From contig CAZJBV010000001.1 in NCBI GenBank assembly GCA_964544585.1, positions 119,717 to 183,716 of the forward strand: 64,000 nucleotides of DNA, written 5' to 3'. Both the position numbers and the translations under genes were made by a program. Below, in pieces: positions 1 through 64,000 of this stretch. Under the pieces are notes generated by a model. It was given only the letters and a program-made list of their open reading frames with translations. It did no database searches and had not been told where the DNA came from. Numbering within the stretch: position 1 is the stretch's first letter; each line of letters begins with the position of its first letter. The stretch is from an uncultured Gammaproteobacteria bacterium. Lineage in GTDB: Bacteria > Patescibacteriota > Microgenomatia > 2-02-FULL-39-11.

Positions 1-75
1 AAATTTTTCGTGCTCGCGCGCTCCTCGCAGACTCGGGGGCATGACTGCGCGCGTAAAATTTGGGTTCGCCCTTTT
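1..75. repeat. GC-rich hairpin element, member A of a three-copy intergenic family (possibly truncated by the window edge)
   Basis: A GC-rich stretch in an AT-rich genome. Its right flank cgtaaaatttgggttc and left motif ttttcgtgctcg resemble the copies at 50040-50148 and 50959-51025. Confidence 0.5.
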
Positions 76-100
76 TGCTTATCATCAATTAGCCATTCAA

Positions 101-958
101 TTATACGAACTCTTCAATGAGTTTGGCAATGGTTTGATTTTCTAACTTGGGATGGTTTATAAGTGGGGTTTCTCCTAATTGAACTATTTGGTCCTCGTAA
201 GTCGGCTTTTCTTCTTGGTAAAATATGCCCATGGGGATTTTGTCGGACCATTCCAGAGCTTTTTTGTAAGCTTCTCCCCTATCGTTGGGAATGTAATTTT
301 CGGATAGGTCATAGATATGCTCTCTAAACCATTGATATGTATTTACATGGTTGAACGTGACGCAGGGCTGAAAGACATCAATGTATGAAAAACCCTTGTG
401 TTTTATGCCTGCAATTATTAGTTTGGTAAGATTGGGAATGTCTCCTGCGAATCCGCGAGCAACAAATGTGGCACCTGCGGCAAGGGCAATACTTAACGGA
501 TTGACTGGTACTTCTATTACACCTGCCGGAGTCGACTTGGTTTTGAATCCTTTTTGGGCGGTTGGAGCAGTTTGACCCGTTGTTAGGCCATAAACCTGAT
601 TGTCGTGGACGATCATGGTGATGTCATGGTTTCGCCGGGCGACGTGGACGAGGTGATTTGTGCCTTCACCAAATGTATCACCATCACCGGCCATGACTAA
701 AACGGGGAGTTTGTGGTTTGCCAATTTTACTCCCTCGGCAACGGGAATAGGCCGTCCATGAAGACCCTCTATGGAGTAGGATTTGAGAAAATTGACCAGA
801 TGACCGTGACAGCCGACACCATACACGGCACAGAAGTCTCCTGGAGTCCATCCGAGCTCTGTAATGGCAAGTTTGATTGCTGACCAAATACCAAAATCGC
901 CACAGCCTGGACACCAGTTTGGCTGGCAGGGTGTTTTGAAGTCTGAAAGAGAAGACAT
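101..958 (-). CDS. korB: 2-oxoacid:ferredoxin oxidoreductase beta subunit (TPP-binding)
   Basis: The N-terminal CPGCGDFGI motif and the GDG...TPP-binding region are typical of KorB/OorB-type beta subunits. It sits immediately downstream of the alpha subunit gene. Confidence 0.8.
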   Translation of the reverse strand: MSSLSDFKTPCQPNWCPGCGDFGIWSAIKLAITELGWTPGDFCAVYGVGCHGHLVNFLKSYSIEGLHGRPIPVAEGVKLANHKLPVLVMAGDGDTFGEGTNHLVHVARRNHDITMIVHDNQVYGLTTGQTAPTAQKGFKTKSTPAGVIEVPVNPLSIALAAGATFVARGFAGDIPNLTKLIIAGIKHKGFSYIDVFQPCVTFNHVNTYQWFREHIYDLSENYIPNDRGEAYKKALEWSDKIPMGIFYQEEKPTYEDQIVQLGETPLINHPKLENQTIAKLIEEFV

Positions 959-969
959 AATATGTCTAA

Positions 970-2697
970 TTAGGCTAATTTGGCTAATTTGTTAATAATT
1001 TCTTCCGGATAAAAGGGGCGGCCGTCGTATTTTAATATTTTATCCTTAATTTCTATGCCTGTTTTCATTCTAATCAGGTCGGCCATCTGGCCGTTGTGAT
1101 TTCCTTCGATATCGACGATGCGTTTTCTGGTGGAAAGATAATCTGAAACAAATTTCTTTGGGAATGGATTTATATAATTTAGATGTAAATAATTAGTTCG
1201 TAGTGAGTAGTTTGTAGTTTGTAGTTCTCGAATGGCTTCGAGGACTGGGCCTTTGGTTGAGCCCCAGCCGACAAGAGTTAATTCGGCATCGGGATTGCCG
1301 TAGACAGATGGGTCTGGAATATGATTTTCTGCTTCTTCTAACTTTTTCATTCTCTTTTCAATCATTTTTTTTGTATTTTCTCCGTCCTCGTTTGAATATC
1401 CATGGATATCATGTTCGTCTGAATTTCCTCTGAAGACTCCACCTTTTCTTCCAATTATTCCCCTTGGTGAGATACCGTCTGGTGAAAATTGATACCTGGC
1501 AAAATCGGTCATTTTATTTTGTTCTTCCTCGGTGAGCAATTTGCCGCGGTCAATAGTAATTTTGGCGTAGTCTAAAAAAGGAGTCGAATATCTGGTTTCC
1601 ATCAAAGCTTTGTCAACCAAGACAAAAGTGGGAGTCTGATAACGGTCGGCGAGATTGAGGGCTTCGGCGGTCAAATAAAAAGCTTCTTCGGGATCTCCTG
1701 GGGCAAGAACCAGACGGGGAAATTCTCCCTGGGCGGCATTTAAGATAAAATGGAGATCAGCTTGGGCTGTCCAAGTAGGGAGTCCGGTGGCAGGACCCGG
1801 GCGCATACCCATGATGATGACAACTGGGGTTTCGAGCATGCCGGCCAGGCCGGTTCCTTCGACCATCAGGGAAAAGCCTCCGCCGGCTGTAGCCACCATC
1901 GAGCGAACTCCAGTAAATCCGGCGCCGACGGCCATATTTATTCCAGCAATCTCATCCTCGGGCTGTTTATAAATAAAGCCACCCTTTTCCTGTTTTGCGG
2001 CCATGTATGCAAGAAGACCATTGATTGGAGTCATGGGGTATGCAGCAAAGAATTTTACTCCCCCGGCTATGGCACCCAAGCCTATTGCCTCGGCGCCTGT
2101 AAGGACAAGATTTTTTGGTTTTTCTTTTATTTCAAGTTTTTTTGTAGACTGGCTATTTTTTTGCACATAGTCGTATCCTGCCTGTGCCGCATTGACATTT
2201 TGGGCTACGACTTGTTCGCCTTTTTTGGCAAATTGAGCTGTCAAAATATCGGTAAGATACTCAAGCGGAAGGCCAAATGCGGCGAGGGTAGCGCCTAGGG
2301 CGACGGTATTTCTCATAAGCATTCCAGCACCAACACTTATGGCTATTTTTTTTAGTGGCACGGAGAGAAAATGAATTTGGGATGGATATTTGGTTTTGTC
2401 TATTTGATATTCAACGCCATCGAAGATGACGAGTGCATTTGGAGTCAACTCCCTTATATGAAAATCGATAGTCTCTCTATTTAAGGCAACTAGAATATCT
2501 ACTGGTTGCCATGAGGCGTGGATAGGTTGGTCACTAAATGTAACGGAAATGACATTGTGGCCGCCTCGAATAAGTGAGGGATAATCATTTATTTCATTGA
2601 TATAGTAACCGGCGCGGGAAAGTATCCGAGAAAAGGTCTGGCCTGCAGACATTATCCCGAAACCTGCTTCTCCACCTATTTTCCAGGTCATTCTCAT
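970..2697 (-). CDS. korA: 2-oxoacid:ferredoxin oxidoreductase alpha subunit (fused alpha/gamma type)
   Basis: A 575-aa protein starting MRMTWKIGGEAGFGIMSAGQTF, with PFOR domain order. It is adjacent to the beta subunit. Confidence 0.8.
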   Translation of the reverse strand: MRMTWKIGGEAGFGIMSAGQTFSRILSRAGYYINEINDYPSLIRGGHNVISVTFSDQPIHASWQPVDILVALNRETIDFHIRELTPNALVIFDGVEYQIDKTKYPSQIHFLSVPLKKIAISVGAGMLMRNTVALGATLAAFGLPLEYLTDILTAQFAKKGEQVVAQNVNAAQAGYDYVQKNSQSTKKLEIKEKPKNLVLTGAEAIGLGAIAGGVKFFAAYPMTPINGLLAYMAAKQEKGGFIYKQPEDEIAGINMAVGAGFTGVRSMVATAGGGFSLMVEGTGLAGMLETPVVIIMGMRPGPATGLPTWTAQADLHFILNAAQGEFPRLVLAPGDPEEAFYLTAEALNLADRYQTPTFVLVDKALMETRYSTPFLDYAKITIDRGKLLTEEEQNKMTDFARYQFSPDGISPRGIIGRKGGVFRGNSDEHDIHGYSNEDGENTKKMIEKRMKKLEEAENHIPDPSVYGNPDAELTLVGWGSTKGPVLEAIRELQTTNYSLRTNYLHLNYINPFPKKFVSDYLSTRKRIVDIEGNHNGQMADLIRMKTGIEIKDKILKYDGRPFYPEEIINKLAKLA

Positions 2698-2748
2698 ATG
2701 ATTATTTTGTCGGGAGTCACTTTTAAGTCATTCAAAGTTTTGTTCATT

Positions 2749-3000
2749 TTAGGGAAAGATTTGTTTTCCATTTTCGTCTTTTATGATAATTGCTGCGACC
2801 GGACATGCTTTGGCTGCGTCTAGAATTGTTTCTGATGATTCTTCTTCTGCCGTCGGCAGGAAAATCGCCTTTGCTTCATTATCCAAATTAAATGCCTTTG
2901 GTGCAACTGCGATACAGGAAGCGGCTCCAATACAGAGGTTTCGGTCAATTGCCACGGTCAGCTTCCTTATTTTTTGAGGAGAGGTAGGGTCAAAAGCCAT
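2749..3000 (-). CDS. small [4Fe-4S] ferredoxin
   Basis: CIGAASC...C and CPVAAI cysteine motifs. The start is trimmed to the internal Met (MAFDPTS) so it does not overlap sufU. Confidence 0.55.
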   Translation of the reverse strand: MAFDPTSPQKIRKLTVAIDRNLCIGAASCIAVAPKAFNLDNEAKAIFLPTAEEESSETILDAAKACPVAAIIIKDENGKQIFP

Positions 3001-3007
3001 TAACTTA

Positions 3008-3379
3008 TTATAACAGGGCCTTATGGAGGACTTCGAGGGGAAGAAGGGCGCATTTGAGGCGGGTGGGGGTGAGTTCGACGCCAAGCATTTGTAAAATATC
3101 GTCTTTGTTTAGCTTTTGCAGATCTTTCGTTGATTTTCCTTTGGCTAGTTCTGTAAGCATTGAAGCAGAGGCCATGGAGATGGCGCAGCCTTCGCCGGAA
3201 AAACGGATATCTTTAATAGTTTGTAGTTTGTAGTGGGTAGTGTGTAGTTTGAGAAATATTTTGAATTTGTCACCACAAAGAGGATTTTCCTCCTCTGCCT
3301 TTTTATCATGATTTTCCAACTCACCAAAATTTCTGGGATTTCTATAGTGGTCAAGGATATTTTCTCTGTATAAATCCAT
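3008..3379 (-). CDS. sufU: SUF FeS-cluster assembly sulfur-transfer protein SufU (IscU/NifU-like)
   Basis: Carries the LCGDKFKIFL and GEGCAISMASASMLTE conserved cysteines and the C-terminal KCALL motif. It lies downstream of sufS. Confidence 0.8.
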   Translation of the reverse strand: MDLYRENILDHYRNPRNFGELENHDKKAEEENPLCGDKFKIFLKLHTTHYKLQTIKDIRFSGEGCAISMASASMLTELAKGKSTKDLQKLNKDDILQMLGVELTPTRLKCALLPLEVLHKALL

Positions 3380-3404
3380 ATATGGAAATTTTAAATTTTT
3401 AATT

Positions 3405-4637
3405 TTAAATTTTAAATATCTTTTTTACTTTAAAGAGGCCTGCAACTAGTTTATCGACGTCTTCCTTTACATTATATATATAGAAAGAGGCACGGGATGT
3501 GGCGCCTAAGCCCAAGCGGATATGGAGAGGCATGGCGCAGTGGTGGCCTGATCTAATGCAAATGTTATCTTGGTTTAATATTTCTGCTATGTCGTGGGGA
3601 TGCAGACCTTTTATGGAAAATGCTACTACCCCACCTTTTATTTCAGGATCTTTTGGACCATAAATAGTCAATCCGGGAATTTCAGATAGTCTTTTTAGGG
3701 CGTATGATACGAGTTCTTTTTCGTGGGCACGAACGGCGTCTAACCCCAATGACGAGAGGTAATCGACTGCCGCACCTAGACCTATGGCTCCGGCGATATG
3801 GGGGGTACCGGCTTCGAATTTATGAGGAGGTTTTTTATAGATAGTATGATCAAGATGAACTTCTCTTATCATCTCTCCGCCCATCTGAAAGGGAACCATG
3901 GCATCAAGCAGATCGAATTTTCCCCAAAGAACTCCTGTGCCTGTCGGACCGAGCATTTTGTGGCCGGAGAAGACGAGAAAATCACAGCCAATTTCTTTGA
4001 CATTTACCGGCATGTGAGGGACGGATTGAGCAGCGTCGATAATGACTTTGATATCTTTGTTTCTTTTTTTGGCAATTTTTATGATTTCTTTAATAGGATT
4101 TATGGTTCCGAGAACATTGGATACGTGAGTGAGAGTAAGAATCTTAGTTTTGGGAGTGATTAGTTTATCTAAATTTTGCAAATTTAATTTATATTCATCA
4201 TTTATGTCGATGTACTTTAGGACTGATCCTGTTTCTGAGGACAACTCCTGCCAGGGAACAATATTGGCGTGATGTTCCATGACTGTGGAAATAATTTCAT
4301 CACCCTCTTCGATATTTAGTCTCCCCCAAGAATAGACAATAAGATTGATGGCTTCGGTGGCATTTCTGACGAATATGACTTCGTTTGGATTTTGGGCGCC
4401 AATAAATGTGGCGACTTTTTGCCGAGCCTGTTCATATTTTTCCGTTGCTTCTTCTGATAGAGTATAAAGACCGCGAAAGATATTGACTGAATACTGGGTG
4501 TAGTATTCGTTTATAGAATCGATAACTTTTTGAGGTTTTAATGAAGTAGCTGTTGAATCGAGATAGATGATAGGCTTGTTGTTTATTAGCCTTTTAAAGA
4601 TGGGAAAATCCACTTTGATTTGGGAATTAAATAACAT
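3405..4637 (-). CDS. sufS: cysteine desulfurase SufS (class V aminotransferase)
   Basis: A PLP-fold protein with the FSGHKMLGPTG lysine motif and the RSGHHCA active-site cysteine. The start is trimmed to the Met whose ATG abuts the upstream Rieske stop codon. Confidence 0.85.
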   Translation of the reverse strand: MLFNSQIKVDFPIFKRLINNKPIIYLDSTATSLKPQKVIDSINEYYTQYSVNIFRGLYTLSEEATEKYEQARQKVATFIGAQNPNEVIFVRNATEAINLIVYSWGRLNIEEGDEIISTVMEHHANIVPWQELSSETGSVLKYIDINDEYKLNLQNLDKLITPKTKILTLTHVSNVLGTINPIKEIIKIAKKRNKDIKVIIDAAQSVPHMPVNVKEIGCDFLVFSGHKMLGPTGTGVLWGKFDLLDAMVPFQMGGEMIREVHLDHTIYKKPPHKFEAGTPHIAGAIGLGAAVDYLSSLGLDAVRAHEKELVSYALKRLSEIPGLTIYGPKDPEIKGGVVAFSIKGLHPHDIAEILNQDNICIRSGHHCAMPLHIRLGLGATSRASFYIYNVKEDVDKLVAGLFKVKKIFKI

Positions 4638-4638
4638 T

Positions 4639-4947
4639 CTAAATCTCCACCAGTATATCATCCCCTTCAAGTTTGACGGGATAAATATTGATGGGAGATG
4701 GAGCTGGGGGTGAAAGCACCTTGCCGGTTGAAATATCAAACTGGGCTCCGTGACAGTAACATGTCAGAGTATATCCATCAAGGAAGCCGCCGGCCAAGGC
4801 GCAATGTTCGTGGGTACAAATACCATCAAAGGCAAAATAGTCGCCGTCGGTATTGGCAACGACAATAGTTTTGCCGTTTACATTATATTCGCGCATTTTG
4901 CCGGAGGGAAGGTCGGATTTTATAGCTACTTTGGTATACTCGGGCAT
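4639..4947 (-). CDS. Rieske [2Fe-2S] domain protein (suf-associated)
   Basis: Carries the two Rieske boxes, CTHEHC and CYCHGAQF. Confidence 0.75.
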   Translation of the reverse strand: MPEYTKVAIKSDLPSGKMREYNVNGKTIVVANTDGDYFAFDGICTHEHCALAGGFLDGYTLTCYCHGAQFDISTGKVLSPPAPSPINIYPVKLEGDDILVEI

Positions 4948-4950
4948 AGA

Positions 4951-5577
4951 TTAATTTTTCAATAATTGATCTATTTTATACTCTATTTTTTTTTCTAGAT
5001 CAATTTTAATATTTACATCTGTCACTTTGTTGACGACTTCTTGAAGGAAGCCTTTTATAATCAGCTTTTCGGCAAGTTTTCTTTCAAGGCCTCGTGTGGC
5101 TAAGTAAAATATTTCTTCCTCATTTATTTTTCCGATTGTGGCGCCGTGAGTGCAACGGACGTCATTGGCGAGGATTTCCAATTTGGGCCTCGAGTCGGCC
5201 CAAGCACTTTTCCCTATTAGTAAATTTTGATTTTTTTGATAGGCGTTGCTTTTTTGGGCGTCTTTTTCGATTTTAATGAGTCCTTCGTATGCCAGTCTTG
5301 CTTCATCAAAGAGGACCGACTTAATAAGGAGATCGCTGACGCTTTCTTTTTTTATATGATCCTGGAATGTATACAGTTTAATTTGTTGTTTTCCGGAACC
5401 GATAATTGTTCCTAAAATCTGGACATTGGAATTTGAGCCATCTATGTAGATTTTAACAGCGCCTTCTTGATTGTTATTATCAGTTAAAATAATAAAAATA
5501 ATTTTATCCTCGCCGGATTTGACGTAAAGTTCTTCTTCTTTTTGCAGTCGGTCAATAATAGAAATAGAATTTTTCAT
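4951..5577 (-). CDS. sufD: SufD-like FeS assembly protein (short form)
   Basis: Its position between sufB and sufS fits sufD. It has a beta-helix-like C-terminal region with the SAWADSRPKLEI...DVRCTHGATIG motif that resembles the SufB/SufD family. The start is trimmed to MKNSISII. Confidence 0.55.
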   Translation of the reverse strand: MKNSISIIDRLQKEEELYVKSGEDKIIFIILTDNNNQEGAVKIYIDGSNSNVQILGTIIGSGKQQIKLYTFQDHIKKESVSDLLIKSVLFDEARLAYEGLIKIEKDAQKSNAYQKNQNLLIGKSAWADSRPKLEILANDVRCTHGATIGKINEEEIFYLATRGLERKLAEKLIIKGFLQEVVNKVTDVNIKIDLEKKIEYKIDQLLKN

Positions 5578-5705
5578 CAACCTACGCTGCCTTCCCCCGT
5601 ACAATGCTTTCCGTTCGCGAGGGCTACGTCCTCGCCTCACGGTGGCGCATATACGGGGCTTCGAGCCGCAAAGCGGCTCTCGCATTTCTAACCTACGCTC
5701 CCTTC
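5578..5705. repeat. GC-rich hairpin insert flanked by 17-bp direct repeats (aacctacgctgccttcc / aacctacgctcccttcc)
   Basis: The second direct repeat encodes the last codons and stop of sufB. The first copy sits immediately before the sufD ATG. The interior carries the hairpins gagccgctttgcggctc and gcgaggacgtagccctcgc. Confidence 0.55.
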
Positions 5706-8102
5706 CATTTCCAGTTGAATAAGTCTATTTAGTTCGACTGCGTATTCGAGGGGGAGTTGTTTGACGATGGGTTCTATAAATCCATTGACGACCATGGCTT
5801 CGGCGTCTGGTTTGTTGATACCGCGACTCATGAGGTAAAATAATTGGTCATCGCCAATCTTTGAGACTGTTGCTTCGTGTTCGATGCGACAATCATTGTG
5901 TTTTATATCCATTGTCGGATATGTATCTGATCTAGACTCATCATCTATCAACAAGGCGTCGCAGACGACTTTGGATTTGGCGCCAATTGCACTTTGAAAA
6001 ACCTGAAGAAGTCCTCTATATGATGTCCTTCCTCCACCGTGACTGACCGATTTGGAAGTAATCTTCGAAGAAGTATATGGAGCAAAGTGAATGGCTTTTC
6101 CGCCTGCATCCTGGTGCTGGCCGGGTCCGGCATAGGCAACTGATAGCACCTCTCCTCGAGCTCCTTTGCCCATTAAATAGACGCTGGGGTACTTCATAGT
6201 AAGCTTGGAATTGTGAACTAAAATACCATTTGCAATAAAATTCCCTTTATCAACTTCTATATCAAATGTCTCTTTTGATCCTTGGGGTACAATGCTATTT
6301 ACTCGGACAAACTGAATTGTTGAATCTTTTTTATCATCTCCAAAATATAAGAAATGATGTTTATAAACTTTTTCTTCTATACCAAGTGGTTTTCTCTCTC
6401 TCCTTGTCCAAAGCGAAATTTTCCTTGGAGAAAATTTATCGGTTATGTAACTTAGGTCTTTGACTTGTTGTAATAATTTCTTATTTACCGATGTTATAGA
6501 TATATTTCTATGATTATCACGTCTATATCCATCTGCATCGATATAACCCTCGATGAATGATGTTATTTGGGATTTTGGTAATGTGTAGATCCATTCAGGA
6601 ACTTCTTTGTCTTGCGCTTTTCCTTTGAATCCAAGCTTTACCAAAAAATCAACAAATTTTGTGGAAGCATAACGAACAATATTTCTTTTTATTTCGGGTT
6701 TAAGTCCAAAAAGCTTATTTATTGTTTCAATAACCTTTTTAAAGCTTTTATCACTTTGTGGAACAGCTATATATACTCTTGTTTTGTCCATACATCCATC
6801 ACCAATGTAAAAACCTAGAAGCCATAGCAATTCTTCGCTGCTTATTTCCGGATAGAAAAACTCCTTTTTACCACGTTTGGGGTTAAAATGTATGGGATAA
6901 TTTTTTCCTACCCATGGAAGTTTTCCTGATACTGCAATTAAATCTCCAACTTTTATTTTATCTAAAGGCATCCAATTGAAGTAAGAAATTTTTCCTTTCT
7001 TTTTTAAGACAAGAAAAGGATGATTTGCAGTTGCTTCTACTTCACGAAAATCTTCTGTTGTGATTTTGAAAACTGGAAGGGGGGGATTTTTAACTTTAGC
7101 TAACAATTTGGCTCTTGTTAAGGTAAATTCTGGAGTCATCGAGTATAAATAGTCGCCCGGTCGAATGTCTTTAATGGAAAGAACATGATCATTTGCTATT
7201 ATTTTCGCATCCTCTGTTAAACATCCTAAATTACCGTCGATCCACTCGCCAATTCCCTCTTCTTCGACTCGCATTCTTTTGGTGACGAGATTGTAAACAT
7301 TGGTCGACCAGTTTTGAATGGTGGTATATCTGACTCGTGCTCCTTTTTTGACAAAAATTTCAACAACAGCGGCGTGAAGTGAATCTGTGGTATAAACGGG
7401 AGCGGTGCATCCTTCGACATAATGAACGAAACTACCCTCGTCGGCGATTATTAATGTTCTTTCAAACTGACCCATATTGGCGGCGTTGATACGAAAATAA
7501 GCTTGTAGAGGAAGTTCCACATTGACACCTTTGGGAACGTATATAAATGATCCGCCACTCCAAGTAGCCGAATTTAAAGCGGCGAATTTATTGTCATGTG
7601 GTGGAATGATTGTGCTAAAATATTCTTTGACCAAATCCGGATACTCACGAAGTCCTGAGTCCATATCCAAGAATACTACTCCTTTTTTGCCGAGAGTTTT
7701 TTGGATGCTTTTATATACGACTTCTGACTCATATTGAGCTGAAACACCGCCAAGATATTTTTTTTCTGCTTCTGGAATGCCAATTCGGTCGTAGGTTCGG
7801 CGAATTTCAATAGGTAAATCCTTCCAACTTCTAGCTTTTTTTTCTGTGGGTTTTATATAGTAATAAATGTTGTCGAAATTGATTTTGGAAAGATCTCCGC
7901 CCCAAGCAGGGAGTGTTTTTTTATAAAAGATGTCTAGAGCATCATGGCGAAATTTTCTCATCCAATCCGGTTCATTTTTGTGGTATGAGATTTCATCTAT
8001 CACTAAATGAGAAAGTCCTTTTTTAGACTTGAATGAATAGCGTTCGGCCTCGTGAAAGCCTAGAGGGTAGGAATCGTTAATTGCTATTTGTGATGTGGGC
8101 AT
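5688..8102 (-). CDS. sufB: FeS cluster assembly protein SufB interrupted by an intein
   Basis: An 804-aa ORF. The exteins carry conserved SufB blocks (NWSTNVYNLVTKR, WIDGNLG | SKLTMKYPSVYLMG, GEVLSVAYAGPGQHQDAGGK). A 338-aa insertion begins with Cys and ends with HN, followed by Ser. Confidence 0.85.
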   Translation of the reverse strand: MPTSQIAINDSYPLGFHEAERYSFKSKKGLSHLVIDEISYHKNEPDWMRKFRHDALDIFYKKTLPAWGGDLSKINFDNIYYYIKPTEKKARSWKDLPIEIRRTYDRIGIPEAEKKYLGGVSAQYESEVVYKSIQKTLGKKGVVFLDMDSGLREYPDLVKEYFSTIIPPHDNKFAALNSATWSGGSFIYVPKGVNVELPLQAYFRINAANMGQFERTLIIADEGSFVHYVEGCTAPVYTTDSLHAAVVEIFVKKGARVRYTTIQNWSTNVYNLVTKRMRVEEEGIGEWIDGNLGCLTEDAKIIANDHVLSIKDIRPGDYLYSMTPEFTLTRAKLLAKVKNPPLPVFKITTEDFREVEATANHPFLVLKKKGKISYFNWMPLDKIKVGDLIAVSGKLPWVGKNYPIHFNPKRGKKEFFYPEISSEELLWLLGFYIGDGCMDKTRVYIAVPQSDKSFKKVIETINKLFGLKPEIKRNIVRYASTKFVDFLVKLGFKGKAQDKEVPEWIYTLPKSQITSFIEGYIDADGYRRDNHRNISITSVNKKLLQQVKDLSYITDKFSPRKISLWTRRERKPLGIEEKVYKHHFLYFGDDKKDSTIQFVRVNSIVPQGSKETFDIEVDKGNFIANGILVHNSKLTMKYPSVYLMGKGARGEVLSVAYAGPGQHQDAGGKAIHFAPYTSSKITSKSVSHGGGRTSYRGLLQVFQSAIGAKSKVVCDALLIDDESRSDTYPTMDIKHNDCRIEHEATVSKIGDDQLFYLMSRGINKPDAEAMVVNGFIEPIVKQLPLEYAVELNRLIQLEMEGSVG
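6210..7223 (-). mobile_element. SufB intein with LAGLIDADG homing endonuclease domain
   Basis: Starts at Cys (CLTEDAKII) and ends in VHN followed by the +1 Ser. Two LAGLIDADG-like blocks are present (LLWLLGFYIGDGC and FIEGYIDADGY). It is inserted at the conserved GNLG/S site of SufB. Confidence 0.8.
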
Positions 8103-8874
8103 AGCCTTTTTCCTCCAATTCTTGGGCTAATTTTGGTCCTCCGGTTTTGACTATTTTACCATTAATTAAAATGTGGACAATATTGGGAGTAATATATTTT
8201 AAAATTCTTTGGTAATGAGTGATCATTAGTACTCCTGTACCATTTTTTTTCAATATATTTATACCCTGGGCGACGATTTTGAGAGCGTCGATATCAAGGC
8301 CGGTGTCGATCTCGTCAAAAATGACAAACTTTGGTTTCAATACCAATGCCTGTAGCATCTCAAGCTTTTTTTTCTCTCCTCCGGAAAAACTTTCATTTAT
8401 AGAACGGCGTAAGAATTCGTGAGGGATATGAAGTAAATCAGCTTTTTTTGCCAATTCTTCGTTGAATTTCCAAACTGTTTGCAAGGCAGGATTAGCGATG
8501 GTCTTTGGTCTTTGGTCTTTGGTCTTTGGTCCATGGAGAGATTCAAATGCATTTTTTAATAAATTGGCAACGGTGACACCTGGGACAGGGATGGGGTTTT
8601 GGAATGCTAAGAACAAGCCAGCCCTGGCACGCTTATCTGGAGAAAGATTTCTCATGTCCGTCTTGTCAATTTGAAATTTGATCCCGATTGAATCGGGATG
8701 AAATTTATAGGAGGGGTGTCCCATGAGAGCCTGAGCAAGGGTTGACTTTCCAGAACCATTGGGACCCATCAGGGCATGGACCTCTCCAGACTTTATTTGT
8801 AGCGATATGCCTTTCAAAATCTCTTTTTTTTCTAAGTAAACATGAAGATTCTCAATAGTTAGAGTGTGCTTCAT
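8077..8874 (-). CDS. sufC: FeS assembly ATPase SufC
   Basis: Has the Walker A motif GPNGSGKST, the ABC signature LSGGEKKK and Walker B. Its ATG overlaps the upstream stop in an ATGA arrangement. It contains an in-frame heptamer repeat (PKTKDQRPKT). Confidence 0.85.
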   Translation of the reverse strand: MKHTLTIENLHVYLEKKEILKGISLQIKSGEVHALMGPNGSGKSTLAQALMGHPSYKFHPDSIGIKFQIDKTDMRNLSPDKRARAGLFLAFQNPIPVPGVTVANLLKNAFESLHGPKTKDQRPKTIANPALQTVWKFNEELAKKADLLHIPHEFLRRSINESFSGGEKKKLEMLQALVLKPKFVIFDEIDTGLDIDALKIVAQGINILKKNGTGVLMITHYQRILKYITPNIVHILINGKIVKTGGPKLAQELEEKGYAHITNSN

Positions 8875-9440
8875 ATCGGTAATGTTAAGTCGACGGAAGT
8901 AAAACTTTTCCCTCGGGTGGCCCAATCGACTTTTATTTCTCGCCTTCCTTTGGCATCGAGGAAATACAAAGCGCCATATTTTTTGCCGTATTCGTAAAGA
9001 CTCCTGGTGATTTTAACATCTGAAAGGCAATATTGGCAAAGAGCGTCCCACTCTCCTTTTTTGAAGTACTCAATGGCTTTTAGTCCATGACCCTGCTTTT
9101 TTGTTCCAATTGTGGCTTTCGCAAGATCATCGAGGGCAACTCTAAAGCCGAGAGCTTTTTGGGCATCTTCGATAATATCAAGAACGGGAAATTTGAAAAT
9201 ATTACCGAGATAGTAAGGGGCAAGAACTTCGAGATCAAATTTGCGAATATTGAATCCGACTAAAAGTGAAGCGTGCTCTAATTTTTTAAAGAGATAGATT
9301 AAATCTTTTTCCAGATATGTTTCAAACTTGTTTGTGGCATAATCATAAATTCCCACAACTGAAACTTTGAGTTTTCTGTGGTCGTAGCCTACATCGGTAA
9401 AGAGATTTTGTGTTTCTAAATCAAGAACTATTGGGTGCAT
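8871..9440 (-). CDS. DEDD-family 3'-5' exonuclease (DnaQ-like fold)
   Basis: Has the N-terminal Exo I motif VLDLETQ and length and pattern consistent with RNase T/oligoribonuclease-like exonucleases. Confidence 0.55.
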   Translation of the reverse strand: MHPIVLDLETQNLFTDVGYDHRKLKVSVVGIYDYATNKFETYLEKDLIYLFKKLEHASLLVGFNIRKFDLEVLAPYYLGNIFKFPVLDIIEDAQKALGFRVALDDLAKATIGTKKQGHGLKAIEYFKKGEWDALCQYCLSDVKITRSLYEYGKKYGALYFLDAKGRREIKVDWATRGKSFTSVDLTLPI

Positions 9441-9446
9441 AGAAGT

Positions 9447-9983
9447 TTAGAACTTAAATTTTTGCAGAGCGATTTTGAGCCAGGGAGTATATTGATCAGG
9501 TTTTGCCTCTATATTTTTTTTCAGATCTTCAATTTTTACTTGTTGTGTCTGGGTAATTTCAACAGGATTGGGATGAATGACTTTATCAGTTTTCCCAACT
9601 AAAACATGGCAGTATTCATTTTCGCAACTTTGGCCATATTTGGCGAAATAATAAAACGCACCTAAATCTTTAAATTCAACTTCGACGCCTAATTCTTCTA
9701 ACCCACGTCGTTTGGCTGCACTTGTGACTGTCTCGCCTGGAAGGACATGACTAACTACTGATGCATCCCAAAATTTATTCCACAATGATTTTTTATCGCT
9801 TCTTTTTTGTAGAAAAATAAAGTCTTCCTCTGTGTAAAGTAAGGCTAGAAAGGCCAAATGGGGAATACCTTTTTCGAAATGGCATTGCCTGCGGGTGGCA
9901 GTGCCAATTATTCTGCCAATAGTATCAGTCGTTTGAAGAAGTTGATTTTCTCTTTCTCCTCTTAAATCATGAATATTATCCAT
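9447..9983 (-). CDS. NUDIX-fold hydrolase, IDI-1 (isopentenyl-diphosphate isomerase)-like
   Basis: The HLAFLALLY...LQKRS...W...ETV..AA.RR..EELGV pattern resembles type 1 IDI and the NUDIX fold. Confidence 0.45.
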   Translation of the reverse strand: MDNIHDLRGERENQLLQTTDTIGRIIGTATRRQCHFEKGIPHLAFLALLYTEEDFIFLQKRSDKKSLWNKFWDASVVSHVLPGETVTSAAKRRGLEELGVEVEFKDLGAFYYFAKYGQSCENEYCHVLVGKTDKVIHPNPVEITQTQQVKIEDLKKNIEAKPDQYTPWLKIALQKFKF

Positions 9984-10014
9984 AGGCTCCCATTATAGCA
10001 TCGAAAAATAAACT

Positions 10015-10040
10015 CACACGGCTTTAATTTAAGCCGTGTG
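10015..10040 (-). terminator. rho-independent terminator hairpin (cacacggctt-taattt-aagccgtgtg)
   Basis: A perfect 10-bp stem followed by a T-tract on the minus strand, immediately downstream of the small Pro-rich gene. Confidence 0.7.
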
Positions 10041-10061
10041 AGCTAAACTTTGTTCATTTTA

Positions 10062-10259
10062 TTACATTGCCGGACCCTGCGAAGGAGGTGCTGACGGTTG
10101 GCCACCGCCGGTATTGCCAGTATCTCCACCTGATGGCGGAGGTGTAGGTTGGGGTGGAGGCGGCATTGGACCTGAATCTCCCGGAGGAGTTGGTTGTGGT
10201 CCACCCGGAGTTTGACCTGGCATACCTGGAGCTGGTGCATTTGGATCTTGCTGCATCAA
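10062..10259 (-). CDS. small proline/glycine-rich protein (65 aa) in a GC-rich island
   Basis: A strong SD (ggaggtga) lies 7 nt upstream of the ATG. It is the only one of three overlapping frames with an RBS. Local GC is far above the genome background. Confidence 0.5.
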   Translation of the reverse strand: MMQQDPNAPAPGMPGQTPGGPQPTPPGDSGPMPPPPQPTPPPSGGDTGNTGGGQPSAPPSQGPAM

Positions 10260-10437
10260 TAATCACCTCCCTTCAAACGGGACAAAACCTATCGGTTTTT
10301 TCCCGACGATTTTCCCTAATTTGAATTTGCAAAGGGGAAAAATTCCAATCCACCCCTTTGCAAAGATTAGAACCTGTTTTTGTTTCTTTATTCTTCTTTA
10401 CAGTGTACTAAACGATCTCAGATTATACAAGAGTGAA

Positions 10438-10749
10438 TTATTTATTTAATTCATTTTCCATCCAGTTTTTGGCATCGCTATTTACTCTGGTTATGGGAGT
10501 TGCCGTCAAAACAAATGTTTCATAACTATGAAGTTTTTTTATTTCTTTTTCTATTTTTTCGAAATCAGATTCACGCCCATCCATCGTCAGTAATATTTCA
10601 TTTGCCTCTTCAACTTTTTCTTTCCACGGATATATTGAAGAGACAGGAATCCGTTTGGTGCAGACGACAAGATGTAATGAAATCAGGTGCGAAGCAATTT
10701 TTTTTGCTTCTTTATCACTCCCGCACGTAAGAAAATAGATGGCAAACAT
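10438..10749 (-). CDS. divalent-cation tolerance protein CutA-like
   Basis: About 100 aa with a CutA1-like pattern (C...A..IA..L.....V.C.....S.Y.W.G). Confidence 0.55.
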   Translation of the reverse strand: MFAIYFLTCGSDKEAKKIASHLISLHLVVCTKRIPVSSIYPWKEKVEEANEILLTMDGRESDFEKIEKEIKKLHSYETFVLTATPITRVNSDAKNWMENELNK

Positions 10750-10774
10750 ATACTAAATTTATTATACAGGAAGA

Positions 10775-11818
10775 TTAAAATGAGATGATATCGAGAATTG
10801 CGTTTAGAGGGTCTTTATTTTCTTGTAACAGCTCACCGGTTTCGGCGGAAACTATAACTTCTTCTTTTATAGAAACAGGAATTAATCCGAGAAGTTTTTG
10901 ATCAGAAATTCCACTAATTTCATAAACGGGTAGCTCATTTTGAAAACCTAATTCTATGACGCCTTGAATATTTGTCAGGCTTCCCTCCAAAACTTGGGAA
11001 GTTATGGCTTCGGTTCCCAAGCGATCGATGACATTAGCGGCAAGCATATTTTGTATTGCTTGATCGGGTAATATGGCAACTTCTTTGGTGCCGGCTGGTG
11101 TCGTAACTGTCAAAATATTTGTAGCCAGATCAACAGAGAGAGGAAAATTGGTTTGGGCGGCAAATTGTCCCCTGGAAAAAACCATTCTGTCACCGCCAGC
11201 AGTTGCTATTTTGACGACATTTTGATCCAATCTTTCTTCGATCTTAAATAATTCTTGTTCGCCAAGTTCGGATTCGGTGCCATCCTCATTTTCTGCTTTA
11301 ATGATGAGCCTGCCGTCTTTGGTTTCAAAGCGTACTTTTACTCCACCTGAATAAATATCTGTTCTAGTCTCACCGTCTTTAATTCTAGTTTTTATTTTTT
11401 CATCTTCACCAAAACGAATTTCAGTTTTTTGATCTTCTTGTCTTATTCTAATGCCTGATGTTGGCTGAACTGATTGTGTATTCTGGGATCCTGATGAGCC
11501 GTCTGAGGATGAGCCAGATGATCCGGAACCGGATGAGCCGGAATTATCATCGGAACTACCACCGTCGCCTGAACCTGAACTATCTCCCCCTCCACTACCT
11601 GACGAACCGCTACCTGATGAGCCACTTCCAGACCCACTTGATCCTCCACTATCTTCGCCTTCTTTAGCGTATACGGCGCCTAAAATATTGTCGTCTTTGT
11701 ATATGAGCTGACCTTGGCCGTCAACATACCATGCAGCAGAGATCTTGGTGGGAATAAAAAATGGAAAGGGAAAAAGAATAATTAGAAGAAAAATAAAAGC
11801 CGTATTCTTTTGGGACAT
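10775..11818 (-). CDS. secreted protein with Gly/Ser-rich low-complexity linker
   Basis: An N-terminal signal/TM segment, then a long SGSGSSGSG tract, then a beta-rich C-terminal domain. Confidence 0.45.
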   Translation of the reverse strand: MSQKNTAFIFLLIILFPFPFFIPTKISAAWYVDGQGQLIYKDDNILGAVYAKEGEDSGGSSGSGSGSSGSGSSGSGGGDSSGSGDGGSSDDNSGSSGSGSSGSSSDGSSGSQNTQSVQPTSGIRIRQEDQKTEIRFGEDEKIKTRIKDGETRTDIYSGGVKVRFETKDGRLIIKAENEDGTESELGEQELFKIEERLDQNVVKIATAGGDRMVFSRGQFAAQTNFPLSVDLATNILTVTTPAGTKEVAILPDQAIQNMLAANVIDRLGTEAITSQVLEGSLTNIQGVIELGFQNELPVYEISGISDQKLLGLIPVSIKEEVIVSAETGELLQENKDPLNAILDIISF

Positions 11819-11850
11819 TAATTAAGTATAGATTGAGAAAGATTATCGTG

Positions 11851-12663
11851 TCAAGAATTTGACCGGAAGAATTCGAGGGTGGTGCATTTGACCGATCCTC
11901 CGCCTTTGAAATATTCATTCATAGGTGTTTCAAAAACTTTTAATCCTTCTTTTTCCAGTGTCCTTTTTATATCTTTACTCATTCCCTTCCCTACAATTAC
12001 GGCATCATCGGTTGCTACTATATTACAACAAAAAAATGGGTTATCTTTTTTAGAAACTGTTATTACTTTGCGAAAATTCTTTTTTATTTTATCGATATCA
12101 TCATTTGAAAATGATGCTGGATGGATTATAACTTTGCCTTTTCCTAGAGGGGCAAAGCAGGTATCGAGGTGAAAGAAGTATGGATCTTTTTTTACCATAA
12201 AAGTAATAATTTTTTCTCCTAATATATTTTCAAGATGTCCGATTGCTTTTTTAGATGTTCTCCTGCCGTAGGCTGCGAAAAATTTACCATCTCTAAAAAA
12301 TAGATCACCTTGACCTTCAAAGTAGACATTTGATGGAAGAGTGGCTATTTTAAATTTTTTTTGGCGGAATAATTTTTCGGCAAAGTCCGATTCTTTTCTC
12401 CTTTGCTGGTAGCGGAAATTGGCTTTAATGAATAGATTGTCAATGACAAATCCGCAATTGGCAGTGTAAACCATATCAGGAAGGCCGGGTTCCGGATCCA
12501 TGATCCAGACATCAAGTCCGATTTTTTTGTAAATATTCTTGAGATTATCGAATTCTTCATGGGTTCTCTCGGGGTCGACTTTATTTTCCACGTGCATCCA
12601 GGGATTTATCTCGTATTCAATTTGATAGTATTTGGGCGGACACAAAAGGACTGTGTTGATCAT
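11851..12663 (-). CDS. amidinotransferase/DDAH-like guanidino-group modifying enzyme
   Basis: FHLDTCFAPL and the C-terminal GGGSVKCTT motif (catalytic Cys) are typical of the arginine deiminase/DDAH/amidinotransferase superfamily. Confidence 0.6.
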   Translation of the reverse strand: MINTVLLCPPKYYQIEYEINPWMHVENKVDPERTHEEFDNLKNIYKKIGLDVWIMDPEPGLPDMVYTANCGFVIDNLFIKANFRYQQRRKESDFAEKLFRQKKFKIATLPSNVYFEGQGDLFFRDGKFFAAYGRRTSKKAIGHLENILGEKIITFMVKKDPYFFHLDTCFAPLGKGKVIIHPASFSNDDIDKIKKNFRKVITVSKKDNPFFCCNIVATDDAVIVGKGMSKDIKRTLEKEGLKVFETPMNEYFKGGGSVKCTTLEFFRSNS

Positions 12664-12707
12664 ATTAGATAGGAATATACTACTTATGACGCATTAGTGC
12701 AAAAATG

Positions 12708-12779
12708 ACCTGCCTGCCGGCAGGCCCGCCTGCCGGACGGGCAGGCAGGTTGACATCGGATATTTGAAAGGACTACAAT
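12708..12779 (+). promoter_or_regulatory. GC-rich perfect hairpin abutting a sigma70-like promoter for corA
   Basis: acctgcctgcc...ggcaggcaggt forms an 11-bp perfect stem with an inner mini-hairpin. Its 3' arm runs into TTGACA, and about 18 nt later comes TACAAT. Confidence 0.5.
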
Positions 12780-12797
12780 TTTATTGAAATACGTTCT

Positions 12798-13820
12798 ATG
12801 AAACACACTGGTGGAATTTTCAATTTTCTATTTCCAAGGAAGAATGGCGCCAATGGACTTTCTGATGTGATAAAAAAAAATGCCGATCAGTCGGGATCTA
12901 AAGAGCATTTTCAGCAAATATCAATTCAAAAGACGAAGTTGACTGTCATCCGGCAACCAAAAGAAGAGCACGTAGAATTTTTACGCGATAATTATCACAT
13001 CCATCCAATCCATCAAGAAGATGTTCTGTCAGCGGTGCAAAGACCAAAAATAGACTTTGAAGACAATTATATTTTTTTTGTGCTCCATTTTCCCTGGTTT
13101 AATGAAACTACTCAACGAATTGAATCCAGAGAAATTGACTTTTTCTTTCTGAAAACTGATTTGGTGATTATTATTAATGATGATTATCCTCCGCTTGAAG
13201 AGATACTGGATGTAATTTTACATGAATCAACTGTTAAAGATAGATATTTTGCCAAAGGAGCAGGATTTCTTCTATATCGAATCATTGATAACCTGGTTGA
13301 TACAATATTTCCGCTGGTAGAACAAATAGAAAGAAGTCTAGAACAAATTGATAAAGATGTCTTTACAAAAACAGCAAGGCATGTAGTCAAGAAGATATCA
13401 TTTTTAAGAAGAAATGTTATCTATTTCCAAACCATGGTTAAGCCAGAAATGAATTCATTTAGAGCCATGGAAGAAAAGCCTCATCCCTTGATAAATAAGG
13501 AATTGAAAACATATTTTTCAAATGTGACTGATCATTTTAAAAAACTCTTTGATAGGCTGGAAGATGCAAAAGAATTGACTGATAATTTATCATTAACATT
13601 TGAAAACTATTTATCTTTTCGGACAAATGAAACGATAAAATATCTGACTGTTTTTTCGGCTATTCTTATGCCATTAACGCTTCTTACAGGCGTATATGGA
13701 ATGAATTTGAGATTTCTACCTCTGGCTTCCGATCCTAAGGCAATATTTTTATTTATGGGAATAAGTTTTGTGATAGTGGTATCAATGCTATCTTATTTTC
13801 GCTTTAAACATCTCATATGA
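12798..13820 (+). CDS. corA: CorA-family Mg2+/Co2+ transporter
   Basis: Has the YGMN motif before two C-terminal TM helices, with typical length and domain order. Confidence 0.8.
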   Translation: MKHTGGIFNFLFPRKNGANGLSDVIKKNADQSGSKEHFQQISIQKTKLTVIRQPKEEHVEFLRDNYHIHPIHQEDVLSAVQRPKIDFEDNYIFFVLHFPWFNETTQRIESREIDFFFLKTDLVIIINDDYPPLEEILDVILHESTVKDRYFAKGAGFLLYRIIDNLVDTIFPLVEQIERSLEQIDKDVFTKTARHVVKKISFLRRNVIYFQTMVKPEMNSFRAMEEKPHPLINKELKTYFSNVTDHFKKLFDRLEDAKELTDNLSLTFENYLSFRTNETIKYLTVFSAILMPLTLLTGVYGMNLRFLPLASDPKAIFLFMGISFVIVVSMLSYFRFKHLI

Positions 13821-14170
13821 GGCTTTTGGCAGAATGGATAATCAAAGCTTTTATACTCCTGATTACAACGAGATTGGTCCCTGGATTTACTATAGATTCA
13901 TGGCTGACTGCCTTGGTGGTAGCATTGGTTTTGGGAATACTCAATACTGTGTTGAAACCTATTTTGGTCCTTCTTACGCTGCCGGCAACTATATTGACTC
14001 TTGGACTATTTATGTTTGTAATCAATGCCGTGCTGTTAATTTTAACGTCAAAGTTTGTAACAGGATTTCAGATTGAATCCTTTGGGACGGCGATCATTGC
14101 TTCTATTGTGATTTCCTTACTTTCTCTATTGGTAAATATGGTATTTAAAAGCGAAGAAAAAAACTCTTGA
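13817..14170 (+). CDS. PF04020 (YvlD-like, phage-holin-4 superfamily) membrane protein
   Basis: A close pattern match to B. subtilis YvlD (LVPGF..D.WLTAL..AL.L..LN...KP.L..LTLP.T.LTLGLF.FVINA). Its start overlaps the corA stop (ATGA). Confidence 0.6.
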   Translation: MRLLAEWIIKAFILLITTRLVPGFTIDSWLTALVVALVLGILNTVLKPILVLLTLPATILTLGLFMFVINAVLLILTSKFVTGFQIESFGTAIIASIVISLLSLLVNMVFKSEEKNS

Positions 14171-14693
14171 GAACTTTGATTGCCTCTTCTGGATTTTTTA
14201 CGTACTGAAAATATTGGCCGAAATTGTGGTTTAAAAATCCTTCCGCACGCATTTTTTCCATGACCTGACCAAAGGGAATAAAATAGTCATCGATAAGAAT
14301 GAGGGGTTTGCCCTCGGGTACCTCCCCTTTCCTTTTAAGCGCTAAAACGGCTACTATCTCGTAAATAGTGCCAATACCACCGGGTAGTGAAAGAAAGGCG
14401 TCTCCGAGATTTAATAATTTTTCTTGACGAGGATTGAGGGCATCAAAAAGTAGATGTTGTGTAGCGTATGTGGAATGTACTCTGCCTGGAATTTGGAGTC
14501 TGACACCGATAGTTTTTCCCCCATTTTCAAAGGCGCCTCTCATGACTTCATTCATTAGACCTGGACCTCCTCCTGTGACTGTAACAAAGCCATTTTGTGC
14601 CAATAATTTCCCCATTTTGTAAGCCATGGTGTAATAATAATTTTCTCTTTCTTTTTTGACCTCATTGGCGGCAAAGACGACGATATTTCTCAT
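14145..14693 (-). CDS. LOG-family cytokinin riboside 5'-monophosphate phosphoribohydrolase-like
   Basis: Has the GGGPGLM and PGGIGTIYE signature motifs. Confidence 0.8.
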   Translation of the reverse strand: MRNIVVFAANEVKKERENYYYTMAYKMGKLLAQNGFVTVTGGGPGLMNEVMRGAFENGGKTIGVRLQIPGRVHSTYATQHLLFDALNPRQEKLLNLGDAFLSLPGGIGTIYEIVAVLALKRKGEVPEGKPLILIDDYFIPFGQVMEKMRAEGFLNHNFGQYFQYVKNPEEAIKVLKSFFLRF

Positions 14694-14882
14694 TAAGAAC
14701 TCCTTTCAAAATCCCATTTCTACTGCAAGCCTCTATATTCGGCTGCAAATGGTGCAAAATTCCTAGAAGTATATTGCCATATACTCCGTCGTCATTTCTT
14801 ACCATTTTCGCTCGAATATAGAGTCTTTCGCTACGAAAGCGGGATTATGAAATGAGTTCTGTTTCTGTATTATAATACTTTT

Positions 14883-15149
14883 ATGCCTTATATAAGAAAA
14901 GAAAAGAGACCAGAGGTGGATAAAATACTTGATCCTCTCATTGTATACCTTAAATCAAAACCGATGGAAGAGCAGGATGGGATAGTTAATTATGTAGTTT
15001 CCAAAATGATTTGGAGTTTATATCCTAAAAAATATTTTCACCTCAACCGCGCTCTGGGAGTCCTGACGGCAATTACTCATGAACTTTACCGCCGCATCGT
15101 TGCCCCATTTGAAGATGAGATGATTAAAGAAAGAGGAGATATAAAATAA
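14883..15149 (+). CDS. hypothetical protein
   Basis: An ORF with an upstream TATAAT-like box. No recognisable motif. Confidence 0.3.
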   Translation: MPYIRKEKRPEVDKILDPLIVYLKSKPMEEQDGIVNYVVSKMIWSLYPKKYFHLNRALGVLTAITHELYRRIVAPFEDEMIKERGDIK

Positions 15150-15720
15150 CTATTTCCCTTGTGCTGTCTTAAGGGCCTTTGCCCACCAGAGGAGTTCGTC
15201 TAAAAGATTTTGCAGTCGTTCATTAAAGTGACCTTTGAGTAGGTTTCCGTTTTCGTCTAAAGTATCTAATACATAACTTATATGAATTGATTGGCTTATG
15301 GGGGCCATCTGAAGTTCTATACTGGTAAGTCTTAGCTGTTCAACAGCGCGAATGCCTCCGGCTTGGTTGGGAGAATAACTTATAAAAGCAACCGGTTTTT
15401 TATTCCACTCGTAATAGACCCAGTCCAGGGCATTTTTTTAAAACTCCCGAAGTTCCGTGATTGTACTCCGGGGTTATTATAATAAATGCGTCTTTCTCAC
15501 CTATCTTGGCTGCCCATTTTTTAGCAAACTTATTTGTATATTTGCCTTCCAGTCCTTCGGGAGAATTTGATTCGTTGTAAAAAGGCAATGGGTAATCTTT
15601 CAAATCAAGGAGTTCGAATTCTATGCTTTTAAATTTTGGCAGTTGGGACATGAGCCATTTGGCGACTCTGCCTCCCCTTCTTATTTCCCTAATGCTGCCA
15701 AGAATTACGCCGATTTTCAT
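15149..15720 (-). pseudogene. NAD(P)H-dependent FMN reductase, frameshifted at an A7/T7 homopolymer
   Basis: The N-terminal 106 aa ORF ends shortly after TPEYNHGTSGVLK. Removing one A from the run at 15434-15440 restores ...VLKNALDWVYYEWNKKPVAFISYSPNQAGGIRAVEQLRLT... through to a stop at 15149. Confidence 0.6.
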
Positions 15721-15744
15721 GGGGGTATTATAGCAAATTTCGTT

Positions 15745-16068
15745 TTACAATTTTTTAGGTTCTAGTAATAGAAATACTGCTCTTTTTTTGGCCACAGGAC
15801 AATGTTTTATTCCCTTGGGGACGACGTAGCCTTCACCCTCTGCCAGCTCTATATTTCCCTTTTCCGTCTGAATTGTAACTTTGCCTTTATAGATAAGAAA
15901 GAATTCGTCATAATCGTGAGTATGCCAGTGAAATTTTCCTTTTACTGCAGCCGCCTGTAAAACCCAACCGTTCATAGACGCAACATCTATCGGCGACCAA
16001 TACTTTTCTCCTAGCTTTCTATCGATATCTTTAAGATTATATTTTGGAGGAAGTTTTTTTACTTTCAT
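15745..16068 (-). CDS. cupin domain protein
   Basis: The C-terminal 107 aa carry cupin motifs (HWHTHDYDEFFLIYKG ... G..VVPKGIKH). The N-terminal ORF extension has no support and is trimmed. Confidence 0.6.
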   Translation of the reverse strand: MKVKKLPPKYNLKDIDRKLGEKYWSPIDVASMNGWVLQAAAVKGKFHWHTHDYDEFFLIYKGKVTIQTEKGNIELAEGEGYVVPKGIKHCPVAKKRAVFLLLEPKKL

Positions 16069-16237
16069 TGGCGATATAATTTTTTGCTGCGGGACTTGGA
16101 CTCGGACCAAGATTACCAGATTCAGAGTCTGGCTGCCTACCATTAGCAGATCCCGCAATTTGTTATATTTTATCAAATTGAGGCTGAGATTACACTTTTT
16201 TATCCCTAGCGTAGCAGTGTTACAATAAGCACATTCT

Positions 16238-16513
16238 ATGGCAAATAAAAAATATTGGTCGGGGTATGTAACTAAACATAGTTTTGCGCTGGATTTGGAA
16301 GAAGGAGTGTTTACTTGGGATGATCCGAAGAAAATAGCTGCCTCACTTAAGAATTCTGCTGAGGACAGCACTCGACGCAAAGCATCACCATTTCAATCGG
16401 CAATGTCGATGCTTAATTTTTATATAAACCGGGCGGGCAAGAATCTGAAACCGGAGAGAAAATCTGTCTTGGAAAAGGCAAAGATGGAGTTGAGAAAACT
16501 ATATAATAGATAA
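16238..16513 (+). CDS. DUF3175 family protein
   Basis: The pattern DPKKIA.SLK.SAE.S.RRK..PF.SAMSMLNFYINRAGK matches DUF3175. Confidence 0.55.
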   Translation: MANKKYWSGYVTKHSFALDLEEGVFTWDDPKKIAASLKNSAEDSTRRKASPFQSAMSMLNFYINRAGKNLKPERKSVLEKAKMELRKLYNR

Positions 16514-17365
16514 ATGATCAAGGCGATAATACTGGACGTGGATGGAGTGATTGTAGGAGAAAAGATTGGTCACAATGCACCACATCCGCATGCTGAGGTG
16601 GTGCAGAGATTGGTGGAACTAAGAAAAAAGGGTATCGGTGTAGTTTTGTGTACCGCCAGACCTCATTATTCAATTCAAAAAATAATTGATGATGCAAAAC
16701 TTAATAACTTCCATATTACAGCCGGCGGTGCGGTGATCATTGATCCATTAGATAAGAAGATCTATAAGGCTTACCCTATCCAAAAGAAACAGGCAATACA
16801 AATTATAGAGACTTATTTGAATGAACAGGCATATACCGAACTTTATACTGTCGATCGTTATTTTATCCAAAAAGATCAGCAATCAGAGATCACAAAAAAA
16901 CATACTTTTACTTTGCAGAAAAATCCACAGATAGTTCCGTCTCTTGTAAGTGTGGCAGAGAAATATGAGACTATTAAAATACTGCCTATTGCTAAAGATC
17001 AATCCGATAAAACTCGACTGACACAAATTTTTAGACCTTTTGAGGGGGTGGCAACCTTGAGTTGGGGTATTCATCCTGCAATTGCCCCTTTGCAATTTGG
17101 AAATATTACTGCTGCCGGAATATCAAAAAGAGAATCGGCTATGGAGGTGGTGAAGTCTCTTGATCTTTCGTTTTCAGAAGTACTTGGAATTGGAGATAGT
17201 ATGAGTGATTGGCAGTTTATGGAACTTTGCGAATATGCGGGTGCAATGGAGAATGCGAGTGAAGAACTGAAAAAACTGGTTTTGGCAAAGGGGAATAAGG
17301 GATACGTTGGCAAGTCTGTTGATGAAAACGGAATTTTGGATATTTTAAAGTTTTTCGGGATTTAA
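16514..17365 (+). CDS. HAD-superfamily hydrolase, Cof-like (IIB) phosphatase
   Basis: Has the N-terminal DVDGV motif, the C-terminal GIGDSMSD motif, and a cap domain in between. Confidence 0.75.
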   Translation: MIKAIILDVDGVIVGEKIGHNAPHPHAEVVQRLVELRKKGIGVVLCTARPHYSIQKIIDDAKLNNFHITAGGAVIIDPLDKKIYKAYPIQKKQAIQIIETYLNEQAYTELYTVDRYFIQKDQQSEITKKHTFTLQKNPQIVPSLVSVAEKYETIKILPIAKDQSDKTRLTQIFRPFEGVATLSWGIHPAIAPLQFGNITAAGISKRESAMEVVKSLDLSFSEVLGIGDSMSDWQFMELCEYAGAMENASEELKKLVLAKGNKGYVGKSVDENGILDILKFFGI

Positions 17366-17838
17366 TTTAATATAATAATTGATACGTTGAGGAGGGAGGC
17401 AAAACTTACCCAGAAAAAATATGGAATGAGTAAATATGCCGCAACTTTGGATATTTTGGAAAATTTTAGAATAGTCAGAAGGATAAAAATCCAGAGAACT
17501 ATGATATCAATAAAGCCGAGTATTGGAGAGTGCAGTCCAAAAAAGAGAAAAGACCAGAGGGAATTTAGAAAAAGCTGGATGACGAAAAATAAGAGTGCTG
17601 TTTTGACTAAATTTTTGTTGATTCCTCTTTCCCATATTAGATAGGCCGCGTAGCCCATCATAAAATACAGGACAGTCCAGACGGGACCGAATATCCAATT
17701 TGGAGGTGAGAAAAAAGGTTTGGCGAGGGTTGCATACCAGACAGGAATTGCATTTATGGTCACGGGAGTAGCTATGAGTCCAACTAATTCGCACAGTAAA
17801 ATTGTAAATATCAGCCTGGCAGGGTGTTTTACTCGCAT
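17362..17838 (-). CDS. tspO: TspO/MBR tryptophan-rich sensory protein
   Basis: A five-TM, 158-aa protein with the PPNWIFGPVWTVLY motif. Confidence 0.8.
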   Translation of the reverse strand: MRVKHPARLIFTILLCELVGLIATPVTINAIPVWYATLAKPFFSPPNWIFGPVWTVLYFMMGYAAYLIWERGINKNLVKTALLFFVIQLFLNSLWSFLFFGLHSPILGFIDIIVLWIFILLTILKFSKISKVAAYLLIPYFFWVSFASLLNVSIIILN

Positions 17839-19026
17839 AATTTTACTATACTATATTTAGTGAAAAATATTTTAATTCTATTTGCTATTTTAATTTTTAT
17901 AGGAGCGGGAGGATTTTATTTTTGGACATCGAAGAATAAAAATACTCCCCCTTCCCCCATTCAACAAATTCCTTCTGTTTCTCGCGAAAAAATAGATAGT
18001 GAAAGTCCACCTATAGCAGTAGTAGCAGAAAATCTTGAAGTGCCATGGGCAATTGCTTTTTTGCCTGCCTCGCCGGCAGGCGGGCCAGACGGGGGAATGC
18101 TTGTAACAGAAAGACCAGGAAGAGTGAGATTTATTGATAATGATGGAAAACTAGATTCTACTCCAGTTGCGACTATAGATTCTGTCAATGCCGTTGGAGA
18201 GGGAGGACTGATGGGAATTGCGCTCCATCCAGATTTTGAGAAAAATCAATATGTATATCTTTACTATACTTATGATGGAAGTGGTAATAATACTTCAAAT
18301 CGATTGGTGCGGATGAGATTTGAAAATAATCACTTGGCAAACGAAGAAATTTTGGTAGATAGTATTCCAGGAGCAAGCAATCATAACGGAGGAAGAATAA
18401 AGTTTGGACCGGACGGATTTCTTTATATAGGAACGGGAGATGTCCAAGAGCCGTCACAATCACAGAATAGAAATACACTGGGAGGAAAAATTTTGAGAGT
18501 TACAGACACTGGTAAACCGGCGCCAGGAAATCCATTTGGAAATGAAGTTTACTCTTATGGACATAGAAATGTGCAAGGACTGGCGTGGGATAGTCGCGGC
18601 CAGATGTGGGCGACGGAACACGGACCATCAGGAATTTGGCCAAACTGTTGCCAGGATGAAATAAATCGAATTGAACAGCAAGGAAACTATGGGTGGCCTC
18701 AAAGTGTCGGAGATAAAGTTGCCGCTGGAACTGTTGGTCCTATGTTTCATTCAGGAAGAGATATTTGGGCACCGAGCGGCGCTTCCATTGTGGGAGACTC
18801 ATTCTTTTTTGCGGGTCTACGAGGAGTCACTTTGTATGAGGCAGTTATAGAAAATGGGGAGGTCACTGAGGTAAAAGAGCATTTCAAGGGACAATTTGGA
18901 AGATTGCGGGAGGTAGTTGTCGGGCCTGATAATATGCTTTATATAACAACTAGCAATAGAGATGGAAGGGGCAAACCTCAAAGCGGTGATGATAAAGTAA
19001 TAAGAGTGAATCCTAATCTTCTTTAG
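17824..19026 (+). CDS. PQQ-dependent soluble sugar (aldose) dehydrogenase, YliI/SGDH family, membrane-anchored
   Basis: Carries beta-propeller motifs (PWAIAF, GRVRFID, NHNGGRIKFGPDG, YSYGHRNVQGLAWD, YGWP) after an N-terminal TM segment. Confidence 0.75.
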   Translation: MFYSHNFTILYLVKNILILFAILIFIGAGGFYFWTSKNKNTPPSPIQQIPSVSREKIDSESPPIAVVAENLEVPWAIAFLPASPAGGPDGGMLVTERPGRVRFIDNDGKLDSTPVATIDSVNAVGEGGLMGIALHPDFEKNQYVYLYYTYDGSGNNTSNRLVRMRFENNHLANEEILVDSIPGASNHNGGRIKFGPDGFLYIGTGDVQEPSQSQNRNTLGGKILRVTDTGKPAPGNPFGNEVYSYGHRNVQGLAWDSRGQMWATEHGPSGIWPNCCQDEINRIEQQGNYGWPQSVGDKVAAGTVGPMFHSGRDIWAPSGASIVGDSFFFAGLRGVTLYEAVIENGEVTEVKEHFKGQFGRLREVVVGPDNMLYITTSNRDGRGKPQSGDDKVIRVNPNLL

Positions 19027-19074
19027 TCCCCCTTTTAACATTTAAGCGTTTTTTCAGAGTGGTCCTGTAATATA

Positions 19075-19404
19075 TTGCCAAGATTGGATGTAGAGAAAGT
19101 ATTTGATGAGCACCATCAAGAAATGCAGGCAAAAATGCAGGAGCAATTTGAACAAAGACTCTCTCAACTTGTAAGTGAGGAGAAAATTACAGAGGCCCAA
19201 AAAGAGCTAATAATCAAAAAGCATGAAGAGTTGAAAGCAGAAAAAGAGTCGCTCATGGAGGCGGGGAAAGATAAAACGCCTGAGGAAAGAAAGGCTCTGA
19301 TGGATGAACACAGAAAAGAACTGGAGACTTGGGCAGAAGAAAATGGGATAGATCTTCAATATATAATGTTTGGAAAGATGGGATTTGGTAATAGAATGAT
19401 GTAG
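19075..19404 (+). CDS. hypothetical coiled-coil protein
   Basis: A charged helical ORF with no motif. Confidence 0.3.
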   Translation: MPRLDVEKVFDEHHQEMQAKMQEQFEQRLSQLVSEEKITEAQKELIIKKHEELKAEKESLMEAGKDKTPEERKALMDEHRKELETWAEENGIDLQYIMFGKMGFGNRMM

Positions 19405-19457
19405 AAGTGATACTTGAGGGGAGTTGTGGTGGTGGGAAAGTGATAAAGTCCTTAAAA

Positions 19458-19748
19458 TCAGATGGGTTCTAAACTGCTGAGATTTGAGACTCCGAAAAAA
19501 GAGGACGCAATAAGAGTTATGGACCATAGAATGAAGGTTCCAATTAAAAGCGCCCATCCAGCTAGACTCAAAAGAGTTTTCTTCAAATATTTTTCTTTAT
19601 CATCCTGGGCCTGGCTAGAAATTAATTTTATGAGAAAAATAATTGCTAAGGGACTACCTATTATAATCCACAAAAATCCAATTAACGCTAAGATAATTAA
19701 TATAAGACTGAATCCCGCTAATACTATTGATCCAAATGTTGGTGTCAT
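19458..19748 (-). CDS. hypothetical small membrane protein
   Basis: Three predicted TM helices. Confidence 0.35.
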   Translation of the reverse strand: MTPTFGSIVLAGFSLILIILALIGFLWIIIGSPLAIIFLIKLISSQAQDDKEKYLKKTLLSLAGWALLIGTFILWSITLIASSFFGVSNLSSLEPI

Positions 19749-19935
19749 TTCTTTTTTATTTAATTATAATATTATAACATTCTGTTGATATAATCACTTT
19801 TTATGAAAAGCTATAGAGAGTTTGCGCTGGAATTGGCTTAAAGAGCTAAGGAAAATGCTGAAGTGTACTTGAAAGTTATTAAACAAGTCTTGTAGATAAA
19901 TAGATTACAATTAATAAAAATGACTTTACAAATAC

Positions 19936-19964
19936 TTGACAATTAATTTTTGTTAGTTTACAAT
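19936..19964 (+). promoter_or_regulatory. near-consensus sigma70 promoter (TTGACA-17 nt-TACAAT)
   Basis: TTGACA at 19936-19941, a 17-nt spacer, then TACAAT at 19959-19964, 12 nt upstream of the 19976 ATG. Confidence 0.65.
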
Positions 19965-19975
19965 TATGATTACCT

Positions 19976-21010
19976 ATGAATACTGTAGAAGCAATCAACG
20001 CCTTAGCTCGACGGAAGAATGTATTTAAAACCTCAGATGTAATTCGGATACTTGGGGGTAATGTGTCGCGTCAATTTGTAAGTCGTATACTGCGAAATCT
20101 GGTTTCTGAAGGACAACTCGTTAAGGGCGGCTCTACAAAAAGTGCAATCTATGCCCTTCCCCAGAATGCTACTTTTTTAAGAATTGGAACGAGAAAAAGA
20201 CTATTAAATAAAAATCTTAAGGAACATGAAGTATGGGAGAATCTGAAGGAGCAAACTCCTTTAATCAATAACCTCCCAGAAAATATTCAAAGCATACTTG
20301 ATTATGCTTTTACGGAAATGCTTAATAATGCTATTGAACATTCCCACTCTGATTATATTGAGGTTGGATTGAAAGAGGAATCCCGCTTTATTCGCTTTAT
20401 CGTTAATGATTTTGGAATAGGAGTATTTAGAAGTGTGATGAAGAAGAGAAAACTCCATTCAGAGCTTGAGGCGCTACAGGATCTTCTCAAAGGTAAAGTT
20501 ACAACACAACCCCAATCGCACTCCGGGGAAGGAATTTTTTTTACATCTAAAGTAGCGGATATTTTCATATTAGAAAGCTTTGACTTAAGACTTCGGATAG
20601 ACAATACTATTTCTGACATTTTTGTTGAGGAACTTAAACCTAAAAAGAATGGTACTAGGGTAATTTTTAGTATTTCCAAAGAATCTATTAAGCATTTAAT
20701 AAATATTTTTCAAAAATATCAATCCACAAAAGATACCTATGCATTTGATAAAACTGAAGTTCATGTTCGTCTATATACAATGGGAACGATATATATATCG
20801 CGATCACAAGCTAGGCGTATACTAGCAGGTTTAGAAAAGTTTAAACTTGTAATATTGGATTTTGACCGTGTTCCAACTATCGGTCAAGCTTTTGCTGATG
20901 AAGTATTTCGAGTGTTTAGAAATTTGCATCCTGAAATAGAGATTCGGCCAATCCATTTGAATGAGGCAGTCCGGTTTATGATCGAAAGGGTTGAACATGA
21001 AAAATTATAG
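19976..21010 (+). CDS. wHTH - GHKL ATPase - DUF4325 (STAS-like) domain protein
   Basis: An N-terminal winged-helix domain, then a HATPase_c-like N box (EMLNNAIEHS) and G box (DFGIGVF), then a C-terminal STAS-like block typical of DUF4325. Confidence 0.55.
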   Translation: MNTVEAINALARRKNVFKTSDVIRILGGNVSRQFVSRILRNLVSEGQLVKGGSTKSAIYALPQNATFLRIGTRKRLLNKNLKEHEVWENLKEQTPLINNLPENIQSILDYAFTEMLNNAIEHSHSDYIEVGLKEESRFIRFIVNDFGIGVFRSVMKKRKLHSELEALQDLLKGKVTTQPQSHSGEGIFFTSKVADIFILESFDLRLRIDNTISDIFVEELKPKKNGTRVIFSISKESIKHLINIFQKYQSTKDTYAFDKTEVHVRLYTMGTIYISRSQARRILAGLEKFKLVILDFDRVPTIGQAFADEVFRVFRNLHPEIEIRPIHLNEAVRFMIERVEHEKL

Positions 21011-21767
21011 AGAATTTTCAGAAGAGATGGCCGGGAAGGCGGGGAAAATAATACGGGAGAATTTTTCGTTGGGGATGAAGAAGGAGTGGAAAAAAGATAA
21101 TACTCCGGTTACTATGACTGATAAGGAAATTAATCGCATGATTATAGAATCTGTTAGAGAAAATTTCCCTGATCATGGGGTTTTGGGAGAAGAAGAAAAA
21201 TATAAGATAGATTCTGAATATGTCTGGGTTTGTGATCCTGTCGATGGCACAATCCCATTTTCTCACGGAGTTCCACTTTCGACATTTTCACTTGCGCTTA
21301 CATTCAGAGGAGAAAGTATACTTGGTGTCATAGTCGATCCATTTATGAATAGAACTGTGATGGCCGAAAAGAATAAAGGCGTTTATCTAAATGGAAAAAA
21401 TATTCAAGTATCTAAAGCTGAATCTATTAAAAATGCAATTGTTGCAGTCGAATATATACCCAGTTTTCCTCACGATCTGCATCTCGTCAAAAATAAATTA
21501 ATAAAAAAAGGGGCTTATGCATACTCAATCTATTCTGTATCGTATTCGGGAATGATGATTGCCATGGGAGAGTTTTTAGGTGTTGTAAGCAGTGTAATTT
21601 CCCCATGGGATGGGGCGGCGGTGAAAATAATTGTTGAAGAAGCGGGAGGGAAAGTGACAGATCTTTTTGGTCAAGAGCAAGATTATACAAAAGAGATAAA
21701 GGGATTTATTGCGAGTAATGGAAAAGTACATGATATATTGTTAGAATTGTTGAGAAAAAATATTTAG
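20991..21767 (+). CDS. inositol monophosphatase family protein (SuhB-like)
   Basis: Has the GEEE, WVCDPVDGT and later WDxAAG motifs. Confidence 0.8.
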   Translation: MNMKNYREFSEEMAGKAGKIIRENFSLGMKKEWKKDNTPVTMTDKEINRMIIESVRENFPDHGVLGEEEKYKIDSEYVWVCDPVDGTIPFSHGVPLSTFSLALTFRGESILGVIVDPFMNRTVMAEKNKGVYLNGKNIQVSKAESIKNAIVAVEYIPSFPHDLHLVKNKLIKKGAYAYSIYSVSYSGMMIAMGEFLGVVSSVISPWDGAAVKIIVEEAGGKVTDLFGQEQDYTKEIKGFIASNGKVHDILLELLRKNI

Positions 21768-21844
21768 TTTATAAAAATGGGTGGTGCATATTGCTTTTAC
21801 CGATGTGTCTAGCTTGTACACCCCGGGTGTGTGTATCACTTTTA

Positions 21845-22420
21845 TCAATTCTTGGCGCTTTTGGGGTCTTGAAGATCAGCGTATTTGTGCTCGTCTTTTC
21901 TCCATTCAAGTTCGAATGGTTTTTGGGGTTCATAGAGGGCGGCGAATTTTGCTGTTTCGTCGACCGGGAAATCGGTCGTGAGCATAAAATTTTCTATATC
22001 TTTGTCTTTGGCGGTTTTATAAAAAGGGGTGGCGGCGGCAAAAACCTCTTCCTTTTTTTCGGTAAGACTGGGGGTTACTAATATGCGATAAAAGTCTGAA
22101 TAATCGAGAATACGAGCAAATTCGTCGGCTCTCATTTCGGGATCAAATGTAATCCACGGATCATTCCAATATATTCTTTTTAAGGGAACATAAGAATGAA
22201 ATAATACCGGCATGATGATAAGGACATCATCGATGCGGAAGTCTTTGTTTTCGTATTCATTTCTAATCAAGCGAATATCCATGACAATTTCGGCGATTGT
22301 TTTTTGGAGAAGGTAAAATGGATGGATATGGACGATTTCTTCCTCCACTACAAGCGGAACCATGGCGATATAAGCTTTAGGGGGAAATTTAGGAATGCGA
22401 TAGCAATACTTCTTAAGCAT
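21845..22420 (-). CDS. hypothetical protein
   Basis: ORF trimmed to the internal Met so it does not overlap the upstream small gene. No motif. Confidence 0.35.
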   Translation of the reverse strand: MLKKYCYRIPKFPPKAYIAMVPLVVEEEIVHIHPFYLLQKTIAEIVMDIRLIRNEYENKDFRIDDVLIIMPVLFHSYVPLKRIYWNDPWITFDPEMRADEFARILDYSDFYRILVTPSLTEKKEEVFAAATPFYKTAKDKDIENFMLTTDFPVDETAKFAALYEPQKPFELEWRKDEHKYADLQDPKSAKN

Positions 22421-22445
22421 ATATGGAACTTTTGGCAAGTAATTT

Positions 22446-22706
22446 TTACTTCTTCCCAGATTTCTTGGAAGCCTCCCTGCTTGCTGGAGAGGCGGGCTTG
22501 GGTTTGTCTTCGAGCTCTTCATCGTCTGTGACAAGAATAGAAAAAAGGATAAAGCCGGCGAAGATGGGCATAATAAGAGTAAAGCGGGTTACTTCGTCGG
22601 GAACGACTATTAAAACTCCTATTGTTAAAACTATACCAACGACTGCTGCCCAAGTGATGAGTTTGTTATTTTTATAAAACTCTTTTAATTTCTTGTCCAT
22701 AACCAT
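22446..22706 (-). CDS. hypothetical small membrane protein
   Basis: Two TM helices and a charged C-terminal tail. Confidence 0.35.
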   Translation of the reverse strand: MVMDKKLKEFYKNNKLITWAAVVGIVLTIGVLIVVPDEVTRFTLIMPIFAGFILFSILVTDDEELEDKPKPASPASREASKKSGKK

Positions 22707-22743
22707 CTTTATAGTAGGTGATCAATGATATAATTGTCAAGTT

Positions 22744-23613
22744 ATGAAATCAGGGTATGTGGCTCTTGTGGGTCGGCCAAATACAGGAAAATCAACTCTA
22801 CTAAACAATATTCTGCAACAAAAAGTGTCGATAACATCTCCTTTGCCGCAGACGACTAGATTTTCTATTCAGGCTGTGTATGAGGATGACCGAGGACAAA
22901 TTGTATTTATAGATACGCCTGGGATATTTGGAAAAGTTGAAGACCCTGTTTCGAAAGTGATTAATCCAAAGGCAGAGAAAACTCTTAAAGAGGGAGGTGT
23001 CGATGTGATTGTGTATTTAATAGATCACACCAGAGATCGCAGTTTTGAAGAGAATAAAATTCTGGGGATGGTGAGAAAGATTGCTAAACCAAAGATACTG
23101 GCTTTTAATAAATCTGATATCAAAGAACCGGACTTTTATCCCCATTATCGCTTTATGGAAGAAGAATTTGACAAAACAATCCATATATCGGCAATGTTTC
23201 GACACAATTTAAATTATCTATTGGATGCGATATTTGCTTATCTGCCAGAACGAAAGAAAAAACTAGTTGATACAACGGACCGCCCGACACCCCTTCTTAA
23301 TATGGATAGTAAGATGTATATCGCTGATATAATCCGGGAAAAAGCTTATTTATTTTTGCGGGATGAAGTACCGTATTCATTAATGACAAAAGTCGAAGAA
23401 GTGGAGACGAGGGAAAATGGAATGGTTTATATTAAAGCGTCAATTATTACTACCCAAGAAAAATATAAAAGTATGATTATCGGATATAAAGCCCGAATGA
23501 TTAAAGAAATCGGAATGGCGGCGAGAAAAGAGCTTGAGACCGCCACAAATAAAAAAGTCTTTGTCGACCTCACCGTCGAAGTCAATCCCCATTGGACGGA
23601 GGAGTTGGTTTAA
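22744..23613 (+). CDS. era: GTPase Era
   Basis: Has the G1 motif GRPNTGKST, DTPG, NKSD, and a C-terminal KH domain. Confidence 0.9.
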   Translation: MKSGYVALVGRPNTGKSTLLNNILQQKVSITSPLPQTTRFSIQAVYEDDRGQIVFIDTPGIFGKVEDPVSKVINPKAEKTLKEGGVDVIVYLIDHTRDRSFEENKILGMVRKIAKPKILAFNKSDIKEPDFYPHYRFMEEEFDKTIHISAMFRHNLNYLLDAIFAYLPERKKKLVDTTDRPTPLLNMDSKMYIADIIREKAYLFLRDEVPYSLMTKVEEVETRENGMVYIKASIITTQEKYKSMIIGYKARMIKEIGMAARKELETATNKKVFVDLTVEVNPHWTEELV

Positions 23614-24443
23614 CTTTCACTAGATTTTCTCAAGAAAATATTAATACTGTTTGCGACTTCTTTTGGTTTTTCCCAGAAGGTCATGTGGCCAGCTTCCGGG
23701 ATGATTGAAATTTGAAGATTTCCGTTTTCTAAAGGCCTTGCATATTGTGGCGGTGCAACTTTGTCTTCTTTTCCATAAATAAGTAGTGTAGGTATATGAA
23801 GACTTCCTACTATTTCTTCTAAACTAGTACTACTGAATTCAACACCCATATCTATAAAGGCAGAAATTCTCATTTTTTTCTTTCCTTCTGTACCATAGGT
23901 ATCTACAAGAGTCTTATCAAATTTGTACATATTCATATATTTTGCCATAAAATATGCAAATTTTTTTGATACTACAATCCGTCGCAATATTTTTTGAGTA
24001 AAAACTGTTTTATCTAATGATCTTAGAGTTTTCCTTAAAAGAGAATTAGCTGAAAAATTGGTTCCTTTTTTTAACGGAGGACCGATAAGTATCAGTGATT
24101 TTACCAATTCTGGGAAGTTTTTTGCTGTCATGGATGCTACGAACGTACCCATAGAAAAACCCATAACCACAACGGGTGCAAGATTTAATAATTTAATGAA
24201 ATCTGCAATATAGAAAGATTGCTTTTTTAGTGTGTAGGTATGCAGGTCTCCCGAGTCTCCATATCCTGGTAAATCTATTAAATAAAGTTTATTATTTTTC
24301 TTTAGATGCTCGGCTAACGGTAACCATCCTTTCCAGTTGTTCGTCCATCCATGTATCAAAATTATTGGACTTCCGTAACCTACTGTTACAAAGTTTAGAA
24401 ATATTCCATCTATTCTAATTTTTTGCGGAGATATATTTTGCAT
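23610..24443 (-). CDS. alpha/beta-fold hydrolase
   Basis: Has the HGW oxyanion region and the GFSMG nucleophile elbow. Confidence 0.7.
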   Translation of the reverse strand: MQNISPQKIRIDGIFLNFVTVGYGSPIILIHGWTNNWKGWLPLAEHLKKNNKLYLIDLPGYGDSGDLHTYTLKKQSFYIADFIKLLNLAPVVVMGFSMGTFVASMTAKNFPELVKSLILIGPPLKKGTNFSANSLLRKTLRSLDKTVFTQKILRRIVVSKKFAYFMAKYMNMYKFDKTLVDTYGTEGKKKMRISAFIDMGVEFSSTSLEEIVGSLHIPTLLIYGKEDKVAPPQYARPLENGNLQISIIPEAGHMTFWEKPKEVANSINIFLRKSSES

Positions 24444-25003
24444 AGTTTCAATGCACGGGCTCTGTGACTGATTTTGTCTTTTTCTTTTTCTGAAGCTTCC
24501 CCAAATGTTTTTTCCAAATCATTACTCCAGAAGATGGGGTCGTAGCCGAAGCCGTTGAGACCTTCCATGTGGTCAAGTATTTTTCCTTTGGCTTCCCCAC
24601 GAAATAGTGATACCTTTTTGGTTGTCTTATCGTAAGCGGCTACTACTGCAACATATTTTGCGGATCTTTTGTTTGGTGGAATTTTTTTGATTTTTTTTAT
24701 GATAACATCGATTCGATCTTGATCCGAACCTTCTGTATGACGAGCAGATTTTATTCCTGGCCAACCTGCGAGCGTATCAATTTCGAGTCCCGAATCTTCA
24801 CCAAGAGTCAAAAGTCCTGACTTCTCGCCTATTGATTTAGCTTTTAATATGGCGTTTTCTTTGTAAGTTTTTCCTGTTTCGGCAATATCATCTTTTATGC
24901 CAATATCCGAAAGTGTTTTTATCTCGTAGGAAATATCTTTTAAAATATTTTTAATTTCTCTAATTTTTCCTTTGTTCCGGGTGGCGAGGAGGAGGATTTT
25001 CAT
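24410..25003 (-). CDS. rdgB: non-canonical purine NTP pyrophosphatase (RdgB/HAM1)
   Basis: Has the TRNKGKIREI and GFGYDPIF motifs. Confidence 0.8.
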   Translation of the reverse strand: MKILLLATRNKGKIREIKNILKDISYEIKTLSDIGIKDDIAETGKTYKENAILKAKSIGEKSGLLTLGEDSGLEIDTLAGWPGIKSARHTEGSDQDRIDVIIKKIKKIPPNKRSAKYVAVVAAYDKTTKKVSLFRGEAKGKILDHMEGLNGFGYDPIFWSNDLEKTFGEASEKEKDKISHRARALKLCKIYLRKKLE

Positions 25004-26439
25004 GAAGGTAATGATTGCAGGCGTTTTACAACCTCACCCTTGCCTAATATTTCCATAGACTCATTTAAGGGTGGAGAGATTTTTTTGCCGGTGATGGCTA
25101 CTCGGACTGCCATAAAAAAGTCGCTACTTTTGTAGCCCTCTTTGGCGACGAGGTCTTGCATTGCTTGGCCGATAGACGGGGCTGTCCAATTGTTTATCCG
25201 CTCTAAAGATTTGACTAATTGGGCTAATTGGTCTTTTTTGGAAGAAAGATCGATTTCACGTTTTTCGGGGCGGCGGAAGAAAAATTCACACAGAGGTAGA
25301 TAGTCTGATAATTTTTTAATACGCTCCTGAATTAATGGAATCGTCTTTTCGACAATATTTTGGTCATATTTTTTTCCAATAAAGTCTGTAATTTTAAATT
25401 TTAAATTTTCAATTTTGAATTTGCGTATGTATTCTCCATTCATCCATTCAAGTTTCTTAAGATCAAATGCTGGACCAATTGGCTTAACATCCTCGAGTCT
25501 AAAATTTTTTATCATTTCGGAGAGAGTAAATATCTCTCTTCCATCGGGCATAGACCAACCCATGAGGGCAAGAAAATTTAATATGGCTTCGGGGAAAAAA
25601 CCTTGCTCTATATACCATGATGCCCAAACGGGATTTTTTCTTTTTGAGAGCTTGCTTTTGTCGGGATTACGCAAAATCGGTCCATGGGCAAAAATGGGGA
25701 GAGGCCAGCCTAAAAATTTGTAGATGAGAATATGTTTGGGAGTTGAAGAAATCCATTCTTCAGCACGGATGACGTGGGTAATTTTCATAAGATAATCATC
25801 GACAACGACGCCAAGATGATAGGTTGGGTAGCCGTCGGATTTTAAGAGTACCTGATCGTCTATTAATTTATTTTCGAATGTTATTTTGCCGCGGATGACG
25901 TCGGTAAAATCTGTTGTTCCTGAATCAGGAACGTTGAGGCGGATGACGTGTTTAGTATTAGGTTGTAGGTTGTAGGTTGTAGGTTGTAGGTTTTTACAGT
26001 GGCCGTCGTACATGGGAGGCAATCCTTTTGCGGCTTGGTCTTTTCTCATTTGTTCTAATCTTTCCGGTGTACAAATGCAATAATAGGCATGACCTTTTTG
26101 TACTAACTCTTCGGCGTATTTTTTATAAAAATCTAGTCTTTCTGATTGCCTATATGGAGCATAGGGTCCGCCTATATCCGGACCTTCATCATAATCTAGG
26201 CCAAACCAATGAAGAGAAGTTAAGATCCTTTCCTCTCCCCCTTTTACTAATCTTGTTCTATCTGTATCTTCGATTCTGACGATAAATTTTCCTTTATTTT
26301 TTTGGGCAAAAACGTAATTTAAGAGCGCTGTATAGACATTTCCGATATGAAGATCTTCTCCGGTTGGGGAAGGGGCGATGCGAACACGAACAGCATGCAT
26401 AGACCGTTTGATAATAGCATAGGGACTTACTATACTCAA
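25000..26439 (-). CDS. gltX: glutamate--tRNA ligase
   Basis: Has the HIGH-type motif PSPTGEDLHIGN and the KLSKRK motif. The true start may be the internal Met 13 codons downstream. Contains two in-frame simple-repeat tracts. Confidence 0.85.
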   Translation of the reverse strand: MSIVSPYAIIKRSMHAVRVRIAPSPTGEDLHIGNVYTALLNYVFAQKNKGKFIVRIEDTDRTRLVKGGEERILTSLHWFGLDYDEGPDIGGPYAPYRQSERLDFYKKYAEELVQKGHAYYCICTPERLEQMRKDQAAKGLPPMYDGHCKNLQPTTYNLQPNTKHVIRLNVPDSGTTDFTDVIRGKITFENKLIDDQVLLKSDGYPTYHLGVVVDDYLMKITHVIRAEEWISSTPKHILIYKFLGWPLPIFAHGPILRNPDKSKLSKRKNPVWASWYIEQGFFPEAILNFLALMGWSMPDGREIFTLSEMIKNFRLEDVKPIGPAFDLKKLEWMNGEYIRKFKIENLKFKITDFIGKKYDQNIVEKTIPLIQERIKKLSDYLPLCEFFFRRPEKREIDLSSKKDQLAQLVKSLERINNWTAPSIGQAMQDLVAKEGYKSSDFFMAVRVAITGKKISPPLNESMEILGKGEVVKRLQSLPS

Positions 26440-26442
26440 TGT

Positions 26443-27507
26443 ATGGCGACACTTACTGAAGTATCAGTGATAACAAGAAAATTGATTATGTGGATTGTGA
26501 TTGGAATTGTAGCTTATTTTATCCTGCGCGTCGTATTTTCCTTTGCCGTATCTTATTGGCAAAGTTTAAATCCGGTAGAGGAGGCTCCACCTACTGTAAT
26601 CTTTGGGCCCATACCTCCTCCGCAATTTCTAGATACACTGTCTAAAACTGCGGGGCTTAATCTTAATCTTTTGACGATTGAGGGTGGACCACAAGAGGCG
26701 ACGTCTACTGGTAAGGTGTATTTCATGCCAAAAAAACTCCCTTCTCTTTTGACTTCTAAGCGGGCACGAGAAACTGCTGGAAGATTGAAATTTAGTGTCG
26801 AGCCGGCAATTGTATCATATACATTATATCGCTTCAGTGAGGGGAATAGGACTTTGGAACTGGATACGGTGAATAATAATTTTGTTTATACTTATAGATA
26901 TCAATCTGATGATTCCTTTTTTTCCCAAAATACTGCAATAGAGACGAATAAAGCCTTGTCTTTGACGACGGCATTTTTCCAATCGGCCGGAATTGTTGAC
27001 AGTTCTATTTATGCTAAAAATAATGTGGTCCTTTTATCGTATTCGAAAGAGACGGATATATTTACGCCGACTACAAATATGGAGGTAGCAAATGCTGCCA
27101 GGGTAAATTATTTCCGTGCCGATGTAGACGGCCTTGCCCTTTTGCCTCCTGAATATAATTTAAGTTATATATACGCTGTTGTATCTCCCAGTAATGATGA
27201 AAGTAAAAAAATTATCCGGGCGGAGTATAAATTCTGGCCGATTGATTTTAATAATTTTGGCACTTATCCACTCCGGACGTCGCTGTCTTCCTGGGAAGAT
27301 ATAAAAGAAGGACGCGGAGTGGTGGCAACATTTGGGCAAAATCCAAAAGAGGGAGAGATTATCATCCGGAAGGTATATTTGGCTTATTACGACAGCGGCA
27401 TGCCCGAAAACTACCTCCAGCCAATATTTGTGTTTGAGGGAGACAATGGCTTTATAGCCTATACCTCTGCTATAGATCCGCAGTATCTTACTCTACCGGA
27501 GAACTAG
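26443..27507 (+). CDS. hypothetical membrane-anchored extracytoplasmic protein
   Basis: A single N-terminal TM segment followed by a soluble domain. No motif. Confidence 0.4.
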   Translation: MATLTEVSVITRKLIMWIVIGIVAYFILRVVFSFAVSYWQSLNPVEEAPPTVIFGPIPPPQFLDTLSKTAGLNLNLLTIEGGPQEATSTGKVYFMPKKLPSLLTSKRARETAGRLKFSVEPAIVSYTLYRFSEGNRTLELDTVNNNFVYTYRYQSDDSFFSQNTAIETNKALSLTTAFFQSAGIVDSSIYAKNNVVLLSYSKETDIFTPTTNMEVANAARVNYFRADVDGLALLPPEYNLSYIYAVVSPSNDESKKIIRAEYKFWPIDFNNFGTYPLRTSLSSWEDIKEGRGVVATFGQNPKEGEIIIRKVYLAYYDSGMPENYLQPIFVFEGDNGFIAYTSAIDPQYLTLPEN

Positions 27508-28453
27508 CTCCATTTACCCAGGTATGATTATTAAAGACCCAGTTGATGAGATTTGCTGTTTCGCCGAAGCGGTCTTGACTTTTGAGAAGAACGACTAGAA
27601 TTGCGGTATTGTTTCTTTTGACTAGTGTCACAAGGCATTCTTCCGCATTTTCGGTAAAACCTGTTTTTATGCCGGCAACTCCGGGAATGCCTCCTAATAA
27701 TTGATTTACATTGTGAAGTTCATGAAAGTAAGTATATGAAGTATCCGAAACTGTGATGGAGCGGGTGGCGACAATTTTTCCGATATTTTTATTTTGAAGA
27801 GCCAATTTTGCCAGGCTCGCTAGCTCTTTTGCGGTGGTATAGTGATTTGTATCGTCAAAACCCATGGGGTTGGTGAAGCGGGTATTTATAAGGCTTAAAG
27901 TGGCGGCTTTTTGATTCATGGCTTCGATAAATTTGGTAATTCCGCCGGGGTAGTTTTCGGCAATTGTCAGGGAAGCGTCATTTGCCGAGGCAACCAGGAG
28001 TCCGTATAAAAGAGACTCGAAGGTGATTTTTTCACCGACTCTAAGACCCATCGAAGCCTCACGGGGGTCGATCTTATTGACAGTCAGGATGTCTTCTAGC
28101 TTAAAATAGTCAAAGGCTACAAGGGCGGTGACTATTTTGGTGGTGGAAGCCGGAGAAAGGCGAATGTCGGGATTTTTTTGATAGAGAATAGTACCCGATG
28201 GCAGGTCTAAAACGTATACTCCTTCGGCCGTAAGATAGGGGGCGGGAATATTTCTGGTGTTTTGGGGGTAGGGGGTGGGAGTGGCAGCGATTTTTATCTC
28301 TTCTGGTTGATATTGATCGTTTGAAATTGAGTATTCATATAACTTAAACCCTGGGAAAAGTGCCAAAAGAAAAGCAAAAAGGGCGATTTTAAGAGAAAGT
28401 AAAATATATCTTGAGTGAAAACTCTTGTCGGCTCTCTTTTTATTTTTTTTCAT
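27488..28453 (-). CDS. D-alanyl-D-alanine carboxypeptidase (S11, PBP5/6-like)
   Basis: Has the SxxK active site ASTTK, then SAN and KTG-like motifs, and an N-terminal TM anchor. Confidence 0.75.
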   Translation of the reverse strand: MKKNKKRADKSFHSRYILLSLKIALFAFLLALFPGFKLYEYSISNDQYQPEEIKIAATPTPYPQNTRNIPAPYLTAEGVYVLDLPSGTILYQKNPDIRLSPASTTKIVTALVAFDYFKLEDILTVNKIDPREASMGLRVGEKITFESLLYGLLVASANDASLTIAENYPGGITKFIEAMNQKAATLSLINTRFTNPMGFDDTNHYTTAKELASLAKLALQNKNIGKIVATRSITVSDTSYTYFHELHNVNQLLGGIPGVAGIKTGFTENAEECLVTLVKRNNTAILVVLLKSQDRFGETANLINWVFNNHTWVNGASSPVE

Positions 28454-29841
28454 CGCAATTTGATGCCTAATTCTTTTAACTGTTCATCATTAACTTTGCT
28501 GGGCGCATCCATGACAGAAATCTGGCCTCCAGCTGAAGCTGGGAAAGCCATGACTTCACGGACGCTTGGTTCACCTAAAACGGCCATGAGAAAGCGATCG
28601 ATTCCGGGGGCAATGCCGCCGTGAGGAGGAACCCCATATCTGAATGCAGCTAGCATGTGGGTGAACTGCTTTTTTTGGTCTTCTGTAAAACCAATAAGGG
28701 AAAATACTTTTTCCTGAATCTTGGGATCGTGGATTCTAATACTTCCTCCGCCGATTTCAAAACCATTGAGGACGAGGTCATGCTGGAGGCCACGGACTTT
28801 GAGGGGATCGGTATCCAGTAAGGGGATATCGTCAGAATGAGGGGCGGTAAACATGTGATGTGAAGGAGCAAACTTTGCTTGTCCTGAGCCGTAATAGAAA
28901 TCTTCTTTTGTTTGCTCCTTAAAAAGGGGAAAATCGATGGTCCAGGAAAAAGCTAGTTCGTTTGGATCACTTTTATTTTTTCTTAGATCGGGTTTGTCTG
29001 TGCCATATTTTTTTTGGACCTCGTTATGAGAAAGTCGCGGAAAAGGAATTTGGGTAATAGCTTTTTGGGGAAAATATTTTTTAACTATGCCTATATAAAG
29101 CTCCTCGGTTAAATTTAATATGTCTTCTTGGGTAACAAAAGACATTTCCAAATCGAGTTGAGTAAATTCTCCATAGGCTCTGTCTTTTCGCGGATCTTCG
29201 TCTCGGAAACACCGGGCTATTTGGAAATATCGCTCGAAACCGGCAACCATGAGAAGCTGTTTGTATTGTTGGGGGGATTGGGGCAGGGCGTAGAATTTAC
29301 CATTTTGGAGTCTGGATGGAACCAGAAAATCGCGCGCACCTTCTGGTGTAGTCTTGGTCAAAATGGGCGTTTCGATTTCGACAAAGTCTCTTTCGAGGAG
29401 AAAACTTCTGATAAAGGAAACTACTTTTGAGCGAATTCTCATATTTTTTGCCATTCGGGGTCGGCGAAGATCGAGGTAGCGATACTTCATCCGTAATTCT
29501 TCGTCGATATTGTAGCCATCATTATCAATCGGAAAAGGCAGATCTATTGCATGGGAGATAATTTCTATTTTTGAGGCTTCGACTTCGACTGAGCCTGTCG
29601 CTATTTTAGGATTAACCAGTTTTTCGGGGCGTTTTTTAACTGTGCCTATGATTTTTACTACGTCTTCGTTTCTAATTGAGCCTATTAAATCTTGCCTGAC
29701 AACGACCTGGATAATGCCGGTTCTGTCTCTAAGATCAATGAAGACTATTTTGCCGTGATCTCTTCTTGTTTCTACCCAACCTAAAAGCATGATTTCCTCA
29801 CCAATTTTTTTTAGTGTTTCGGCAGTGAGTGTTCTTGACAT
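28450..29841 (-). CDS. aspS: aspartate--tRNA ligase (short, GAD-less form; possibly non-discriminating)
   Basis: An anticodon-binding OB fold (GWVETRRDHGKIVFIDLRDRTGIIQVV) and class II motifs (FRDED, GGGSIRIHD). Confidence 0.8.
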   Translation of the reverse strand: MSRTLTAETLKKIGEEIMLLGWVETRRDHGKIVFIDLRDRTGIIQVVVRQDLIGSIRNEDVVKIIGTVKKRPEKLVNPKIATGSVEVEASKIEIISHAIDLPFPIDNDGYNIDEELRMKYRYLDLRRPRMAKNMRIRSKVVSFIRSFLLERDFVEIETPILTKTTPEGARDFLVPSRLQNGKFYALPQSPQQYKQLLMVAGFERYFQIARCFRDEDPRKDRAYGEFTQLDLEMSFVTQEDILNLTEELYIGIVKKYFPQKAITQIPFPRLSHNEVQKKYGTDKPDLRKNKSDPNELAFSWTIDFPLFKEQTKEDFYYGSGQAKFAPSHHMFTAPHSDDIPLLDTDPLKVRGLQHDLVLNGFEIGGGSIRIHDPKIQEKVFSLIGFTEDQKKQFTHMLAAFRYGVPPHGGIAPGIDRFLMAVLGEPSVREVMAFPASAGGQISVMDAPSKVNDEQLKELGIKLR

Positions 29842-29867
29842 ATGATTCCTTTCTTAGGGTCAGACCT

Positions 29868-31091
29868 TTAATGCGTTGAAGGTCTGACCCTGATATACTC
29901 ATTATACTTTTCTAATGCTAGGCCAAGAAGTTTTATAGCTCGTTTGAGTTTTTTTTCTTCCAAGACATAGGCGATGCGGATCTCCTGACGGCCTAAACCA
30001 GGGGTGGCATAAAATCCACCTGCTGGAGAAATCATGACCGTTTCTTTGTTGTGAGAGAAATCGGTAAGGAGAAAGCGGGCAAAATCATCGGAATTGTCAA
30101 CCGGGATTTCGACGATTATATAAAAGGCTCCAAATGAAGGAATGAATTTGGCTCCGTCTATTTTTCGCAATTCTTTAATTACCACATTTCTTCTACTAGC
30201 ATAGATTCTCCGTACCTTTTCGACATATTTTTGGTGATTTTTGAGTAAATTTATGACTGCAAGCTGTTCGACCGTGGCAACGGAGAGTCTGCCCTGGGCA
30301 AAGCGAAGTATACTACTCATTACTTCTTTGTTTTTGCTGACCACACAACCAATACGAGCTCCACAGGCATTGAACCTTTTGGAGACACTATCGACTATAA
30401 TGAGGCGGTCTTTCAATTGGTTAAATCTGGTGAGAGGGAAAACTTTTTGGCCCTCAAAAACTATCTCCTGATATGTCTCGTCGGAAATAATAAAGAGATT
30501 GTGCGTAACTGCAACCTCTGCTATCATTTCGATTTCCTTTTTGGTGTATACCGTTCCGGTGGGATTGTTGGGGTTGCAAATTATTATTCCTTTGGTTTTC
30601 TGGTTAATTGCCTTTTGGATTGTTTGCCTGTCAGGAAGGTGAAAACCCTCCTTTATGTGTGTCGTGACGGGTTTTAAATTGATGTTGCCCATTCCTGCAG
30701 AGATGGCATAGCTGGTATAAAATGGTTCAAAAACTAACAATTCGTCACCGGGATCTGCCACGGCAAAAAAGGCAAACATCAGTCCCTCCCCTCCTCCCGA
30801 AGTAACAATAATGTCTTCGGGTGCATAGTCGAAACCTTTATTCTGATAAAAGGTGCTCCATGCCAATCTTGTCTCTGGCATGCCGGTGGAGGGGGCATAT
30901 TCCAGAATTTTTCTTTTTAAGTGGCGAAATTCCCGCAGAATTTCGTCGGGAGTGGGAATATCGGGTTGTCCGATATTGACATGGTAAACTTTTATGCCTT
31001 TTTCTTTAGCAATATCTGCTAGTGGCACAAGTTTTCTGACTGCTGAGGCAGGTGTATTTATGGCGCGCTTTGAGACAGATAAGTTGGTCAT
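29868..31091 (-). CDS. class I/II PLP-dependent aminotransferase (aspartate aminotransferase-like)
   Basis: Has the N.GQPD motif, the SVSKRFNACGARIG lysine motif, and typical fold length. Confidence 0.8.
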   Translation of the reverse strand: MTNLSVSKRAINTPASAVRKLVPLADIAKEKGIKVYHVNIGQPDIPTPDEILREFRHLKRKILEYAPSTGMPETRLAWSTFYQNKGFDYAPEDIIVTSGGGEGLMFAFFAVADPGDELLVFEPFYTSYAISAGMGNINLKPVTTHIKEGFHLPDRQTIQKAINQKTKGIIICNPNNPTGTVYTKKEIEMIAEVAVTHNLFIISDETYQEIVFEGQKVFPLTRFNQLKDRLIIVDSVSKRFNACGARIGCVVSKNKEVMSSILRFAQGRLSVATVEQLAVINLLKNHQKYVEKVRRIYASRRNVVIKELRKIDGAKFIPSFGAFYIIVEIPVDNSDDFARFLLTDFSHNKETVMISPAGGFYATPGLGRQEIRIAYVLEEKKLKRAIKLLGLALEKYNEYIRVRPSTH

Positions 31092-31092
31092 T

Positions 31093-32592
31093 TTAGCCTA
31101 GACTCCTTCTTAGTTTTCCGGATGCGGTAATTAGGTTGGCAATATTATTTCTTTTTTCTATCCGCTTGTATATTTTATTTGTCAATAATTTGTGTTCATG
31201 ATGGATTGACCTTTTTGGTCCAAGTTCTATATTAAGTGTAGTTTCTATGCCTTCGATGTCTTCTTTTAATTCTTTTTCTAAGCCGATTTTTTGGCCAATT
31301 CTGGCGATATTTTCCTTGTTAAGAAAATAGCCTGCCATTATCATATCATTTTTTAGGTGTATGTAATGCTTTAAGACTATATCCATTAAACCCTTATTTT
31401 TAAGTCTTTTTAGTATCCTGCCAGTGCCGATTAATTCAGGGGGTAAACCTATTGAATAAAGGCTGCCTGTAAAGGGAATTGCGCGGGGAAGTTTTACTTT
31501 TCCTACACCCCGAGAATAACCAAATAGGCCAATATGCTGTAATCTTTCTCTTCTTTTGGGAAATGTTTTACTTATTTTATTGATAAGAGGAGCTAGAAGC
31601 TCGACGGAATTTCGATAGGGCAATTCTGCCTCGGGAATAATTTTTTTAATTATTTCCTTGTCCTTTGGCGAAACTTTTTGTGGGGTTTGGGGCAATACTT
31701 TTTTTAGTCGGGCAACAGCCTTTTTTACACTCTCTTTGGGATAGTCATAGCGGAAGGCGCTTTGAATAGTAAATGTGGCCACGCCTTTGTATTCCGAAAT
31801 TACATTGTCTAAGTTTTCCGGATTCATGCTGCCGCGGAAAGGCAAAGAACCTGTGCCAAGTAGCGGATACAGGGCGACACCTGACTTATCTTGAAATTTT
31901 TGATATTCGGAGAGAGCAACTTTGGCTGCCAAGACCGTGGGGACGATGCCGGAATTTAATGCAGGGTCACTGCGGGCTATGTAAGGACGGATATATTCGG
32001 GATGTCGTCGGAATTTATTTTTATACAATTTAAGGTATCTTCTGAGAATATCAGCTGAATTAATAATGATAGAAACCTGTTCAAATAAGGGGATAACTTC
32101 GAGTTTTTGGATCGAGTGGTCCATTTTTAAAAGAGGGTTTTTAACAGAAACCAGTTCGGCAAAAGCTTCCTGAATATTGAATATATCTTCGGCTGTTTCG
32201 GTCAAGGGTAGGATGGCCTCAAAAATGGGAGGAGAGCTAAATCCTAGACTTTTGGCGTGCTGACTTGAGGTGATGGCCACCATAAAGGCGCGGGCGAGGC
32301 GAAATTGAGATTCGACGCGGGGGTTTGGGATCCGGAATGTAATAAACTTTTCTTTACCGATGGGATGATCTGAAAAATAATTATAGAAATTATGGAGGAG
32401 ACGATCATATACTTCCTCGTCGACAAATTTTCCTTCCCAATCCCAGTTGTATTCGTCGATATCAAATTCTTTGAAGCAGAGAAAACTCTCTTTTAACTCG
32501 GCGAGGGTGGAAACGACGGGCCGCGGATACCAGGAAAGCTTCCGGGCATTGTCCGGATGCTGAGTTGCCATGGAGGTGGGGATAATTCTCAT
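31093..32592 (-). CDS. archaeal-type phosphoenolpyruvate carboxylase (PEPcase_2)
   Basis: About 500 aa starting MRIIPTSMATQHPDN, which is diagnostic of the archaeal-type PEPC family rather than the 900-aa bacterial Ppc. Confidence 0.7.
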   Translation of the reverse strand: MRIIPTSMATQHPDNARKLSWYPRPVVSTLAELKESFLCFKEFDIDEYNWDWEGKFVDEEVYDRLLHNFYNYFSDHPIGKEKFITFRIPNPRVESQFRLARAFMVAITSSQHAKSLGFSSPPIFEAILPLTETAEDIFNIQEAFAELVSVKNPLLKMDHSIQKLEVIPLFEQVSIIINSADILRRYLKLYKNKFRRHPEYIRPYIARSDPALNSGIVPTVLAAKVALSEYQKFQDKSGVALYPLLGTGSLPFRGSMNPENLDNVISEYKGVATFTIQSAFRYDYPKESVKKAVARLKKVLPQTPQKVSPKDKEIIKKIIPEAELPYRNSVELLAPLINKISKTFPKRRERLQHIGLFGYSRGVGKVKLPRAIPFTGSLYSIGLPPELIGTGRILKRLKNKGLMDIVLKHYIHLKNDMIMAGYFLNKENIARIGQKIGLEKELKEDIEGIETTLNIELGPKRSIHHEHKLLTNKIYKRIEKRNNIANLITASGKLRRSLG

Positions 32593-32957
32593 AGTAATCT
32601 AGCCATAATCCCGTACAAAGCTTACTTGCTCGCATGGTTTACATCCATGCCTCGCGAGGGCGCTTATACGGGATTGATCGGCTGGTAAACTCTCCGCTAG
32701 ATGGCGGATCGTTAACCAGCCATCAAAAAATCACCTTTCTGAAGGGTGATATAAATCACGGTGCCACCTTGCTTTTCCGCCAGAAATGGGCGGACTTATT
32801 TATTGCTATTACGGGCTTGCCCGGCAAGGTCTACTTATAAAGATATGAGGATAAATGATAAACGATATGAAGAAAATTATTTCTTATCTTTTATCTTGTA
32901 TCTCTTATCTTATATTTTCTTCTTGCGGCTCGGGTGTGTCTGGCACCGTCATCGCCT

Positions 32958-34598
32958 TTATTCATTTGGGATATTAACATCTTTTATATTTAATTGCAAA
33001 CTGGTTTTTCCATTCCAATGATTTTCTTCCAGGGAATAAGCGATATCCATATTTTTTTTCAATTGTTTAAATCTGTCTCCTAGGCCAAAGCCTATACCAT
33101 CAATAATGTCATTTTTGTTGGCGAATTGAACTTTTAAATGTTGTCCATAACTCCCTACTTTTTTGGCATTGATGATAGTTACCCTTTCTGTGGCAAAGAC
33201 TGGTTCGGGATTTCCTATACCGTAGGGAGATAATTTACTAACTACCGTTAACAAATCTTTGCCTATAAGGTCAAAAATGAGCGGACAGTCGATAGAAAGG
33301 GATTTTATCAGAAGATTTGGGTCGATTGTTGACTCTGCTATTTGATAAAGTCTTTTGATTAGAGAGGGGATTTTGTTTTTCTCGACCGTGAATCCGCCTG
33401 CCATCGGATGTCCGCCGACATTCTCTAAAAGATTGTCTATCGACCTTACCATTTCGGTAATATTTACTCCGGGAATAGACCTCATTGAAGCTTTTGCCAG
33501 AGGCCCAGTTTCGGAAATGACTATGGCCGGTTTATAAAAAATTTCGGCGAGTTTTCCGGCAACAAGCCCAATGATGCCTGGATTGTATTGTCCACTAATG
33601 GCAATAATTTTTTCATTATTTGCGGAATTTTTATATTGGTCTATTGCCTCTTTTAGAGCTATCTCTGAGGCTTGTTGGCGCGATTTATTTGTTTGATTTA
33701 AGAGAAAAGCCAATTTTTCGGCACGATCAATATCTTTGGTACACATGAGGCGGAGTGAGTCGAGGGCATGAGCAATTCTGCCCATGGCATTTATTCTCGG
33801 GCCGAGAATAAAGCCTATATCAAAGACGCCAATTTTTTCCTTTTTAATTCCTGCCTGTTTGATGAGGGCATTGAGGCCTATTCTTTTGGTTTTTCTTAGT
33901 TCATCCAGTCCATGCACGACTAGCGATCTGCCTACTCCCTGAAGGGGCATGCAGTCGGAAACTGTAGCAAGGGCACAGAGATCTAGGTTGGCGGCGCTTT
34001 CTGGCTTTTTTATTTTAGTTAGGTTATTTATTACATACCAGGCAATTGAGGTGGCGCAAATTTTGGTGGTATGAACGATTTTGGCGTCTATAATATTGCC
34101 TTTGGTATGGTGGTCAAGGACGATGGTTTCTATCCCGCAATCTTTTGCATACTGGATTTGTGATTGGGCAGATATGCCATTGTCAATGGTGATAATAAGA
34201 GATGGATTATATGCTTTTTTAATATTATCGATGCCTATTTTGCCTAGACCATATCCTTCTTTTTTCCTTTCTGGGACGTAGGGCATGACTTTGAGGCCAT
34301 ACTCGTATAGACCCTCCCAAAGGATGGTACCGCCTAAGATTCCGTCTACATCATAATCTGTGTAGATGACGATAGATTCTTTGTCTCTTTTTGCTTTATT
34401 TATTCTTTCTAAAACAATTTTGAGGTCTTTTTTATCTATATTGAGATCTTTTAGTGAAATGTCGGCAGGGTGAGACGGGTTCTGGAAAAATTTTTTTGCA
34501 TCTTCTGTTGCAAGTCCTCTATTTTGATAGAGAGTATTTTCTATGTCTTTAATACTTTTATGAACAGTACTGGAAATTTTTTTCCAAACTTGAGCCAT
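32958..34598 (-). CDS. recJ: single-stranded-DNA-specific exonuclease RecJ
   Basis: Has the DHH motifs (DYDVDG, DHH), a DHHA1 domain and a C-terminal OB region. The start is trimmed to MAQVWKK to avoid overlap with divergent cca. Confidence 0.8.
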   Translation of the reverse strand: MAQVWKKISSTVHKSIKDIENTLYQNRGLATEDAKKFFQNPSHPADISLKDLNIDKKDLKIVLERINKAKRDKESIVIYTDYDVDGILGGTILWEGLYEYGLKVMPYVPERKKEGYGLGKIGIDNIKKAYNPSLIITIDNGISAQSQIQYAKDCGIETIVLDHHTKGNIIDAKIVHTTKICATSIAWYVINNLTKIKKPESAANLDLCALATVSDCMPLQGVGRSLVVHGLDELRKTKRIGLNALIKQAGIKKEKIGVFDIGFILGPRINAMGRIAHALDSLRLMCTKDIDRAEKLAFLLNQTNKSRQQASEIALKEAIDQYKNSANNEKIIAISGQYNPGIIGLVAGKLAEIFYKPAIVISETGPLAKASMRSIPGVNITEMVRSIDNLLENVGGHPMAGGFTVEKNKIPSLIKRLYQIAESTIDPNLLIKSLSIDCPLIFDLIGKDLLTVVSKLSPYGIGNPEPVFATERVTIINAKKVGSYGQHLKVQFANKNDIIDGIGFGLGDRFKQLKKNMDIAYSLEENHWNGKTSLQLNIKDVNIPNE

Positions 34599-34620
34599 CT
34601 GTGATGATATAATAACACTT

Positions 34621-35994
34621 ATGAAATATGCTCTTCCAGAAGAAGTTGGGAAAACTTTGCAGAAATTGCGAAATGCAGGGTTTGAGGCGTATGCGGTCGG
34701 AGGATGTGTGCGCGATCTTTTGTTGGAAAAGGAAACAAAGGATTGGGATTTTACCACCAATGCAACTCCGGAACAGATACTCTCACTTTTTCCAGATGGC
34801 TTTTATGATAATAAATTCGGAACGGTAGGAGTGCCGATAGAGTTAAAAGTTAAAAGTGAAAAGTTAAAAGTTGTTTATGAAATCACAACATACAGGATGG
34901 AGCATGGATATTCTGATCACAGGAGACCCGATAAAGTGGTGTGGGGAACTAGCCTCTCCGATGATCTCTCTAGGCGCGATTTTACAATCAATGCCATGGC
35001 TTATGACGGAAAAAAATTTTTTGATCCGTTTGAGGGAAAAAAAGATTTGGAGAAAAAATTAGTCCGGGCAGTAAGAAATCCAGAAGAACGATTTGCCGAG
35101 GATGCGCTCAGGATGATGAGGGCGGTAAGATTTGCTAGTGAATTGAGATTTACTATCGAGGAAAAAACATTTGCGGCCATACAAAAACATGTAAAACTCA
35201 TTAGTCATGTCTCTCATGAAAGAATAAGAGAAGAACTCGTGAGGATACTTTCATCATACTCCCCTGCTGACGGAATACTTCTTCTGAGAAATGGCGGACT
35301 TTTGGAAGTTATTCTTCCTGAAGTGGAAAGATGTTTCGGCGTCGAACAAAAAAGTCCCAAACGCCACCATATTTATGATGTAGGGACACACCTCGTTGAA
35401 TCATTGAGACATTGTCCTTCTCACGATCCTATCGTCAGGCTGGCGACGCTGCTTCATGACACGGGAAAAGCAGAAACGTACGCAAAAACAGATGAGGGAG
35501 TGATTACTTTTTATAATCATGAAATATTAGGAGGATCGATAGTCTTCAATATAGCCGAACGATTGAGGTTTTCTAAAAAGGAGAGAGAAAAGTTGGTAAC
35601 TCTGGTGAGATGTCATCAATTTACTGTTGATGAGAGACAGACTGATAAGGCTATACGTAGATTTATTAGAAATGTTGGCAGCGAAAATTTAGATGATATG
35701 CTTGCAGTTCGTATTGGAGACAGACTGGGAGGAGGAGCGACGGAAACTTCGTGGAGGCTGGAACTGTTTAAGAAGCGGCTGGTGGATGTACAAAAGCAAC
35801 CTTTTACTGTGGCAGACCTCAAAGCAGATGGAAATGATGTGATGAAAATCTATGGAATAGGATCTGGACCGTTGGTTGGGGTAGCACTCGATATGCTTTT
35901 TAATGATGTAGTTGAAGGAAAAATCAAAAACGAGCGCGAAGCACTTTTGCAAAGAATTGAGGATTTGAAGAAGGAAAGTAAGATAGGAAAGTAA
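34621..35994 (+). CDS. cca: CCA-adding tRNA nucleotidyltransferase with HD domain
   Basis: Has the polymerase beta head GGCVRD..L.....D.D and an HD domain (HD...LLHDTGK). Contains an in-frame heptamer repeat (ELKVKSEKLKV). Confidence 0.8.
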   Translation: MKYALPEEVGKTLQKLRNAGFEAYAVGGCVRDLLLEKETKDWDFTTNATPEQILSLFPDGFYDNKFGTVGVPIELKVKSEKLKVVYEITTYRMEHGYSDHRRPDKVVWGTSLSDDLSRRDFTINAMAYDGKKFFDPFEGKKDLEKKLVRAVRNPEERFAEDALRMMRAVRFASELRFTIEEKTFAAIQKHVKLISHVSHERIREELVRILSSYSPADGILLLRNGGLLEVILPEVERCFGVEQKSPKRHHIYDVGTHLVESLRHCPSHDPIVRLATLLHDTGKAETYAKTDEGVITFYNHEILGGSIVFNIAERLRFSKKEREKLVTLVRCHQFTVDERQTDKAIRRFIRNVGSENLDDMLAVRIGDRLGGGATETSWRLELFKKRLVDVQKQPFTVADLKADGNDVMKIYGIGSGPLVGVALDMLFNDVVEGKIKNEREALLQRIEDLKKESKIGK

Positions 35995-36882
35995 TCATTT
36001 TTTCTTTTTCCATTCTTCCCAAATGACTAAGAGTGGGGCGGCGTTGAAGATGGAGGAATAGGTTCCGGAGATGATACCTATAAGAAGGGCTACGATAAAC
36101 CATTTTATAGATTCTCCACCAAAAAGAAGAAGGGCTGTCAGTGTAAATAAAACGGTGAGGGAGGTAGAAAGGGAACGGGCTAGTGTTTGGAGGATTGCCT
36201 CGTTGACAATGTCTGAAAATGACTTGCCGGCCATTTTGATGAGATTTTCTCTGATTCGGTCAAAGACGACGATCGTATCATGGACTGAGAAGCCCATGAT
36301 GGTAAGGAGGGCTGTTATAAAAAGGCTGTCAATTTCCACACCTCCGAAATGTCCAAATATAGAAAATACTCCTACAACTACTAATATATCGTGAATAAGG
36401 GCGGCAACTGCACAAATGCCAAATTTCCATGAGGAATATCCTTTGGGAATTTTTCTAAATGCCAGAGTTATATATCCAATGATGGCGATTGAGGCTATTA
36501 TAACTCCCTGGATGGCCTTTTCTGTAGTCTCGCGTCCAATGGTCGGCCCGATCGTCTCAAAACGAAGTTCCTCGATATTTTGATATTTTTTAGTTATTGA
36601 TTTCTGAAACGATTTATTTGTTTTTTGATCTATCGGATCTGTTCTTATCAAGAAAGTTCCCTTTTGTGTCTCTTGGATACTAACAACTTTTAATTTTGCC
36701 TTTTGGGCAAGATTTTTAAGATCATTAGGTTTTGCCTTTTCTACTTTTAGTTCGATGAGACTTCCGCCGGTAAAATCCTGGGAGAGATTTAATCCCCAAA
36801 GAGAGAGAGCTATTAAACCAGGAATAATCGTCAATCCCGAGATTAGAAAGAATAACCACTTTTTGTCGATAATGTTTATCAT
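35995..36882 (-). CDS. secF: protein translocase subunit SecF
   Basis: A six-TM SecD/SecF family protein immediately downstream of secD. Confidence 0.85.
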   Translation of the reverse strand: MINIIDKKWLFFLISGLTIIPGLIALSLWGLNLSQDFTGGSLIELKVEKAKPNDLKNLAQKAKLKVVSIQETQKGTFLIRTDPIDQKTNKSFQKSITKKYQNIEELRFETIGPTIGRETTEKAIQGVIIASIAIIGYITLAFRKIPKGYSSWKFGICAVAALIHDILVVVGVFSIFGHFGGVEIDSLFITALLTIMGFSVHDTIVVFDRIRENLIKMAGKSFSDIVNEAILQTLARSLSTSLTVLFTLTALLLFGGESIKWFIVALLIGIISGTYSSIFNAAPLLVIWEEWKKKK

Positions 36883-36886
36883 TTAA

Positions 36887-38188
36887 TTATTTATATAAAT
36901 ATCTTAAAAATGTCCTGGTGACGGTGATGGCGCTAAAAAGTGAAACCATGATGCCGATTGCCAGGGTTATGGCAAAACCCCTGACGATACCTGTACCAAA
37001 CCAATATAAAATCGCACAGGTTATGAGGGAAGAAATATTGGAATCCCTGATTGAGGGAAAGGCGCGCTCAAAACCTAATTTGAGGGCTGTCTCTTTATTT
37101 TTTCCCCAACGAATTTCTTCTTTCATTCTTTCGAAAATGAGAATATTGGCATCAACGGCCATACCTATTGATAGAATAAATCCAGCGATGCCAGCAAGGG
37201 TAAGGGTGATGGGAACGAGGCGGAAAATGGCAAAGGTAATGAGGGTATAGACAATAAGAGCAAGGGTAGCGGCAAGGCCTAATCTTCGATACATAAAAAG
37301 CATAAAGGCTACAATGGAAGACCCACCAATTATACCTGCAATAATACTCTTTTGAATCGACTCTTGACCCAGAGTAGCTCCGATACTTGTTTGACTGATA
37401 ACCTTTATGGGTACGGGGAGAGCTCCGGCGTTGAGGGCAATTGAAAGATTTTTTGCTTCGGCAGATGTGAAATTACCTCTAATAATGGCATTGCCGCCAA
37501 TAATTTTTTCATCTACAGACGGCGCGGAAATTAACTGATTATCCAAAAAAATGGCGATGGTTTTGCCGACATTTTTTTCCGTCAATTCTTCAAATAATTT
37601 TGAGCCCTCTTTATCAAATTCGAGGGTGACGACGGGATTTCCCGAAGTTGTGTCGATTGTGACTTGGGATTTTCTCAGATTTTTTCCAGATAGTTTGGTA
37701 GGTACTGTCCAGACATTGGTAAAAGCTGAGGTGGTGGCAATTTCGGCTGCATTGGTAGCTTCCTCCCAAAAGCGAAGTTCTGCTGTTTGGCCGATGAGAT
37801 CGACTGCTTGTCCGGTATCCTTGACACCTGGTAATTCGACGATAATTCTATACGAATTTCCTACTTTTGCGGACTGGACGATGGGTTCGGTCAAGCCGTA
37901 GAGATTGACGCGTCTTTCGATCACTTCTTTGGCACTTACGAGAGCATCATCGCGATCTGATGGATTAATATCTTTCATGTCTGTTTCTAAAACCAAGTGT
38001 GTACCACCGGATAAATCGAGTCCGTAGTGAGTGCTTATCTCTTTTTTAAAAGTAAAAGGGCCAATTGAAAAATCTATATTGGGGGAATTTAGGGTGTAGT
38101 TAAAGAGAGTTAAATTGTTGGGAATATCAATAATGGCGGCCAAAACTGTCAAGAAAAGGATGATCCAAATAATATATCTCGTTAGCAT
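36887..38188 (-). CDS. secD: protein translocase subunit SecD
   Basis: A periplasmic domain followed by a C-terminal six-TM RND-like bundle (LGLDL.GG pattern). Confidence 0.85.
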   Translation of the reverse strand: MLTRYIIWIILFLTVLAAIIDIPNNLTLFNYTLNSPNIDFSIGPFTFKKEISTHYGLDLSGGTHLVLETDMKDINPSDRDDALVSAKEVIERRVNLYGLTEPIVQSAKVGNSYRIIVELPGVKDTGQAVDLIGQTAELRFWEEATNAAEIATTSAFTNVWTVPTKLSGKNLRKSQVTIDTTSGNPVVTLEFDKEGSKLFEELTEKNVGKTIAIFLDNQLISAPSVDEKIIGGNAIIRGNFTSAEAKNLSIALNAGALPVPIKVISQTSIGATLGQESIQKSIIAGIIGGSSIVAFMLFMYRRLGLAATLALIVYTLITFAIFRLVPITLTLAGIAGFILSIGMAVDANILIFERMKEEIRWGKNKETALKLGFERAFPSIRDSNISSLITCAILYWFGTGIVRGFAITLAIGIMVSLFSAITVTRTFLRYLYK

Positions 38189-38192
38189 GTTT

Positions 38193-38384
38193 TTAGGACA
38201 ATTGTTTTTTTGTCAGTGTGAGAGGTAATTGAAGGGTGCCTTGGAATGTTAATGTAATACGACCTTTTTCTGGTTTGGCAAAAAGATTAACTTTGTCTCC
38301 AGCTTTTATCCCCATAACTCTGGTCACCCGGGATGGTATTACCACAGCCAGACTATGCCCTGCTCTTATAATTTTTTGCGTCAT
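38193..38384 (-). CDS. AbrB/MazE/SpoVT-family swapped-hairpin DNA-binding protein
   Basis: A 63-aa protein with the looped-hinge-helix pattern (IIRAGHSLAVVIPSRV...GIKAGDKV). Confidence 0.5.
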   Translation of the reverse strand: MTQKIIRAGHSLAVVIPSRVTRVMGIKAGDKVNLFAKPEKGRITLTFQGTLQLPLTLTKKQLS

Positions 38385-38467
38385 AAATTTATAAGGGTAT
38401 AGTTTGTAAGGGTATAGCGTCTAGTTTTTTATAACTATACCCTAAACGCTAATTTCTATACCCTTTT

Positions 38468-39043
38468 TTAGTGAATCAGTTCTTCTTCATCGCCTACAAT
38501 CATGAGTTTGGAACTGTTTAGTATACCCAAGATAAAAGGATCTTTTCTTTTTTTTCTAAACTCAAATTCGTCTTCGGTCATAACTGTATAGTTTATTTCT
38601 CCATTTCGCCTTCCCTCTTCGTGTCTGATCAATTGGGCTAATTCGGGGATGACTGCCTTTCCTACGACTAAAAGATCTACTTCATTTTGGGTCCGGGGTA
38701 AATTTCTGATAAATTTTCCTGAGAGACAGACGTATTTTAGTCTTCCTATCTTTACCCTATTTTTGAGAATACCTCCTCCAAGACCAGTCGTTTTGGCAGT
38801 GAGATAAAGCAGGTCAAAATGGAGGGGATAATCGCGGCGGAGGATATAAAATAGCCTATTGGCACGCCTGTCCTTTTGGAGGATACCTGCCTTTTCCAGA
38901 TGGAGAAGTTCACGTCTGACGGCATTTATTTCTTCGTCTACCCGTCTAACAATTTCTCGAACATGATACATTTGTCCAATATTTTGGAAAAAAAGCTGGA
39001 GTATTTTCACCCGGACTCTTGAGATAATTAGATCTTCTAACAT
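38468..39043 (-). CDS. wHTH transcriptional regulator-like protein
   Basis: An N-terminal winged-helix region (VREIVRRV..EINAVRRELLHLEKAGIL) with a C-terminal domain of unknown function. Confidence 0.4.
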   Translation of the reverse strand: MLEDLIISRVRVKILQLFFQNIGQMYHVREIVRRVDEEINAVRRELLHLEKAGILQKDRRANRLFYILRRDYPLHFDLLYLTAKTTGLGGGILKNRVKIGRLKYVCLSGKFIRNLPRTQNEVDLLVVGKAVIPELAQLIRHEEGRRNGEINYTVMTEDEFEFRKKRKDPFILGILNSSKLMIVGDEEELIH

Positions 39044-39077
39044 GATCCTCCTCCGGGCAGTCCCGATTAAATCGGGA

Positions 39078-40247
39078 TTAATATGTAACGTTTTCTTGGT
39101 CTGAAACTAATTCTATCCAGATAAGTCCTCGATCAAATGAGACTTCCTGACCTTTGGCGTCAAAAAACCTGGTCCTCGATATTCTTGACGGCTTTGACCA
39201 GGTGCCGACTATGGACTGGCCATCCTGAAAAATGATGGCTTTTCCCGAGCCAATTGTGGTATAGAGAAAATGGCCATTGGCATCGACGGGGCCTTGGAGC
39301 TTTGTAATTTGGGCGATGATATTTTTGGCCATGATATTTTCTTTCGACTCATGATCAGTGTGGACTACACCTCCGTTGTATCTGGTGTATGAGTCTGTTT
39401 TGGGATCAAATCTCCATTCGACGTCATACTTTGTATATCCAGGTGAAAAGACTATTTTTATATTGTTGACCTGGCCGAATTCAGAAGAATTGGCGTCGTC
39501 TTTAAATTTCCACTCGACAAAATTTTTATCCCAAGCAATACCATCTTCGTCTACATTGGTCCACTTCTTCTTTTCGGCAATTTTGTAGAGATTTTCGGAG
39601 AAACAGACCATTTGATGCTCGGTAGCAACGGGGTGGTCTAGCCTATCCGGATTTCTATAACAATCTGGAAAACCGATGCCGAATTCGTCCATGTCTTTGA
39701 TGCCATAGCGATCGATCTGGCCTAAGGCATCGGCGCGAGGATCGGTTGCCGCGGCATTGTCACCTAATCTGTTGGCTCCCCCGACATGATTGTAGAGGGC
39801 ATCGTATTCTGATACCCAATCAATAAAGTAGGTGCGGGCTGACCTCACCGGGGCGATGGGCATATTTTCAAAGGGAGTGTTGCAATAAAATACGCCCATA
39901 AAACGGGTAATCCAACCTTCGGCGAGAGCTTCGTAAACTATATCGGCGCGAGAAAGGGATGATTGGGGACGGGCATCTTCGCTATTTTCGATCATGACAG
40001 CAAGGGGCCGCCTTTTGTCATAGACGTCTGACTCTTTTTTGGTATATTTGGCGCCGTTGAGGGGACAGACCTGGTCGCGGGGGATTGAGGGGTCTACTTT
40101 GAACTTTGCTCTTTTCCCGGGAGTAGTTGAGATAGTAGTATCGACTGTCTCTGGGAATGTGCCTTTACTTCCTAAAACCGCATAAGTAATGCCGGTTGAA
40201 ATAAGATAAAGACCTAGATAAACGACGATGAGTAGTTTCTTATTCAT
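39078..40247 (-). CDS. DUF3048 (YerB-like) secreted protein
   Basis: A signal/TM segment and conserved DUF3048 blocks (PLAVMIEN, RPQSGL-like, RSARTYF). Confidence 0.55.
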   Translation of the reverse strand: MNKKLLIVVYLGLYLISTGITYAVLGSKGTFPETVDTTISTTPGKRAKFKVDPSIPRDQVCPLNGAKYTKKESDVYDKRRPLAVMIENSEDARPQSSLSRADIVYEALAEGWITRFMGVFYCNTPFENMPIAPVRSARTYFIDWVSEYDALYNHVGGANRLGDNAAATDPRADALGQIDRYGIKDMDEFGIGFPDCYRNPDRLDHPVATEHQMVCFSENLYKIAEKKKWTNVDEDGIAWDKNFVEWKFKDDANSSEFGQVNNIKIVFSPGYTKYDVEWRFDPKTDSYTRYNGGVVHTDHESKENIMAKNIIAQITKLQGPVDANGHFLYTTIGSGKAIIFQDGQSIVGTWSKPSRISRTRFFDAKGQEVSFDRGLIWIELVSDQENVTY

Positions 40248-40702
40248 TTTGTGCTTTTAATCGCCTCTATTTCTTCTTTTGATAATTCGTGATTTACTCC
40301 TTTTGACTGTTTAACATTTTTGGCATACCACCGGGTTATACCTCTGGTATGAAGAGAGGTAACTACAATACCTGTACCTTCTTCGTCGAGTAAAGCGATG
40401 ATAAAACTTTGATTTCCACCTGTATCACCAAAGGGATTGAAACGTAAAACGGATGCTTTCTTGATATGAAGCCTGGCATCCTTTTTTACTTTTTCAATTT
40501 CTTCTTTAATATTCCGGATTTCTTTTGCTGTAATTTCATTATTGGCTATTATCTCCTCCAGTAGAGACTCCAAATTAGTTTTGTTTGATCCTATTATGAG
40601 TCTTCTGTAATGATTTATTGTCTTATATAAAAAAAACCCTCCAATTATTAAGCTAATGGTTAGGGCTATTTCGCCCAAAAAAAGAATTTCGATATTTCCC
40701 AC
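40244..40702 (-). CDS. DUF4446 family membrane-anchored protein
   Basis: An N-terminal TM segment, a coiled segment, then RFNPFGDTGGNQSFIIALLDEEGTGIVVTSLHTR. Confidence 0.55.
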   Translation of the reverse strand: MGNIEILFLGEIALTISLIIGGFFLYKTINHYRRLIIGSNKTNLESLLEEIIANNEITAKEIRNIKEEIEKVKKDARLHIKKASVLRFNPFGDTGGNQSFIIALLDEEGTGIVVTSLHTRGITRWYAKNVKQSKGVNHELSKEEIEAIKSTK

Positions 40703-40781
40703 ATTTTTTGAGTAAACTATGTATACACATTGTAGAAACTTTACAAGGTAGTGTCAATATGATAATAGTGAGAAATATCCT

Positions 40782-41036
40782 ATGCCTAGGAAAACAAAAA
40801 AGAAAAAGATGCTTGCCGAAAAGCATCGATTGAGTCAAAGAGAAGATTTCACATTTCAATACACTCCAGTCAAAAGTCGAAGTTCACCAGCAGATATAAC
40901 TTATTCGGAGGCGCCGAAACAAGAATTGGCCGGTCAGTATGATTATGTTGGTCGTGACTTATTTAAGATTGTTATTTTTGCTTTGCTTGCATTTAGCTTC
41001 CAAGTTGTGCTAGTATTTCTCTTACGCACGAAATGA
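40782..41036 (+). CDS. hypothetical small membrane protein
   Basis: A basic N-terminus and one C-terminal TM segment. Confidence 0.3.
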   Translation: MPRKTKKKKMLAEKHRLSQREDFTFQYTPVKSRSSPADITYSEAPKQELAGQYDYVGRDLFKIVIFALLAFSFQVVLVFLLRTK

Positions 41037-41191
41037 AGCTGAATATGATTAAATGTTTCTGTCCGCCGGATCTTACTTCTCGCCTTTGCAGTTCTATTCG
41101 AACACGGCTCGAAGAGCGATCCATGGCGGATGCAAGAAACAGTATCCCGATAATTAATCGGGACTGTTTCTAGCAAAGGGGGTGATTATAA

Positions 41192-41335
41192 ATGGCAACG
41201 ATGTATTGTGTGAAATGCCGCGCAAAGCGAGATGATCCGAATGCAGTCAAGGTAACGATGAAAAATGGAAAACCAGCGATGAAAGGAAAGTGTCCAGTCT
41301 GCGGAACTGGAATGTATAAAATTGGAGCCGCATAA
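41192..41335 (+). CDS. small zinc-ribbon protein (47 aa; DUF5679-like), missed by the ORF track
   Basis: A strong SD (aaagggggtga) precedes MATMYCVKCRAKRD...GKCPVCGTGMYKIGAA, with two CxxC pairs. It is followed by a perfect terminator hairpin. Confidence 0.55.
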   Translation: MATMYCVKCRAKRDDPNAVKVTMKNGKPAMKGKCPVCGTGMYKIGAA

Positions 41336-41382
41336 AAGTATTAGTTAAATTAGACTAATTAGACTAATTAGTTTTGAAATTT

Positions 41383-41407
41383 AAACCCCCGATTTAATCG
41401 GGGGTTT
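41383..41407. terminator. bidirectional terminator hairpin aaacccccgatttaatcgggggttt
   Basis: A perfect 10-bp GC-rich stem with A/T tracts on both sides, lying between convergent genes. It contains the recurring CCCGAT-N-ATCGGG core. Confidence 0.65.
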
Positions 41408-41438
41408 TGGCATATATTAGGGTATAGTTAGTCAGCAT

Positions 41439-43373
41439 CTAGCGTCTAGTTTTCAGAAACTCTAAAATGGATCTTTTTTTCTCGTCAAAGAGGGCATCGA
41501 TATAAGAGAGAAGATTGGCAGGATTTAAAAGGCAGCTTTTTATATTATATTGGCAGTCGGGGGCGAAGAAAATGGGAATATTTTTGGCGAGAATCTTTCC
41601 GTCGAGACTAATATAAATTTCTGTGTTTATACTTTTATCGGAACTAATGTCGATAAACCAAGGAGAAATTCTATAGGAATAATCGGTTGGGTAAGAAAAA
41701 TTTTGGAAAGATAAACCATTTCCTTTAATGTCTACTTTTTCCACTTGAGTTGCGCGACTAAATTTATTTCTAGGGAGGATAAAAATTCGGATTGGGTTTC
41801 TTCCGGCTATGGCTTTGGTATTATTCCAATAGACTATAGTTTTTTTGGGATCCATTTCTAATGGGCTTTTGTCAGGCTGGAAAAGAAAATCGAGATTTGA
41901 CAAAAGGTTTTGGTTTTTTATTCCCGGAATAAGTTCAAAAGAATCTTTTTTATCTAGTATTTGCAAAAAAGGAATTTCGTTTCCATTTATATCCCATCCC
42001 ATTTCGATGTATCCACTGGTTGGATTGAGGAAGAGTTTAGGGTGCCTAGGAAATGATAGAGTTACTTTCTTTCGTTTCTTCAAAAGATCGGCAAATAACA
42101 TGCCATTTGTGAATGAAGGATTTCTGCTTTTAGCAATTGTGATCGAATGGGGTCCGAAATGGACTTTAGTGTCGATGTTTGTTTTGTCTAATGAAATGCC
42201 GAAATTGAATTGGGAATTATCTAAAATATAGGGAACAATCCAGTAGGCAAAATCTAATCTTGCTGGATTTTCTTTGTATGGATCGTTTAGATTGGCATAA
42301 ATGCGTAGATCATCGAGGATCCAGTGATCTTCTTTTTTTATGACTCTTGCCCTATATGTTTTGCTAAAGTACCAGAAGACGGAGTTATTTTCCAAAGTTC
42401 TAGACGGGTTTTGGCTGTTTTGAAATTGAAAAATCTCGATAAACTTGCTGATGGGGAGGATGGCAATTTTTTCTTTTTCCCTCAGATCTTTCAAGTAGTT
42501 GAGTTGTCTCATATACTCTTTACCATAGTCATCCCAGGAAAAAGAGTTTTCGAAACCTATTAGTCCAAATCCATCATTCTGTTTTACTATCTCTTTGACA
42601 AGCTTCTCAAAATAGTTTTTTTCTGCTTTTGGATTTGAGAGGTAGTCATTTGGTTGAGAAGTAAAATAGGCTTTGGACGAACCATAATTTTTGAGAATAT
42701 CGGAAATGGTTTGACGAACAATAATAATATCCAGTTTATCTTCATCATAACCCGGGAGGAGAGGATGATTTTTAGATGGATAATAGGGTAAATTGAACAT
42801 TCCGCCATATAAGGTATAAGAATCTGTCTCGTATTGTTCCTTTGTAAGCTCGTGAAGATTTACTCCGTAAATGTCGTGGATATAATTTAGTGACCAAGCA
42901 TCTATCATCCAAGCAACTGTAAATTCTGGATATGTGCCAAAAATATTTTTATACTTAGTAAAAAGTGTATCGATGAGTTTTTTTCTTTCTTCGATCGTGT
43001 ATCCAATAAGAAATGTATTTTTGGCACTATTCCAATTGCTACCATCGGGAAAGCCTTTGTAATCCACACCACTTGCTGACGCGAGAGAGGGAGTAATTTC
43101 AAGAAGTAGACCGAGTTCGTCATCTTTGATGGGAGAAATATATCTTTCATTTAAAGCGTCGAAGCGGAGGGCCCAGGCTGTGGGAAGAGTCTGAATTTCT
43201 TTATCCTTTGATATGGTTTTTAATATATCAGTACTTCCATTTTGACAGCATGATTCGTCACCCCTAACCTGATTGATGATAAGAAAAGTGGGTTCTTTGG
43301 AAAGTGCGGGTTTAGCGAAAATAAATAATAGAATGATGAAAAGTCCTATTTTTTTTAGAAAATTTAATACCAT
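41439..43373 (-). CDS. large secreted hypothetical protein
   Basis: A signal peptide and a 644-aa soluble protein with no firmly recognisable motif. Confidence 0.4.
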   Translation of the reverse strand: MVLNFLKKIGLFIILLFIFAKPALSKEPTFLIINQVRGDESCCQNGSTDILKTISKDKEIQTLPTAWALRFDALNERYISPIKDDELGLLLEITPSLASASGVDYKGFPDGSNWNSAKNTFLIGYTIEERKKLIDTLFTKYKNIFGTYPEFTVAWMIDAWSLNYIHDIYGVNLHELTKEQYETDSYTLYGGMFNLPYYPSKNHPLLPGYDEDKLDIIIVRQTISDILKNYGSSKAYFTSQPNDYLSNPKAEKNYFEKLVKEIVKQNDGFGLIGFENSFSWDDYGKEYMRQLNYLKDLREKEKIAILPISKFIEIFQFQNSQNPSRTLENNSVFWYFSKTYRARVIKKEDHWILDDLRIYANLNDPYKENPARLDFAYWIVPYILDNSQFNFGISLDKTNIDTKVHFGPHSITIAKSRNPSFTNGMLFADLLKKRKKVTLSFPRHPKLFLNPTSGYIEMGWDINGNEIPFLQILDKKDSFELIPGIKNQNLLSNLDFLFQPDKSPLEMDPKKTIVYWNNTKAIAGRNPIRIFILPRNKFSRATQVEKVDIKGNGLSFQNFSYPTDYSYRISPWFIDISSDKSINTEIYISLDGKILAKNIPIFFAPDCQYNIKSCLLNPANLLSYIDALFDEKKRSILEFLKTRR

Positions 43374-45004
43374 GCGTAAATTGTGACTGCATCGTTTTGA
43401 TAGACGGGTTTTAAAAAGGGATAAAATTCTGCGAGATTTTTGTTGCTAGCCCTTTCCCTCTCCTGTGGCCCAAAGAAGATATAACGAATACGTCCTGTAC
43501 GTAAAAACACTTGCGCTTCATTCCATGTCATGAGGCCAGTAAAAAATTTTTGTACTAGAGCATATTTTCTATCGTAGTCGTATGTGTTAACCTGACCAAA
43601 ATAGACTGTATTTCCGGCGTAGGCTGGGATATGATTTCCAGCCGAAATTTCGGCTACTATGACGTCGTCTCGGCGGGTGTTTTCACGTAAAAATCTCATT
43701 GCATCCATCCATTTTTTGAGGGGATGAACTGTTTGGGGTGGGTAGGCCACTGGGGGAATATTGGCGCGGGCTCGAGCGACATTGAATATATATTGCCAAT
43801 CCCAACTTAATTTCAAAATAAATAAATTTTCGATAAAATAAAGGATGAGAAATAGATAGATAATCGTTTTTGGAAAAATTTTTAACGATTGAAAGATTGC
43901 ATAATAACCTAAAATGCCTAATGGAATATGAATGCCCCCTTGGGTAAATCGGAGCGGGCTTTGTTCTTTATAATGAGTAAAAACTATAGAGTAGAAAAAT
44001 GAAACTACGATCCAAAGGATAAAAGGAGTCATTTTTTTGTCTTTTTGAAAAAGAGATACTATGATCCCGATAAACGCAAGGATGACAACTGGGCCAAGAG
44101 CCAGCAAATATTCGGTAAAGGGAATGAGCATATGATTTATTCTGTGGACATGGACGAGGGCAATCCAGGGGATTTGGCGGGTCAAATCCCAGATATAAAT
44201 TTGAGAGAGAAGGCTGACCAGCACAAAGAAAATGAGATATAAATGAGGATATAAATTTCGTGTTTTGATAATTTTTATAATGGCAAAAAGAATGATGACC
44301 GAATTAAGAGTGATAAGACTGGGGGGGAAAATTAGGCCTAAAATATTTCCAACTATTGCATAAATTAATATGTCTTTTGACGTCACGATCCAATTTTTTT
44401 TGAGAAGAAAATAAAAAACTAGAAATGAGACTATCTGGCCAAAAAGGATATGGGGGATAAAGGCAATTCTTTGGAGGCTATCGATATTTGACCACCATTC
44501 CATGTATCTTTGGACAATTAATTGCCCTCCTTCGCCTGTGGTAAATTTTGGAAAACTGCTCGAAACAACAATTGTTATAAATCCAATAATTTGCCAGAGA
44601 CTATTTTTAAATACATGAGTTGTAAGAAGGAAAATAACAAGTAGAAGAATTGGGGTGAGCATAAGTCTACCGAGCTGGTAGGAAAAATTGGGATCAAGGC
44701 CAATAATCTTTCCTATCATTCCTAAAATTGAATAAAAGATTTGGATGAGAGACCCTGAATGGGGTTCGCTTGAATAGAGTTCTTTGGGAAATAGTTTGCC
44801 TTCCTGTCCCTGGCGTATTTTTGAAAGATACAAATTGAAATCTGGCCAGTAATAGTTGTGTTCCAATATGAACTCCCGATTTTGATCGTAGAGTTTATTT
44901 GATAAAGATAGATCATGAATGGTGGGCAGAAATGAGAGGAAAGTAAAAAGAAAAATTAGAAAAGAAATAATGTGGAGTTTGTATTTTGCAAGAATCATTG
45001 ACAT
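43364..45004 (-). CDS. polytopic membrane protein (possible GT-C-like glycosyltransferase)
   Basis: At least 10 TM helices followed by a C-terminal soluble domain. The ORF's N-terminal 96 codons overlap rnpB and are trimmed to MSMILAKY. Confidence 0.4.
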   Translation of the reverse strand: MSMILAKYKLHIISFLIFLFTFLSFLPTIHDLSLSNKLYDQNREFILEHNYYWPDFNLYLSKIRQGQEGKLFPKELYSSEPHSGSLIQIFYSILGMIGKIIGLDPNFSYQLGRLMLTPILLLVIFLLTTHVFKNSLWQIIGFITIVVSSSFPKFTTGEGGQLIVQRYMEWWSNIDSLQRIAFIPHILFGQIVSFLVFYFLLKKNWIVTSKDILIYAIVGNILGLIFPPSLITLNSVIILFAIIKIIKTRNLYPHLYLIFFVLVSLLSQIYIWDLTRQIPWIALVHVHRINHMLIPFTEYLLALGPVVILAFIGIIVSLFQKDKKMTPFILWIVVSFFYSIVFTHYKEQSPLRFTQGGIHIPLGILGYYAIFQSLKIFPKTIIYLFLILYFIENLFILKLSWDWQYIFNVARARANIPPVAYPPQTVHPLKKWMDAMRFLRENTRRDDVIVAEISAGNHIPAYAGNTVYFGQVNTYDYDRKYALVQKFFTGLMTWNEAQVFLRTGRIRYIFFGPQERERASNKNLAEFYPFLKPVYQNDAVTIYAWY

Positions 45005-45048
45005 TATTATACAGCGAAATTTTAGAAAAAATGGTATAATATACTTAT

Positions 45049-45493
45049 CCTGCGGAGGCCGGATGACTGGGGGGTACCAGACGGTACCCTCAGGAAAGTC
45101 CAGACTGCTGTAGACAGAGGAATCGCGGCAACGCGTTATCCCGATTAAATTGGGACTGGTGCTTCGACGCCGAAAGGAGTCGGGGACGATTCCGGAATTG
45201 ACCGGATGAGAGAGCCACAGAGACGAGCAGTTATCTAAACCGCAAGGCATGATAGCTGGGTGAAACGAGGGAACGTAAAATTTGCTTCGCAAATTAACGT
45301 TCCTGTTGGCAATCCCACTTGCAGCAATCTCCGATTAGATCGACAAAGACTGATGTCTTCCAGATCCGCCAGTAGGCGGACAGGGATCTAAAGATTGAGA
45401 GCATCCCGCTCAGCGGGACGACAGGATGACTTTTATCATCAGTCGAGAGAAATGGTCATTTAAACAGAATCTGGCTTATGAGCCTCTGCAGGA
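45049..45493 (+). ncRNA. rnpB: RNase P RNA (bacterial type A)
   Basis: GGAAAGTCCAGAC (P4 5' strand), GGGTGAAACG and ACAGAATCTGGCTTATGAGCC (P4 3' strand) are conserved. The P1 helix pairs cctgcggaggc with gcctctgcagg. An extended -10 (TGgTATAAT) lies at 45032-45040, and a terminator hairpin follows. Confidence 0.85.
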
Positions 45494-45502
45494 TTAAATA
45501 GT

Positions 45503-45519
45503 TCCCCCGCTAAGCGGGG
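45503..45519. terminator. terminator hairpin cccccgctaagcggggg
   Basis: A perfect 7-bp GC stem followed by ATTATTTTT. It serves rnpB (+) and abuts the convergent AI-2E gene. Confidence 0.65.
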
Positions 45520-45521
45520 GA

Positions 45522-46502
45522 TTATTTTTGAGGGTGAGTTCGTGACTTGAGATATTGGGAAAATGCTGTTTCGACGGTGACGAGAATCGGGATGGAAAGA
45601 AGTGCACCTCCGATACCTGATATTTTTGCTCCTGCCATTAAAGCTATAATTGTGACAAGAGGAGGCAGACCCACTGCTTTTTTCATTACAAAGGGGACGA
45701 CCAGATTTGCTTCCAACTGCTGAATTAAGATATATGCTCCTGTGGTGATGAGTGCGTGAAAAGGAGAGATAGTGAAAGCAACCAAAATTCCCGGAATTGC
45801 GGCAATAATGGGGCCTATAATTGGGACAATTTCCAGAAGACCAGCAAGAAGAGCCAAGGGTAATGCGTAGGGGATTTTCAAGGCAAATAAAGCAATGTAA
45901 GTTACTACTCCGATGGTTACGGCTAAAATAAATTGTCCTCTGACCCATGCTCCAAGTCTCTCTTCGATTTTTGAAAGGACTTTGACGAAGGGATCTGCGC
46001 TTTCTTCACCCATGAATTGATCAAGATGATTTTTGAGTCTCCCCCGTTCTATGGTTAAATAAAAGGCGATAACGAAGATAGTAAATACCGCGAGAATATT
46101 GTTGAACAATCCTACTGTAACTCTAATGGCGTTTTCTCCTATAGAAGTAATCTGTTGTGTCATAATCTGTTGATCAACTTTTATAAAGGGTATGACTTGA
46201 TTTAAGAATCCAGGAAGTCTTTCGATAAGATGAGCAGATTGAACAACAAATGGAGGAAGGAGGGTGGTAACTGCAAGAGCTAGAATCCCAATTATTAGGA
46301 TATACATGATCATGACTGATAAAGCTCTCGGGACACGAAATTTTTCGAGACTTTCTGCCCAGGGTTTTAAGGCTGACATAAGAATAAAAGAGACAAATAT
46401 CCAAGAAATAATTTCTCTTACCTGATATAAAAACCAGAGAAGTAGTAGAAAAGCAACGATAAAGACTATTGTTTTATATGAAACTTCTACTTTAGTAGGC
46501 AT
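45522..46502 (-). CDS. AI-2E family transporter (PerM-like)
   Basis: An eight-TM protein with the pattern conserved in the AI-2E family. Confidence 0.75.
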   Translation of the reverse strand: MPTKVEVSYKTIVFIVAFLLLLWFLYQVREIISWIFVSFILMSALKPWAESLEKFRVPRALSVMIMYILIIGILALAVTTLLPPFVVQSAHLIERLPGFLNQVIPFIKVDQQIMTQQITSIGENAIRVTVGLFNNILAVFTIFVIAFYLTIERGRLKNHLDQFMGEESADPFVKVLSKIEERLGAWVRGQFILAVTIGVVTYIALFALKIPYALPLALLAGLLEIVPIIGPIIAAIPGILVAFTISPFHALITTGAYILIQQLEANLVVPFVMKKAVGLPPLVTIIALMAGAKISGIGGALLSIPILVTVETAFSQYLKSRTHPQK

Positions 46503-46503
46503 T

Positions 46504-47397
46504 TTATGGAGTATACCATTTTAGAACCATGGCTTCTATTTTGGCAATAAAATCTGAATTTTCGATATCAAACCAATTAATATCTTTTTCTTTTTTAAAC
46601 CAGGTTATTTGGCGCTTGGCATATTGATACTCGGCAAGATTCCATTTTTTTATCGCCTCGGGCAAAGATTCTTTCCCGTCGATATATTCTTTTAATTGTC
46701 TAATACCAGTAGAGGTGATTGCGGGGAGATTTGGATTTTTATATTTTTTCAAAATATTTTTTGCTTCTTCCAATGCACCCATTTTCAGGCGTTTATTTAC
46801 TCTTTGATCAATTTTTTTATTTATATATTCCTTGGATGCAGTAAGTCCAATTATGAGGGTGTCAAACTTCAGGAATTTTATACCCTGCCTCTTTTCTTTT
46901 GATAGTGCAATTTCGATGGCTCGGATGAGTCTCCTTGGATTGTTTTTGTCGGAATGATTTGCTTTTTTCCACCAATCAGGATTTAATTGACTAACTTTAC
47001 GCTGCAGCGAATATTTAGTCAATGATTCAAGTTGTTGTCTTAATTTTTTATCGGGAGGAATATTGATATCTTCGAGGGGTTTTAAAATGGAACGGACATA
47101 TAATCCTGTTCCGCCGACGATAATGGGCAATTTGCCGCTTCTTGAGACGTTGTTTACAGCTTTTAGCGTTAAAGTACGATACTCGCCGACGTTGAAGATA
47201 TAATCCGGCTCGGCAACATCAATAAGATGAATTGGGATATCTTTGGGCACGTCCTTTCCTGTAATAATATCAATTCCCTTATACACATGGCGGCTGTCGG
47301 CGGAAATGATTTCACCGTCAAATTTTTTAGCTAAATGCTCGCCTAGAGCTGTTTTGCCAGTTGCTGTCGGGCCGCAGATAATTAAGAGCTTGTTCAC
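46504..47397 (-). CDS. miaA: tRNA dimethylallyltransferase
   Basis: Has the P-loop GPTATGKT and the ISADSRHVYKG motif. Confidence 0.85.
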   Translation of the reverse strand: MNKLLIICGPTATGKTALGEHLAKKFDGEIISADSRHVYKGIDIITGKDVPKDIPIHLIDVAEPDYIFNVGEYRTLTLKAVNNVSRSGKLPIIVGGTGLYVRSILKPLEDINIPPDKKLRQQLESLTKYSLQRKVSQLNPDWWKKANHSDKNNPRRLIRAIEIALSKEKRQGIKFLKFDTLIIGLTASKEYINKKIDQRVNKRLKMGALEEAKNILKKYKNPNLPAITSTGIRQLKEYIDGKESLPEAIKKWNLAEYQYAKRQITWFKKEKDINWFDIENSDFIAKIEAMVLKWYTP

Positions 47398-47585
47398 TTG
47401 GCGTAACTTTCGAGGAACCCGCAGGATTTGCAGCGATAACTGGTTACTGATTTTTTATTTTCAATAGTTCCCCAAAATCTGTCGATTTCTGTTCCCCATT
47501 TAGTGCTTCCACCTCCACCTTTTGTGAATTCAATAAGTATACCTTCTTCCATTTCTCCTTGGCATTTGGGACATTTATTGTTCAT
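47394..47585 (-). CDS. small zinc-ribbon protein
   Basis: CPKC...CKSC cysteine pairs. It overlaps the miaA start by 4 nt. Confidence 0.4.
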   Translation of the reverse strand: MNNKCPKCQGEMEEGILIEFTKGGGGSTKWGTEIDRFWGTIENKKSVTSYRCKSCGFLESYAK

Positions 47586-47661
47586 AAAAGTTTTTCTTGC
47601 TCCCTACACCGTCCGAGGAGTCCCTTCGGGCCACCTCGGAGGTGTCTTTGGGCTAATTATA

Positions 47662-48894
47662 TTAATTTAAATTTCCTTTAGCAAGATTGGGTTTGTTGAT
47701 GAGGTTTTCGAGGATTTGCCAGCGGGATTTTTTTTCGCTGTGAGGAATGTCATCTTTGAAGGCTTTGTGGGCGGCGGTTGCGGGGCGGTCTGAATACATG
47801 GAAATGTAAGCTTTATAAAAACCGACTTTTTTGGCAAGGTCAACTGTATCTAAAAATTCCTCTTCTGATTCGCCGCAGAAACCAACAATAATATCAGTAC
47901 TCAATTTTAAATTTTCAATTTTAAATTTTAAATTTTTTACAAGATCTAAATATTGTTCCCTAGTATACCAGCGGTTCATGCGTTTTAAGACAGAATTGCT
48001 TCCTGACTGGACCGGCAAATGAATTGATCTTGTCACTTTTGGGTTGTGGGCGATAACGTCTATCAATACTTCGGAAAAATCCCAGGGATTTGAAGACATA
48101 AAATCTATTTCCCCAATTCCCTCAATTTTACAGATATCTTTTAACAGATAAGGAAAAAGAGTTGGGATGCGGTATCGGTTCAGGTGTTTAACATAAATTG
48201 GTTTTATTTGGGAATTTTCAATTTTAAATTTTAAATTTTCATTCAATTTTAAATTTTTAATTTTTGAATTATCAAAATATGTGTTTTTAATATCTCTCAT
48301 TACATGAATATTTTCGGAACCTAAAATTAGATCTGCACCGTATGAATTGACGTTCATACCAAGGAGGGTAATCTTTTTGTAGCCGTGGTTGGCAAGTTCT
48401 TGACATTCTTTTATAACTTCATTGTATGGCCTACTTATTTCGCGGCCGCGAGTAAAAGGGACGACGCAAAAAGTACAAAAATTATTGCAGCCGTTTGAAA
48501 TTGGGACCCAGGCATTTAGGGCATTTGTGCGAAGGGGTGCATGGTCGAAGCCTACTTCTTCAATGGGCAAAAACTCGTCAACTTCGGGCATTCTTATTTT
48601 TAGGAGTTTTAAAAATTTGCCTGTTTTATCTCTTGCGGCCATTCCGACCATACAGCCGGTAACGACAATTTTTTCGGGCATGCCTGTAGTACGCTTTTTT
48701 TTGGTCAAATTGTTGACAAGACCATAGACGCGGTTTTCCGCCATTTCCTTGACCATGCAGGTATTGATGATGATATGATTTGCGGCATCAATATTTTTTG
48801 CTTTTTCCATGCCGCGGGCTTCAGGCATGGCGGCAATACGCTCTGAATCCGAAACATTCTGCTGGCAGCCAAAAGTTTGGATAAAGTATTTCAT
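47662..48894 (-). CDS. miaB: tRNA methylthiotransferase MiaB-like (radical SAM)
   Basis: An N-terminal MTTase domain (FIQTFGCQQN...C), the radical SAM motif CNNFCTFC, and a TRAM domain. The start is trimmed to MKYFIQTFGC. Two in-frame AATTTTA-type repeat tracts are present. Confidence 0.8.
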   Translation of the reverse strand: MKYFIQTFGCQQNVSDSERIAAMPEARGMEKAKNIDAANHIIINTCMVKEMAENRVYGLVNNLTKKKRTTGMPEKIVVTGCMVGMAARDKTGKFLKLLKIRMPEVDEFLPIEEVGFDHAPLRTNALNAWVPISNGCNNFCTFCVVPFTRGREISRPYNEVIKECQELANHGYKKITLLGMNVNSYGADLILGSENIHVMRDIKNTYFDNSKIKNLKLNENLKFKIENSQIKPIYVKHLNRYRIPTLFPYLLKDICKIEGIGEIDFMSSNPWDFSEVLIDVIAHNPKVTRSIHLPVQSGSNSVLKRMNRWYTREQYLDLVKNLKFKIENLKLSTDIIVGFCGESEEEFLDTVDLAKKVGFYKAYISMYSDRPATAAHKAFKDDIPHSEKKSRWQILENLINKPNLAKGNLN

Positions 48895-48952
48895 TTGTAG
48901 GCCAATTTTACCAAATCTTAGTAAATTCCACCACATATGCTACTATTCATTT

Positions 48953-49255
48953 ATGGATTATGAGAAGACCGTTATAGTATTGCCTCCACAGCGCATAGAG
49001 GGGTTTGCTGGATATAATTGGTTTGACTGTGAAATTTTAGGTTCTTTACCGGGAGCGATGTTTACGTTTGTTGCCCTCTTTATTCTTAGTCTTATTGTGT
49101 ACGCTGTGTTTAAGCTTATTTTTAAGAAAACTACAGTAAGATTTTTTAAAGTAACAATTATTATTTTTCTTTTGATCGAAATCTTCTATCTGCTTGCAGG
49201 ATATTTTTGGGGTATTAGACTATTTCCATTTCCTCACCCATTTGCCTGTATTTAG
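48953..49255 (+). CDS. hypothetical small membrane protein
   Basis: ORF trimmed to MDYEKT with two TM helices. Weak. Confidence 0.3.
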   Translation: MDYEKTVIVLPPQRIEGFAGYNWFDCEILGSLPGAMFTFVALFILSLIVYAVFKLIFKKTTVRFFKVTIIIFLLIEIFYLLAGYFWGIRLFPFPHPFACI

Positions 49256-49259
49256 TAGC

Positions 49260-50039
49260 TTAACTCGAGGCGGAGGTGTAGCGGCGCAGAGCAAATTGCC
49301 AGAAGAAGAGGCTTATTAAAATAGATATCCCTGAAACAGCAAATGCAAAAATTACTCCGAAAGGCGAAACTAGTCCTAAGAGAGCTTTTGCCGGGGTTGT
49401 CATCATGATGCCAACTGGTACTATAAATGTGAGAAATCCGCGAACTGGCTCTCGATAGACATCAATTGGGATCCGACCTGTTGAAGTCAGATCACGGTAG
49501 ATCATGACTGCGTGGTCAATTTCTGTAGTTAGTATTCCAAGAGCTAAAACGAGAATATGAAAGGCTGCGGCAATCCCAAGACCTGAAAAAATAAGGAGAA
49601 TAAAAAGAATACTGTCTATGACTGTCGGATGCTGGAGGAGGGCAACCCAAGCTGTGGCAACAATAAAAGGGATGATCATAAAAAGATCAAAGATGTCTGC
49701 ACCTCCTAAAAGCGAGCGAAAAAGAGGACTGATTGGCTTTATCAAAACCAGGTCCAGATTTCCGGAAACGACCAGCTGGCGAAAGCGGTAAACTTCGCGA
49801 AAGAAAAACTGGGAAGTAGTGTCTATGACATTGAATGTCAGGAAAAAGAGAATAGCTTGAGATTGTGTATATCCTGCAATCGTTTGTTGCTTTTGAGTAA
49901 TAATCAGTAAAAAAATCAGAAAGAAAATAAAGCGAAGGGTTTTACCTAGAAGAAAAAGAAGTCCTCCCAGTCTGGAAACGAGCATTGAGGCAAAAGAATT
50001 GAGACTCATCAAATACCAGGTCGAGATATATTTGTTCAT
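49260..50039 (-). CDS. ABC-2 family transporter permease
   Basis: A six-TM permease downstream of the ABC ATPase. Confidence 0.6.
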   Translation of the reverse strand: MNKYISTWYLMSLNSFASMLVSRLGGLLFLLGKTLRFIFFLIFLLIITQKQQTIAGYTQSQAILFFLTFNVIDTTSQFFFREVYRFRQLVVSGNLDLVLIKPISPLFRSLLGGADIFDLFMIIPFIVATAWVALLQHPTVIDSILFILLIFSGLGIAAAFHILVLALGILTTEIDHAVMIYRDLTSTGRIPIDVYREPVRGFLTFIVPVGIMMTTPAKALLGLVSPFGVIFAFAVSGISILISLFFWQFALRRYTSASS

Positions 50040-50148
50040 AGTTTTATGGCTCGACCCCGTTTTTTTGAGGTGCTCGACTGCCCTCCGCCAGCTGGCGGAT
50101 TGCGGGGCCCGCCGCTGCGCTCCTAAAAAAAGGGGTCTTCGCCATTGA
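50040..50148. repeat. GC-rich hairpin element, member C of the intergenic family
   Basis: ttttgaggtgctcg ... ccgccagctggcgg (a palindrome) ... cgctgcgctcctaaaaaaa, with outer inverted flanks gaccccgttttttt/aaaaaaaggggtc. Confidence 0.55.
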
Positions 50149-50958
50149 TTATCTTCCTTCGGCTGTGTATAATCTGAGACCTTTTTTCCATAAATATTTA
50201 TAGGCGAAATAGAAAATGAAAAGCCAGAAAATTAAAACAGTAAATCCAGTAATGATTTCATTTCCCGAAAGTCCCCCGATATAAATTTTAAGGGGAAAAT
50301 ACATCATGTAGGGAAAGGGAGTCAACAAGAGAATCTTATATAAATTTTGGGGGAGAATGTCCAAAGGAAATAGACCGCCGGCGAGAAAATCGGAAATAAC
50401 AAAAAATAAAAATCTGTGGGCCCAGGACTCCTGCGTCCAGAAACTGACGAGGCTTAATAAGAAACTCACCATAAAATACATAATGATCCCTAAAATTATT
50501 GAGATAAAAACCCAGGGAAGTATATTTACGCTTTGCGAAATAAAAATGGGCGGACTAAAGATAATGAAAACTAAGGAGACTTCTGCTACAGAAAAAATGA
50601 AATTGAGTGATTTATCGGCTATATCCCGGGCGATCAAGTATTTAAAAATATTAATCGGTTTTGTCAACCAGTTTGAAAGGTTTCCGGTATAAATCAGTTC
50701 GCCAAATTCTTGTGTTTTTGAGGAAAATATAAAAGTTGCGACAATTTGAGAAAGAAGAATATAAGTAAGCATTTGGCTTTCGGAATAACCAAAGACGTTT
50801 GACTGGGAAGAATAAATTGCCTGCCAGAGAAAGAAAAGTATTAAAAGACGCAAAAGTAAGCGGAAGCGCCATAGGGTAAAATTTAATCTATAAGCGGTTA
50901 CCTCAGAGACTGAATTTCTAAATATTTGTAAAAATAATTTCATATGAAAACTGTTCAC
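50149..50958 (-). CDS. ABC-2 family transporter permease
   Basis: A six-TM permease. Confidence 0.6.
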   Translation of the reverse strand: MNSFHMKLFLQIFRNSVSEVTAYRLNFTLWRFRLLLRLLILFFLWQAIYSSQSNVFGYSESQMLTYILLSQIVATFIFSSKTQEFGELIYTGNLSNWLTKPINIFKYLIARDIADKSLNFIFSVAEVSLVFIIFSPPIFISQSVNILPWVFISIILGIIMYFMVSFLLSLVSFWTQESWAHRFLFFVISDFLAGGLFPLDILPQNLYKILLLTPFPYMMYFPLKIYIGGLSGNEIITGFTVLIFWLFIFYFAYKYLWKKGLRLYTAEGR

Positions 50959-51025
50959 CCTAAATTTTGAGGTGCTCGTCTCTCCCGTAAACAGGAGCCC
51001 TTCGCTGCGCTCCTAAAATTTGGGT
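50959..51025. repeat. GC-rich hairpin element, member B of the intergenic family
   Basis: ccctaaattttgaggtgctcg ... cgctgcgctcctaaaatttgggttc. It shares both conserved flanks with member C and the right flank with member A. Confidence 0.55.
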
Positions 51026-52018
51026 TCACACTTTTGAATTATCTTTTTCTCCAGCAAAAACTCTTCTTATGATATCTTCTATGTCTGGTTCTGTGATGTT
51101 GAGGTCGTCGATTTGGTAAGTTTCCAGAAGTTTGGCGGCAATGTTGTTTGAATCTTTTCTAGAAACGGCAAGTTCGACATGGGGAAAGATAAATTTTTTC
51201 AGATCTCCGAATTTTTCTAATTCGGATCGCGAAACTTCTTTTTCAAAAGTGATCGATAATAATTTTTCTTGGGCGAATTTTTTGACTATATTTTCAAGGA
51301 GTCCATCGAAGATGAGCTTGCCGTGGTCGATGATGATGACTCTTTTACAAAGTTGGCGGACATCTTCCATATAATGAGAGGTTAGAAGAATGGTTGCATG
51401 GTATTCCCTGTTGTAGTCTCTAATAAAATCCCTGATTGTCTTTTGCATGACGACGTCGAGACCGATGGTTGGCTCGTCCATAAAAATGACTTCTGGACTG
51501 TGAAGGAGGGAGGCGATGAGTTCGCATTTCATCCTTTCTCCTAGTGATAATTTTCTAACCGGGACATTGATCAAATCTTTGACTTTTAAAAGTGAAGTAA
51601 GTTTTGTCAGGGTTTTATTAAACTCATTTTCTTCTATTTCGTAGATTTCTTTATTTAAGAGAAATGAGTCCATGGGTGGTAGATCCCACCAGAGCTGGTT
51701 TTTTTGACCCATAATAAGGGAGATTTTTTTTAAGAAATCTTTTTGACGATTGAATGGATTGAAATCTAGAACTGAAATCTTGCCACCGTTGGGATAAAGA
51801 AGGCCAGAGAGACATTTTAAGGTTGTGGTTTTTCCTGCGCCATTTGGGCCAATAAATCCGACTAATTCCCCTTTTTGAATTTCAAAAGAAATGCCGTCAA
51901 CTGCTTTGACGTCGTAGAATTTGCGATTGACGAGAGACTTGAGTGAACCTATGAGTCCAGGTTCTTTTTGGTAGACAGGATAATATTTTTTTAGATGGGA
52001 AACACTGATCGCAATCAT
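51026..52018 (-). CDS. ABC transporter ATP-binding protein
   Basis: Has Walker A GPNGAGKTT, the signature LSLGERMK, and Walker B IIFMDEPT. Confidence 0.85.
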   Translation of the reverse strand: MIAISVSHLKKYYPVYQKEPGLIGSLKSLVNRKFYDVKAVDGISFEIQKGELVGFIGPNGAGKTTTLKCLSGLLYPNGGKISVLDFNPFNRQKDFLKKISLIMGQKNQLWWDLPPMDSFLLNKEIYEIEENEFNKTLTKLTSLLKVKDLINVPVRKLSLGERMKCELIASLLHSPEVIFMDEPTIGLDVVMQKTIRDFIRDYNREYHATILLTSHYMEDVRQLCKRVIIIDHGKLIFDGLLENIVKKFAQEKLLSITFEKEVSRSELEKFGDLKKFIFPHVELAVSRKDSNNIAAKLLETYQIDDLNITEPDIEDIIRRVFAGEKDNSKV

Positions 52019-52098
52019 AAGGGTTTCTTATTCTAACATAAAAAGAGAGCACCCCAATTAAAGGTAGACTCTCTTTTTATAAAAAACTTTTTGAGTTC

Positions 52099-52371
52099 TT
52101 AGCGAATAGATTTTTTGAGCGCTTTTCCTGCCGTAAAACCCGGAGTTTTTCTGGCCGGAATATTTATAGGAGCGCCTGTTTGGGGATTTCTCCCTTTGCG
52201 GGCGGCTCGAGATCGGACCATAAAAGTACCAAATCCGGTGACGACAACCTTGTCGCCTTTTTTAAGCGAGTCGGTAACCGCTCCAAAGACTGCATTGACT
52301 GCATCTTTGGCTGCTTTGGCTGTGAGACTAGCCTTTTTGGCGACGTGGGCGACTAAATCTGCCTTGGTCAT
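52099..52371 (-). CDS. hup: HU family DNA-binding protein
   Basis: A 90-aa protein with the GFGTF and RNPQTG arm motif. A strong SD ggaggtg lies upstream. Confidence 0.85.
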   Translation of the reverse strand: MTKADLVAHVAKKASLTAKAAKDAVNAVFGAVTDSLKKGDKVVVTGFGTFMVRSRAARKGRNPQTGAPINIPARKTPGFTAGKALKKSIR

Positions 52372-52575
52372 TTTTTAGAAATTCACCTCCTCCGGGCAGG
52401 AGATTTTATGCGATCTTTTGAACAGATCGATTTGACAATCTAATTAAAAATGTATGGTAAATATGTCGCGCTGTCAAGCCCCAAAAACTATATCAAATCA
52501 ATTATATCCGTAACAAAGATTGTCAGGATGAGAAATATTAGGGTATAGATAAGTTAGGGTATAGGGTATAGTTTA

Positions 52576-54069
52576 TTAATGGACAGTCTCTACAACCCGT
52601 AACTCACGAATAATAGTAATTTTTATTTGGCCTGGGAAGGTCGGGAATTTTGCGGCTATCTCCTCCTGAATTTTGTGAGCTAATACTGTAGCACCTGCGT
52701 CATCGATAATTCCGGGATTGACGATGACTCTAATTTCTCTTCCTGCCTGAAGGGCGTAAACACTTTCGACGCCTGGATGTTGTTTGGCTATGTCTTCTAA
52801 ATCTTTTAATCTTTTGACATATTGGTCGTAATCTTCATAACGGGCTCCGGGACGGGCGCCGGAAATGGCATCGGCAATGTAGACTATGACTGCCTCAAGA
52901 GAGGGAAAAGGGATGTCTTCGTGATGAGCGGCAACACAATCAATAACTGATTGAGGCATATTGTTTTTCTTTAAAAGTTCAATTCCCAGCTGGACATGGG
53001 AGCCCTCTTTGTCTGTAATTACTTTGCCTATATCATGAAGTAGACATCCTAGTCGAACGACGTTTACGTCTGCGCCTAGTTCGTGGGCTAGTGCTATACC
53101 GATTTTTGTTTCTTCGAGGGTGTGGGATATCATGTTTTGGCCGTAGGAAAATCTATATTTGAAGCGGCCTAAAAGGGCTACTTTATCTTGTGGCAAATTA
53201 TAGACTCCTACTGCCTGACAGAGTTTTCTTCCTTCTTCAAACATGATTTTTTCGAGCTCTTTTCTCGTTTCTGTGACAATTTCTTCAATTCTTACCGGTT
53301 GGATTCTGCCATCTTTCATAAGTCTTTCAAGTGAAATCCTGGCTATCTCCCTGCGTACTGGATCAAATGAGGAAAATCTGATGACTCCTTCTTCGTCCAA
53401 ATCTACATCTACACCCGTGGCCATTTCAAAAGCTCTAATATTTCTACCCTCTTTGCCTATGATTCTGCCTTTGAATTCTTCATCAGGAAGTTTTATAGTG
53501 GATACTGTATACTCAGAAACGTAGTCTGTGGCACCATGACGCATGGCTTCTATTAGAATCTCGCGGACTTTTTTGTCCGCTTCTTCTTTGGCTTGACTCT
53601 CTGCCTCGCGTATTTTTTTGGCGATTTCTTCTTTTAGTTTTTCTTCCCAGGCACGAAGAATAAGATCGCGGGCTTCGTCGCGGGTCAGGTGGCTGACTTT
53701 TTCGAGCTTTAAGAGAAGCTCTTGTTTAGTTCTGTCCAAAGTTTCAATGCGCTTTTTTATCTCTGAATTTTTGTATTCTATGTCTCGGCTTTCTCGTTCC
53801 AGTTGCCCCATTTTACTATCAACACTTTCTTCTTTTTGTAAAACGCGTCTTTCAATACTCAAAACTTCTTCTCTGAGTCTTCGCGCTTCTTCTTCGGCTT
53901 CTTTCCTTATTCTGAATGCCTCGTCTTTGGCTTGAAGTAAGATGGGGTTTACATCTGGAACTTCTTTGACAACCTCTTTTTTATCAATTGGCTGGACGAC
54001 TTTTTCTTCTTTATCTAGCCTACTTTCAATATTTTCCAATCTTTTGAGAATGGTTTTAAGAATATCCAT
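52576..54069 (-). CDS. rny: ribonuclease Y
   Basis: An N-terminal coiled coil, a KH domain (IGKEGRNIR), and an HD domain (HHEDIP...ADAISGARPGAR). Confidence 0.85.
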   Translation of the reverse strand: MDILKTILKRLENIESRLDKEEKVVQPIDKKEVVKEVPDVNPILLQAKDEAFRIRKEAEEEARRLREEVLSIERRVLQKEESVDSKMGQLERESRDIEYKNSEIKKRIETLDRTKQELLLKLEKVSHLTRDEARDLILRAWEEKLKEEIAKKIREAESQAKEEADKKVREILIEAMRHGATDYVSEYTVSTIKLPDEEFKGRIIGKEGRNIRAFEMATGVDVDLDEEGVIRFSSFDPVRREIARISLERLMKDGRIQPVRIEEIVTETRKELEKIMFEEGRKLCQAVGVYNLPQDKVALLGRFKYRFSYGQNMISHTLEETKIGIALAHELGADVNVVRLGCLLHDIGKVITDKEGSHVQLGIELLKKNNMPQSVIDCVAAHHEDIPFPSLEAVIVYIADAISGARPGARYEDYDQYVKRLKDLEDIAKQHPGVESVYALQAGREIRVIVNPGIIDDAGATVLAHKIQEEIAAKFPTFPGQIKITIIRELRVVETVH

Positions 54070-54240
54070 ATAGACTCCTTATAAATAAATCAATATTGGA
54101 ATTAAATAGCAGATTTAGATCGATGAGGAGATTACTTTTGCACTAAAAAATGACCCGTTGAAGGGTTTCTTGGGTCTTTTGATTCTGCGAAAAGCCGTCT
54201 TCTTATCATCACTAATAAACTATTTAATTATTGTCTTATT

Positions 54241-54726
54241 TTATTCTTTTTTGATCATAGTGTCAATTACATCGTAGATAGTATCCCAGTCAAAACCTCT
54301 TCTTGCCAGGGCTCCTTCCAGTTTTTGTTTTAGTTCGACTTTTGGGAGATTTTTATATAAATTCAGTTTTTTTTGGGCGACTGTGAGAGCTTTTTCAAAT
54401 TCGCTGCGATACAATTTATTTACAGAGAAAAACTCTTCAATATCGGCTGTCGCGATGCCTTTTTGGCGAAGTTCTTGTTTTAAAAGCATTTTTCCTTTGG
54501 GTCGGAAAGTGTCTCTTTGATCGACCCACCATGAAATAAAAGCTTTATCCGAAACTAATTTTCGCTCTTCCAAGTCCGTAATGACTTTGTCGATTGTTTT
54601 TTTGGCGATACCGCGTTTAAAACTATATTGAAAAAGTTTGCCATAGAGTTCTTTTTGGGAACGGGGGCGAATTGATAAAAGTTTTAGGGCTTTATCGATA
54701 AGAAGTTGGTATTGATCTTGATCCAT
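54241..54726 (-). CDS. recX: regulatory protein RecX
   Basis: A 161-aa helical-repeat protein immediately downstream of recA. Confidence 0.75.
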   Translation of the reverse strand: MDQDQYQLLIDKALKLLSIRPRSQKELYGKLFQYSFKRGIAKKTIDKVITDLEERKLVSDKAFISWWVDQRDTFRPKGKMLLKQELRQKGIATADIEEFFSVNKLYRSEFEKALTVAQKKLNLYKNLPKVELKQKLEGALARRGFDWDTIYDVIDTMIKKE

Positions 54727-55754
54727 TAATCAGATTTTTCTCTACCTGTTTTTTCTTTGGCGTGGCCGGTTTTATGTGCTTTATATATTTGTTCCAAAAT
54801 TTCGCGGGCTAATTTATGATTTTCTTTTAAGTACATTTTGGCTGCTTCTCTACCCTGACCGAGCATGGTCGTCCCATACTTTAGAAAAGCGCCGGATTTG
54901 GTGATAATGCTATATTCTAGGCCAACATCGATAAGACCCCCTTCTCTGGATATACCACTACTATCGATATCGAATTCTGCAATTTTGAAGGGAGGCGAAA
55001 CTTTGTTTTTGACTATTCTTACCCTATGACGTGTTCCTACCACCTGATCCCCATCTTTAAGAGTCTCTATTTTCCTGATATCGATCCTAATTGAGGCATA
55101 AAACTTGAGGGCCAAGCCTCCGGGAGTCGTTTCGGGATTGCCAAACATAATGCCTATTTTTTGGCGCAGCTGATTGGTAAAAAGACAAATTGTTTTGGAC
55201 TTGGAGATAACGCCTGTGAGTTTGCGAAGTGCTTGGGACATGAGGCGGGCCTGCATACCCATGACAGCATCACCCATCTCGCCTTCGATTTCGGCTCGCG
55301 GGACTAGAGCTGCGACTGAATCTATAACGACGACATCAACTCCCCCAGACCTTATTAATGTCTCTGCAATTTCTAGGGCTTGCTCGCCTGTGTCGGGCTG
55401 GGAAATAAGAAGATCTTCCAGTTTGACACCCAGTCTTTCTGCCCAGACGGGATCGAGGGCGTGCTCGGCATCAATAAAGGCGGCTACACCTCCGTGCTTT
55501 TGGGCTTCGGCAATAACAGTCAGAGCAAGGGTTGTTTTTCCGGATGCCTCGGGGCCGAATATTTCGGCGATTCGCCCTTTAGGTAAGCCTCCTATTCCTA
55601 GGGCAAGATCGACGGCAATAGAACCTGTGGGGATAACATCAATTGTTAGTTTTTGGGTTGACTCGCCTAATTTCATGATAGATCCTTTGCCGTACTGCTT
55701 TTCTATCTGCTCCATCGCCAGTTTAATTGCTTGGAATTTTTGGTCGTTTGTCAT
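54726..55754 (-). CDS. recA: recombinase RecA
   Basis: Has Walker [10 protein letters not shown], the L1/L2 loops, and highly conserved sequence throughout. Confidence 0.95.
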
Positions 55755-55808
55755 TGGGCCTCCTAATGAAATGTGGAAAATGTTTTGAGCAGGAATCGAT
55801 TTTTATTC

Positions 55809-57410
55809 TTACATAGATAATGCTAGAATACAATAGTTCAAAACGGGGTGTAGGTCATCGGTAGACCGCGCGCATGGGGTGCGTGAAGTAGTGGGTTCAA
55901 TTCCCGCCACCCCGACAGATAGAGAGTCCGCGAAGCGGACGGAAGGTTGGGTCTGCGCGCCCCCACTCGCGCAGACTTCTGCAAAGCCCTGATTATATTC
56001 TGGGACAAGCCGCCGATCAGTTAAAAAGAAGTTCGAGCCGACAGTTTTTGCCATGATCGACAGATCATGGGATGTATTTTTTGCGCGCGCGATTTTTGCG
56101 CACGATAGTGCGCTACCAATGAAGTTTTTGAAAGGTTCGAGCCAACTCGAACCATTTTGTTTTATTTGTTCTAATTCTTCACTTATTTTTAATTTTTCTT
56201 CGAAAAATTCGTTCTTTTTTGTCTTGTAAATTTCGGGGTCAATAATTCCTTCTAAGTAACCATCTAAGAGTTTATTAAGTTTTACATCAATATCTTTTAA
56301 TTGCTGCTCTAATTTTAGGGTATTATCGTGAATGGATACAGTCTCTAATTTCTCATCCTCATCTAGCCATTTATACCAATTACTAGCCCATTTTTCTGGT
56401 AATGCAACATCATCAATGGCTTTTCTAAATTGTTGTTCAAGCTCTGGTTCTGAAATGTAAGGTTGATTGCAGGGTTTAATTTTTTTAGTACATCTATAGT
56501 AAACATATTCAACAGTTCTATTTGTTCCTTTGTAGAATTTTTTATGAGATTCAGCGGTAATAGTTGCTCCACACTCTCCACATCTCATTAAACCCATAAA
56601 GGGGAAATTATATCTTCTTTTTTTATGTCTATCCCTAAACTTTAATTCTTGCTGGACTTTTTGGAATAACTCTTTACTTATAATAGTTTTATGAGTACCC
56701 TCGTGATATTCTCCGTTGTAATACATTATGCCTATGTAAAATCTGTCTGATAAAATCTGGCGGATTTGATTTATATGTAGGGGTTTATCAATTTTTCTTT
56801 TAAGGTCAAACTTATATAGAAAGGTCGCAATATCAGTAAAAGTTTTGTCGCCTTCGCTAAATAATTCAAAAGCCTTCTTAATTGCTTTTAGTTTTTCTCC
56901 ATCTACATCTATCCCACGGGTTTTAGGATTATTAATATACCCATAAGGAGCTTTGCCAGGATAAACACCATTGCGGATTTTTTGTCTTAACCCACGTCTT
57001 ACATTTTCAGATAAATTATCCACATAATATTTACTCTGACCAAAGGCAATATTTAACATAAATTTTCCCTGGGGAGTATTTTCAAACCAAGAGGTCGGAA
57101 ATTTTAAGTCCTTCAATTTCCCGGTATCTAAAAGGTAAATTATTTTCCCACCATCTATTGAGTTACGAGCTAATCTATCAGGATGCCACGCAATAATCCC
57201 TTGTATATGACCTTTTTCTATTTTCTTCAAAACTTCCGCAAATTTTTCTCTGCCCGGAATCTTGGCAGTTTTTTCTTCTTCAACAAATTCGGTAATTTCC
57301 AAATGCTCTCTTTTAGCGTATTCTTTTAGCTCGGCAATTTGAGCAGAGATAGATAAAATCTGTTTATCTTTTTCTTCTCTGGATTTTCTACAGTAAGCAA
57401 TGTATTTCAT
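55809..57410 (-). CDS. large serine recombinase (resolvase domain + recombinase domain + zinc ribbon)
   Basis: An N-terminal YCRKSREE...SISAQ catalytic-serine motif, a recombinase domain, and CGECG...YYRC. The last ~90 codons read through IR1-L and antisense tRNA-Pro (GIEPTTS), so the true C-terminus is uncertain. Confidence 0.8.
   Translation of the reverse strand: MKYIAYCRKSREEKDKQILSISAQIAELKEYAKREHLEITEFVEEEKTAKIPGREKFAEVLKKIEKGHIQGIIAWHPDRLARNSIDGGKIIYLLDTGKLKDLKFPTSWFENTPQGKFMLNIAFGQSKYYVDNLSENVRRGLRQKIRNGVYPGKAPYGYINNPKTRGIDVDGEKLKAIKKAFELFSEGDKTFTDIATFLYKFDLKRKIDKPLHINQIRQILSDRFYIGIMYYNGEYHEGTHKTIISKELFQKVQQELKFRDRHKKRRYNFPFMGLMRCGECGATITAESHKKFYKGTNRTVEYVYYRCTKKIKPCNQPYISEPELEQQFRKAIDDVALPEKWASNWYKWLDEDEKLETVSIHDNTLKLEQQLKDIDVKLNKLLDGYLEGIIDPEIYKTKKNEFFEEKLKISEELEQIKQNGSSWLEPFKNFIGSALSCAKIARAKNTSHDLSIMAKTVGSNFFLTDRRLVPEYNQGFAEVCASGGAQTQPSVRFADSLSVGVAGIEPTTSRTPCARSTDDLHPVLNYCILALSM
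55844..55915 (+). tRNA. tRNA-Pro (anticodon GGG)
   Basis: Cloverleaf: acceptor cggggtg/caccccg, D stem ggtc/gacc, anticodon stem cgcgc/gcgtg with loop aTGGGgt, T arm gtggg-ttcaatt-cccgc, discriminator A. Confidence 0.75.
55913..56015. repeat. IR1-L: 103-bp perfect inverted copy of 57519-57621
   Basis: Exact reverse complement of IR1-R. It starts 3 nt inside the 3' end of tRNA-Pro. It contains the internal hairpin gtctgcgcg-agtggggg-cgcgcagac. Confidence 0.9.
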
Positions 57411-57518
57411 TTTTTATTTTCCTCTTATAAGAAGAGTTCTTTTGCGAGCGAAGCGAGCAGTCCCGATGATATATCGGGACAAAATTTTTGCGTTCCTCGT
57501 TTTTTGTTCTTTTTAACC

Positions 57519-57700
57519 GGCGGCTTGTCCCAGAATATAATCAGGGCTTTGCAGAAGTCTGCGCGAGTGGGGGCGCGCAGACCCAACCTTCCGTCCGCTT
57601 CGCGGACTCTCTATCTGTCGACCTTTTTAAAAAAATCCGAACTCGCTTTAAGTCGAATCGGTAGGCGCGCTACGCGCGCCATCTTATCCGCTCGGCCTTC
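57519..57700. repeat. IR1-R (57519-57621) fused to IR2-L (57615-57700): the junction segment of two inverted-repeat-bounded modules
   Basis: The left 103 nt are the exact reverse complement of 55913-56015. The right 86 nt are the exact reverse complement of 62493-62578. Confidence 0.9.
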
Positions 57701-57850
57701 GGCCGAAGCTCTTAAACTGTCGGCCGAACCAGTCCGTAGGACTGCAAAAAACGCAAAAATTTTAAAGAACTTTTGTTATTTCTGTTTGCTTATTCCAATT
57801 TGGCATATTACATTTTGGAATATATCATATACTGTATCTTATTTTCAACT

Positions 57851-58078
57851 ATGAAAAAATCTATTTTTTCGGAGGATCATAAATATTTAGTAAGTCAACT
57901 TAAAAAAGCCAGAGAAGAAGCATCTCTTGAGCAAGAAGAGGTGGCTAAGTTACTTGGAAAAACTCAATCTTATATTTCAAAAATAGAGTCAGGTCAAAGA
58001 AGAATAGACATCGTTCAATTAAAACAATTTGCGAAGTTATACAAGAAAGAGGTTAATTTCTTTATTAAAAAGGCATGA
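57851..58078 (+). CDS. XRE-family HTH protein, probable R-M controller (C) protein
   Basis: A 75-aa Cro/C1-type HTH (QEEVAKLLGKTQSYISKIESGQR). Its stop overlaps the downstream ORF start (ATGA), as in C-R operons. Confidence 0.6.
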   Translation: MKKSIFSEDHKYLVSQLKKAREEASLEQEEVAKLLGKTQSYISKIESGQRRIDIVQLKQFAKLYKKEVNFFIKKA

Positions 58079-58920
58079 GAAGAAAAGAAATAATTAAATT
58101 TATCACCGGAATGATCGAAGAAGGTGGATTAACCTTTACTGATTATGCGACTAAACTCGAGGAGATAGTTAATAAACTATCGTTGGAAGATATAAAAATA
58201 AGCCTACTTGAATGTGGCGTAATCCCAGAGTCTTTTAATCACGATTCAACGGAAGAAAAATTATATTCAAAATATTCAGATATGTTACTTGCAAGAGCGT
58301 TCACATTCATCGGAATAGATTCCAAAGTTATTAAAGAAAGAGCAGATGCGGCAGATGTTGAGGGTAAAACTAAAGACTACACTCTTGTTGCAGATGGAAA
58401 GGTCTTTCGGTTAAGCCGAACTGCTAAGAATCAGAAGGATTTTAAGGTCGAAGCGTTAGATAAATGGAGGAACGGTAAAGATTTCGCTTGTTTGGTATCT
58501 CCTCTTTATCAATACCCTAAAAGTAAAAGTCAAATTTATAGACAAGCTATTGGTAGAAATGTTACCTTATTTTCCTATATCCACCTATATTTTATTCTCT
58601 CTCAAAATAAGTCGAACCAGTGCAACTATAAACCCTTATGGTTGGTTAGTAAGAAATTAAAAGGTGCAAAAGGAGCAGTAACTTATTGGAAGGGAATTGA
58701 TAAGACGCTTTGCAAAATCCTAAATAAAAGTCTAAAAGAGCTAGAAGCGATTAAAAAACTTGAGCTTGATTTACTAAAAGAATCTGCAAAAGAAGAAGTG
58801 GCATATATTGAAGGTAAAATTGAAACAATAAAATCATTATCACATACCGAGGCTATTGAGAGATTAATAAAAGCAGAAAAACTTGATCAGAAAATTAATC
58901 AAATAACAAGAATGGCTTGA
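58075..58920 (+). CDS. putative Type II restriction endonuclease (by context)
   Basis: A 281-aa protein with no family signature recognised. It is translationally coupled to the C-protein and convergent with the methyltransferase. There is a possible PD-(D/E)xK arrangement (GID ... DVEGK). Confidence 0.35.
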   Translation: MRRKEIIKFITGMIEEGGLTFTDYATKLEEIVNKLSLEDIKISLLECGVIPESFNHDSTEEKLYSKYSDMLLARAFTFIGIDSKVIKERADAADVEGKTKDYTLVADGKVFRLSRTAKNQKDFKVEALDKWRNGKDFACLVSPLYQYPKSKSQIYRQAIGRNVTLFSYIHLYFILSQNKSNQCNYKPLWLVSKKLKGAKGAVTYWKGIDKTLCKILNKSLKELEAIKKLELDLLKESAKEEVAYIEGKIETIKSLSHTEAIERLIKAEKLDQKINQITRMA

Positions 58921-60495
58921 TTAAAATAGAGGTTCCTGATTTACTTTACCATTTTTTGGATTAGAAACATAAGCTCCATTTAATCTTTTTTTGGCAATCT
59001 CGCAAAATTCACTGGAAATTTCAAAACCAATATATTTTCTATTAAGATTCTTTGCCGCAATAGCGGTCGAACCGGAACCAAGAAATGGATCCATAATAAC
59101 CTGACCATCTTTTGTTACAAGCCTAATTAAATATTCTAATAACTCCACTGGCTTCTGTGCTTCGTGTAGTCCTCCTTCGCCTTTGCCAAAACCAAACTGT
59201 AGAATATTTGTCGGAGATTTTCCGTTGATTAAAGACGCATCTATATTCATGGCTCCTACTTTATTTTTTAGTACATTATCTGTAATTGTAATTTCATAGG
59301 GTTTAAATAACCAGGCAATCGGTTCATATTTTGGCGCGAGATTACCAACCTTCCAACCTTCCCATTCCTTTGCTTCTTCTACCAATCCTCTTTTCTTAAT
59401 AATTTCACTTATATATTGAGCTCTGTGATGAGCATTTGGTTTTTCCCAAGCTAGGATATCTCTTAACAGAAACCCACTATCTTCAAGAGCTATAATTGCC
59501 CTGTGCAGAGTTCTTCTTGCGCCGAAAATAAATATACTTGCGCCTTCTTTTAAAGAAGGGTAGAGCTTTTTTGCCCACGAATAACACCATTCTTGGTATT
59601 CTTTTGGGATATTTCTGTCTGCGCTTGACCACCCATTAATAGGTTTTCCTCTTCTCCGAAATGCCTTTTTGCCTATCTGTGCAGGTGATTGTCCTAAAAG
59701 GGCGGAGTTTGTGTTAGCGTGTAAAACATCCCATTCATCCAGTGATATTCCATAAGGAATATCCGACAGAACTAGATCTATTGAATCCGGCTTCACCTTA
59801 TCTAGAAGTTCTATAGCATCACCACAAAGAATTTGATTTTCTTCAATATATTCGGATGGACTAACTTTATTTTCAGTTTCTGGAGGTAAATTAGTTTTGG
59901 TATTGAGATTTTTAATAATGTCAATAACAATTCCTTGCACAATTAAATTTTCTGGATCAACAAAAAATGGATCTAAACTTGAATTTGCTGGCTGAAGTCT
60001 TATTTTTCCTCTTTCCCTATATAATTTTTTCAAAGTTACTTCTGAATTGTTTATTAATGCAACTACTTTTTGTCCATTATCGGCTGTAGGTTGGCTTTTT
60101 ACTATTACTATATCTCCATGATCAATATTTTCATCAATCATACTTTGTCCAGCAACACGTAGGCCGTAGAAATCACCATTTTTCGGTATTTTTGATTTTG
60201 GTACTGCTATAAACTCTTTATCTTCAATAGCTAAAATTGGTTGTCCCGCAGCAATAGTGCCAAGCAGAGGAATCTGTACCATTTGCATCTCATCATACAC
60301 ATCAATTGCCCGAGGCTGATTTTCTTCTTTTCTTAACAAACCCAAATCTTCTAATGCCTTGACGTGATGATGGGCTGTTGAAACAGAGGATAGCCTTAAA
60401 TGCTTCTTTATTTCTTCCAAAGAAGGAGCATAACCATGTTTAGTTTTGTAGGATTTTATATATTCCAGAACTTGCTTTTGTCTTTTTGTAATCAT
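58921..60495 (-). CDS. LexA repressor (HTH + S24 peptidase) fused to a beta-class N4/N6 DNA amino-methyltransferase
   Basis: The N-terminal ~205 aa have the LexA architecture: a wHTH domain, the AAG cleavage site (TIAAGQP), catalytic Ser (AGQSM) and Lys (TLKKL). The C-terminal ~320 aa have motif IV SDIPYG preceding motif I DPFLGSGST (PF01555-like). It is a single open frame with no internal start. Confidence 0.75.
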   Translation of the reverse strand: MITKRQKQVLEYIKSYKTKHGYAPSLEEIKKHLRLSSVSTAHHHVKALEDLGLLRKEENQPRAIDVYDEMQMVQIPLLGTIAAGQPILAIEDKEFIAVPKSKIPKNGDFYGLRVAGQSMIDENIDHGDIVIVKSQPTADNGQKVVALINNSEVTLKKLYRERGKIRLQPANSSLDPFFVDPENLIVQGIVIDIIKNLNTKTNLPPETENKVSPSEYIEENQILCGDAIELLDKVKPDSIDLVLSDIPYGISLDEWDVLHANTNSALLGQSPAQIGKKAFRRRGKPINGWSSADRNIPKEYQEWCYSWAKKLYPSLKEGASIFIFGARRTLHRAIIALEDSGFLLRDILAWEKPNAHHRAQYISEIIKKRGLVEEAKEWEGWKVGNLAPKYEPIAWLFKPYEITITDNVLKNKVGAMNIDASLINGKSPTNILQFGFGKGEGGLHEAQKPVELLEYLIRLVTKDGQVIMDPFLGSGSTAIAAKNLNRKYIGFEISSEFCEIAKKRLNGAYVSNPKNGKVNQEPLF

Positions 60496-60602
60496 AGATA
60501 TTGACAGCTCAAGAATAATTCTATACAATTAGGTTAATCGAAAATGAATCGAAAGTCAAGTGGTTAAAATTTAACCTGAAGATTAAAGGGGGTGATGAAA
60601 AT

Positions 60603-60815
60603 ATGACTCATCGTAAAGGATCAAAACCAAATCATAAAGGAGAGCAGTGGACAGAATCACAAGTTGAGCGTCTTGAGAATTTGGCTAAAAGGAATACACC
60701 TACCCCTTTAATTGCAGATGCATTAGGTAGAACGGAGGGGGCAATAAGATCTAAAACATCGGAAGAGAATATTTCTCTTAAGCCAATCAATAAATCTCCC
60801 TATAGTAGAAGGTAA
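60603..60815 (+). CDS. small GcrA/Myb-like HTH protein
   Basis: W-T-E..V..L..L......P..IA..LGRT..A...K resembles the GcrA N-terminal/SANT-like DNA-binding fold. A good SD (aagggggtga) lies upstream. Confidence 0.35.
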   Translation: MTHRKGSKPNHKGEQWTESQVERLENLAKRNTPTPLIADALGRTEGAIRSKTSEENISLKPINKSPYSRR

Positions 60816-60836
60816 AATAGAATTGATAAAGCAATT

Positions 60837-61814
60837 ATGGACTTATTTTCGAAAGTCAAACCATCACTTTTTATAGCCCGTCCTTGGGATACATCCTTTG
60901 CTGAACTTTATGAACCCATTAAGAAAAACCTCGTTGGTAAATGGGAAATTAATGACGGCCCCCTTATAGTTAAAGAAGATGAGGCTCAAGCAGAAAGAGA
61001 AATGTTCATAGGTAGAAACAAGCAACTGTACGAACAGATTGTTTTAGGGATAAAGAAGTCAGATGTCTTTATTGCCGATGTAACAAATGCTAATGCAAAC
61101 GTTATGATGGAATTAGGAATTGCAATACAACTAAACAAAAATGTCATTATAGTGACAGGGCAAGATAGGAATAGACTCCCGTTTGATATACAGGGTTTTA
61201 AAGCAGAAAAATATGATAATATAAATGACCTCGGTGAAAAAATTGGAAATGGACTTTCTTTATATTTATCAATAAAAGAACAGAATTTTGATAAGCCCTT
61301 TCCAGAAAACCACATACCTATATCTGATGGGAAATTAACGGGACTTAGGGCAATAATGCCGATTCAACTTTCCAAACCTATTAAAAATTTAAAGCTGAGA
61401 ATCGAATACAAATTTGTAAATAAATCTGATGATCAGGATTGGCTAGGAATACATTTGCGAGCATCTCCCTCTATTCAACCTTCTGAATTAGTGTATGTTA
61501 GATCAAATGGTAGCTTAGAGATTGTAACGCTCCCTACCAGACCTGCACCCTCGGTAGGAGTAGATAAAGAAAATATAGATAACAGGTTAGAAGATGGATA
61601 CACTAGATTAGAACTAATTCTTGATGGCAATAAATTACTGGCCGCTACCTCAACTAAAGAGTTATATGACGATTTAATTCAAATAGAATCGTTCGGCAGT
61701 ATATTTCTTCAGGCAAATGGACATAGCCAAGATCCACAAAAACGAGAGAGTCTTGAGATTGATTTTAGAAATTTTGAAATTATTAATATAGATACGACAA
61801 GTCCTAACTCGTAA
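60837..61814 (+). CDS. nucleoside 2-deoxyribosyltransferase-like (NDT/TIR-like Rossmann) N-domain protein with unknown beta-rich C-domain
   Basis: The N-terminus (LFIARPW ... SDVFIADVTNANANVMMELGIAIQLNKNVIIV) resembles the PF05014/PF15891 fold. The C-terminal 180 aa are unassigned. Confidence 0.45.
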   Translation: MDLFSKVKPSLFIARPWDTSFAELYEPIKKNLVGKWEINDGPLIVKEDEAQAEREMFIGRNKQLYEQIVLGIKKSDVFIADVTNANANVMMELGIAIQLNKNVIIVTGQDRNRLPFDIQGFKAEKYDNINDLGEKIGNGLSLYLSIKEQNFDKPFPENHIPISDGKLTGLRAIMPIQLSKPIKNLKLRIEYKFVNKSDDQDWLGIHLRASPSIQPSELVYVRSNGSLEIVTLPTRPAPSVGVDKENIDNRLEDGYTRLELILDGNKLLAATSTKELYDDLIQIESFGSIFLQANGHSQDPQKRESLEIDFRNFEIINIDTTSPNS

Positions 61815-62492
61815 ATTATATTTTTATTTTTTAACCTTTGAAGCGGCTCCGCCGCCCCCGCCCTGTTGGGGATAATTTCCCTTAAAGGAGGGCTGCCGTC
61901 AGAAAAACTTTCAAGTAGGGAGCTAAAAGAAAATCTGGGATAGGCAGCCCGACAAACGCGAGAGCCGAGAGGAATATTTTCGGATTATAGAAAAACTCGG
62001 CTCGAGCCATCGGAATCAGTAGCGTAGCGAGCTCTCGAGAGCGAGCAAGCGGTGGGAAGCAGAAGGGGTACAAATAATAAAGGCGGGGGCGAAAAGCGGA
62101 ATACCCCCGCAACGGCAGGAGATACTAAAACAGAAAAAGGGGAGGCGAGGAGCGGCCGAAGGCTATTTTGTTCTTCGCTCCTCGCCGTGGTAGAGACTGT
62201 AAAGCGAAAATAGAAAACCCCTAATATGGGAAAGGCTCCCCCTAGGGAGCCCTCTCGCCCAAAAGCGGGGGTGCCGCTTCCTTTTAATTGGGTGGGAGGG
62301 ATGATGGGAATTTGTACCAGCGTATAGATATATGTTTTTAAAGGGAGCGTTAAGTTAGTTTTCCGCGGATGGGTGGGTTGGGCCAAGGAAAACATTTGTG
62401 TTTTTGTTACTTTACCTGTCCGCGTCAGCGGACTATAATAAATAAAAATCGCGCGCATTTCTGTCTTTGCAAAAAATACTAGAGCGAGGCCA
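61815..62492 (+). other. GC- and purine-rich non-coding segment with dense local hairpins (candidate structured RNA)
   Basis: No credible ORF. GC is far above background. There are multiple perfect hairpins (gaggcgaggagcg/cgctcctcgcc, ggctccccctagggagcc, gcgggggc...gcccccgc). Confidence 0.35.
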
Positions 62493-62578
62493 AAGGCCGA
62501 GCGGATAAGATGGCGCGCGTAGCGCGCCTACCGATTCGACTTAAAGCGAGTTCGGATTTTTTTAAAAAGGTCGACAGA
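62493..62578. repeat. IR2-R: 86-bp perfect inverted copy of 57615-57700
   Basis: Exact reverse complement. Contains the hairpin ggcgcgc-tac-gcgcgcc. Confidence 0.9.
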
Positions 62579-62651
62579 ATACGAATTCACAGAAGAAGAG
62601 TCACGGAGGCTCTGCGCGGGTGGGGGCGGGGGGGATCCTTCAAGAATTGAA

Positions 62652-63314
62652 TCAATTGCAGTTCCAATAACAAAAGGTAATTTTGCCAGTAATACTTTCT
62701 CTGGGAATAAATCCTATAAATCTAGAATCGGCACTATTGGGTCTATTGTCTCCTAAGACAAAATAATGACCGGAAGGAATAGTAACTTCATTATCCTCAG
62801 GAAGAAAAGTTCCCCCCATTGTCGTTATATTTGGGGGGAGGTATTTACTATCATCTAATTTTTTACCATTTATGTATACTTGACCACCTTGAATCATCAC
62901 TTTTTCACCTGGTAATCCTATGACTCTTTTGAAATAGTCGATATCTTTATTATCAGGTGCCTGAAATACAACAACATCATATCGATTGATCGTATCACTA
63001 GAGTAGACAACTTTAGCCACATAATATTGACCATCTTTATAAGAAGGATTCATCGCGATTCCCTTTATTTGAATTGGTTTAATAAAGAAGAGATATGTTA
63101 CAACACCAAATGACAAGGCTAATAATAATGCTAAGGGGAGAGTAAGAAGTATTTTAAGCCATTTGGGCCAGAAGGTAAATCGCCACATGATAATTATGCC
63201 AATTATAAATAGTAGGTTCCATATAATTCCTAGAACTAGTAATACAATTGTGATGATTGTAATCGTAGTTGGAGAAATACGGGCTTTGGATTGGAATTTA
63301 CTTGGCATAAACAA
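62652..63314 (-). CDS. lepB: signal peptidase I
   Basis: An S26 family protein with the SM(N)PS-like box (GIAMNPS), KR box (FKRVIGLPGE) and GDNR..S.DSR box. Confidence 0.85.
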   Translation of the reverse strand: MFMPSKFQSKARISPTTITIITIVLLVLGIIWNLLFIIGIIIMWRFTFWPKWLKILLTLPLALLLALSFGVVTYLFFIKPIQIKGIAMNPSYKDGQYYVAKVVYSSDTINRYDVVVFQAPDNKDIDYFKRVIGLPGEKVMIQGGQVYINGKKLDDSKYLPPNITTMGGTFLPEDNEVTIPSGHYFVLGDNRPNSADSRFIGFIPRESITGKITFCYWNCN

Positions 63315-63424
63315 TTCTATTCAAAAAGCAATATATGTTTATTTTATATTATCATAAAACAGAAATAAGGGACCGCAATTTTTTGTAATATATTGCAATA
63401 TATTGGAAAATATTGGAAGATGCA

Positions 63425-64000
63425 ATGAATAATTTGGGAATTACACTTGTATTGGGGCTTTTGTTGGGGCTTAAGCATGCGATGGAAGCAGATCATGTGG
63501 TGGCGGTGACGACGCTTCTTACCGAATATAAAAATCTGTGGAAATCTTCACTGGTGGGGATGTTTTGGGGACTTGGGCATACGACGATTCTTTTTGTCAT
63601 AGGGTTGGTAGTTCTAATGCTTAGAATAAATATTCCAAAAAATGTGTCGCTTTTTTTCGAAACTTTGGTGGGAGTGATGCTTGTAATTTTGGGTATAAGG
63701 GCTATTGTTGTAGGATCGTCAATACATATCCATAAGCATAAACATGAAAGTTTAGAGCATAGTCATGTCCATAGCGGTTTACATCACAGATCGTTTCTAA
63801 TTGGTGTTGTTTATGGAATAGCTGGCAGTGGAGCATTGATGCTTTTGGTTTTGACTTCGATTAATTCGATAGTTTTGGGACTGATTTATATAATTGTCTT
63901 TGGTATTGGATCTATTGCAGGAATGATGGGGATGAGTTTTGTTATTGGACTGCCGGTGTATTTTAGTATGCGAAAATTTAAGGCAATTGAATCGTGGATT
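63425..64000 (+). CDS. NicO/HoxN-like nickel/cobalt transporter family protein (3' partial at window edge)
   Basis: The HAMEADH (H-x4-DH) signature is in TM1, GLGH is in TM2, and there is a His-rich loop (HIHKHKHESLEHSHVH). Not in the ORF track because no stop falls within the window. Confidence 0.5.
   Translation, partial: MNNLGITLVLGLLLGLKHAMEADHVVAVTTLLTEYKNLWKSSLVGMFWGLGHTTILFVIGLVVLMLRINIPKNVSLFFETLVGVMLVILGIRAIVVGSSIHIHKHKHESLEHSHVHSGLHHRSFLIGVVYGIAGSGALMLLVLTSINSIVLGLIYIIVFGIGSIAGMMGMSFVIGLPVYFSMRKFKAIESWI

What the first reader, a model, noticed from the sequence alone, without database searches (positions are those of the whole stretch)
55913..62578. Two perfect inverted-repeat pairs (103 bp and 86 bp) sharing a common junction segment
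The 103-bp segment 57519-57621 is the exact reverse complement of 55913-56015. Together they bracket the recombinase gene. The immediately adjacent 86-bp segment 57615-57700 is the exact reverse complement of 62493-62578. Together they bracket the R-M-like cargo. Perfect identity over about 100 bp implies recent duplication or ongoing gene conversion. Inverted repeats flanking a serine recombinase are the substrate geometry for DNA inversion. Each repeat contains strong internal hairpins (gtctgcgcg...cgcgcagac and ggcgcgc-tac-gcgcgcc). The architecture suggests two invertible modules, one carrying the recombinase and one carrying the R-M and accessory genes. An alternative reading is tandem insertion sequence-like units with unusually long terminal inverted repeats.
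Basis: seen in the sequence. Interest (0 to 1): 0.75.

Follow-up and report, generated by a model that had tools for sequence, protein, structure and literature searches.

The report
Recombinase island with inverted spare attachment site
The two long inverted repeats are real: they mark a small mobile island inserted at the end of a proline tRNA gene that carries a second, flipped copy of its own attachment site, a layout shared by dozens of relatives in Patescibacteria and apparently not described before.

Summary
IR1 is 55913-56015 / 57518-57620 (103 nt, 100%). IR2 is 57614-57704 / 62488-62578 (91 nt, one mismatch). They are not two IS-like units. Oriented on the shared core CGACAGA, the three junctions read tRNA-Pro|core|A, B'|core|A (inverted) and B'|core|flank. 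That is attL, an intact inverted attP, and attR of a 6.7-kb element driven by a large serine recombinase (LSR).

The layout is a family trait. Of 80 related loci from Patescibacteria genomes, 65 have an inverted repeat at the recombinase 3' end and 60 have a convergent tRNA there. Thirty-four loci show the second pair, around cargo of 0.6-8.7 kb. Arms are about 98% identical within an element and about 55% between elements.

The attP arm carries a T-loop-like GTTCGAA 22 nt from the crossover. The real tRNA T-loop sits 18 nt away. The shared core can be as short as 2 nt, at tRNA positions 71-72.

Both modules keep almost the same orientation in relatives: cargo 0/35 flipped, recombinase rarely. 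So this is not a free-running switch. The role of the spare attP is unresolved.

The parts
55844..55916 (+). tRNA-Pro(GGG), the integration target. Its T-loop (GTTCAAT from 55895) and 3' acceptor strand form the bacterial (B-type) half-site. The last three bases (CGA, positions 71-73) belong to the shared core.
   Evidence: ARAGORN; Rfam tRNA 54.3 bits; the T-loop G lies 18 nt before the core.
55913..55919 (+). attL core CGACAGA. It is a direct repeat of the attR core and an inverted repeat of the internal core.
   Evidence: Three-site alignment.
55913..56015 (+). Arm A, the P' arm of attP, here part of attL. On the minus strand it encodes the non-conserved C-terminal tail of the recombinase. 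It contains a 9-bp GC hairpin and a GAA-loop hairpin.
   Evidence: the protein alignment shows conservation ends near G475-F476, inside this arm.
55809..57410 (-). Large serine recombinase gene. The ORF is 533 aa; the conserved protein ends near aa 480. The ORF then reads through arm A and the antisense tRNA before meeting a stop.
   Evidence: Pfam Resolvase 2.7e-22, Recombinase 4e-14, Zn_ribbon_recom 2.8e-11. R8 and S10 are invariant. Nearest solved structure is SPbeta SprA/YokA, E 1.7e-12. Best NCBIfam hits CcrB and XisF are far below cut-off.
57411..57517 (-). Recombinase leader. It holds one copy of the family-wide conserved module (ACGCAAAAATTTT at 57481-57494 as its reverse complement, AAAGAAC at about 57434-57444) and a hairpin at 57460-57480.
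57518..57620 (+). Arm A', the exact reverse complement of arm A. It is the P' arm of the internal inverted attP (site X).
   Evidence: tblastn finds recombinase aa 452-499 re-encoded at 57473-57619.
57614..57620 (-). Core of the internal attP (TCTGTCG on the + strand), shared by both repeat pairs.
57614..57704 (+). Arm B, the P arm of the internal attP. It has a T-loop-like GTTCGGA (57636-57642 as its reverse complement) 22 nt from the core and two GC hairpins.
57714..57775 (+). Conserved flank of the internal attP: AAACTGTCGGCCGAAC (57714-57729), a hairpin (57730-57744), and a second, divergent copy of the conserved module AAAAAACGCAAAAATTTTAAAGAACTTTT (57745-57775) facing the cargo.
   Evidence: present in nearly all loci; 28-34-nt 100% matches to many distant loci.
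57851..60528 (.). Cargo, a type II restriction-modification system. It comprises an HTH controller protein (57851-58078 +), a HindIII-like endonuclease (58075-58920 +), and a LexA-N6/N4 methyltransferase fusion (58921-60528 -).
   Evidence: Pfam, PADLOC, NCBIfam lexA 182 bits. The same module at 68% identity is cargo of L034.
60603..61814 (+). Cargo: a 70-aa ORF and a 325-aa protein with a TIR / nucleoside 2-deoxyribosyltransferase-like core.
61840..62460 (+). GC-rich, ORF-free, conserved region at the far end of the cargo. It is a candidate structured non-coding RNA of the tRNA-Pro clade of these elements.
   Evidence: Composition; 70-77% conserved in L011, L089, L012 and L013 beside the same arm; 12 of 51 predicted pairs show compensatory changes; no Rfam match.
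62488..62578 (+). Arm B', the P arm, here part of attR. GTTCGGA starts at 62550, 22 nt before the core at 62572-62578.
62579..62640 (+). Host-side flank of attR. It contains a decayed copy of the arm-A hairpin (62609-62630) at the same distance from the core, probably the remnant of an older element's attL.
   Evidence: 17/18 match to 57558-57575; compare the tandem insertion in L108.

Best explanation
Positions 55913-62578 are a 6.7-kb integrative element inserted at the 3' end of tRNA-Pro(GGG) by its own large serine recombinase (LSR). The element carries two copies of its roughly 190-bp attachment site attP (P arm B', core, P' arm A).

One copy was split by integration. It now forms attL (tRNA|CGACAGA|A) and attR (B'|CGACAGA|flank). 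The other copy sits intact and inverted between the recombinase gene and the cargo. Arm A is therefore present at attL and at the internal site, which gives IR1. Arm B is present at the internal site and at attR, which gives IR2. The two pairs abut at the internal core.

Inferred chemistry: strand exchange occurs at a 2-bp crossover at tRNA positions 71-72. The enzyme reads the tRNA T-loop (18 nt from the crossover) in attB. It reads a T-loop mimic placed 4 nt further out (22 nt) in attP. The host-side half of attB is not conserved, so an occupied site (attL) can be targeted again, which builds tandem arrays.

The arms stay about 98-100% identical within each element, most plausibly through gene conversion. 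Inverted orientation is the only one in which a second attP survives without deleting a module.

Inversion of the recombinase module by internal attP x attL is possible and is seen in a few relatives. Both modules are otherwise fixed in orientation, so this is not a free-running flip-flop.

My best guess for the function of the spare attP (inferred, about 0.35) is a cis-acting recombinase-binding site. It would sit between two divergent copies of a highly conserved 28-nt leader module and regulate recombinase and cargo expression. It could also compete with attR for attL, diverting the recombinase from risky excision into harmless inversion.
For: Shown directly:
- The three-site alignment is a textbook attL / attP / attR triad, and arm A starts in the last 3 nt of the tRNA.
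- The recombinase has the LSR domain set and catalytic residues.

Shown by comparison:
- Of 80 related loci from Patescibacteria genomes, 60 have a convergent tRNA within 400 nt of the recombinase 3' end, covering 12 amino-acid types.
- 65 have an inverted repeat at the recombinase 3' end. 51 of these are complete, with median length 105 nt and median identity 98.1%.
- 34 have the adjoining second pair (median 97 nt, 98.8% identity) around cargo of 583-8695 bp.
- Arms between elements are only 55-58% identical.
- An independent metagenome contig (L009) has the same 103-nt perfect pair on diverged sequence.
- The shared core is 2-10 nt and starts 18 nt after T-loop G53 in the tRNA and 22 nt after GTTCGAA in the P arm. 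The offset is exactly +4 in 15 of the 23 automatically scored loci. The printed sequences show the four -7 values are regex mis-hits and the five unscored GTTCGAC loci also read 22 nt. The two -1 values (L029, L065) have no tRNA-like T-loop at attL, and the two +3 values stay unexplained.
- The core changes with the tRNA: CG for Pro, TC for Lys and Glu, GC for Arg, Tyr and Leu, CA for Gln, CT for Trp.
- L108 holds a hybrid site, with the P arm of one element joined to the core and P' arm of another through a shared CA and no flanking homology. That is site-specific exchange into an occupied attL.
- L186 shows the junction expected for a circle or tandem copy: recombinase 3' end, core, then the far-end B arm.
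- L081 has the recombinase between two inverted tRNA-Glu genes, as expected if the internal attP recombined with a second tRNA.
- Cargo differs between relatives while the arms and the flanking module persist.
Against: - No empty attB (tRNA-Pro joined directly to the right flank) was found; one exact-match scan of JGI metagenomes returned nothing.
- No proven circular form was found.
- No recombination directionality factor was identified or excluded.
- T-loop recognition and the 2-bp crossover are inferred from conserved spacing and minimal shared cores, not measured.
- The function of the internal attP is not established.
- The near-fixed orientation of both modules is unexpected if the recombinase or RecA freely recombined identical 100-bp arms. 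Some bias or selection remains unexplained.
- The conserved 28-nt module does not look like a sigma-70 promoter, so 'operator between promoters' is an analogy only.
Confidence: 0.75

Rival explanations
1. It is a dedicated phase-variation system. A domesticated recombinase flips two segments (its own gene and the restriction-modification cargo) between inverted sites to switch expression.
For: The geometry fits. The recombinase lies inside one segment, as hin does in Salmonella. A few relatives have the recombinase module in the other orientation relative to the internal site.
Against: Cargo orientation is standard in 29 of 35 loci and flipped in none. The recombinase is convergent with the tRNA in nearly all resolved loci. 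The conserved leader modules lie inside the segments, so inversion would not uncouple the genes from them. Cargo content is unrelated between relatives. Precise tRNA-end junctions, tandem arrays and hybrid sites show a mobile element.
Confidence: 0.1
2. The internal copy is a passive relic. An ancestral inverted duplication of the att region persists because inverted repeats are not deleted by homologous recombination. RecA-driven gene conversion keeps it identical, and the copy has no function.
For: Within-element identity of about 98% against about 55% between elements is the signature of gene conversion. Remnants of recombinase 3' coding sequence flank the arms, which suggests a history of nested insertions.
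Against: The copy is retained at full length in nearly every member of a family that has diverged to about 50% protein identity and sits in very small, streamlined genomes. Its flanks carry the most conserved sequence of the whole element: 28-34 nt 100% identical between distant loci, always in the same arrangement. L081 suggests the copy is recombinationally active.
Confidence: 0.12
3. These are two adjacent IS-like or MITE-like units with unusually long terminal inverted repeats, one carrying the recombinase and one carrying the cargo.
For: Each unit is bounded by roughly 100-bp inverted repeats.
Against: The recombinase is an LSR, which acts on short att sites, not on transposon ends. Arms A and B are unrelated to each other and together make one site with a T-loop mimic. 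The outer junction is the tRNA end. There are no target duplications around either unit. There is only one copy in the 64-kb window. In relatives the two units are always adjacent and in the same order.
Confidence: 0.03
4. It is an assembly artefact. Reads from integrated and excised forms, or strain mixtures, were joined into a chimeric path that contains an inverted attP.
For: Many contigs of relatives end inside or next to the internal arm. Logan contigs of the source samples break near these repeats. L073 and L093 look like fold-back or chimeric assemblies.
Against: The junctions recombinase-leader|A' and B|cargo-flank are unique sequences that must exist in reads. The same architecture recurs with diverged sequence in more than 50 assemblies made by different groups and assemblers, including records labelled complete genome or chromosome (L064, L086).
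Confidence: 0.02

Closest known systems
Serine-integrase (large serine recombinase) prophages and elements such as phiC31, Bxb1, A118/LI and SPbeta SprA
   Same: Resolvase + Recombinase + Zn-ribbon architecture. attP lies next to the integrase gene. The identity between sites is very short and a 2-bp crossover is inferred. The recognition motif sits further out in attP than in attB (here +4 nt; about 5 bp in the LI integrase model, from my own knowledge).
   Different: This element carries a second, complete, inverted attP. The repeated arms are about 100 bp, against about 25-bp half-sites. The target is the tRNA T-arm and acceptor end, with a host-side half that is not conserved. No directionality factor is identified. 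Sequence relation is distant: SprA E 1.7e-12.
tRNA-gene genomic islands (Islander-type tyrosine-integrase islands) and tycheposons of Prochlorococcus
   Same: Integration at tRNA 3' ends, small variable cargo in streamlined genomes, and tandem accretion at one tRNA. A minority of tycheposons use LSRs (bioRxiv 10.1101/2020.12.28.424599).
   Different: Those islands duplicate a tRNA fragment as direct repeats. They are not reported to hold an internal inverted att site. Most use tyrosine recombinases.
Hin/Gin/Cin/Pin DNA invertase systems
   Same: A serine recombinase and inverted sites. In Hin the recombinase gene lies inside the invertible segment.
   Different: Those enzymes are small (about 190 aa). 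Their sites are 26 bp and depend on a Fis enhancer. The segments flip freely and switch gene expression. Here the orientation is nearly fixed and the sites are att sites of a mobile element.
Yeast 2-micron plasmid (FLP/FRT)
   Same: The deduced excised circle would have two long inverted copies of the recombination site. They would split the circle into two unique segments, one of which encodes the recombinase.
   Different: FLP is a tyrosine recombinase. Its inversion serves copy-number amplification of a replicon. No replication genes are seen here, and some elements have only about 0.6 kb of cargo.
Tn3 / gamma-delta res site with resolvase
   Same: A serine-recombinase site placed between two divergent transcription units, where binding could autoregulate both.
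   Different: Resolvase is a small serine recombinase, res sites act as direct repeats, and their role is cointegrate resolution.
SCCmec CcrA/CcrB recombinases
   Same: They are the best NCBIfam matches. They are LSRs that both integrate and excise a cargo cassette at the 3' end of a conserved gene without a known directionality factor (the last point from my own knowledge).
   Different: The score of 110 bits is far below the 900-bit cut-off. Those systems use two recombinases, target rlmH, and have no internal inverted att site.

Membership tests
Large serine recombinase (serine integrase) family | N-terminal resolvase catalytic domain with the Ser nucleophile and a conserved Arg | tested here: met
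   PF00239 E 2.7e-22 over aa 4-149. Y6, R8 and S10 are invariant in 16 homologues.
Large serine recombinase (serine integrase) family | Recombinase domain plus zinc-ribbon domain C-terminal to the catalytic domain | tested here: met
   PF07508 E 4e-14 and PF13408 E 2.8e-11. The match to SPbeta SprA covers aa 4-409.
Large serine recombinase (serine integrase) family | Coiled-coil motif inserted in the zinc-ribbon domain that controls synapsis | not tested
   No structure prediction was run. The region at about aa 340-420 is compatible in length only.
Large serine recombinase (serine integrase) family | Recombination at a 2-bp crossover between sites with little other identity | tested here: inconclusive
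   The shared core is only GC in L025 and L033. The hybrid site in L108 is joined through CA. This is consistent but not a biochemical mapping.
Site-specific integrative element at a tRNA gene | One end lies inside or at the 3' end of a tRNA gene, with the integrase gene next to it | tested here: met
   Arm A starts at tRNA position 71. The recombinase gene is adjacent. The same holds in 60 of 80 relatives.
Site-specific integrative element at a tRNA gene | Direct repeat of the crossover region at both ends | tested here: met
   CGACAGA occurs at 55913-55919 and at 62572-62578.
Site-specific integrative element at a tRNA gene | Empty target site in related genomes, or a circular junction | tested here: inconclusive
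   The exact-match scan for the predicted attB found nothing. L186 shows a circle-or-tandem type junction in a relative.
Site-specific integrative element at a tRNA gene | Variable cargo between conserved ends in relatives | tested here: met
   Cargo ranges from 583 to 8695 bp with unrelated genes.
Serine DNA invertase switch (Hin/Gin type) | Small recombinase (about 190 aa) with a C-terminal HTH | tested here: not met
   The conserved protein is about 480 aa with integrase-type domains.
Serine DNA invertase switch (Hin/Gin type) | Both orientations of the segment common in populations or relatives | tested here: not met
   Cargo is flipped in 0 of 35 loci. The recombinase module is flipped only in rare relatives.
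Insertion sequence or transposon with terminal inverted repeats | Element ends are inverted repeats bound by a transposase, with flanking target-site duplications and multiple copies | tested here: not met
   The enzyme is an LSR. The arms are halves of one att site. There is a single copy in the window. No target-site duplications flank either unit.
SCCmec-type Ccr recombinases | Score above the NCBIfam equivalog cut-off | tested here: not met
   CcrB scores 110 bits against a cut-off of 900. XisF scores 110 bits against 375.

The most novel reading that the evidence does not exclude
These elements are a previously unrecognised class of serine-integrase mobile element. Two properties would define the class. 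First, the enzyme reads the universal tRNA T-loop plus a 2-nt crossover that co-varies with the tRNA, which makes the family naturally retargetable to many tRNAs. Second, a built-in inverted attP is a functional control device. It could be a cis decoy or partner for attL, or an accessory site that replaces a directionality factor, letting an RDF-less integrase choose between harmless inversion and excision.
Probability: 0.3. Interest if true: 0.8.

Novelty: new variant of a known kind. Interest (0 to 1): 0.62.

Why it matters
Large serine recombinases are leading tools for inserting large DNA into genomes, and their site choice and directionality are the main engineering limits. This is a large natural family: 7634 of the 8000 scored candidates reached E <= 1e-10 in the protein search, and 586 hits came from species-representative genomes.

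Three features bear on those limits. The attP/attB logic can be read from sequence: a T-loop motif at 18 versus 22 nt and a crossover dinucleotide that tracks the tRNA. The host-side half-site appears dispensable. Every member also keeps an extra inverted attP that no current model of serine integrases requires.

The family is also a major, undescribed vehicle of accessory genes, including restriction-modification and TIR-like defence genes, in Patescibacteria. Mobile elements of that group are poorly known.

Tried and rejected
- Megablast of the whole element against phage and plasmid collections found no match.
- IMG/VR viral contigs gave only two distant (40%) relatives, so the family is not phage-borne.
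- Rfam gave nothing except the tRNA.
- Exact-protein look-ups of the recombinase and the signal peptidase failed. Logan contigs of the source samples break near the repeats and cannot show orientation, because k=31 is shorter than the arms.
- The scan for the predicted empty attB returned nothing.
Only 6 of the 120 encode a relative; the rest are chance matches.
- The idea that the GC-rich region 61840-62460 is a decayed recombinase gene is rejected, because tblastn finds no similarity.
- The idea that the conserved 28-nt module is a sigma-70 promoter has no convincing hexamers. The only good promoter-like site near the internal attP (TTAACC-17-TATAAT, 57513-57541) is specific to this clade.
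- The idea that the arm hairpins are canonical intrinsic terminators is rejected, because they lack T-runs.
- A single-stranded 'dumbbell attP' model like that of phage CTX was considered. It was set aside as a substrate for integration. A serine recombinase cuts all four strands, so the chromosome would be left with hairpin ends. A splint role in circularising imported single-stranded DNA stays possible but untestable here.
- Five full-text literature searches found no description of this architecture.

Full report
**Observation.** Both inverted-repeat pairs are in the sequence. IR1 is 55913-56015 / 57518-57620 (103 nt, 100%). IR2 is 57614-57704 / 62488-62578 (91 nt, one mismatch at 57700; 86 nt are perfect). 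The pairs overlap in a 7-nt core, TCTGTCG at 57614-57620. The same core occurs as CGACAGA at the outer end of each partner arm. Neither repeat extends one base further. No other copy exists in the window.

ARAGORN and Rfam place tRNA-Pro(GGG) at 55844-55916, so arm A begins in the last three bases of the tRNA. Oriented on the core, the three junctions are:
- ATTCCCGCCACCCCGACAGATAGAGAGTCCG (tRNA|core|A)
- TTTTTAAAAAGGTCGACAGATAGAGAGTCCG (B'|core|A, on the opposite strand)
- TTTTTAAAAAGGTCGACAGAATACGAATTCA (B'|core|flank)

This is attL, an intact attP in inverted orientation, and attR. IR1 exists because attL and the internal attP share the P' arm. IR2 exists because the internal attP and attR share the P arm.

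**Genes.** The gene between the IR1 arms is a large serine recombinase with Resolvase, Recombinase and Zn-ribbon domains and invariant R8 and S10. Its nearest solved relative is SPbeta SprA. Its best named families, CcrB and XisF, score far below their cut-offs. The conserved protein ends near aa 480, inside arm A. The ORF then runs on through the core and the antisense tRNA. The cargo comprises:
- a type II restriction-modification system, with an HTH controller, a HindIII-like endonuclease, and a methyltransferase fused to a complete LexA;
- a 70-aa ORF;
- a TIR-like protein;
- a 600-nt GC-rich non-coding region.

The host is a Patescibacteria-type genome with recA, recX and RNase Y next to the tRNA.

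**A family trait, not a local accident.** The protein search gave 7634 hits at E <= 1e-10 among the 8000 candidates scored, mostly from Microgenomates and Patescibacteria. Their C-terminal tails translate an antisense tRNA T-arm (..SLSVGV.GIEP..), which shows they also abut tRNA genes. An independent metagenome contig (L009, 84% protein identity) has a 103-nt perfect pair at the same place, on diverged sequence, with a homologous B' arm.

A scan of one genome per species returned 586 relatives, and I analysed the best 80. The counts are:
- 60 have a convergent tRNA within 400 nt of the recombinase 3' end. The tRNAs are Pro, Lys, Leu, Val, Tyr, Arg, Glu, Gly, Trp, Gln, Ser and Ile.
- 65 have an inverted repeat with one arm at that 3' end. 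51 of these are complete, with median length 105 nt and median identity 98.1%; 13 are perfect.
- 34 also show the second pair starting within a few bases of the upstream arm (median 97 nt, 98.8% identity), around cargo of 583-8695 bp.

Arms of different elements are only 55-58% identical. The duplication is therefore old and evolves in concert. Many contigs stop in the internal arm. Even so, the unique junction sequences and the recurrence across assemblers, including records labelled complete genome or chromosome, rule out an artefact.

**Anatomy of the att site.** The core shared by all three sites is 2-10 nt, most often 4-5 nt. It is only GC in L025 and L033. In 21 of 28 loci it starts 18 nt after G53 of the tRNA T-loop. 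In 17 of the 23 automatically scored loci it starts 22 nt after a T-loop-like GTTCGAA in the P arm. The printed sequences show that three further loci (regex mis-hits) and the five unscored GTTCGAC loci also read 22 nt. The offset is exactly +4 nt in 15 of the 23 loci where both motifs were scored. Of the other eight:
- the four -7 values are regex mis-hits;
- two (L029, L065) have no tRNA-like T-loop at attL;
- two read +3 and are not explained.

A more distal recognition motif in attP than in attB is what the structural model of serine integrases predicts (my own knowledge of the LI integrase work, not tested here). The first two core bases correspond to tRNA positions 71-72 and change with the tRNA. 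The host-side flank shows no conservation.

L108 supports site-specific exchange. There the P arm of one element is joined to the core and P' arm of another through a shared CA, with no flanking homology. This is what integration into an occupied attL would produce. The window's own right flank holds a decayed arm-A hairpin at the right distance from the core, which suggests the same history.

**Surroundings of the internal attP.** These are also conserved. On the cargo side lie GTTCGAGCCGAC-like sequence, a hairpin and AAAATTTTTGCGTTTTT..AAAGTTCTTT. On the recombinase side lies the inverse, AAAAACGCAAAAATT..TTAAAGAACTTTT, followed by the start codon. This 28-nt module is the most conserved DNA in the family, 100% identical between loci whose recombinases share about 55% identity. 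It always flanks the internal site divergently.

**Do the modules invert?** Three kinds of junction follow the recombinase 3' end in nature.
- tRNA: the standard case.
- Arm B with the internal-site type of flank (L092, L093, L097). Here the recombinase module is flipped relative to the internal attP. Seven of 120 homologues have the matching tail ..KIRT.F...
- Arm B with the far-end type of flank (L186, L108, L215). This is a circle or tandem junction.

L081 has the recombinase between two inverted tRNA-Glu genes. That is expected if the internal attP recombined with a second tRNA on the chromosome. So the internal site appears to be active.

Even so, only 2 of the 80 genome loci have a tRNA upstream of the recombinase. 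The cargo is in the standard orientation in 29 of 35 loci, undetermined in 6, and flipped in none. The element is therefore not a free-running flip-flop. Something biases or selects one isomer.

**Mechanism.** What is shown:
- the triad of sites;
- the enzyme class;
- the tRNA-end target;
- family-wide conservation;
- concerted evolution of the arms;
- hybrid and tandem junctions.

What is inferred:
- crossover at tRNA positions 71-72;
- T-loop reading with a 4-nt shift;
- a dispensable host-side half-site;
- gene conversion as the homogeniser;
- inverted orientation as the only stable way to keep a second attP.

The purpose of that second attP is open. My preferred reading (about 0.35) is a cis-acting recombinase-binding site between the two divergent leader modules, by analogy with res in Tn3. 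It would also be a nearby partner for attL that diverts the enzyme from excision to harmless inversion. Other readings remain possible:
- an accessory site that replaces a directionality factor;
- a splint for circularising imported single-stranded DNA;
- a 2-micron-like isomerisation;
- a functionless relic.

**Comparison and novelty.** The element is a member of the large serine recombinase superfamily and of the broad class of tRNA-targeting integrative elements. It fails the defining features of invertase switches and of IS elements. Five full-text searches found no description of an internal inverted attP or of T-loop-reading serine integrases in Patescibacteria. I rate it a new variant of a known kind.

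**Side finding.** The region 61840-62460 is conserved in four relatives beside the same arm, and 12 of 51 predicted base pairs change on both sides while keeping the pair. It has no Rfam match and is a candidate structured RNA.

Noticed in passing
window 61840-62460 (+): GC-rich (about 50%), G-skewed, ORF-free region. It is conserved at 70-77% in L011, L089, L012 and L013, always beside the far-end B arm. RNAalifold predicts 51 pairs, 12 with compensatory changes, including long-range helices. There is no Rfam match. It is a candidate new structured non-coding RNA carried by the tRNA-Pro clade of these elements.
   Followed up: partly
window 58921-60528 (-): A complete LexA (DNA-binding domain plus S24 self-cleaving peptidase; TIGR00498 182 bits, above cut-off) is fused to the N6/N4 methyltransferase of a HindIII-like restriction-modification system with a controller protein. 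This hints at damage-responsive control of methylation. The same module at 68% identity is cargo of L034.
   Followed up: partly
window 60837-61814 (+): A 325-aa cargo protein whose core weakly matches nucleoside 2-deoxyribosyltransferase and TIR effector domains (Pfam 6.8e-07, PADLOC TIR 3.4e-08). It may be a defence effector.
   Followed up: no
window 62590-62640: Just outside attR lies a decayed copy of the arm-A hairpin (ggctctgcgcgggtgggggcg, 17/18 match to 57558-57575), at the same distance from the core as in arm A. The present element probably inserted into the attL of an older element that has since decayed.
   Followed up: partly
window 62427-62480 versus 56085-56114; L186 1307-1365 versus 1591-1649: The cargo's far end carries an inverted remnant of the recombinase codons AKIARAKN. 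It is 77% identical here and 95% over 60 nt in L186. The split attP copy is therefore embedded in a larger imperfect palindrome.
   Followed up: partly
window 57481-57494 and 57745-57775; most loci L011-L089: A 28-nt module, AAAAACGCAAAAATTTTAAAGAACTTTT, is present twice. The copies sit divergently on either side of the internal attP and are 100% identical between elements whose recombinases are about 55% identical. It does not resemble a sigma-70 promoter.
   Followed up: partly
L214 3958-6411, L215 3416-6151 (proteins P0092, P0062; also P0010-P0016): 'Recombinases' of about 900 aa are read-through fusions of one recombinase with a 5'-truncated second copy, inside tandem arrays of elements. 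The arrays contain several perfect arm pairs.
   Followed up: partly
window 56134-56153: The recombinase codons GSSWLEP form a hairpin, GGTTCGAGCCAACTCGAACC, that contains the T-loop-like GTTCGAG. It could act as a pseudo-target inside recombinase genes and may explain the truncated copies in arrays.
   Followed up: no
L011 270-1340, L040 4237-5244 versus window 54726-55754: recA lies next to tRNA-Pro in the window, L013, L031 and L019. In L011 and L040 it lies on the attR side. The whole segment of tRNA plus element is inverted relative to recA in some species.
   Followed up: partly
window 55950-55975 versus L009 995-1020 and L089: The 8-nt loop of the arm-A hairpin is inverted between relatives: CCCCCACT here against GGAGGGGG or GGTGGGGG there. 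The stem is kept. This resembles hairpin-mediated loop flipping.
   Followed up: no

Follow-up and report, generated by a model that had tools for sequence, protein, structure and literature searches.

How a small controller-like gene, the gene of unassigned family coupled to it and a convergent methylase gene work together, and what regulates them, is the question raised by this locus, which we analyzed within a stretch of 64,000 nucleotides (the 64-kb window). The first-pass annotation had described an XRE-type HTH gene with an ATGA overlap into a gene for a 281-aa protein, convergent with a methylase, and all of these are present where it placed them. The sequence evidence points to a complete, mobile Type II R-M system that belongs to the HindIII family and is governed by two distinct circuits, a reading to which we assign a probability of about 0.7. 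The flagged C and R gene pair is itself ordinary and already named in GenBank. The most unusual feature of the locus, which the annotation overlooked, is the fusion of the methylase to an entire LexA repressor, which comes with an SOS-type operator of its own.

The coordinates confirm the three-gene layout of a C gene, a 281-aa gene and a convergent methyltransferase gene. The C-gene ORF begins with ATG at 57851 and ends with TGA at 58076-58078, and the ATGA at 58075-58078 links this 75-aa ORF to the 281-aa ORF. At the other end of the endonuclease gene, the stop codons of R and M abut (TGA at 58918-58920 and TTA at 58921-58923), and no terminator-like site was seen between the two genes when this junction was searched. 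The mechanical ORF list contains longer, TTG-start versions of two genes (C from 57773, M from 60528); we preferred the ATGs at 57851 (C) and 60495 (M) because homologues and operator positions favour them. The layout is not a product of chance, because HMM E-values lie between 1e-14 and 1e-76 and independent genomes share the three-gene order. The gene order of the PvuII and BamHI systems, to which the locus had been likened, differs from a convergent CR/M layout.

The gene directly downstream of C (58075-58920, forward strand, ATGA-coupled to C) encodes a HindIII-family Type II restriction endonuclease of 281 aa. The annotation had called this protein a restriction endonuclease candidate without a family and had proposed profile and structure-database searches of it, which now place it in the HindIII family (Pfam, PDB) and bear out its candidacy. 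Pfam RE_HindIII (PF09518) matches residues 20-279 of 281, corresponding to profile positions 17-283 of 285, with an E-value of 2.2e-76 and 257.3 bits (cut-off 25.3), the protein matches the solved HindIII structures 2e52 and 3a4k in the PDB with an E-value of 1.9e-46, and PADLOC REase_II matches at 1.2e-70; an NCBIfam profile search returned no model for the endonuclease. The protein is therefore a full-length member of the family, 37% identical to HindIII, and NCBI already names it 'HindIII family', in a Candidatus Gottesmanbacteria MAG. What had been described as a loose PD-(D/E)xK-like spacing is a conserved set of PD...(D/E)XK residues: in an alignment of 23 sequences including HindIII, P51-E52, D107 and the block F111-K124 (FRLSRTAKNQKDFK) are invariant, the conserved positions including E52, D107, D122 and K124. 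The catalytic residues of HindIII, which we take to be E51, D108, D123 and K125 (2E52/3A4K), have their aligned counterparts kept in the 281-aa protein. At 37% identity and with an identical recognition/catalysis block, A^AGCTT is the putative cleavage site. AAGCTT is not depleted in the 64-kb window (23 observed versus ~20 expected), so that the enzyme has left no genomic footprint there.

Judged by its sequence, the 75-aa HTH protein (57851-58078, forward strand, XRE-type) is a real controller protein with paired palindromic boxes in its own promoter. It matches Pfam HTH_3 above cut-off (E = 2e-14), C.BclI (9.7e-6) and C.AhdI (7e-4) in the PDB, and Control_protein in PADLOC (1.2e-7), and it falls within the size class of R-M controllers (about 70-100 aa), encoded directly 5' of R. 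An HTH gene of this type was found in at least 13 of 15 related loci and, in the loci checked, it lies directly upstream of the REase gene, with anything from a 14-nt overlap to a 6-nt gap. Upstream of C, two 15-bp operators adjoin on the forward strand: the distal, palindromic C-box 1 (ATTCCAattTGGCAT, 57792-57806), which is kept in orthologues and overlaps the -35 of a promoter-like site at 57800-57828, and the proximal C-box 2 (ATTACAtttTGGAAT, 57807-57821), directly 3' of which lies the -10 TATCAT (57823-57828). This two-box layout is shared with orthologues. The conserved form of C-box 1, ATTCCAnnnTGGAAT, occupies the same position upstream of the type-A C genes of L001, L006 and L009, and its left half is degenerate in L015. 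Where the C protein differs, the C-boxes differ as well: L008 has the variant half-site TAGGAT alongside a variant C protein, and L003 and L005, whose C genes are of type B, also have different boxes. The earlier proposal of a controller-regulated Type II R-M system thus holds, given C-boxes in the C promoter and a HindIII-family R, and the locus very probably encodes a C-controlled HindIII-family restriction system.

The convergent gene (58921-60495, reverse strand) encodes a LexA-methyltransferase fusion of 524 aa with matches to TIGR00498, LexA_DNA_bind, Peptidase_S24 and N6_N4_Mtase. Residues 1 to ~200 form a complete LexA with a wHTH, the scissile bond A83-G84, S118 and K156; after a linker of ~25 aa, residues ~225-524 form a beta-class N6_N4 DNA methyltransferase with a DIPY motif, and the protein ends in QEPLF. 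The LexA part scores 182.1 bits against the TIGR00498 lexA equivalog (cut-off 110.95), the match covering residues 12-208 of the TTG-start ORF (1-197 from the ATG at 60495) and profile positions 3-202 of 203, and a PDB LexA is matched over residues 2-196 with an E-value of 2e-31. The methylase part matches N6_N4_Mtase (PF01555) at 2.6e-45 and 155.5 bits, and PADLOC MTase_II matches the fusion at 2e-118. Such fusions make up ~30 protein clusters at 45-93% identity. Although 23 fusions are only 45-93% identical overall, all of them keep A83, G84, S118 and K156; the DIPY and FLGSGST (AdoMet) motifs are conserved among fusions, and the LexA part is 58-70% identical to stand-alone CPR LexA proteins with the same recognition helices. 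The fusion therefore carries a full and apparently cleavage-competent LexA at its N-terminus. A search of the papers available to us for a natural LexA-methyltransferase fusion yielded nothing usable, and neither did one on the active site of HindIII.

Upstream of the fusion gene we found an SOS-type operator, the direct repeat TTTCGAT-tcat-TTTCGAT (60537-60554, reverse strand), which recurs at fusion and stand-alone lexA promoters. In the lexA-M promoter, whose assignment is uncertain because the -10 here is poor (TAACCT), the box takes up the 17-nt spacer that follows the -35 TTGACT (60559-60554). Relative to a divergent promoter (TTGACA-17-TACAAT, 60501-60529, forward strand; 11 of 12 sigma-70-like matches, the best in the region), the box spans about +2 to +20, and this promoter reads through it into genes for 70-aa and 325-aa proteins. 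The promoter-operator unit faces away from lexA-M in five loci (L003, L012, L014, L093 and L098), where the box may therefore mainly serve the divergent gene. The 70-aa ORF (60603-60815, forward strand) recurs in L102 and L086 at 97% identity and has a 45% relative in L001, and its product has no family match in Pfam or NCBIfam. The 325-aa gene (60837-61814, forward strand), which is cargo 3' of the SOS box, encodes a TIR/nucleoside-deoxyribosyltransferase-like N-terminal domain (Pfam Nuc_deoxyrib_tr, 6.8e-7, and CAP12-PCTIR_TIR, 2.7e-3; PADLOC TIR effector, 3.4e-8).

The box is present as a single copy in the 64-kb window. Allowing up to 3 mismatches gave 5 matches against 8 expected, with none at the recA promoter; two other box types (TTTCTAT and GTTCGGT) were absent from the window, and no further box that would indicate a regulon of cellular DNA-damage genes such as recA and uvr was found in it, upstream of recA included. 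In related loci totalling 1.46 Mb, the CGAT-type box is essentially confined to lexA-M or lexA promoters; a box occurs at all fusion promoters examined except those of L086 and L089, and stand-alone CPR lexA genes carry the same box upstream. Recognition helices pair with boxes as HHHVKAL with TTTCGAT, HFHVSKL with TTTCTAT and VHQHIESL with GTTCGGT, a pairing that is confounded by common ancestry and is not one-to-one, HHHVKLL occurring with TTTCTA in L106, L116 and L120. Other candidate ligands of the box were considered. The C protein was rejected, since operator type is independent of C-protein type and stand-alone lexA genes carry the box although no C protein accompanies them, and the 70-aa divergent protein is unlikely, since L005/L013 and further loci retain the box but lack the 70-aa gene. 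A host LexA of the same specificity, if any, could control the promoter without the fused domain.

The cassette is the cargo of a ~6.7-kb large-serine-recombinase element inserted beside tRNA-Pro. The recombinase gene (55809-57410, reverse strand; Resolvase, Recombinase and Zn_ribbon_recom domains) has an ORF that runs through a repeat arm into tRNA-Pro. This outer arm A (103 nt, 55913-56015) abuts the tRNA gene (55844-55916), carries a 7-nt core, CGACAGA, at 55913-55919 and is 100% complementary to 57518-57620. Repeat comparison also revealed an internal composite site (57518-57704) made up of arm A' (57518-57620) and arm B (57614-57704), which share the inverted core TCTGTCG (57614-57620); the outer right end of the element is arm B' (91 nt, 62488-62578), 99% complementary to 57614-57704 and with its core CGACAGA at 62572-62578. 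The same overlapping two-repeat layout was found in L087, L006/L007 and L097. We rejected assembly artefacts as the sole explanation of the inverted repeats because the layout recurs in elements that are only 67-80% identical and come from different assemblers, and because its repeats include imperfect ones of 92-95% identity. An Rfam search of GC-rich regions returned tRNAs only.

The convergent module of C and R facing LexA-M was found in ~20 CPR loci, the layout being present in 15 of the 16 non-redundant fused HindIII-type loci with enough flank. Modules of CPR loci ride on large-serine-recombinase elements beside tRNA genes, and recombinase homologues adjoin the module in L001, L005, L006, L087 and L097. 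Outside the CPR, in about three quarters of loci, an unfused methylase homologue (60-70% identity) has a detectable HindIII-family REase gene as its neighbour, and these HindIII-type loci are collinear R-M operons that lack both a homologue of the C protein and LexA.

Based on these features, regulation may proceed through two circuits. In one, the C protein would bind the adjoining pair of palindromes in the promoter of its own gene and, by analogy with AhdI, PvuII and Esp1396I, first activate and then limit the C-R operon; with R coupled through the ATGA, the endonuclease would appear late and at a set level. In the other, the LexA winged helix of the fusion is predicted to bind the direct-repeat box inside the lexA-M promoter, so that lexA-M would be expressed at a high level in a naive cell, after which it would repress itself. 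Such autorepression of the methylase through the SOS-type box is probable given the box itself, its exclusivity, its identity with boxes of stand-alone CPR lexA genes and its change in step with the recognition helix, and the same box would block the divergent promoter of the 70-aa and TIR-like genes.

A link to DNA damage, through RecA-stimulated self-cleavage followed by methylase de-repression, is a more tentative proposal that we put slightly short of even odds. Since every fusion keeps both the Ala-Gly bond and the Ser/Lys dyad, RecA-ssDNA should trigger self-cleavage, for which the signal could be, for example, the cutting of under-methylated host DNA or unmodified sites arising from repair synthesis. 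Cleavage would free the DNA-binding domain and de-repress the methylase gene, and, since R and M abut without a terminator, the added M transcripts would extend into R in antisense orientation. Overall, the system would thereby contain a restriction-alleviation loop of its own. The wider idea that the fusion is a damage-sensing antidote, built by capture of a host SOS repressor and with the TIR-like gene de-repressed as well, is conceivable, but we lean somewhat against it. As a separate matter, the S24-methylase fragment might be degraded after cleavage and not accumulate, with the opposite outcome, a loss of protection.

The functional alternatives differ in what they make of the LexA part. 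It may serve only as a dimerising autorepressor, blind to damage and with S24 merely for dimerisation, like an enlarged version of the HTH of SsoII, EcoRII or MspI. Methylases that use an N-terminal HTH to repress their own promoter form an established class (PMC3874152), and the only box in the window is the one at the promoter of the system itself, with none at recA, in line with such a role. We nevertheless consider this explanation unlikely, because dimerisation alone would not require the scissile Ala-Gly and Ser/Lys dyad that are invariant in 23 fusions, and because the LexA part has a full LexA equivalog score and is as near to stand-alone LexA as the fusions are to each other. If self-cleavage does occur, it could instead destroy the methylase through degradation of the S24-methylase fragment, making the system a suicide or abortive-infection device upon damage or phage attack. 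LexA cleavage fragments are degraded in E. coli, the cleavage machinery invoked is the same as in our preferred reading, and control of a TIR-like putative effector gene by the SOS box fits a damage-triggered defence island. This purely inferential outcome appears improbable, however: the sequence of the C-terminal fragment bears no sign of a degron, and the decayed loci L008 and L116 keep LexA-M but have lost the endonuclease, which fits M as a protective partner.

Other explanations question whether the fusion belongs to the R-M system, or exists, at all. It could be the organism's housekeeping SOS repressor with an incidental methylase, as suggested by its NCBI annotation, which is simply 'transcriptional repressor LexA', by recA in the window (54726-55754) ~3 kb from the fusion gene, by the lack of any other LexA-like gene in the 64-kb window and by a box that is the same as at stand-alone CPR lexA genes. 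Several observations make a housekeeping role very improbable. The gene lies inside a repeat-bounded serine-recombinase element beside a tRNA gene; in other genomes the module occupies unrelated neighbourhoods (murE, leuS and infB/rbfA); neither the recA promoter nor any other part of the window has a further copy of the box; CPR bacteria have abundant stand-alone LexA proteins; and a host rarA-like gene in L003 carries a box of another type (GTTCGGT). As the sequence comes from a metagenome-assembled genome and long perfect inverted repeats lie nearby, an assembly or frameshift artefact could in principle have created the fusion ORF or the whole arrangement. This is barely credible given that ~30 protein clusters, drawn from many different samples and assemblers, have uninterrupted fusion ORFs and that the exact protein is present in several independent data sets.

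Compared with known systems, the endonuclease belongs to the same family as that of the HindIII system of Haemophilus influenzae over its full length, with an identical PD...(D/E)XK and FRLSRTAKNQKDFK block, and the neighbouring methylase of HindIII-family loci is likewise of the beta-class N6_N4 type. Whereas non-CPR HindIII-type systems are collinear from R to M, here the genes are convergent, with R under a C protein and M fused to LexA. In place of the PvuII/BamHI-type layout suggested earlier, the convergent CR/M order matches Esp1396I, in which a C-R operon is convergent with M and its CR promoter holds distal and proximal C sites (PMC2691842); AhdI is alike in the convergent order and the two C sites. 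In Esp1396I the M promoter is shut early by a repressor, as is predicted here, but there the repressor is the C protein itself (PMC2691842), whereas the M promoter here has no C-box but an SOS-type box matched to the fused LexA. The C-box ATTCCAnnnTGGAAT also represents a different specificity group from those of Esp1396I and AhdI. SsoII/Ecl18kI, EcoRII, MspI and ScrFI carry a short HTH on C5 methylases, in contrast to the 200-aa LexA with S24 on an N6_N4 methylase here; compared with SsoII-type systems, the operator is a direct repeat common to cellular lexA genes and a C protein is also present. With LexA itself the fusion shares domain order, cleavage site, catalytic dyad and apparent self-regulation, but it differs from the usual LexA in being fused to an enzyme, in lying on a mobile element and in having no regulon beyond its own divergent promoters in 64 kb. 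A direct-repeat SOS box, GTTCN7GTTC with 11-bp spacing, is known from Caulobacter (PMC9578287); the box here likewise has two half-sites 11 bp apart in direct orientation, but the half-site is TTTCGAT, not GTTC. The variants at L097/L099 read GTTCGGT-N4-GTTCGGT.

The system would thus combine both known modes of Type II R-M regulation, a C protein for R and a DNA-binding methylase for M. Methylases of such fusions are now hidden in databases under the name 'transcriptional repressor LexA'. To our knowledge, there is almost no experimental genetics in CPR bacteria, for which the direct repeat would be the first LexA operator motif; if the assignments are true, TTTCGAT, TTTCTAT and GTTCGGT direct repeats would define undescribed 'dialects' of the CPR SOS box. 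The R gene and methylase core would then also be swappable within a constant C/LexA regulatory frame. If cleavage occurs, DNA damage would be linked directly, at the molecular level, to the methylase/endonuclease balance of a Type II system, and a defined cassette of three genes would allow tests of self-restriction and restriction alleviation. A mobile Type II R-M system would, if this is true, carry its own restriction-alleviation circuit.

ORF checking returned exactly the coordinates that the first-pass annotation had given for a small HTH gene, its ATGA overlap with a downstream gene and a convergent methylase. The controller gene C (57851–58078, + strand) is a 75-aa ORF running from ATG 57851 to TGA at 58076–58078, and the overlap is formed with ATG 58075 of the endonuclease gene R (58075–58920, + strand; 281 aa). 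The LexA-methylase fusion gene, lexA-M, is a long ORF on the opposite strand (58921–60495, − strand) that ends at 58921; its stop codon touches that of R, and no terminator-like site was found between the two convergent genes. A mechanical ORF list gives longer TTG starts for C (57773) and lexA-M (60528), but we prefer the starts at 57851 and 60495 because homologues begin at these ATGs and the operators fall inside the TTG extensions.

The 281-aa protein is readily recognizable as a HindIII-family endonuclease. It covers the whole Pfam RE_HindIII profile (E = 2.2e-76), aligns over residues 20–277 with the crystal structures of HindIII, 2e52 and 3a4k (E = 1.9e-46), hits a PADLOC Type II REase model (1.2e-70), and is 37% identical to HindIII. 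The exact protein is present in GenBank as MBI2611280.1, ‘HindIII family type II restriction endonuclease [Candidatus Gottesmanbacteria bacterium]’. HindIII itself was aligned with 23 family members that are 44–85% identical to the window protein. P51-E52, D107 and the entire F111–K124 segment (FRLSRTAKNQKDFK) were invariant, and these positions align with E51, D108, D123 and K125 of HindIII. The earlier label ‘family-less’ was therefore wrong, and the guess that the gene pair is restriction-related was correct, the pair being of a known kind. The endonuclease reading survives, as neither a non-nuclease family nor a missing catalytic triad was found. AAGCTT shows no depletion in the window (23 occurrences versus ~20 expected), so the cleavage specificity of R remains presumptive.

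The 75-aa protein carries an XRE-type HTH (Pfam), its PDB matches include the known C proteins C.BclI and C.AhdI, and PADLOC ‘control protein’ models match it as well. More telling are two adjacent 15-bp palindromes in its promoter, C-box 1 (57792–57806; ATTCCAattTGGCAT) and C-box 2 (57807–57821; ATTACAtttTGGAAT), the latter followed directly by the −10 element TATCAT; both overlap a promoter-like site at 57800–57828. The protein, previously called C-protein-like, can thus be identified as a genuine controller. The two-box layout is also found 5' of orthologous C genes in four comparison loci (L001, L006, L009 and L015). A variant half-site, TAGGAT, accompanies a variant C protein in L008, and L003 and L005 combine another, classical C protein (…GMIERAEKN…) with another double palindrome (GCTAACTATAGT…AACTAAAGTTAGC). 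Operators that change together with the protein have the look of controller ‘incompatibility groups’ (PMC3874152).

Judged by its domains, the methylase carries a complete LexA as an N-terminal fusion. LexA_DNA_bind and Peptidase_S24 domains fall within residues 1 to ~200, which score 182 bits against the LexA equivalog TIGR00498 (cut-off, 111) and match LexA crystal structures (2e-31), and residues ~225–524 form a beta-class N6_N4 methyltransferase. An accident of the window's assembly was rejected as the source of the fusion, since the same three domains recur in ~30 protein clusters (45–93% identity), every one of which comes from CPR/Patescibacteria-type genomes (Uhrbacteria, Berkelbacteria and others). 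Across 23 fusions, no variation was seen at the scissile A83-G84 or in the S118/K156 dyad. The methylase also ends in QEPLF (58924–58938), a Q-x-x-L-F sequence resembling the beta-sliding-clamp-binding motif. Across loci L001–L165, 25 of 33 fused genes share this ending, the unrelated DPPY-type core included; of 125 unfused HindIII-type methylases from other phyla, 17 have it exactly and many others show xLF close to the C-terminus. It suggests replisome-tethered maintenance methylation.

Nearly every fusion gene examined is preceded, within its promoter, by two 7-bp direct half-sites spaced 11 bp apart. In the window this SOS-type box (60537–60554) is present in one copy in 64 kb, and its repeats occupy the whole 17-nt spacer that follows the −35 element (TTGACT followed by TTCGATTCATTTTCGAT). 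Across 1.46 Mb of fetched loci, CGAT-type boxes are essentially confined to lexA-M or lexA promoters; the looser CTAT-type pattern has three matches elsewhere, likely due to chance. Stand-alone CPR LexA proteins are 58–70% identical to the fused moiety and have recognition helices in common with it, and their genes have matching boxes, candidate SOS sites of the form TTTCGAT-N4-TTTCGA or TTTCTAT-N4-TTTCTA, for example ATCGAAAATAAATCGAAAA just 5' of the ATG in L166 (2475–2492; helix HHHVKAL) and TTTTCTATTTATTTTCTATAAT in L167 (2474–2490; helix HFHVSKL). Half-site TTTCGAT pairs with helices HHHV[KR]AL, IHFH[IV]KKL and HYHVQAL, TTTCTAT or TTTCCAT with HF[HN]VSKL, and GTTCGGT with the divergent VHQHIE[ST]L. 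The mapping is not strictly one-to-one (HHHVKLL occurs with TTTCTA in L106, L116 and L120), and box type is independent of C-protein type in the compared loci. A matching direct-repeat spacing is established for the Caulobacter LexA box, GTTCN7GTTC (PMC9578287). The stand-alone lexA boxes, the tracking of half-site with helix and this precedent all point to the LexA domain as the partner of the box, with the covariation supportive but short of proof because the loci are related.

Several loci depart from the standard arrangement. Two have a displaced or degenerate box: in L086, which encodes a 93% identical protein and is the closest relative from metagenomes, 164 nt are inserted (about 320–483) between the box/promoter and the lexA-M ATG, and in L089 the first half-site is ATTCTAT. 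At several loci, it is the divergent gene that the promoter-operator unit faces. A second candidate SOS box lies in L166 (3961–3978), 5' of a small two-gene unit, and L003 has a GTTCGGT-type box (11424–11441) at a rarA/mgsA-like host gene that differs from the box of its own LexA-methylase. In L167 (3150–3884), a gene with an NmeDI_C (restriction-enzyme-related) domain comes 13 nt after the stand-alone lexA, which may be a further case of LexA being connected with restriction genes.

Divergent from lexA-M is TTGACA-17-TACAAT (60501–60529), the best promoter of this region. Strong, and with the SOS-type box at about +2 to +20, it reads straight through the box into an operon (60603–61814) of a 70-aa gene with no family match and a 325-aa gene whose product has an N-terminal TIR/nucleoside-deoxyribosyltransferase-like domain (PADLOC TIR effector, 3.4e-8). 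Sharing its element with the R-M system, the operon may encode a defence effector that is induced by damage. Beyond it and still inside the element, a 650-nt hairpin-rich stretch (61840–62490) has ~50% GC versus a window average of 39% and folding z-scores of −3.9 (+ strand) and −4.5 (− strand); no convincing ORF, Rfam match or blastn similarity to related loci was detected there.

These genes lie within a mobile element. A tRNA-Pro (55844–55916) abuts arm A (55913–56015), 103 nt that are perfectly complementary to 57518–57620 beyond a large serine recombinase gene. The composite inner site A'+B (57518–57704) includes the 91-nt arm B (57614–57704), which overlaps A' by 7 nt and is complementary to arm B' (62488–62578), beyond the R-M and cargo genes. 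The arms are thus two nested pairs of long inverted repeats sharing a 7-nt core, CGACAGA, which is direct at both outer ends and inverted in the middle. This two-repeat layout recurs in L087, L006/L007 and L097, and a single-repeat version in L005/L013 and L093; repeats are 92–100% identical in elements otherwise 67–80% identical. Orientation varies between assemblies: the recombinase segment is turned round in L087 relative to L088, and the L005/L013 element occurs in both orientations relative to rbfA. In our proposed reading, the two outer sites correspond to attL and attR, with an inverted attP in the middle. Excision would then give a circle with two inverted attP sites that could flip, making this a possible flip-flop element. 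The recombinase ORF, which has no protein accession in GenBank, extends ~100 residues past its last Pfam domain, running through arm A and antisense to the tRNA-Pro (55809–56015), and segment inversion would end it differently (…SLSVDLFKKIRTRFKSNR; compare ORF 57488–57664).

The three protein identities, both operators and their conservation are visible in the sequence itself, and we put the probability of a C-controlled HindIII-type system at about 0.9. By analogy with known systems, C would first activate and then limit CR transcription, delaying R, and in a naive host M would be made at once and then shut its own promoter. Such autorepression of lexA-M through the box is likely. Damage-induced de-repression of M is a more tentative proposal: activated RecA (recA, 54726–55754 in the window) would trigger self-cleavage of the fusion, as its invariant cleavage machinery suggests, releasing the DNA-binding domain and de-repressing M. 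The main alternatives are that the LexA moiety serves for dimerisation only or that self-cleavage destroys the methylase. Since no terminator separates the convergent genes, a de-repressed M promoter would also drive antisense transcription into R. That the fusion is instead the host's housekeeping LexA is unlikely: its gene is carried by a mobile element that turns up in unrelated genomic surroundings, and no second box was found in the window, which covers 64 kb of a contig at least 205 kb long.

Bacteroidota, Chloroflexota, Planctomycetota and further phyla have unfused methylase homologues (60–70% identical). In about three quarters of the loci concerned, a HindIII-family endonuclease gene was detected; it is placed upstream in the order R→M, and these loci showed no homologue of the window C protein and no LexA. 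Of 16 non-redundant fused CPR loci whose flanks are long enough, 15 have the order C→R→ ←LexA-M, with a C gene detected in at least 13 of the 15. Decayed copies in L008 (7521–7782) and L116 (2585–2800) have lost the endonuclease gene or retain fragments of it next to an intact LexA-methylase; an orphan methylase left behind is the usual fate of R-M systems. The metagenome that yielded L086, a near-identical relative of the window, also contains locus L102. L102 3682–7387 and window 57751–61863 share the LexA moiety, the box and the genes for the 70-aa and 325-aa proteins at ~94% nucleotide identity, and their C genes are related. Yet the methylase core of L102 is of a different, DPPY type, and its 192-aa endonuclease belongs to another family, which indicates that R and the M core were exchanged as one cassette while the regulatory frame around them stayed constant.

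The convergent arrangement of CR and M is that of Esp1396I, in which the M promoter is repressed early (PMC2691842). A second regulatory mode is also known, in which a DNA-binding methylase represses itself (PMC3874152). The window system combines both, a controller-type CR/M arrangement and a probably self-repressing DNA-binding methylase. We found no description of a LexA-methylase fusion with an SOS-type operator in the literature searched; the flagged gene pair is of a kind already known, and it is through the conserved fusion and its operator that the system as a whole stands out as a variation on known systems. Differences between boxes hint at several LexA ‘dialects’ in CPR and at an element that may be insulated from the host regulon.

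Follow-up and report, generated by a model that had tools for sequence, protein, structure and literature searches.

How restriction-modification (R-M) systems keep themselves from attacking their own host, and how the ratio of methylase to nuclease is set, is a long-standing question, and the known controls comprise C-proteins, simple HTH-methylases and methylation-sensitive promoters, along with damage-induced restriction alleviation, which is known from type I systems only. A 524-aa open reading frame (ORF) on the minus strand (58921-60495) of the 64-kb window, that is, the whole stretch of DNA analysed here, bears on this question, as its Pfam, NCBIfam and PDB matches describe a LexA repressor and a DNA methyltransferase within one protein. 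What would a self-cleaving repressor be doing inside a methylase? If functional there, it would give a type II methylase its first regulator that responds to a signal, and R-M control would be linked directly to RecA.

One reading frame for LexA and a methyltransferase

The ORF begins with ATG, which is preferred over an in-frame TTG at 60528 that would extend the protein by 11 residues, because all homologues begin M[IL]TKRQ. When the codons are read directly, no stop and no restart is found between the two modules, and an identical copy of the 524-aa protein has been obtained from three other sequencing runs, assembled independently; the single open frame reported by the sequence-only reading is thus real. 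That two separate genes were joined through a missed stop codon, a frameshift or a chimeric assembly is given a probability of practically nil; no evidence in favour of it turned up, and the missed stop or frameshift is rejected on the identical ORF in the three other assemblies and on its wide recurrence. The head lies at residues 1-198 in more than 40 clusters (50% identity) whose proteins have 400 aa or more, the three-domain architecture recurs in over 30 clusters (45-93% identity), and the junction stays in frame across homologues in the same range of identity. It is therefore confirmed that this one ORF encodes a complete LexA followed by an entire beta-class DNA methyltransferase.

LexA belongs to the S24 peptidase family, together with UmuD and lambda CI. 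In the fusion, all on the minus strand, a LexA winged-HTH domain (residues 2-63, 60307-60492; PF01726, LexA_DNA_bind, 62.7 bits), with S-T-A-H-H-H-V-K-A-L as its recognition helix, precedes a Peptidase S24 domain (residues 76-191, 59923-60270; PF00717, 91.6 bits). The sequence reads as an Ala83-Gly84 self-cleavage site (GCG GGA, 60244-60249) and as the S24 dyad residues Ser118 (60142-60144) and Lys156 (60028-60030), and A83-G84, S118 and K156 align with A84-G85, S119 and K156 of E. coli LexA. The NCBIfam lexA equivalog TIGR00498 matches residues 2-197 with 181.5 bits (cut-off 110.95), and the closest solved structures, Thermotoga LexA (3k2z, 2e-31) and E. coli LexA, align from residue 2. The Pfam and TIGR00498 searches agree with the earlier claim of a full LexA, comprising winged HTH, Ala-Gly site and Ser/Lys dyad.

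A variable, disordered linker (about residues 197-232, 59800-59907, minus strand), of which residues 198-212 have pLDDT below 50 and which cannot be aligned across the homologues of alignment A1, serves as the recombination junction to the methyltransferase. The beta-class N6/N4 DNA methyltransferase core (residues 239-503, 58987-59781, minus strand; PF01555, N6_N4_Mtase, 155.5 bits) spans the entire Pfam model (1-221/221), in line with the earlier observation that motif IV stands before motif I; as read from the codons, these are SDIPYG (residues 244-249, 59749-59766) and FLGSGST (residues 471-477, 59065-59085). D245, P247, Y248 and the DPF-GSG-T residues are invariant in alignment A1, and motif IV is D-I-P-Y rather than D-P-P-Y, likewise in all close homologues. 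The core also matches a PADLOC type II MTase model (2e-118), its best solved relatives are CcrM, DpnA and MboIIA, and unfused stand-alone methylases are 63-79% identical to it.

Across 33/33 fused heads, the most divergent of which share about 45% identity, the Ala-Gly pair, the Ser and the Lys never vary, and this conservation, established in silico, bears on a plainer reading, in which the LexA head is a dimeric DNA-binding module and its self-cleavage is physiologically unused. Such an autorepressor would resemble the known HTH-methylases, which work without a protease, and it finds support in two variants (P0059 and P0066) whose winged HTH is joined directly to the methyltransferase without S24, so that the basic design can do without cleavage. 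However, the invariance has persisted despite deep divergence and repeated domain shuffling, a persistence not easily explained unless cleavage is selected for, and an unused protease is considered improbable.

A mobile cassette and its relatives

The gene converging on the fusion, the two stops abutting, encodes a 281-aa HindIII-family restriction endonuclease (58075-58920, plus strand; PF09518, 2.2e-76) whose residues 20-277 match the HindIII structures 2e52/3a4k at 1.9e-46. Its start is overlapped (ATGA) by the gene of a C (controller) protein of the HTH_3 type (57851-58078, plus strand; PF01381, 2e-14, and PADLOC control-protein models). This endonuclease and C-protein, missed by the sequence-only reading, make sense of the fusion. 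The pairing of a HindIII-type endonuclease with a fusion recurs at other loci (L001, L003, L006, L010), homologues of the C-protein occupy the same position at 12/32 fused loci, and an HTH_3 C-protein is present at 11/29 loci. A promoter scan places a C/R promoter, TTGGCA-17-TATCAT, at 57800-57828 (plus strand), accompanied by C-box-like repeats (TTGGCATATTACA / TTTTGGAATATATCA); other loci have related repeats ahead of their homologous C genes, and the C-box assignment is based on these conserved repeats alone. A search of the C/R promoter for a LexA-type repeat returned none, and control of the endonuclease by the LexA head is rejected on that ground. In the best reading, the fusion serves a mobile type II cassette of the HindIII type as its modification methyltransferase, and methylation of AAGCTT (m6A) by it is predicted from the homology of the endonuclease only. 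In the window AAGCTT shows no depletion (23 observed, 19.7 expected), which leaves no footprint of long residence or activity, and site avoidance as a sign of activity is rejected.

The cassette forms, with a large serine recombinase, an island of about 6.7 kb beside a tRNA-Pro. The recombinase (55809-57410, minus strand) carries Resolvase, Recombinase and Zn_ribbon_recom domains and matches the phrog_95 integrase at 1.8e-81, and its homologues adjoin the cassette in L001, L003, L014, L024, L037 and L045; the tRNA-Pro(GGG) (55844-55916, plus strand; ARAGORN and Rfam) marks the left border. A search of the island's GC-rich non-coding stretches for Rfam families gave nothing credible. In other genomes the cassette stands in unrelated neighbourhoods. 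It had been pointed out earlier that recA is nearby, and the gene does lie 3.2 kb from the fusion (54726-55754), but its closeness tells nothing of function: the tRNA-Pro and the integrase intervene, recA has no cognate operator, and the cassette's neighbours differ from genome to genome, for which reasons the linkage is rejected as functional evidence. As the fusion sits in a mobile island inserted beside tRNA-Pro, the proximity is coincidental.

Nor is the fusion a one-off. Counted at 50% identity, the same N-terminal head occurs in 41 or more clusters, which make up a large family of the candidate phyla radiation (CPR) whose heads are borne by at least four unrelated methyltransferase families. 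All of the partners examined (20/20) are DNA methyltransferases of four unrelated families, and no partner of another kind was seen among these 20 fusions. Their neighbours are nearly always type II restriction endonucleases, belonging to ten or more families, mostly convergent and often accompanied by a C-protein. The exchange of parts can be seen by comparing the window with L004, where head and promoter share 94% DNA identity up to 59912, and the methyltransferase core and endonuclease have been swapped as a unit. Among 2.9 million viral contigs only two close relatives were found, both of them methylase fusions, and a phage origin or a CI-like lysogeny repressor is rejected.

The predicted operator in the fusion's own promoter

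The fusion promoter (60531-60559, minus strand) consists of a -35 box TTGACT (60554-60559), a 17-nt spacer and a weak -10 box TAACCT (60531-60536), and the spacer is the predicted operator of the LexA head, a tandem direct repeat TTTCGAT-TCAT-TTTCGAT with an 11-bp period (60537-60554, minus strand). The weakness of this -10 box counts against the model proposed below. TTTCGAT-N4-TTTCGAT has a single perfect match in the 64-kb window, and matches with 3 mismatches occur at chance level. Related loci have the same promoter-operator layout with TTGAC(T/A) and TATAAT, and equivalent tandem repeats lie at -27 to -82 of nearly all related fusion genes. The predicted site resembles the direct-repeat LexA operator form GTTC-N7-GTTC (PMC8565304), and a direct-repeat motif for Patescibacteria is cited in PMC7739468.

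Moreover, the repeat changes together with residues of the recognition helix: K/G goes with TTTCTAT in 17/17, A/S with TTTCGAT in 8/8, and Q/E with TTCGG in 13/16, against 0/27. The predicted operators follow a readable helix-to-DNA code. From the position of the site and this covariation in silico, the head is predicted to autoregulate through the operator in its own promoter. In addition, a perfect DnaA-box-like 9-mer (TGTGGATAA) is present in most fused promoters.

The region's best sigma-70-like match (11/12) is a divergent promoter, TTGACA-17-TACAAT (60501-60529, plus strand), which reads across the operator into a 70-aa ORF (60603-60815), followed by a 325-aa TIR/Nuc_deoxyrib_tr-like ORF (60837-61814; a Pfam match and a PADLOC TIR effector, 3.4e-8), the pair spanning 60603-61814 on the plus strand. 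The operator would fall at about +1 to +19 of this promoter, and the pair, which lies within the 94% identical block of L004, is possibly co-repressed by the head. The divergent neighbours of related loci are heterogeneous, and a conserved co-regulated divergent gene is rejected.

Does the head govern more than its own gene? The fusion could be the cell's own LexA over a chromosomal damage regulon, the methylase being a passenger or an epigenetic marker. It passes the lexA equivalog cut-off, its relatives are labelled 'transcriptional repressor LexA' by NCBI, the window holds no second LexA, and stand-alone CPR LexAs share the operator types of the fused heads; a weaker point is that a pattern-limited scan found no second LexA locus in the 32 fused-locus genomes among the best 80 genome matches. 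On the other hand, the 64-kb window contains the cognate operator a single time and has none at recA/recX, and in 34 related loci the best cognate repeat lies almost exclusively at -27 to -82 of the fusion gene itself, with essentially no further cognate operators in the window or in the 5-12 kb flanks of those loci. A local SOS regulon is rejected on this search, which returned essentially just the autoregulatory site. The gene also sits on a mobile island with an integrase, its neighbourhood varies by genome, and its partner is always an R-M methylase. LexA is defined in PMC8565304 as the chromosomal repressor that controls repair and translesion genes as a canonical SOS network, and within the window and the locus flanks the fusion falls outside this definition. 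Its being the global repressor is considered highly unlikely.

A proposed damage-responsive methylase among known systems

The preferred model is that the methylase represses itself through its LexA head and that RecA-stimulated cleavage relieves this repression, shifting the methylase-to-endonuclease (M:R) ratio towards protection; we give it about an even chance. A dimer of the head would bind TTTCGAT-N4-TTTCGAT, filling the space between -35 and -10, and the methylase would therefore repress its own synthesis, while the endonuclease would be under separate control by the C-protein and its own promoter. Unbalanced R-M activity induces SOS (PMC3874152), and the genome does possess recA. RecA filaments would form on single-stranded DNA, for example once under-methylated sites in the chromosome have been cut by the endonuclease, or upon other damage and repair synthesis, and the head would cleave itself at Ala83-Gly84, separating the DNA-binding domain from the S24-methylase body. 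The promoter would then be de-repressed, yielding more methylase without raising the endonuclease, and the balance would move to protection, which would be the type II analogue of restriction alleviation after DNA damage. The recurrence of this design with many unrelated methylases in CPR bacteria suggests that LexA-headed R-M systems tune the protective methylase to DNA damage. A coupling of R-M to DNA damage had been proposed in the sequence-only reading; with a LexA-type operator in the gene's own promoter it is the best-supported reading, whereas cleavage and its effect are matters that we infer.

The fate of the fragments could turn this outcome round. In a damage-triggered suicide switch, cleavage would expose degradation signals, the S24-methylase would be destroyed, methylation would lapse and the stable endonuclease would kill the damaged or phage-infected cell, making the cassette an abortive-infection or addiction device; a degraded S24-methylase fragment would thus give the opposite of protection. 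In E. coli, self-cleavage of LexA does expose degradation signals in its fragments. The switch would use the same intact cleavage machinery as the self-repression model, other defence-type genes (TIR-like, patatin, SMODS) stand beside the operator in some islands, and R-M systems are toxin-antitoxin-like, loss of the methylase being lethal (PMC3874152). Yet cleavage also de-represses the promoter, so that new full-length protein would be made continuously, existing methylation lasts until replication, no sign of degrons was seen, and the linker is variable and unconserved. The suicide switch is regarded as unlikely.

A broader version of the self-repression model can be offered tentatively, and as a whole it is doubtful: mobile type II R-M systems of CPR/Patescibacteria may have taken over the cell's LexA-RecA damage sensor and made of it a portable methylase head, with breaks from self-restriction leading to cleavage and then to more methylation, as a thermostat of autoimmunity. 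The fusion may be the sole LexA in many reduced genomes, and the DnaA-box-like 9-mer of most fused promoters would suggest a second input, from replication status.

No description of a LexA-methyltransferase fusion was found in the searchable full-text literature, outside which lies the 2017 study by Sanchez-Osuna et al. (Environ Microbiol) of the SOS network in Patescibacteria. The family is modular, with one head, four methylase families and ten or more endonuclease families alongside; it would offer naturally occurring repressor/operator pairs that are orthogonal and inducible by DNA damage, and it bears on the meaning of the SOS response in reduced CPR genomes.

Autorepression by an N-terminal HTH is an established mode of R-M control, found in M.EcoRII, M.SsoII/M.Ecl18kI, M.ScrFIA and M.MspI (reviewed in PMC3874152). 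Like these enzymes, the fusion has a DNA-binding domain N-terminal to an R-M methylase, a predicted operator overlapping the methylase promoter and, by prediction, an antitoxin-like methylase repressing its own gene. Their heads are short, simple HTHs that lack a protease and any known signal input, whereas that of the fusion comprises the whole of a LexA, about 200 aa including the S24 domain for dimerisation and self-cleavage, and its repression would be releasable by damage. A LexA winged HTH plus S24 is not homologous to the short SsoII/EcoRII-type heads, and the relation is therefore functional analogy rather than family membership. With the SOS repressor LexA the fusion shares winged HTH, Ala-Gly site, Ser/Lys dyad, length, domain order and a predicted direct-repeat operator in its own promoter; unlike LexA, it bears a C-terminal 320-aa DNA methyltransferase, sits on a mobile R-M island and, in the 64-kb window, gives no sign of controlling recA or other repair genes.

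As in the C-protein type II systems PvuII, AhdI and Esp1396I, a small HTH_3 gene precedes and overlaps the endonuclease gene, with operator-like repeats in the promoter of the controller gene, and, as in the HindIII system, the endonuclease is a clear HindIII homologue; what differs is the second, independent regulator built into the methylase, and we know of no classical C-dependent system with such an arrangement. Nor, to our knowledge, has a type II equivalent of damage-induced restriction alleviation been described. In type I systems, ClpXP degrades HsdR after damage (PMC3874165). The proposed shift away from restriction would likewise spare unmodified sites created by repair, although it would act through de-repression of the methylase by self-cleavage and not through proteolysis of HsdR. 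SetR of SXT is a LexA/CI-like repressor of a mobile element. Among toxin-antitoxin loci, tisB, symE and yafNO are SOS-controlled (PMC3874152). The fusion resembles such loci as a mobile or addictive module that would be wired to the RecA signal via an S24 repressor or a LexA box; in SetR and tisB-type loci the repressor is a separate protein, whereas here it is a covalent part of the antitoxin-like methylase.

Repressor and methylase in one reading frame

The ORF at 58921..60495 (minus strand), with an ATG start and a length of 524 aa, encodes a LexA repressor and a DNA methyltransferase in a single frame, as the sequence-only reading had proposed. The protein matches three Pfam domains, LexA_DNA_bind (2-63), Peptidase_S24 (76-191) and N6_N4_Mtase (239-503, full length), and scores 181.5 bits against the NCBIfam lexA equivalog (cut-off 110.95); the codons for Ala83-Gly84, SDIPYG and FLGSGST were confirmed by direct reading of the sequence. 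Residues 2 to 196 align with solved LexA structures, and the C-terminal half aligns with the beta-class methylases CcrM, DpnA, MboIIA, RsrI and PvuII. The structure prediction suggested earlier, an AlphaFold2 model with a mean pLDDT of 69.9, resolves three folded modules, with disordered segments at 58-69 and 198-212. Because contigs of three other sequencing runs encode an identical protein, undivided by any stop or frameshift, and the architecture is common to more than 30 clusters (45-93% identity), an artefactual frame is ruled out.

Related fusions and their modular exchange

The proposed search of CPR genomes for the same fusion was productive. An alignment of the N-terminal LexA part (the head) served to scan one genome per species; of the best 80 loci, 33 carried the head with a C-terminal extension, for a total length of 450-813 aa. 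Most of these fused loci are from Patescibacteria, including Saccharibacteria, Parcubacteria, Berkel-, Kaiser-, Ryan-, Taga-, Levy-, Nomura-, Harrison- and Uhrbacteria, and one is from Omnitrophica. Their extensions form at least nine sequence clusters and belong by Pfam to four unrelated DNA methyltransferase families, namely N6_N4_Mtase (several subtypes), MethyltransfD12, N6_Mtase/Eco57I/TaqI_C and C-5 DNA_methylase. An exhaustive search with the head only covered 1.84 billion representatives; a length of 400 aa or more, with the head at residues 1-198, is found in 41 of the best 150 clusters at 50% identity and in most of the top 40. Ten further fusions from this search, the longest included, are all DNA methylases, and the fusion partner is a DNA methylase in 20/20 examined.

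Next to the fusion there usually lies a type II endonuclease gene in convergent orientation, of the MvaI/BcnI, TaqI, BsaWI, HindIII, AlwI, MamI, Bsp6I, MutH-like or HNH/EndoVII family. A small HTH_3 controller (C) protein is next in order in 11/29 loci, and three of six co-directional downstream genes encode second methylases. The closest stand-alone lexA genes also adjoin R-M genes (a methylase with R.TdeIII, R.AlwI or an Mrr-like nuclease). The head shares 58-67% identity with ordinary CPR LexAs that stand alone, and so descends from the CPR LexA lineage.

The window and L004, a homologous locus in another genome, share 93.8% identity across 1,954 bp, a stretch made up of a 325-aa ORF, a 70-aa ORF, the intergenic promoter and, precisely, the LexA head as far as about residue 194. 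From the linker on similarity is lost, and not until the C gene does it return (72%); the intervening part of L004 encodes another methylase core, of DPPY type, together with an ApaLI-like endonuclease. The enzyme pair is thus swapped as a unit between conserved regulators. The family is large, modular and directly testable. In the full-text literature searched, no description of LexA-methyltransferase fusions was found, and relatives stand in public databases under the automatic names 'transcriptional repressor LexA' and 'site-specific DNA-methyltransferase'.

A restriction-modification island beside tRNA-Pro

To the left lie recX and recA (54241-55754, minus strand), followed by tRNA-Pro (55844-55916), a large serine recombinase gene (55809-57410, minus strand), the C gene (57851-58078), which overlaps the endonuclease start, and a HindIII-family endonuclease gene (58075-58920; PF09518 2e-76; PDB HindIII 2e-46) convergent with the fusion gene. 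To the right are the divergent 70-aa ORF, the 325-aa TIR/Nuc_deoxyrib_tr-like ORF, a GC-rich non-coding stretch and a signal peptidase gene. From this gene order, the island spans about 6.7 kb next to a tRNA gene and carries a HindIII-like R-M system under C-protein control, in which the fusion is the methylase. The sequence-only reading had pointed to recA 3 kb away, but the same cassette of recombinase, C, HindIII-like endonuclease and LexA-methylase adjoins murE/PBP genes in an Uhrbacteria genome, rbfA/infB in another genome and leuS/DUF2130 in Berkelbacteria; the closeness of recA is therefore coincidental.

At its 3' end (55809-55916) the recombinase ORF crosses an inverted-repeat arm and the entire tRNA-Pro gene, which is on the opposite strand; the true C-terminus of the recombinase is therefore uncertain. 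At one chromosomal site in two Uhrbacteria assemblies (L001 and L002), one has a 511-aa serine recombinase beside the C gene and the other three short ORFs instead, which suggests from sequence comparison that the recombinase module is gained or lost independently of the R-M genes. The recombinase gene is flanked by a GC-rich inverted-repeat pair (55913-56015 / 57518-57620, 103 nt, 100%), whose left arm begins at the tRNA-Pro 3' end, within the recombinase 3' coding region. A second GC-rich pair (57614-57704 / 62488-62578, 91 nt, 99%), its inner arm contiguous with that of the first, encloses the C, endonuclease and fusion genes, the two divergent ORFs and a GC-rich spacer. Locus L003 has a 148-nt perfect inverted-repeat pair around the whole cassette, and L037 has blocks homologous to the window repeats beside the closest recombinase homologue. 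Short-read contigs of the locus in the window extend over no more than the block enclosed by the second pair. The pairs may represent invertible segments or sites of recombination.

The spacer (61850-62487) has about 50% GC within a region of about 36%; its sole long ORF (61985-62458, minus strand) is non-protein-like in appearance, Rfam gave no credible match there even at E<=1, and about 140 nt recur in L037 at 84% identity, beside another LexA-methyltransferase cassette. The expected HindIII site, AAGCTT, is not under-represented in the 64 kb (23 observed, 19.7 expected under a maximal-order Markov model), which is consistent with recent acquisition or a different specificity; no AAGCTT lies inside the island.

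Predicted operator and damage response

On the minus strand, the sequence ahead of the fusion gene is TTGACT-TTCGATTCATTTTCGAT-TAACCT, and the 17-nt spacer between the -35 and the weak -10 is filled by a tandem direct repeat, TTTCGAT-N4-TTTCGAT (60537-60554, minus strand), the predicted operator. The strongest sigma-70-like promoter in the area is on the plus strand (TTGACA-17-TACAAT, 60501-60529), and since transcription from it would pass over this repeat towards the 70-aa/TIR-like pair, a single bound repressor could shut both divergent promoters. Related loci have an 11-bp-spaced tandem repeat in the same place, with the second unit running into TATAAT. The repeat unit tracks the recognition helix: helices ending in K/G-L go with TTTCTAT (17/17) and those ending in A/S-L with TTTCGAT (8/8; Fisher p 9e-7, uncorrected for phylogeny), and TTCGG accompanies Q/E at the second helix position in 13/16 versus 0/27. 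Several repeat units take the form GTTC-N7-GTTC, a direct-repeat LexA box known in other phyla (PMC8565304), and a direct-repeat motif is cited for Patescibacteria LexA in another paper (PMC7739468).

No second LexA or methylase homologue was found within the window. That the fusion serves as the cell's global LexA is nevertheless disfavoured at the scale of the window and the related loci, by the mobility of the cassette and by the operator distribution: the repeat has a single perfect match in 64 kb, with three-mismatch matches at chance level, no cognate repeat was found upstream of recA, and in each related locus the best cognate site is confined almost entirely to -27..-82 of the fusion gene. 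The C gene is served by a promoter of its own, whose conserved repeats are separate and where no LexA-type repeat occurs.

The 70-aa ORF (60603-60815, plus strand) weakly matches a phage transcriptional-regulator family, with homologues in L010 and L029 that lie upstream of the fusion. The 325-aa ORF (60837-61814, plus strand) has a TIR / nucleoside 2-deoxyribosyltransferase-like domain and is a TIR effector by PADLOC (3.4e-8). Their near-consensus promoter has the LexA-type operator as its start region, and the pair may be a damage-inducible defence effector.

An exact 9-mer, TGTGGATAA/TTATCCACA, the DnaA-box consensus, lies next to or over the -35 box or operator of 18/32 fused loci, or of 27/32 when one mismatch is allowed, where about 0.003 would be expected per region; among stand-alone lexA promoters only 5/44 have it. 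Promoters with it include those of L003, L008, L011-L013, L016-L018, L020-L026, L028-L031, L034, L038, L044, L045, L053, L054 and others; it is absent from the window promoter, the nearest exact window copy being at 57016. The 9-mer is independent of the recognition helix of the head, which implies a conserved host factor.

These arrangements lead us to predict, with good confidence, that through its head the methylase represses the promoter of its own gene, and that control of the endonuclease is left to the C-protein. Ala84, Gly85, Ser119 and Lys156 (E. coli LexA numbering), aligned with E. coli LexA, are kept in 33/33 fused heads and in 44 stand-alone relatives. Since the cleavage site and dyad are strictly conserved and recA is present, RecA filaments would trigger self-cleavage of the head, freeing the DNA-binding domain from the rest of the protein, and the de-repressed promoter would raise the methylase and not the endonuclease. 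The opposite outcome, in which the fragment is degraded and restriction-mediated suicide follows, could also occur, and the S24 domain could serve dimerisation only. In clusters P0059 and P0066 the winged HTH is joined straight to the methylase without an S24 domain; these would in effect be natural non-cleavable versions of the design. Both proteins are of 382 aa, on short contigs, with a HindIII-type methylase core and the whole S24 domain absent.

Autoregulation by an N-terminal DNA-binding head is the known control mode of M.EcoRII, M.SsoII/Ecl18kI, M.ScrFIA and M.MspI (PMC3874152); here the head is a complete repressor, predicted to sense damage and cleave itself. An imbalance in R-M activity is a known trigger of SOS, and, if the cleavage model is true, self-inflicted breaks would feed back on methylation. 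In type I systems, damage-induced restriction alleviation guards unmodified sites made during repair (PMC3874165), and the fusion would supply a type II equivalent.
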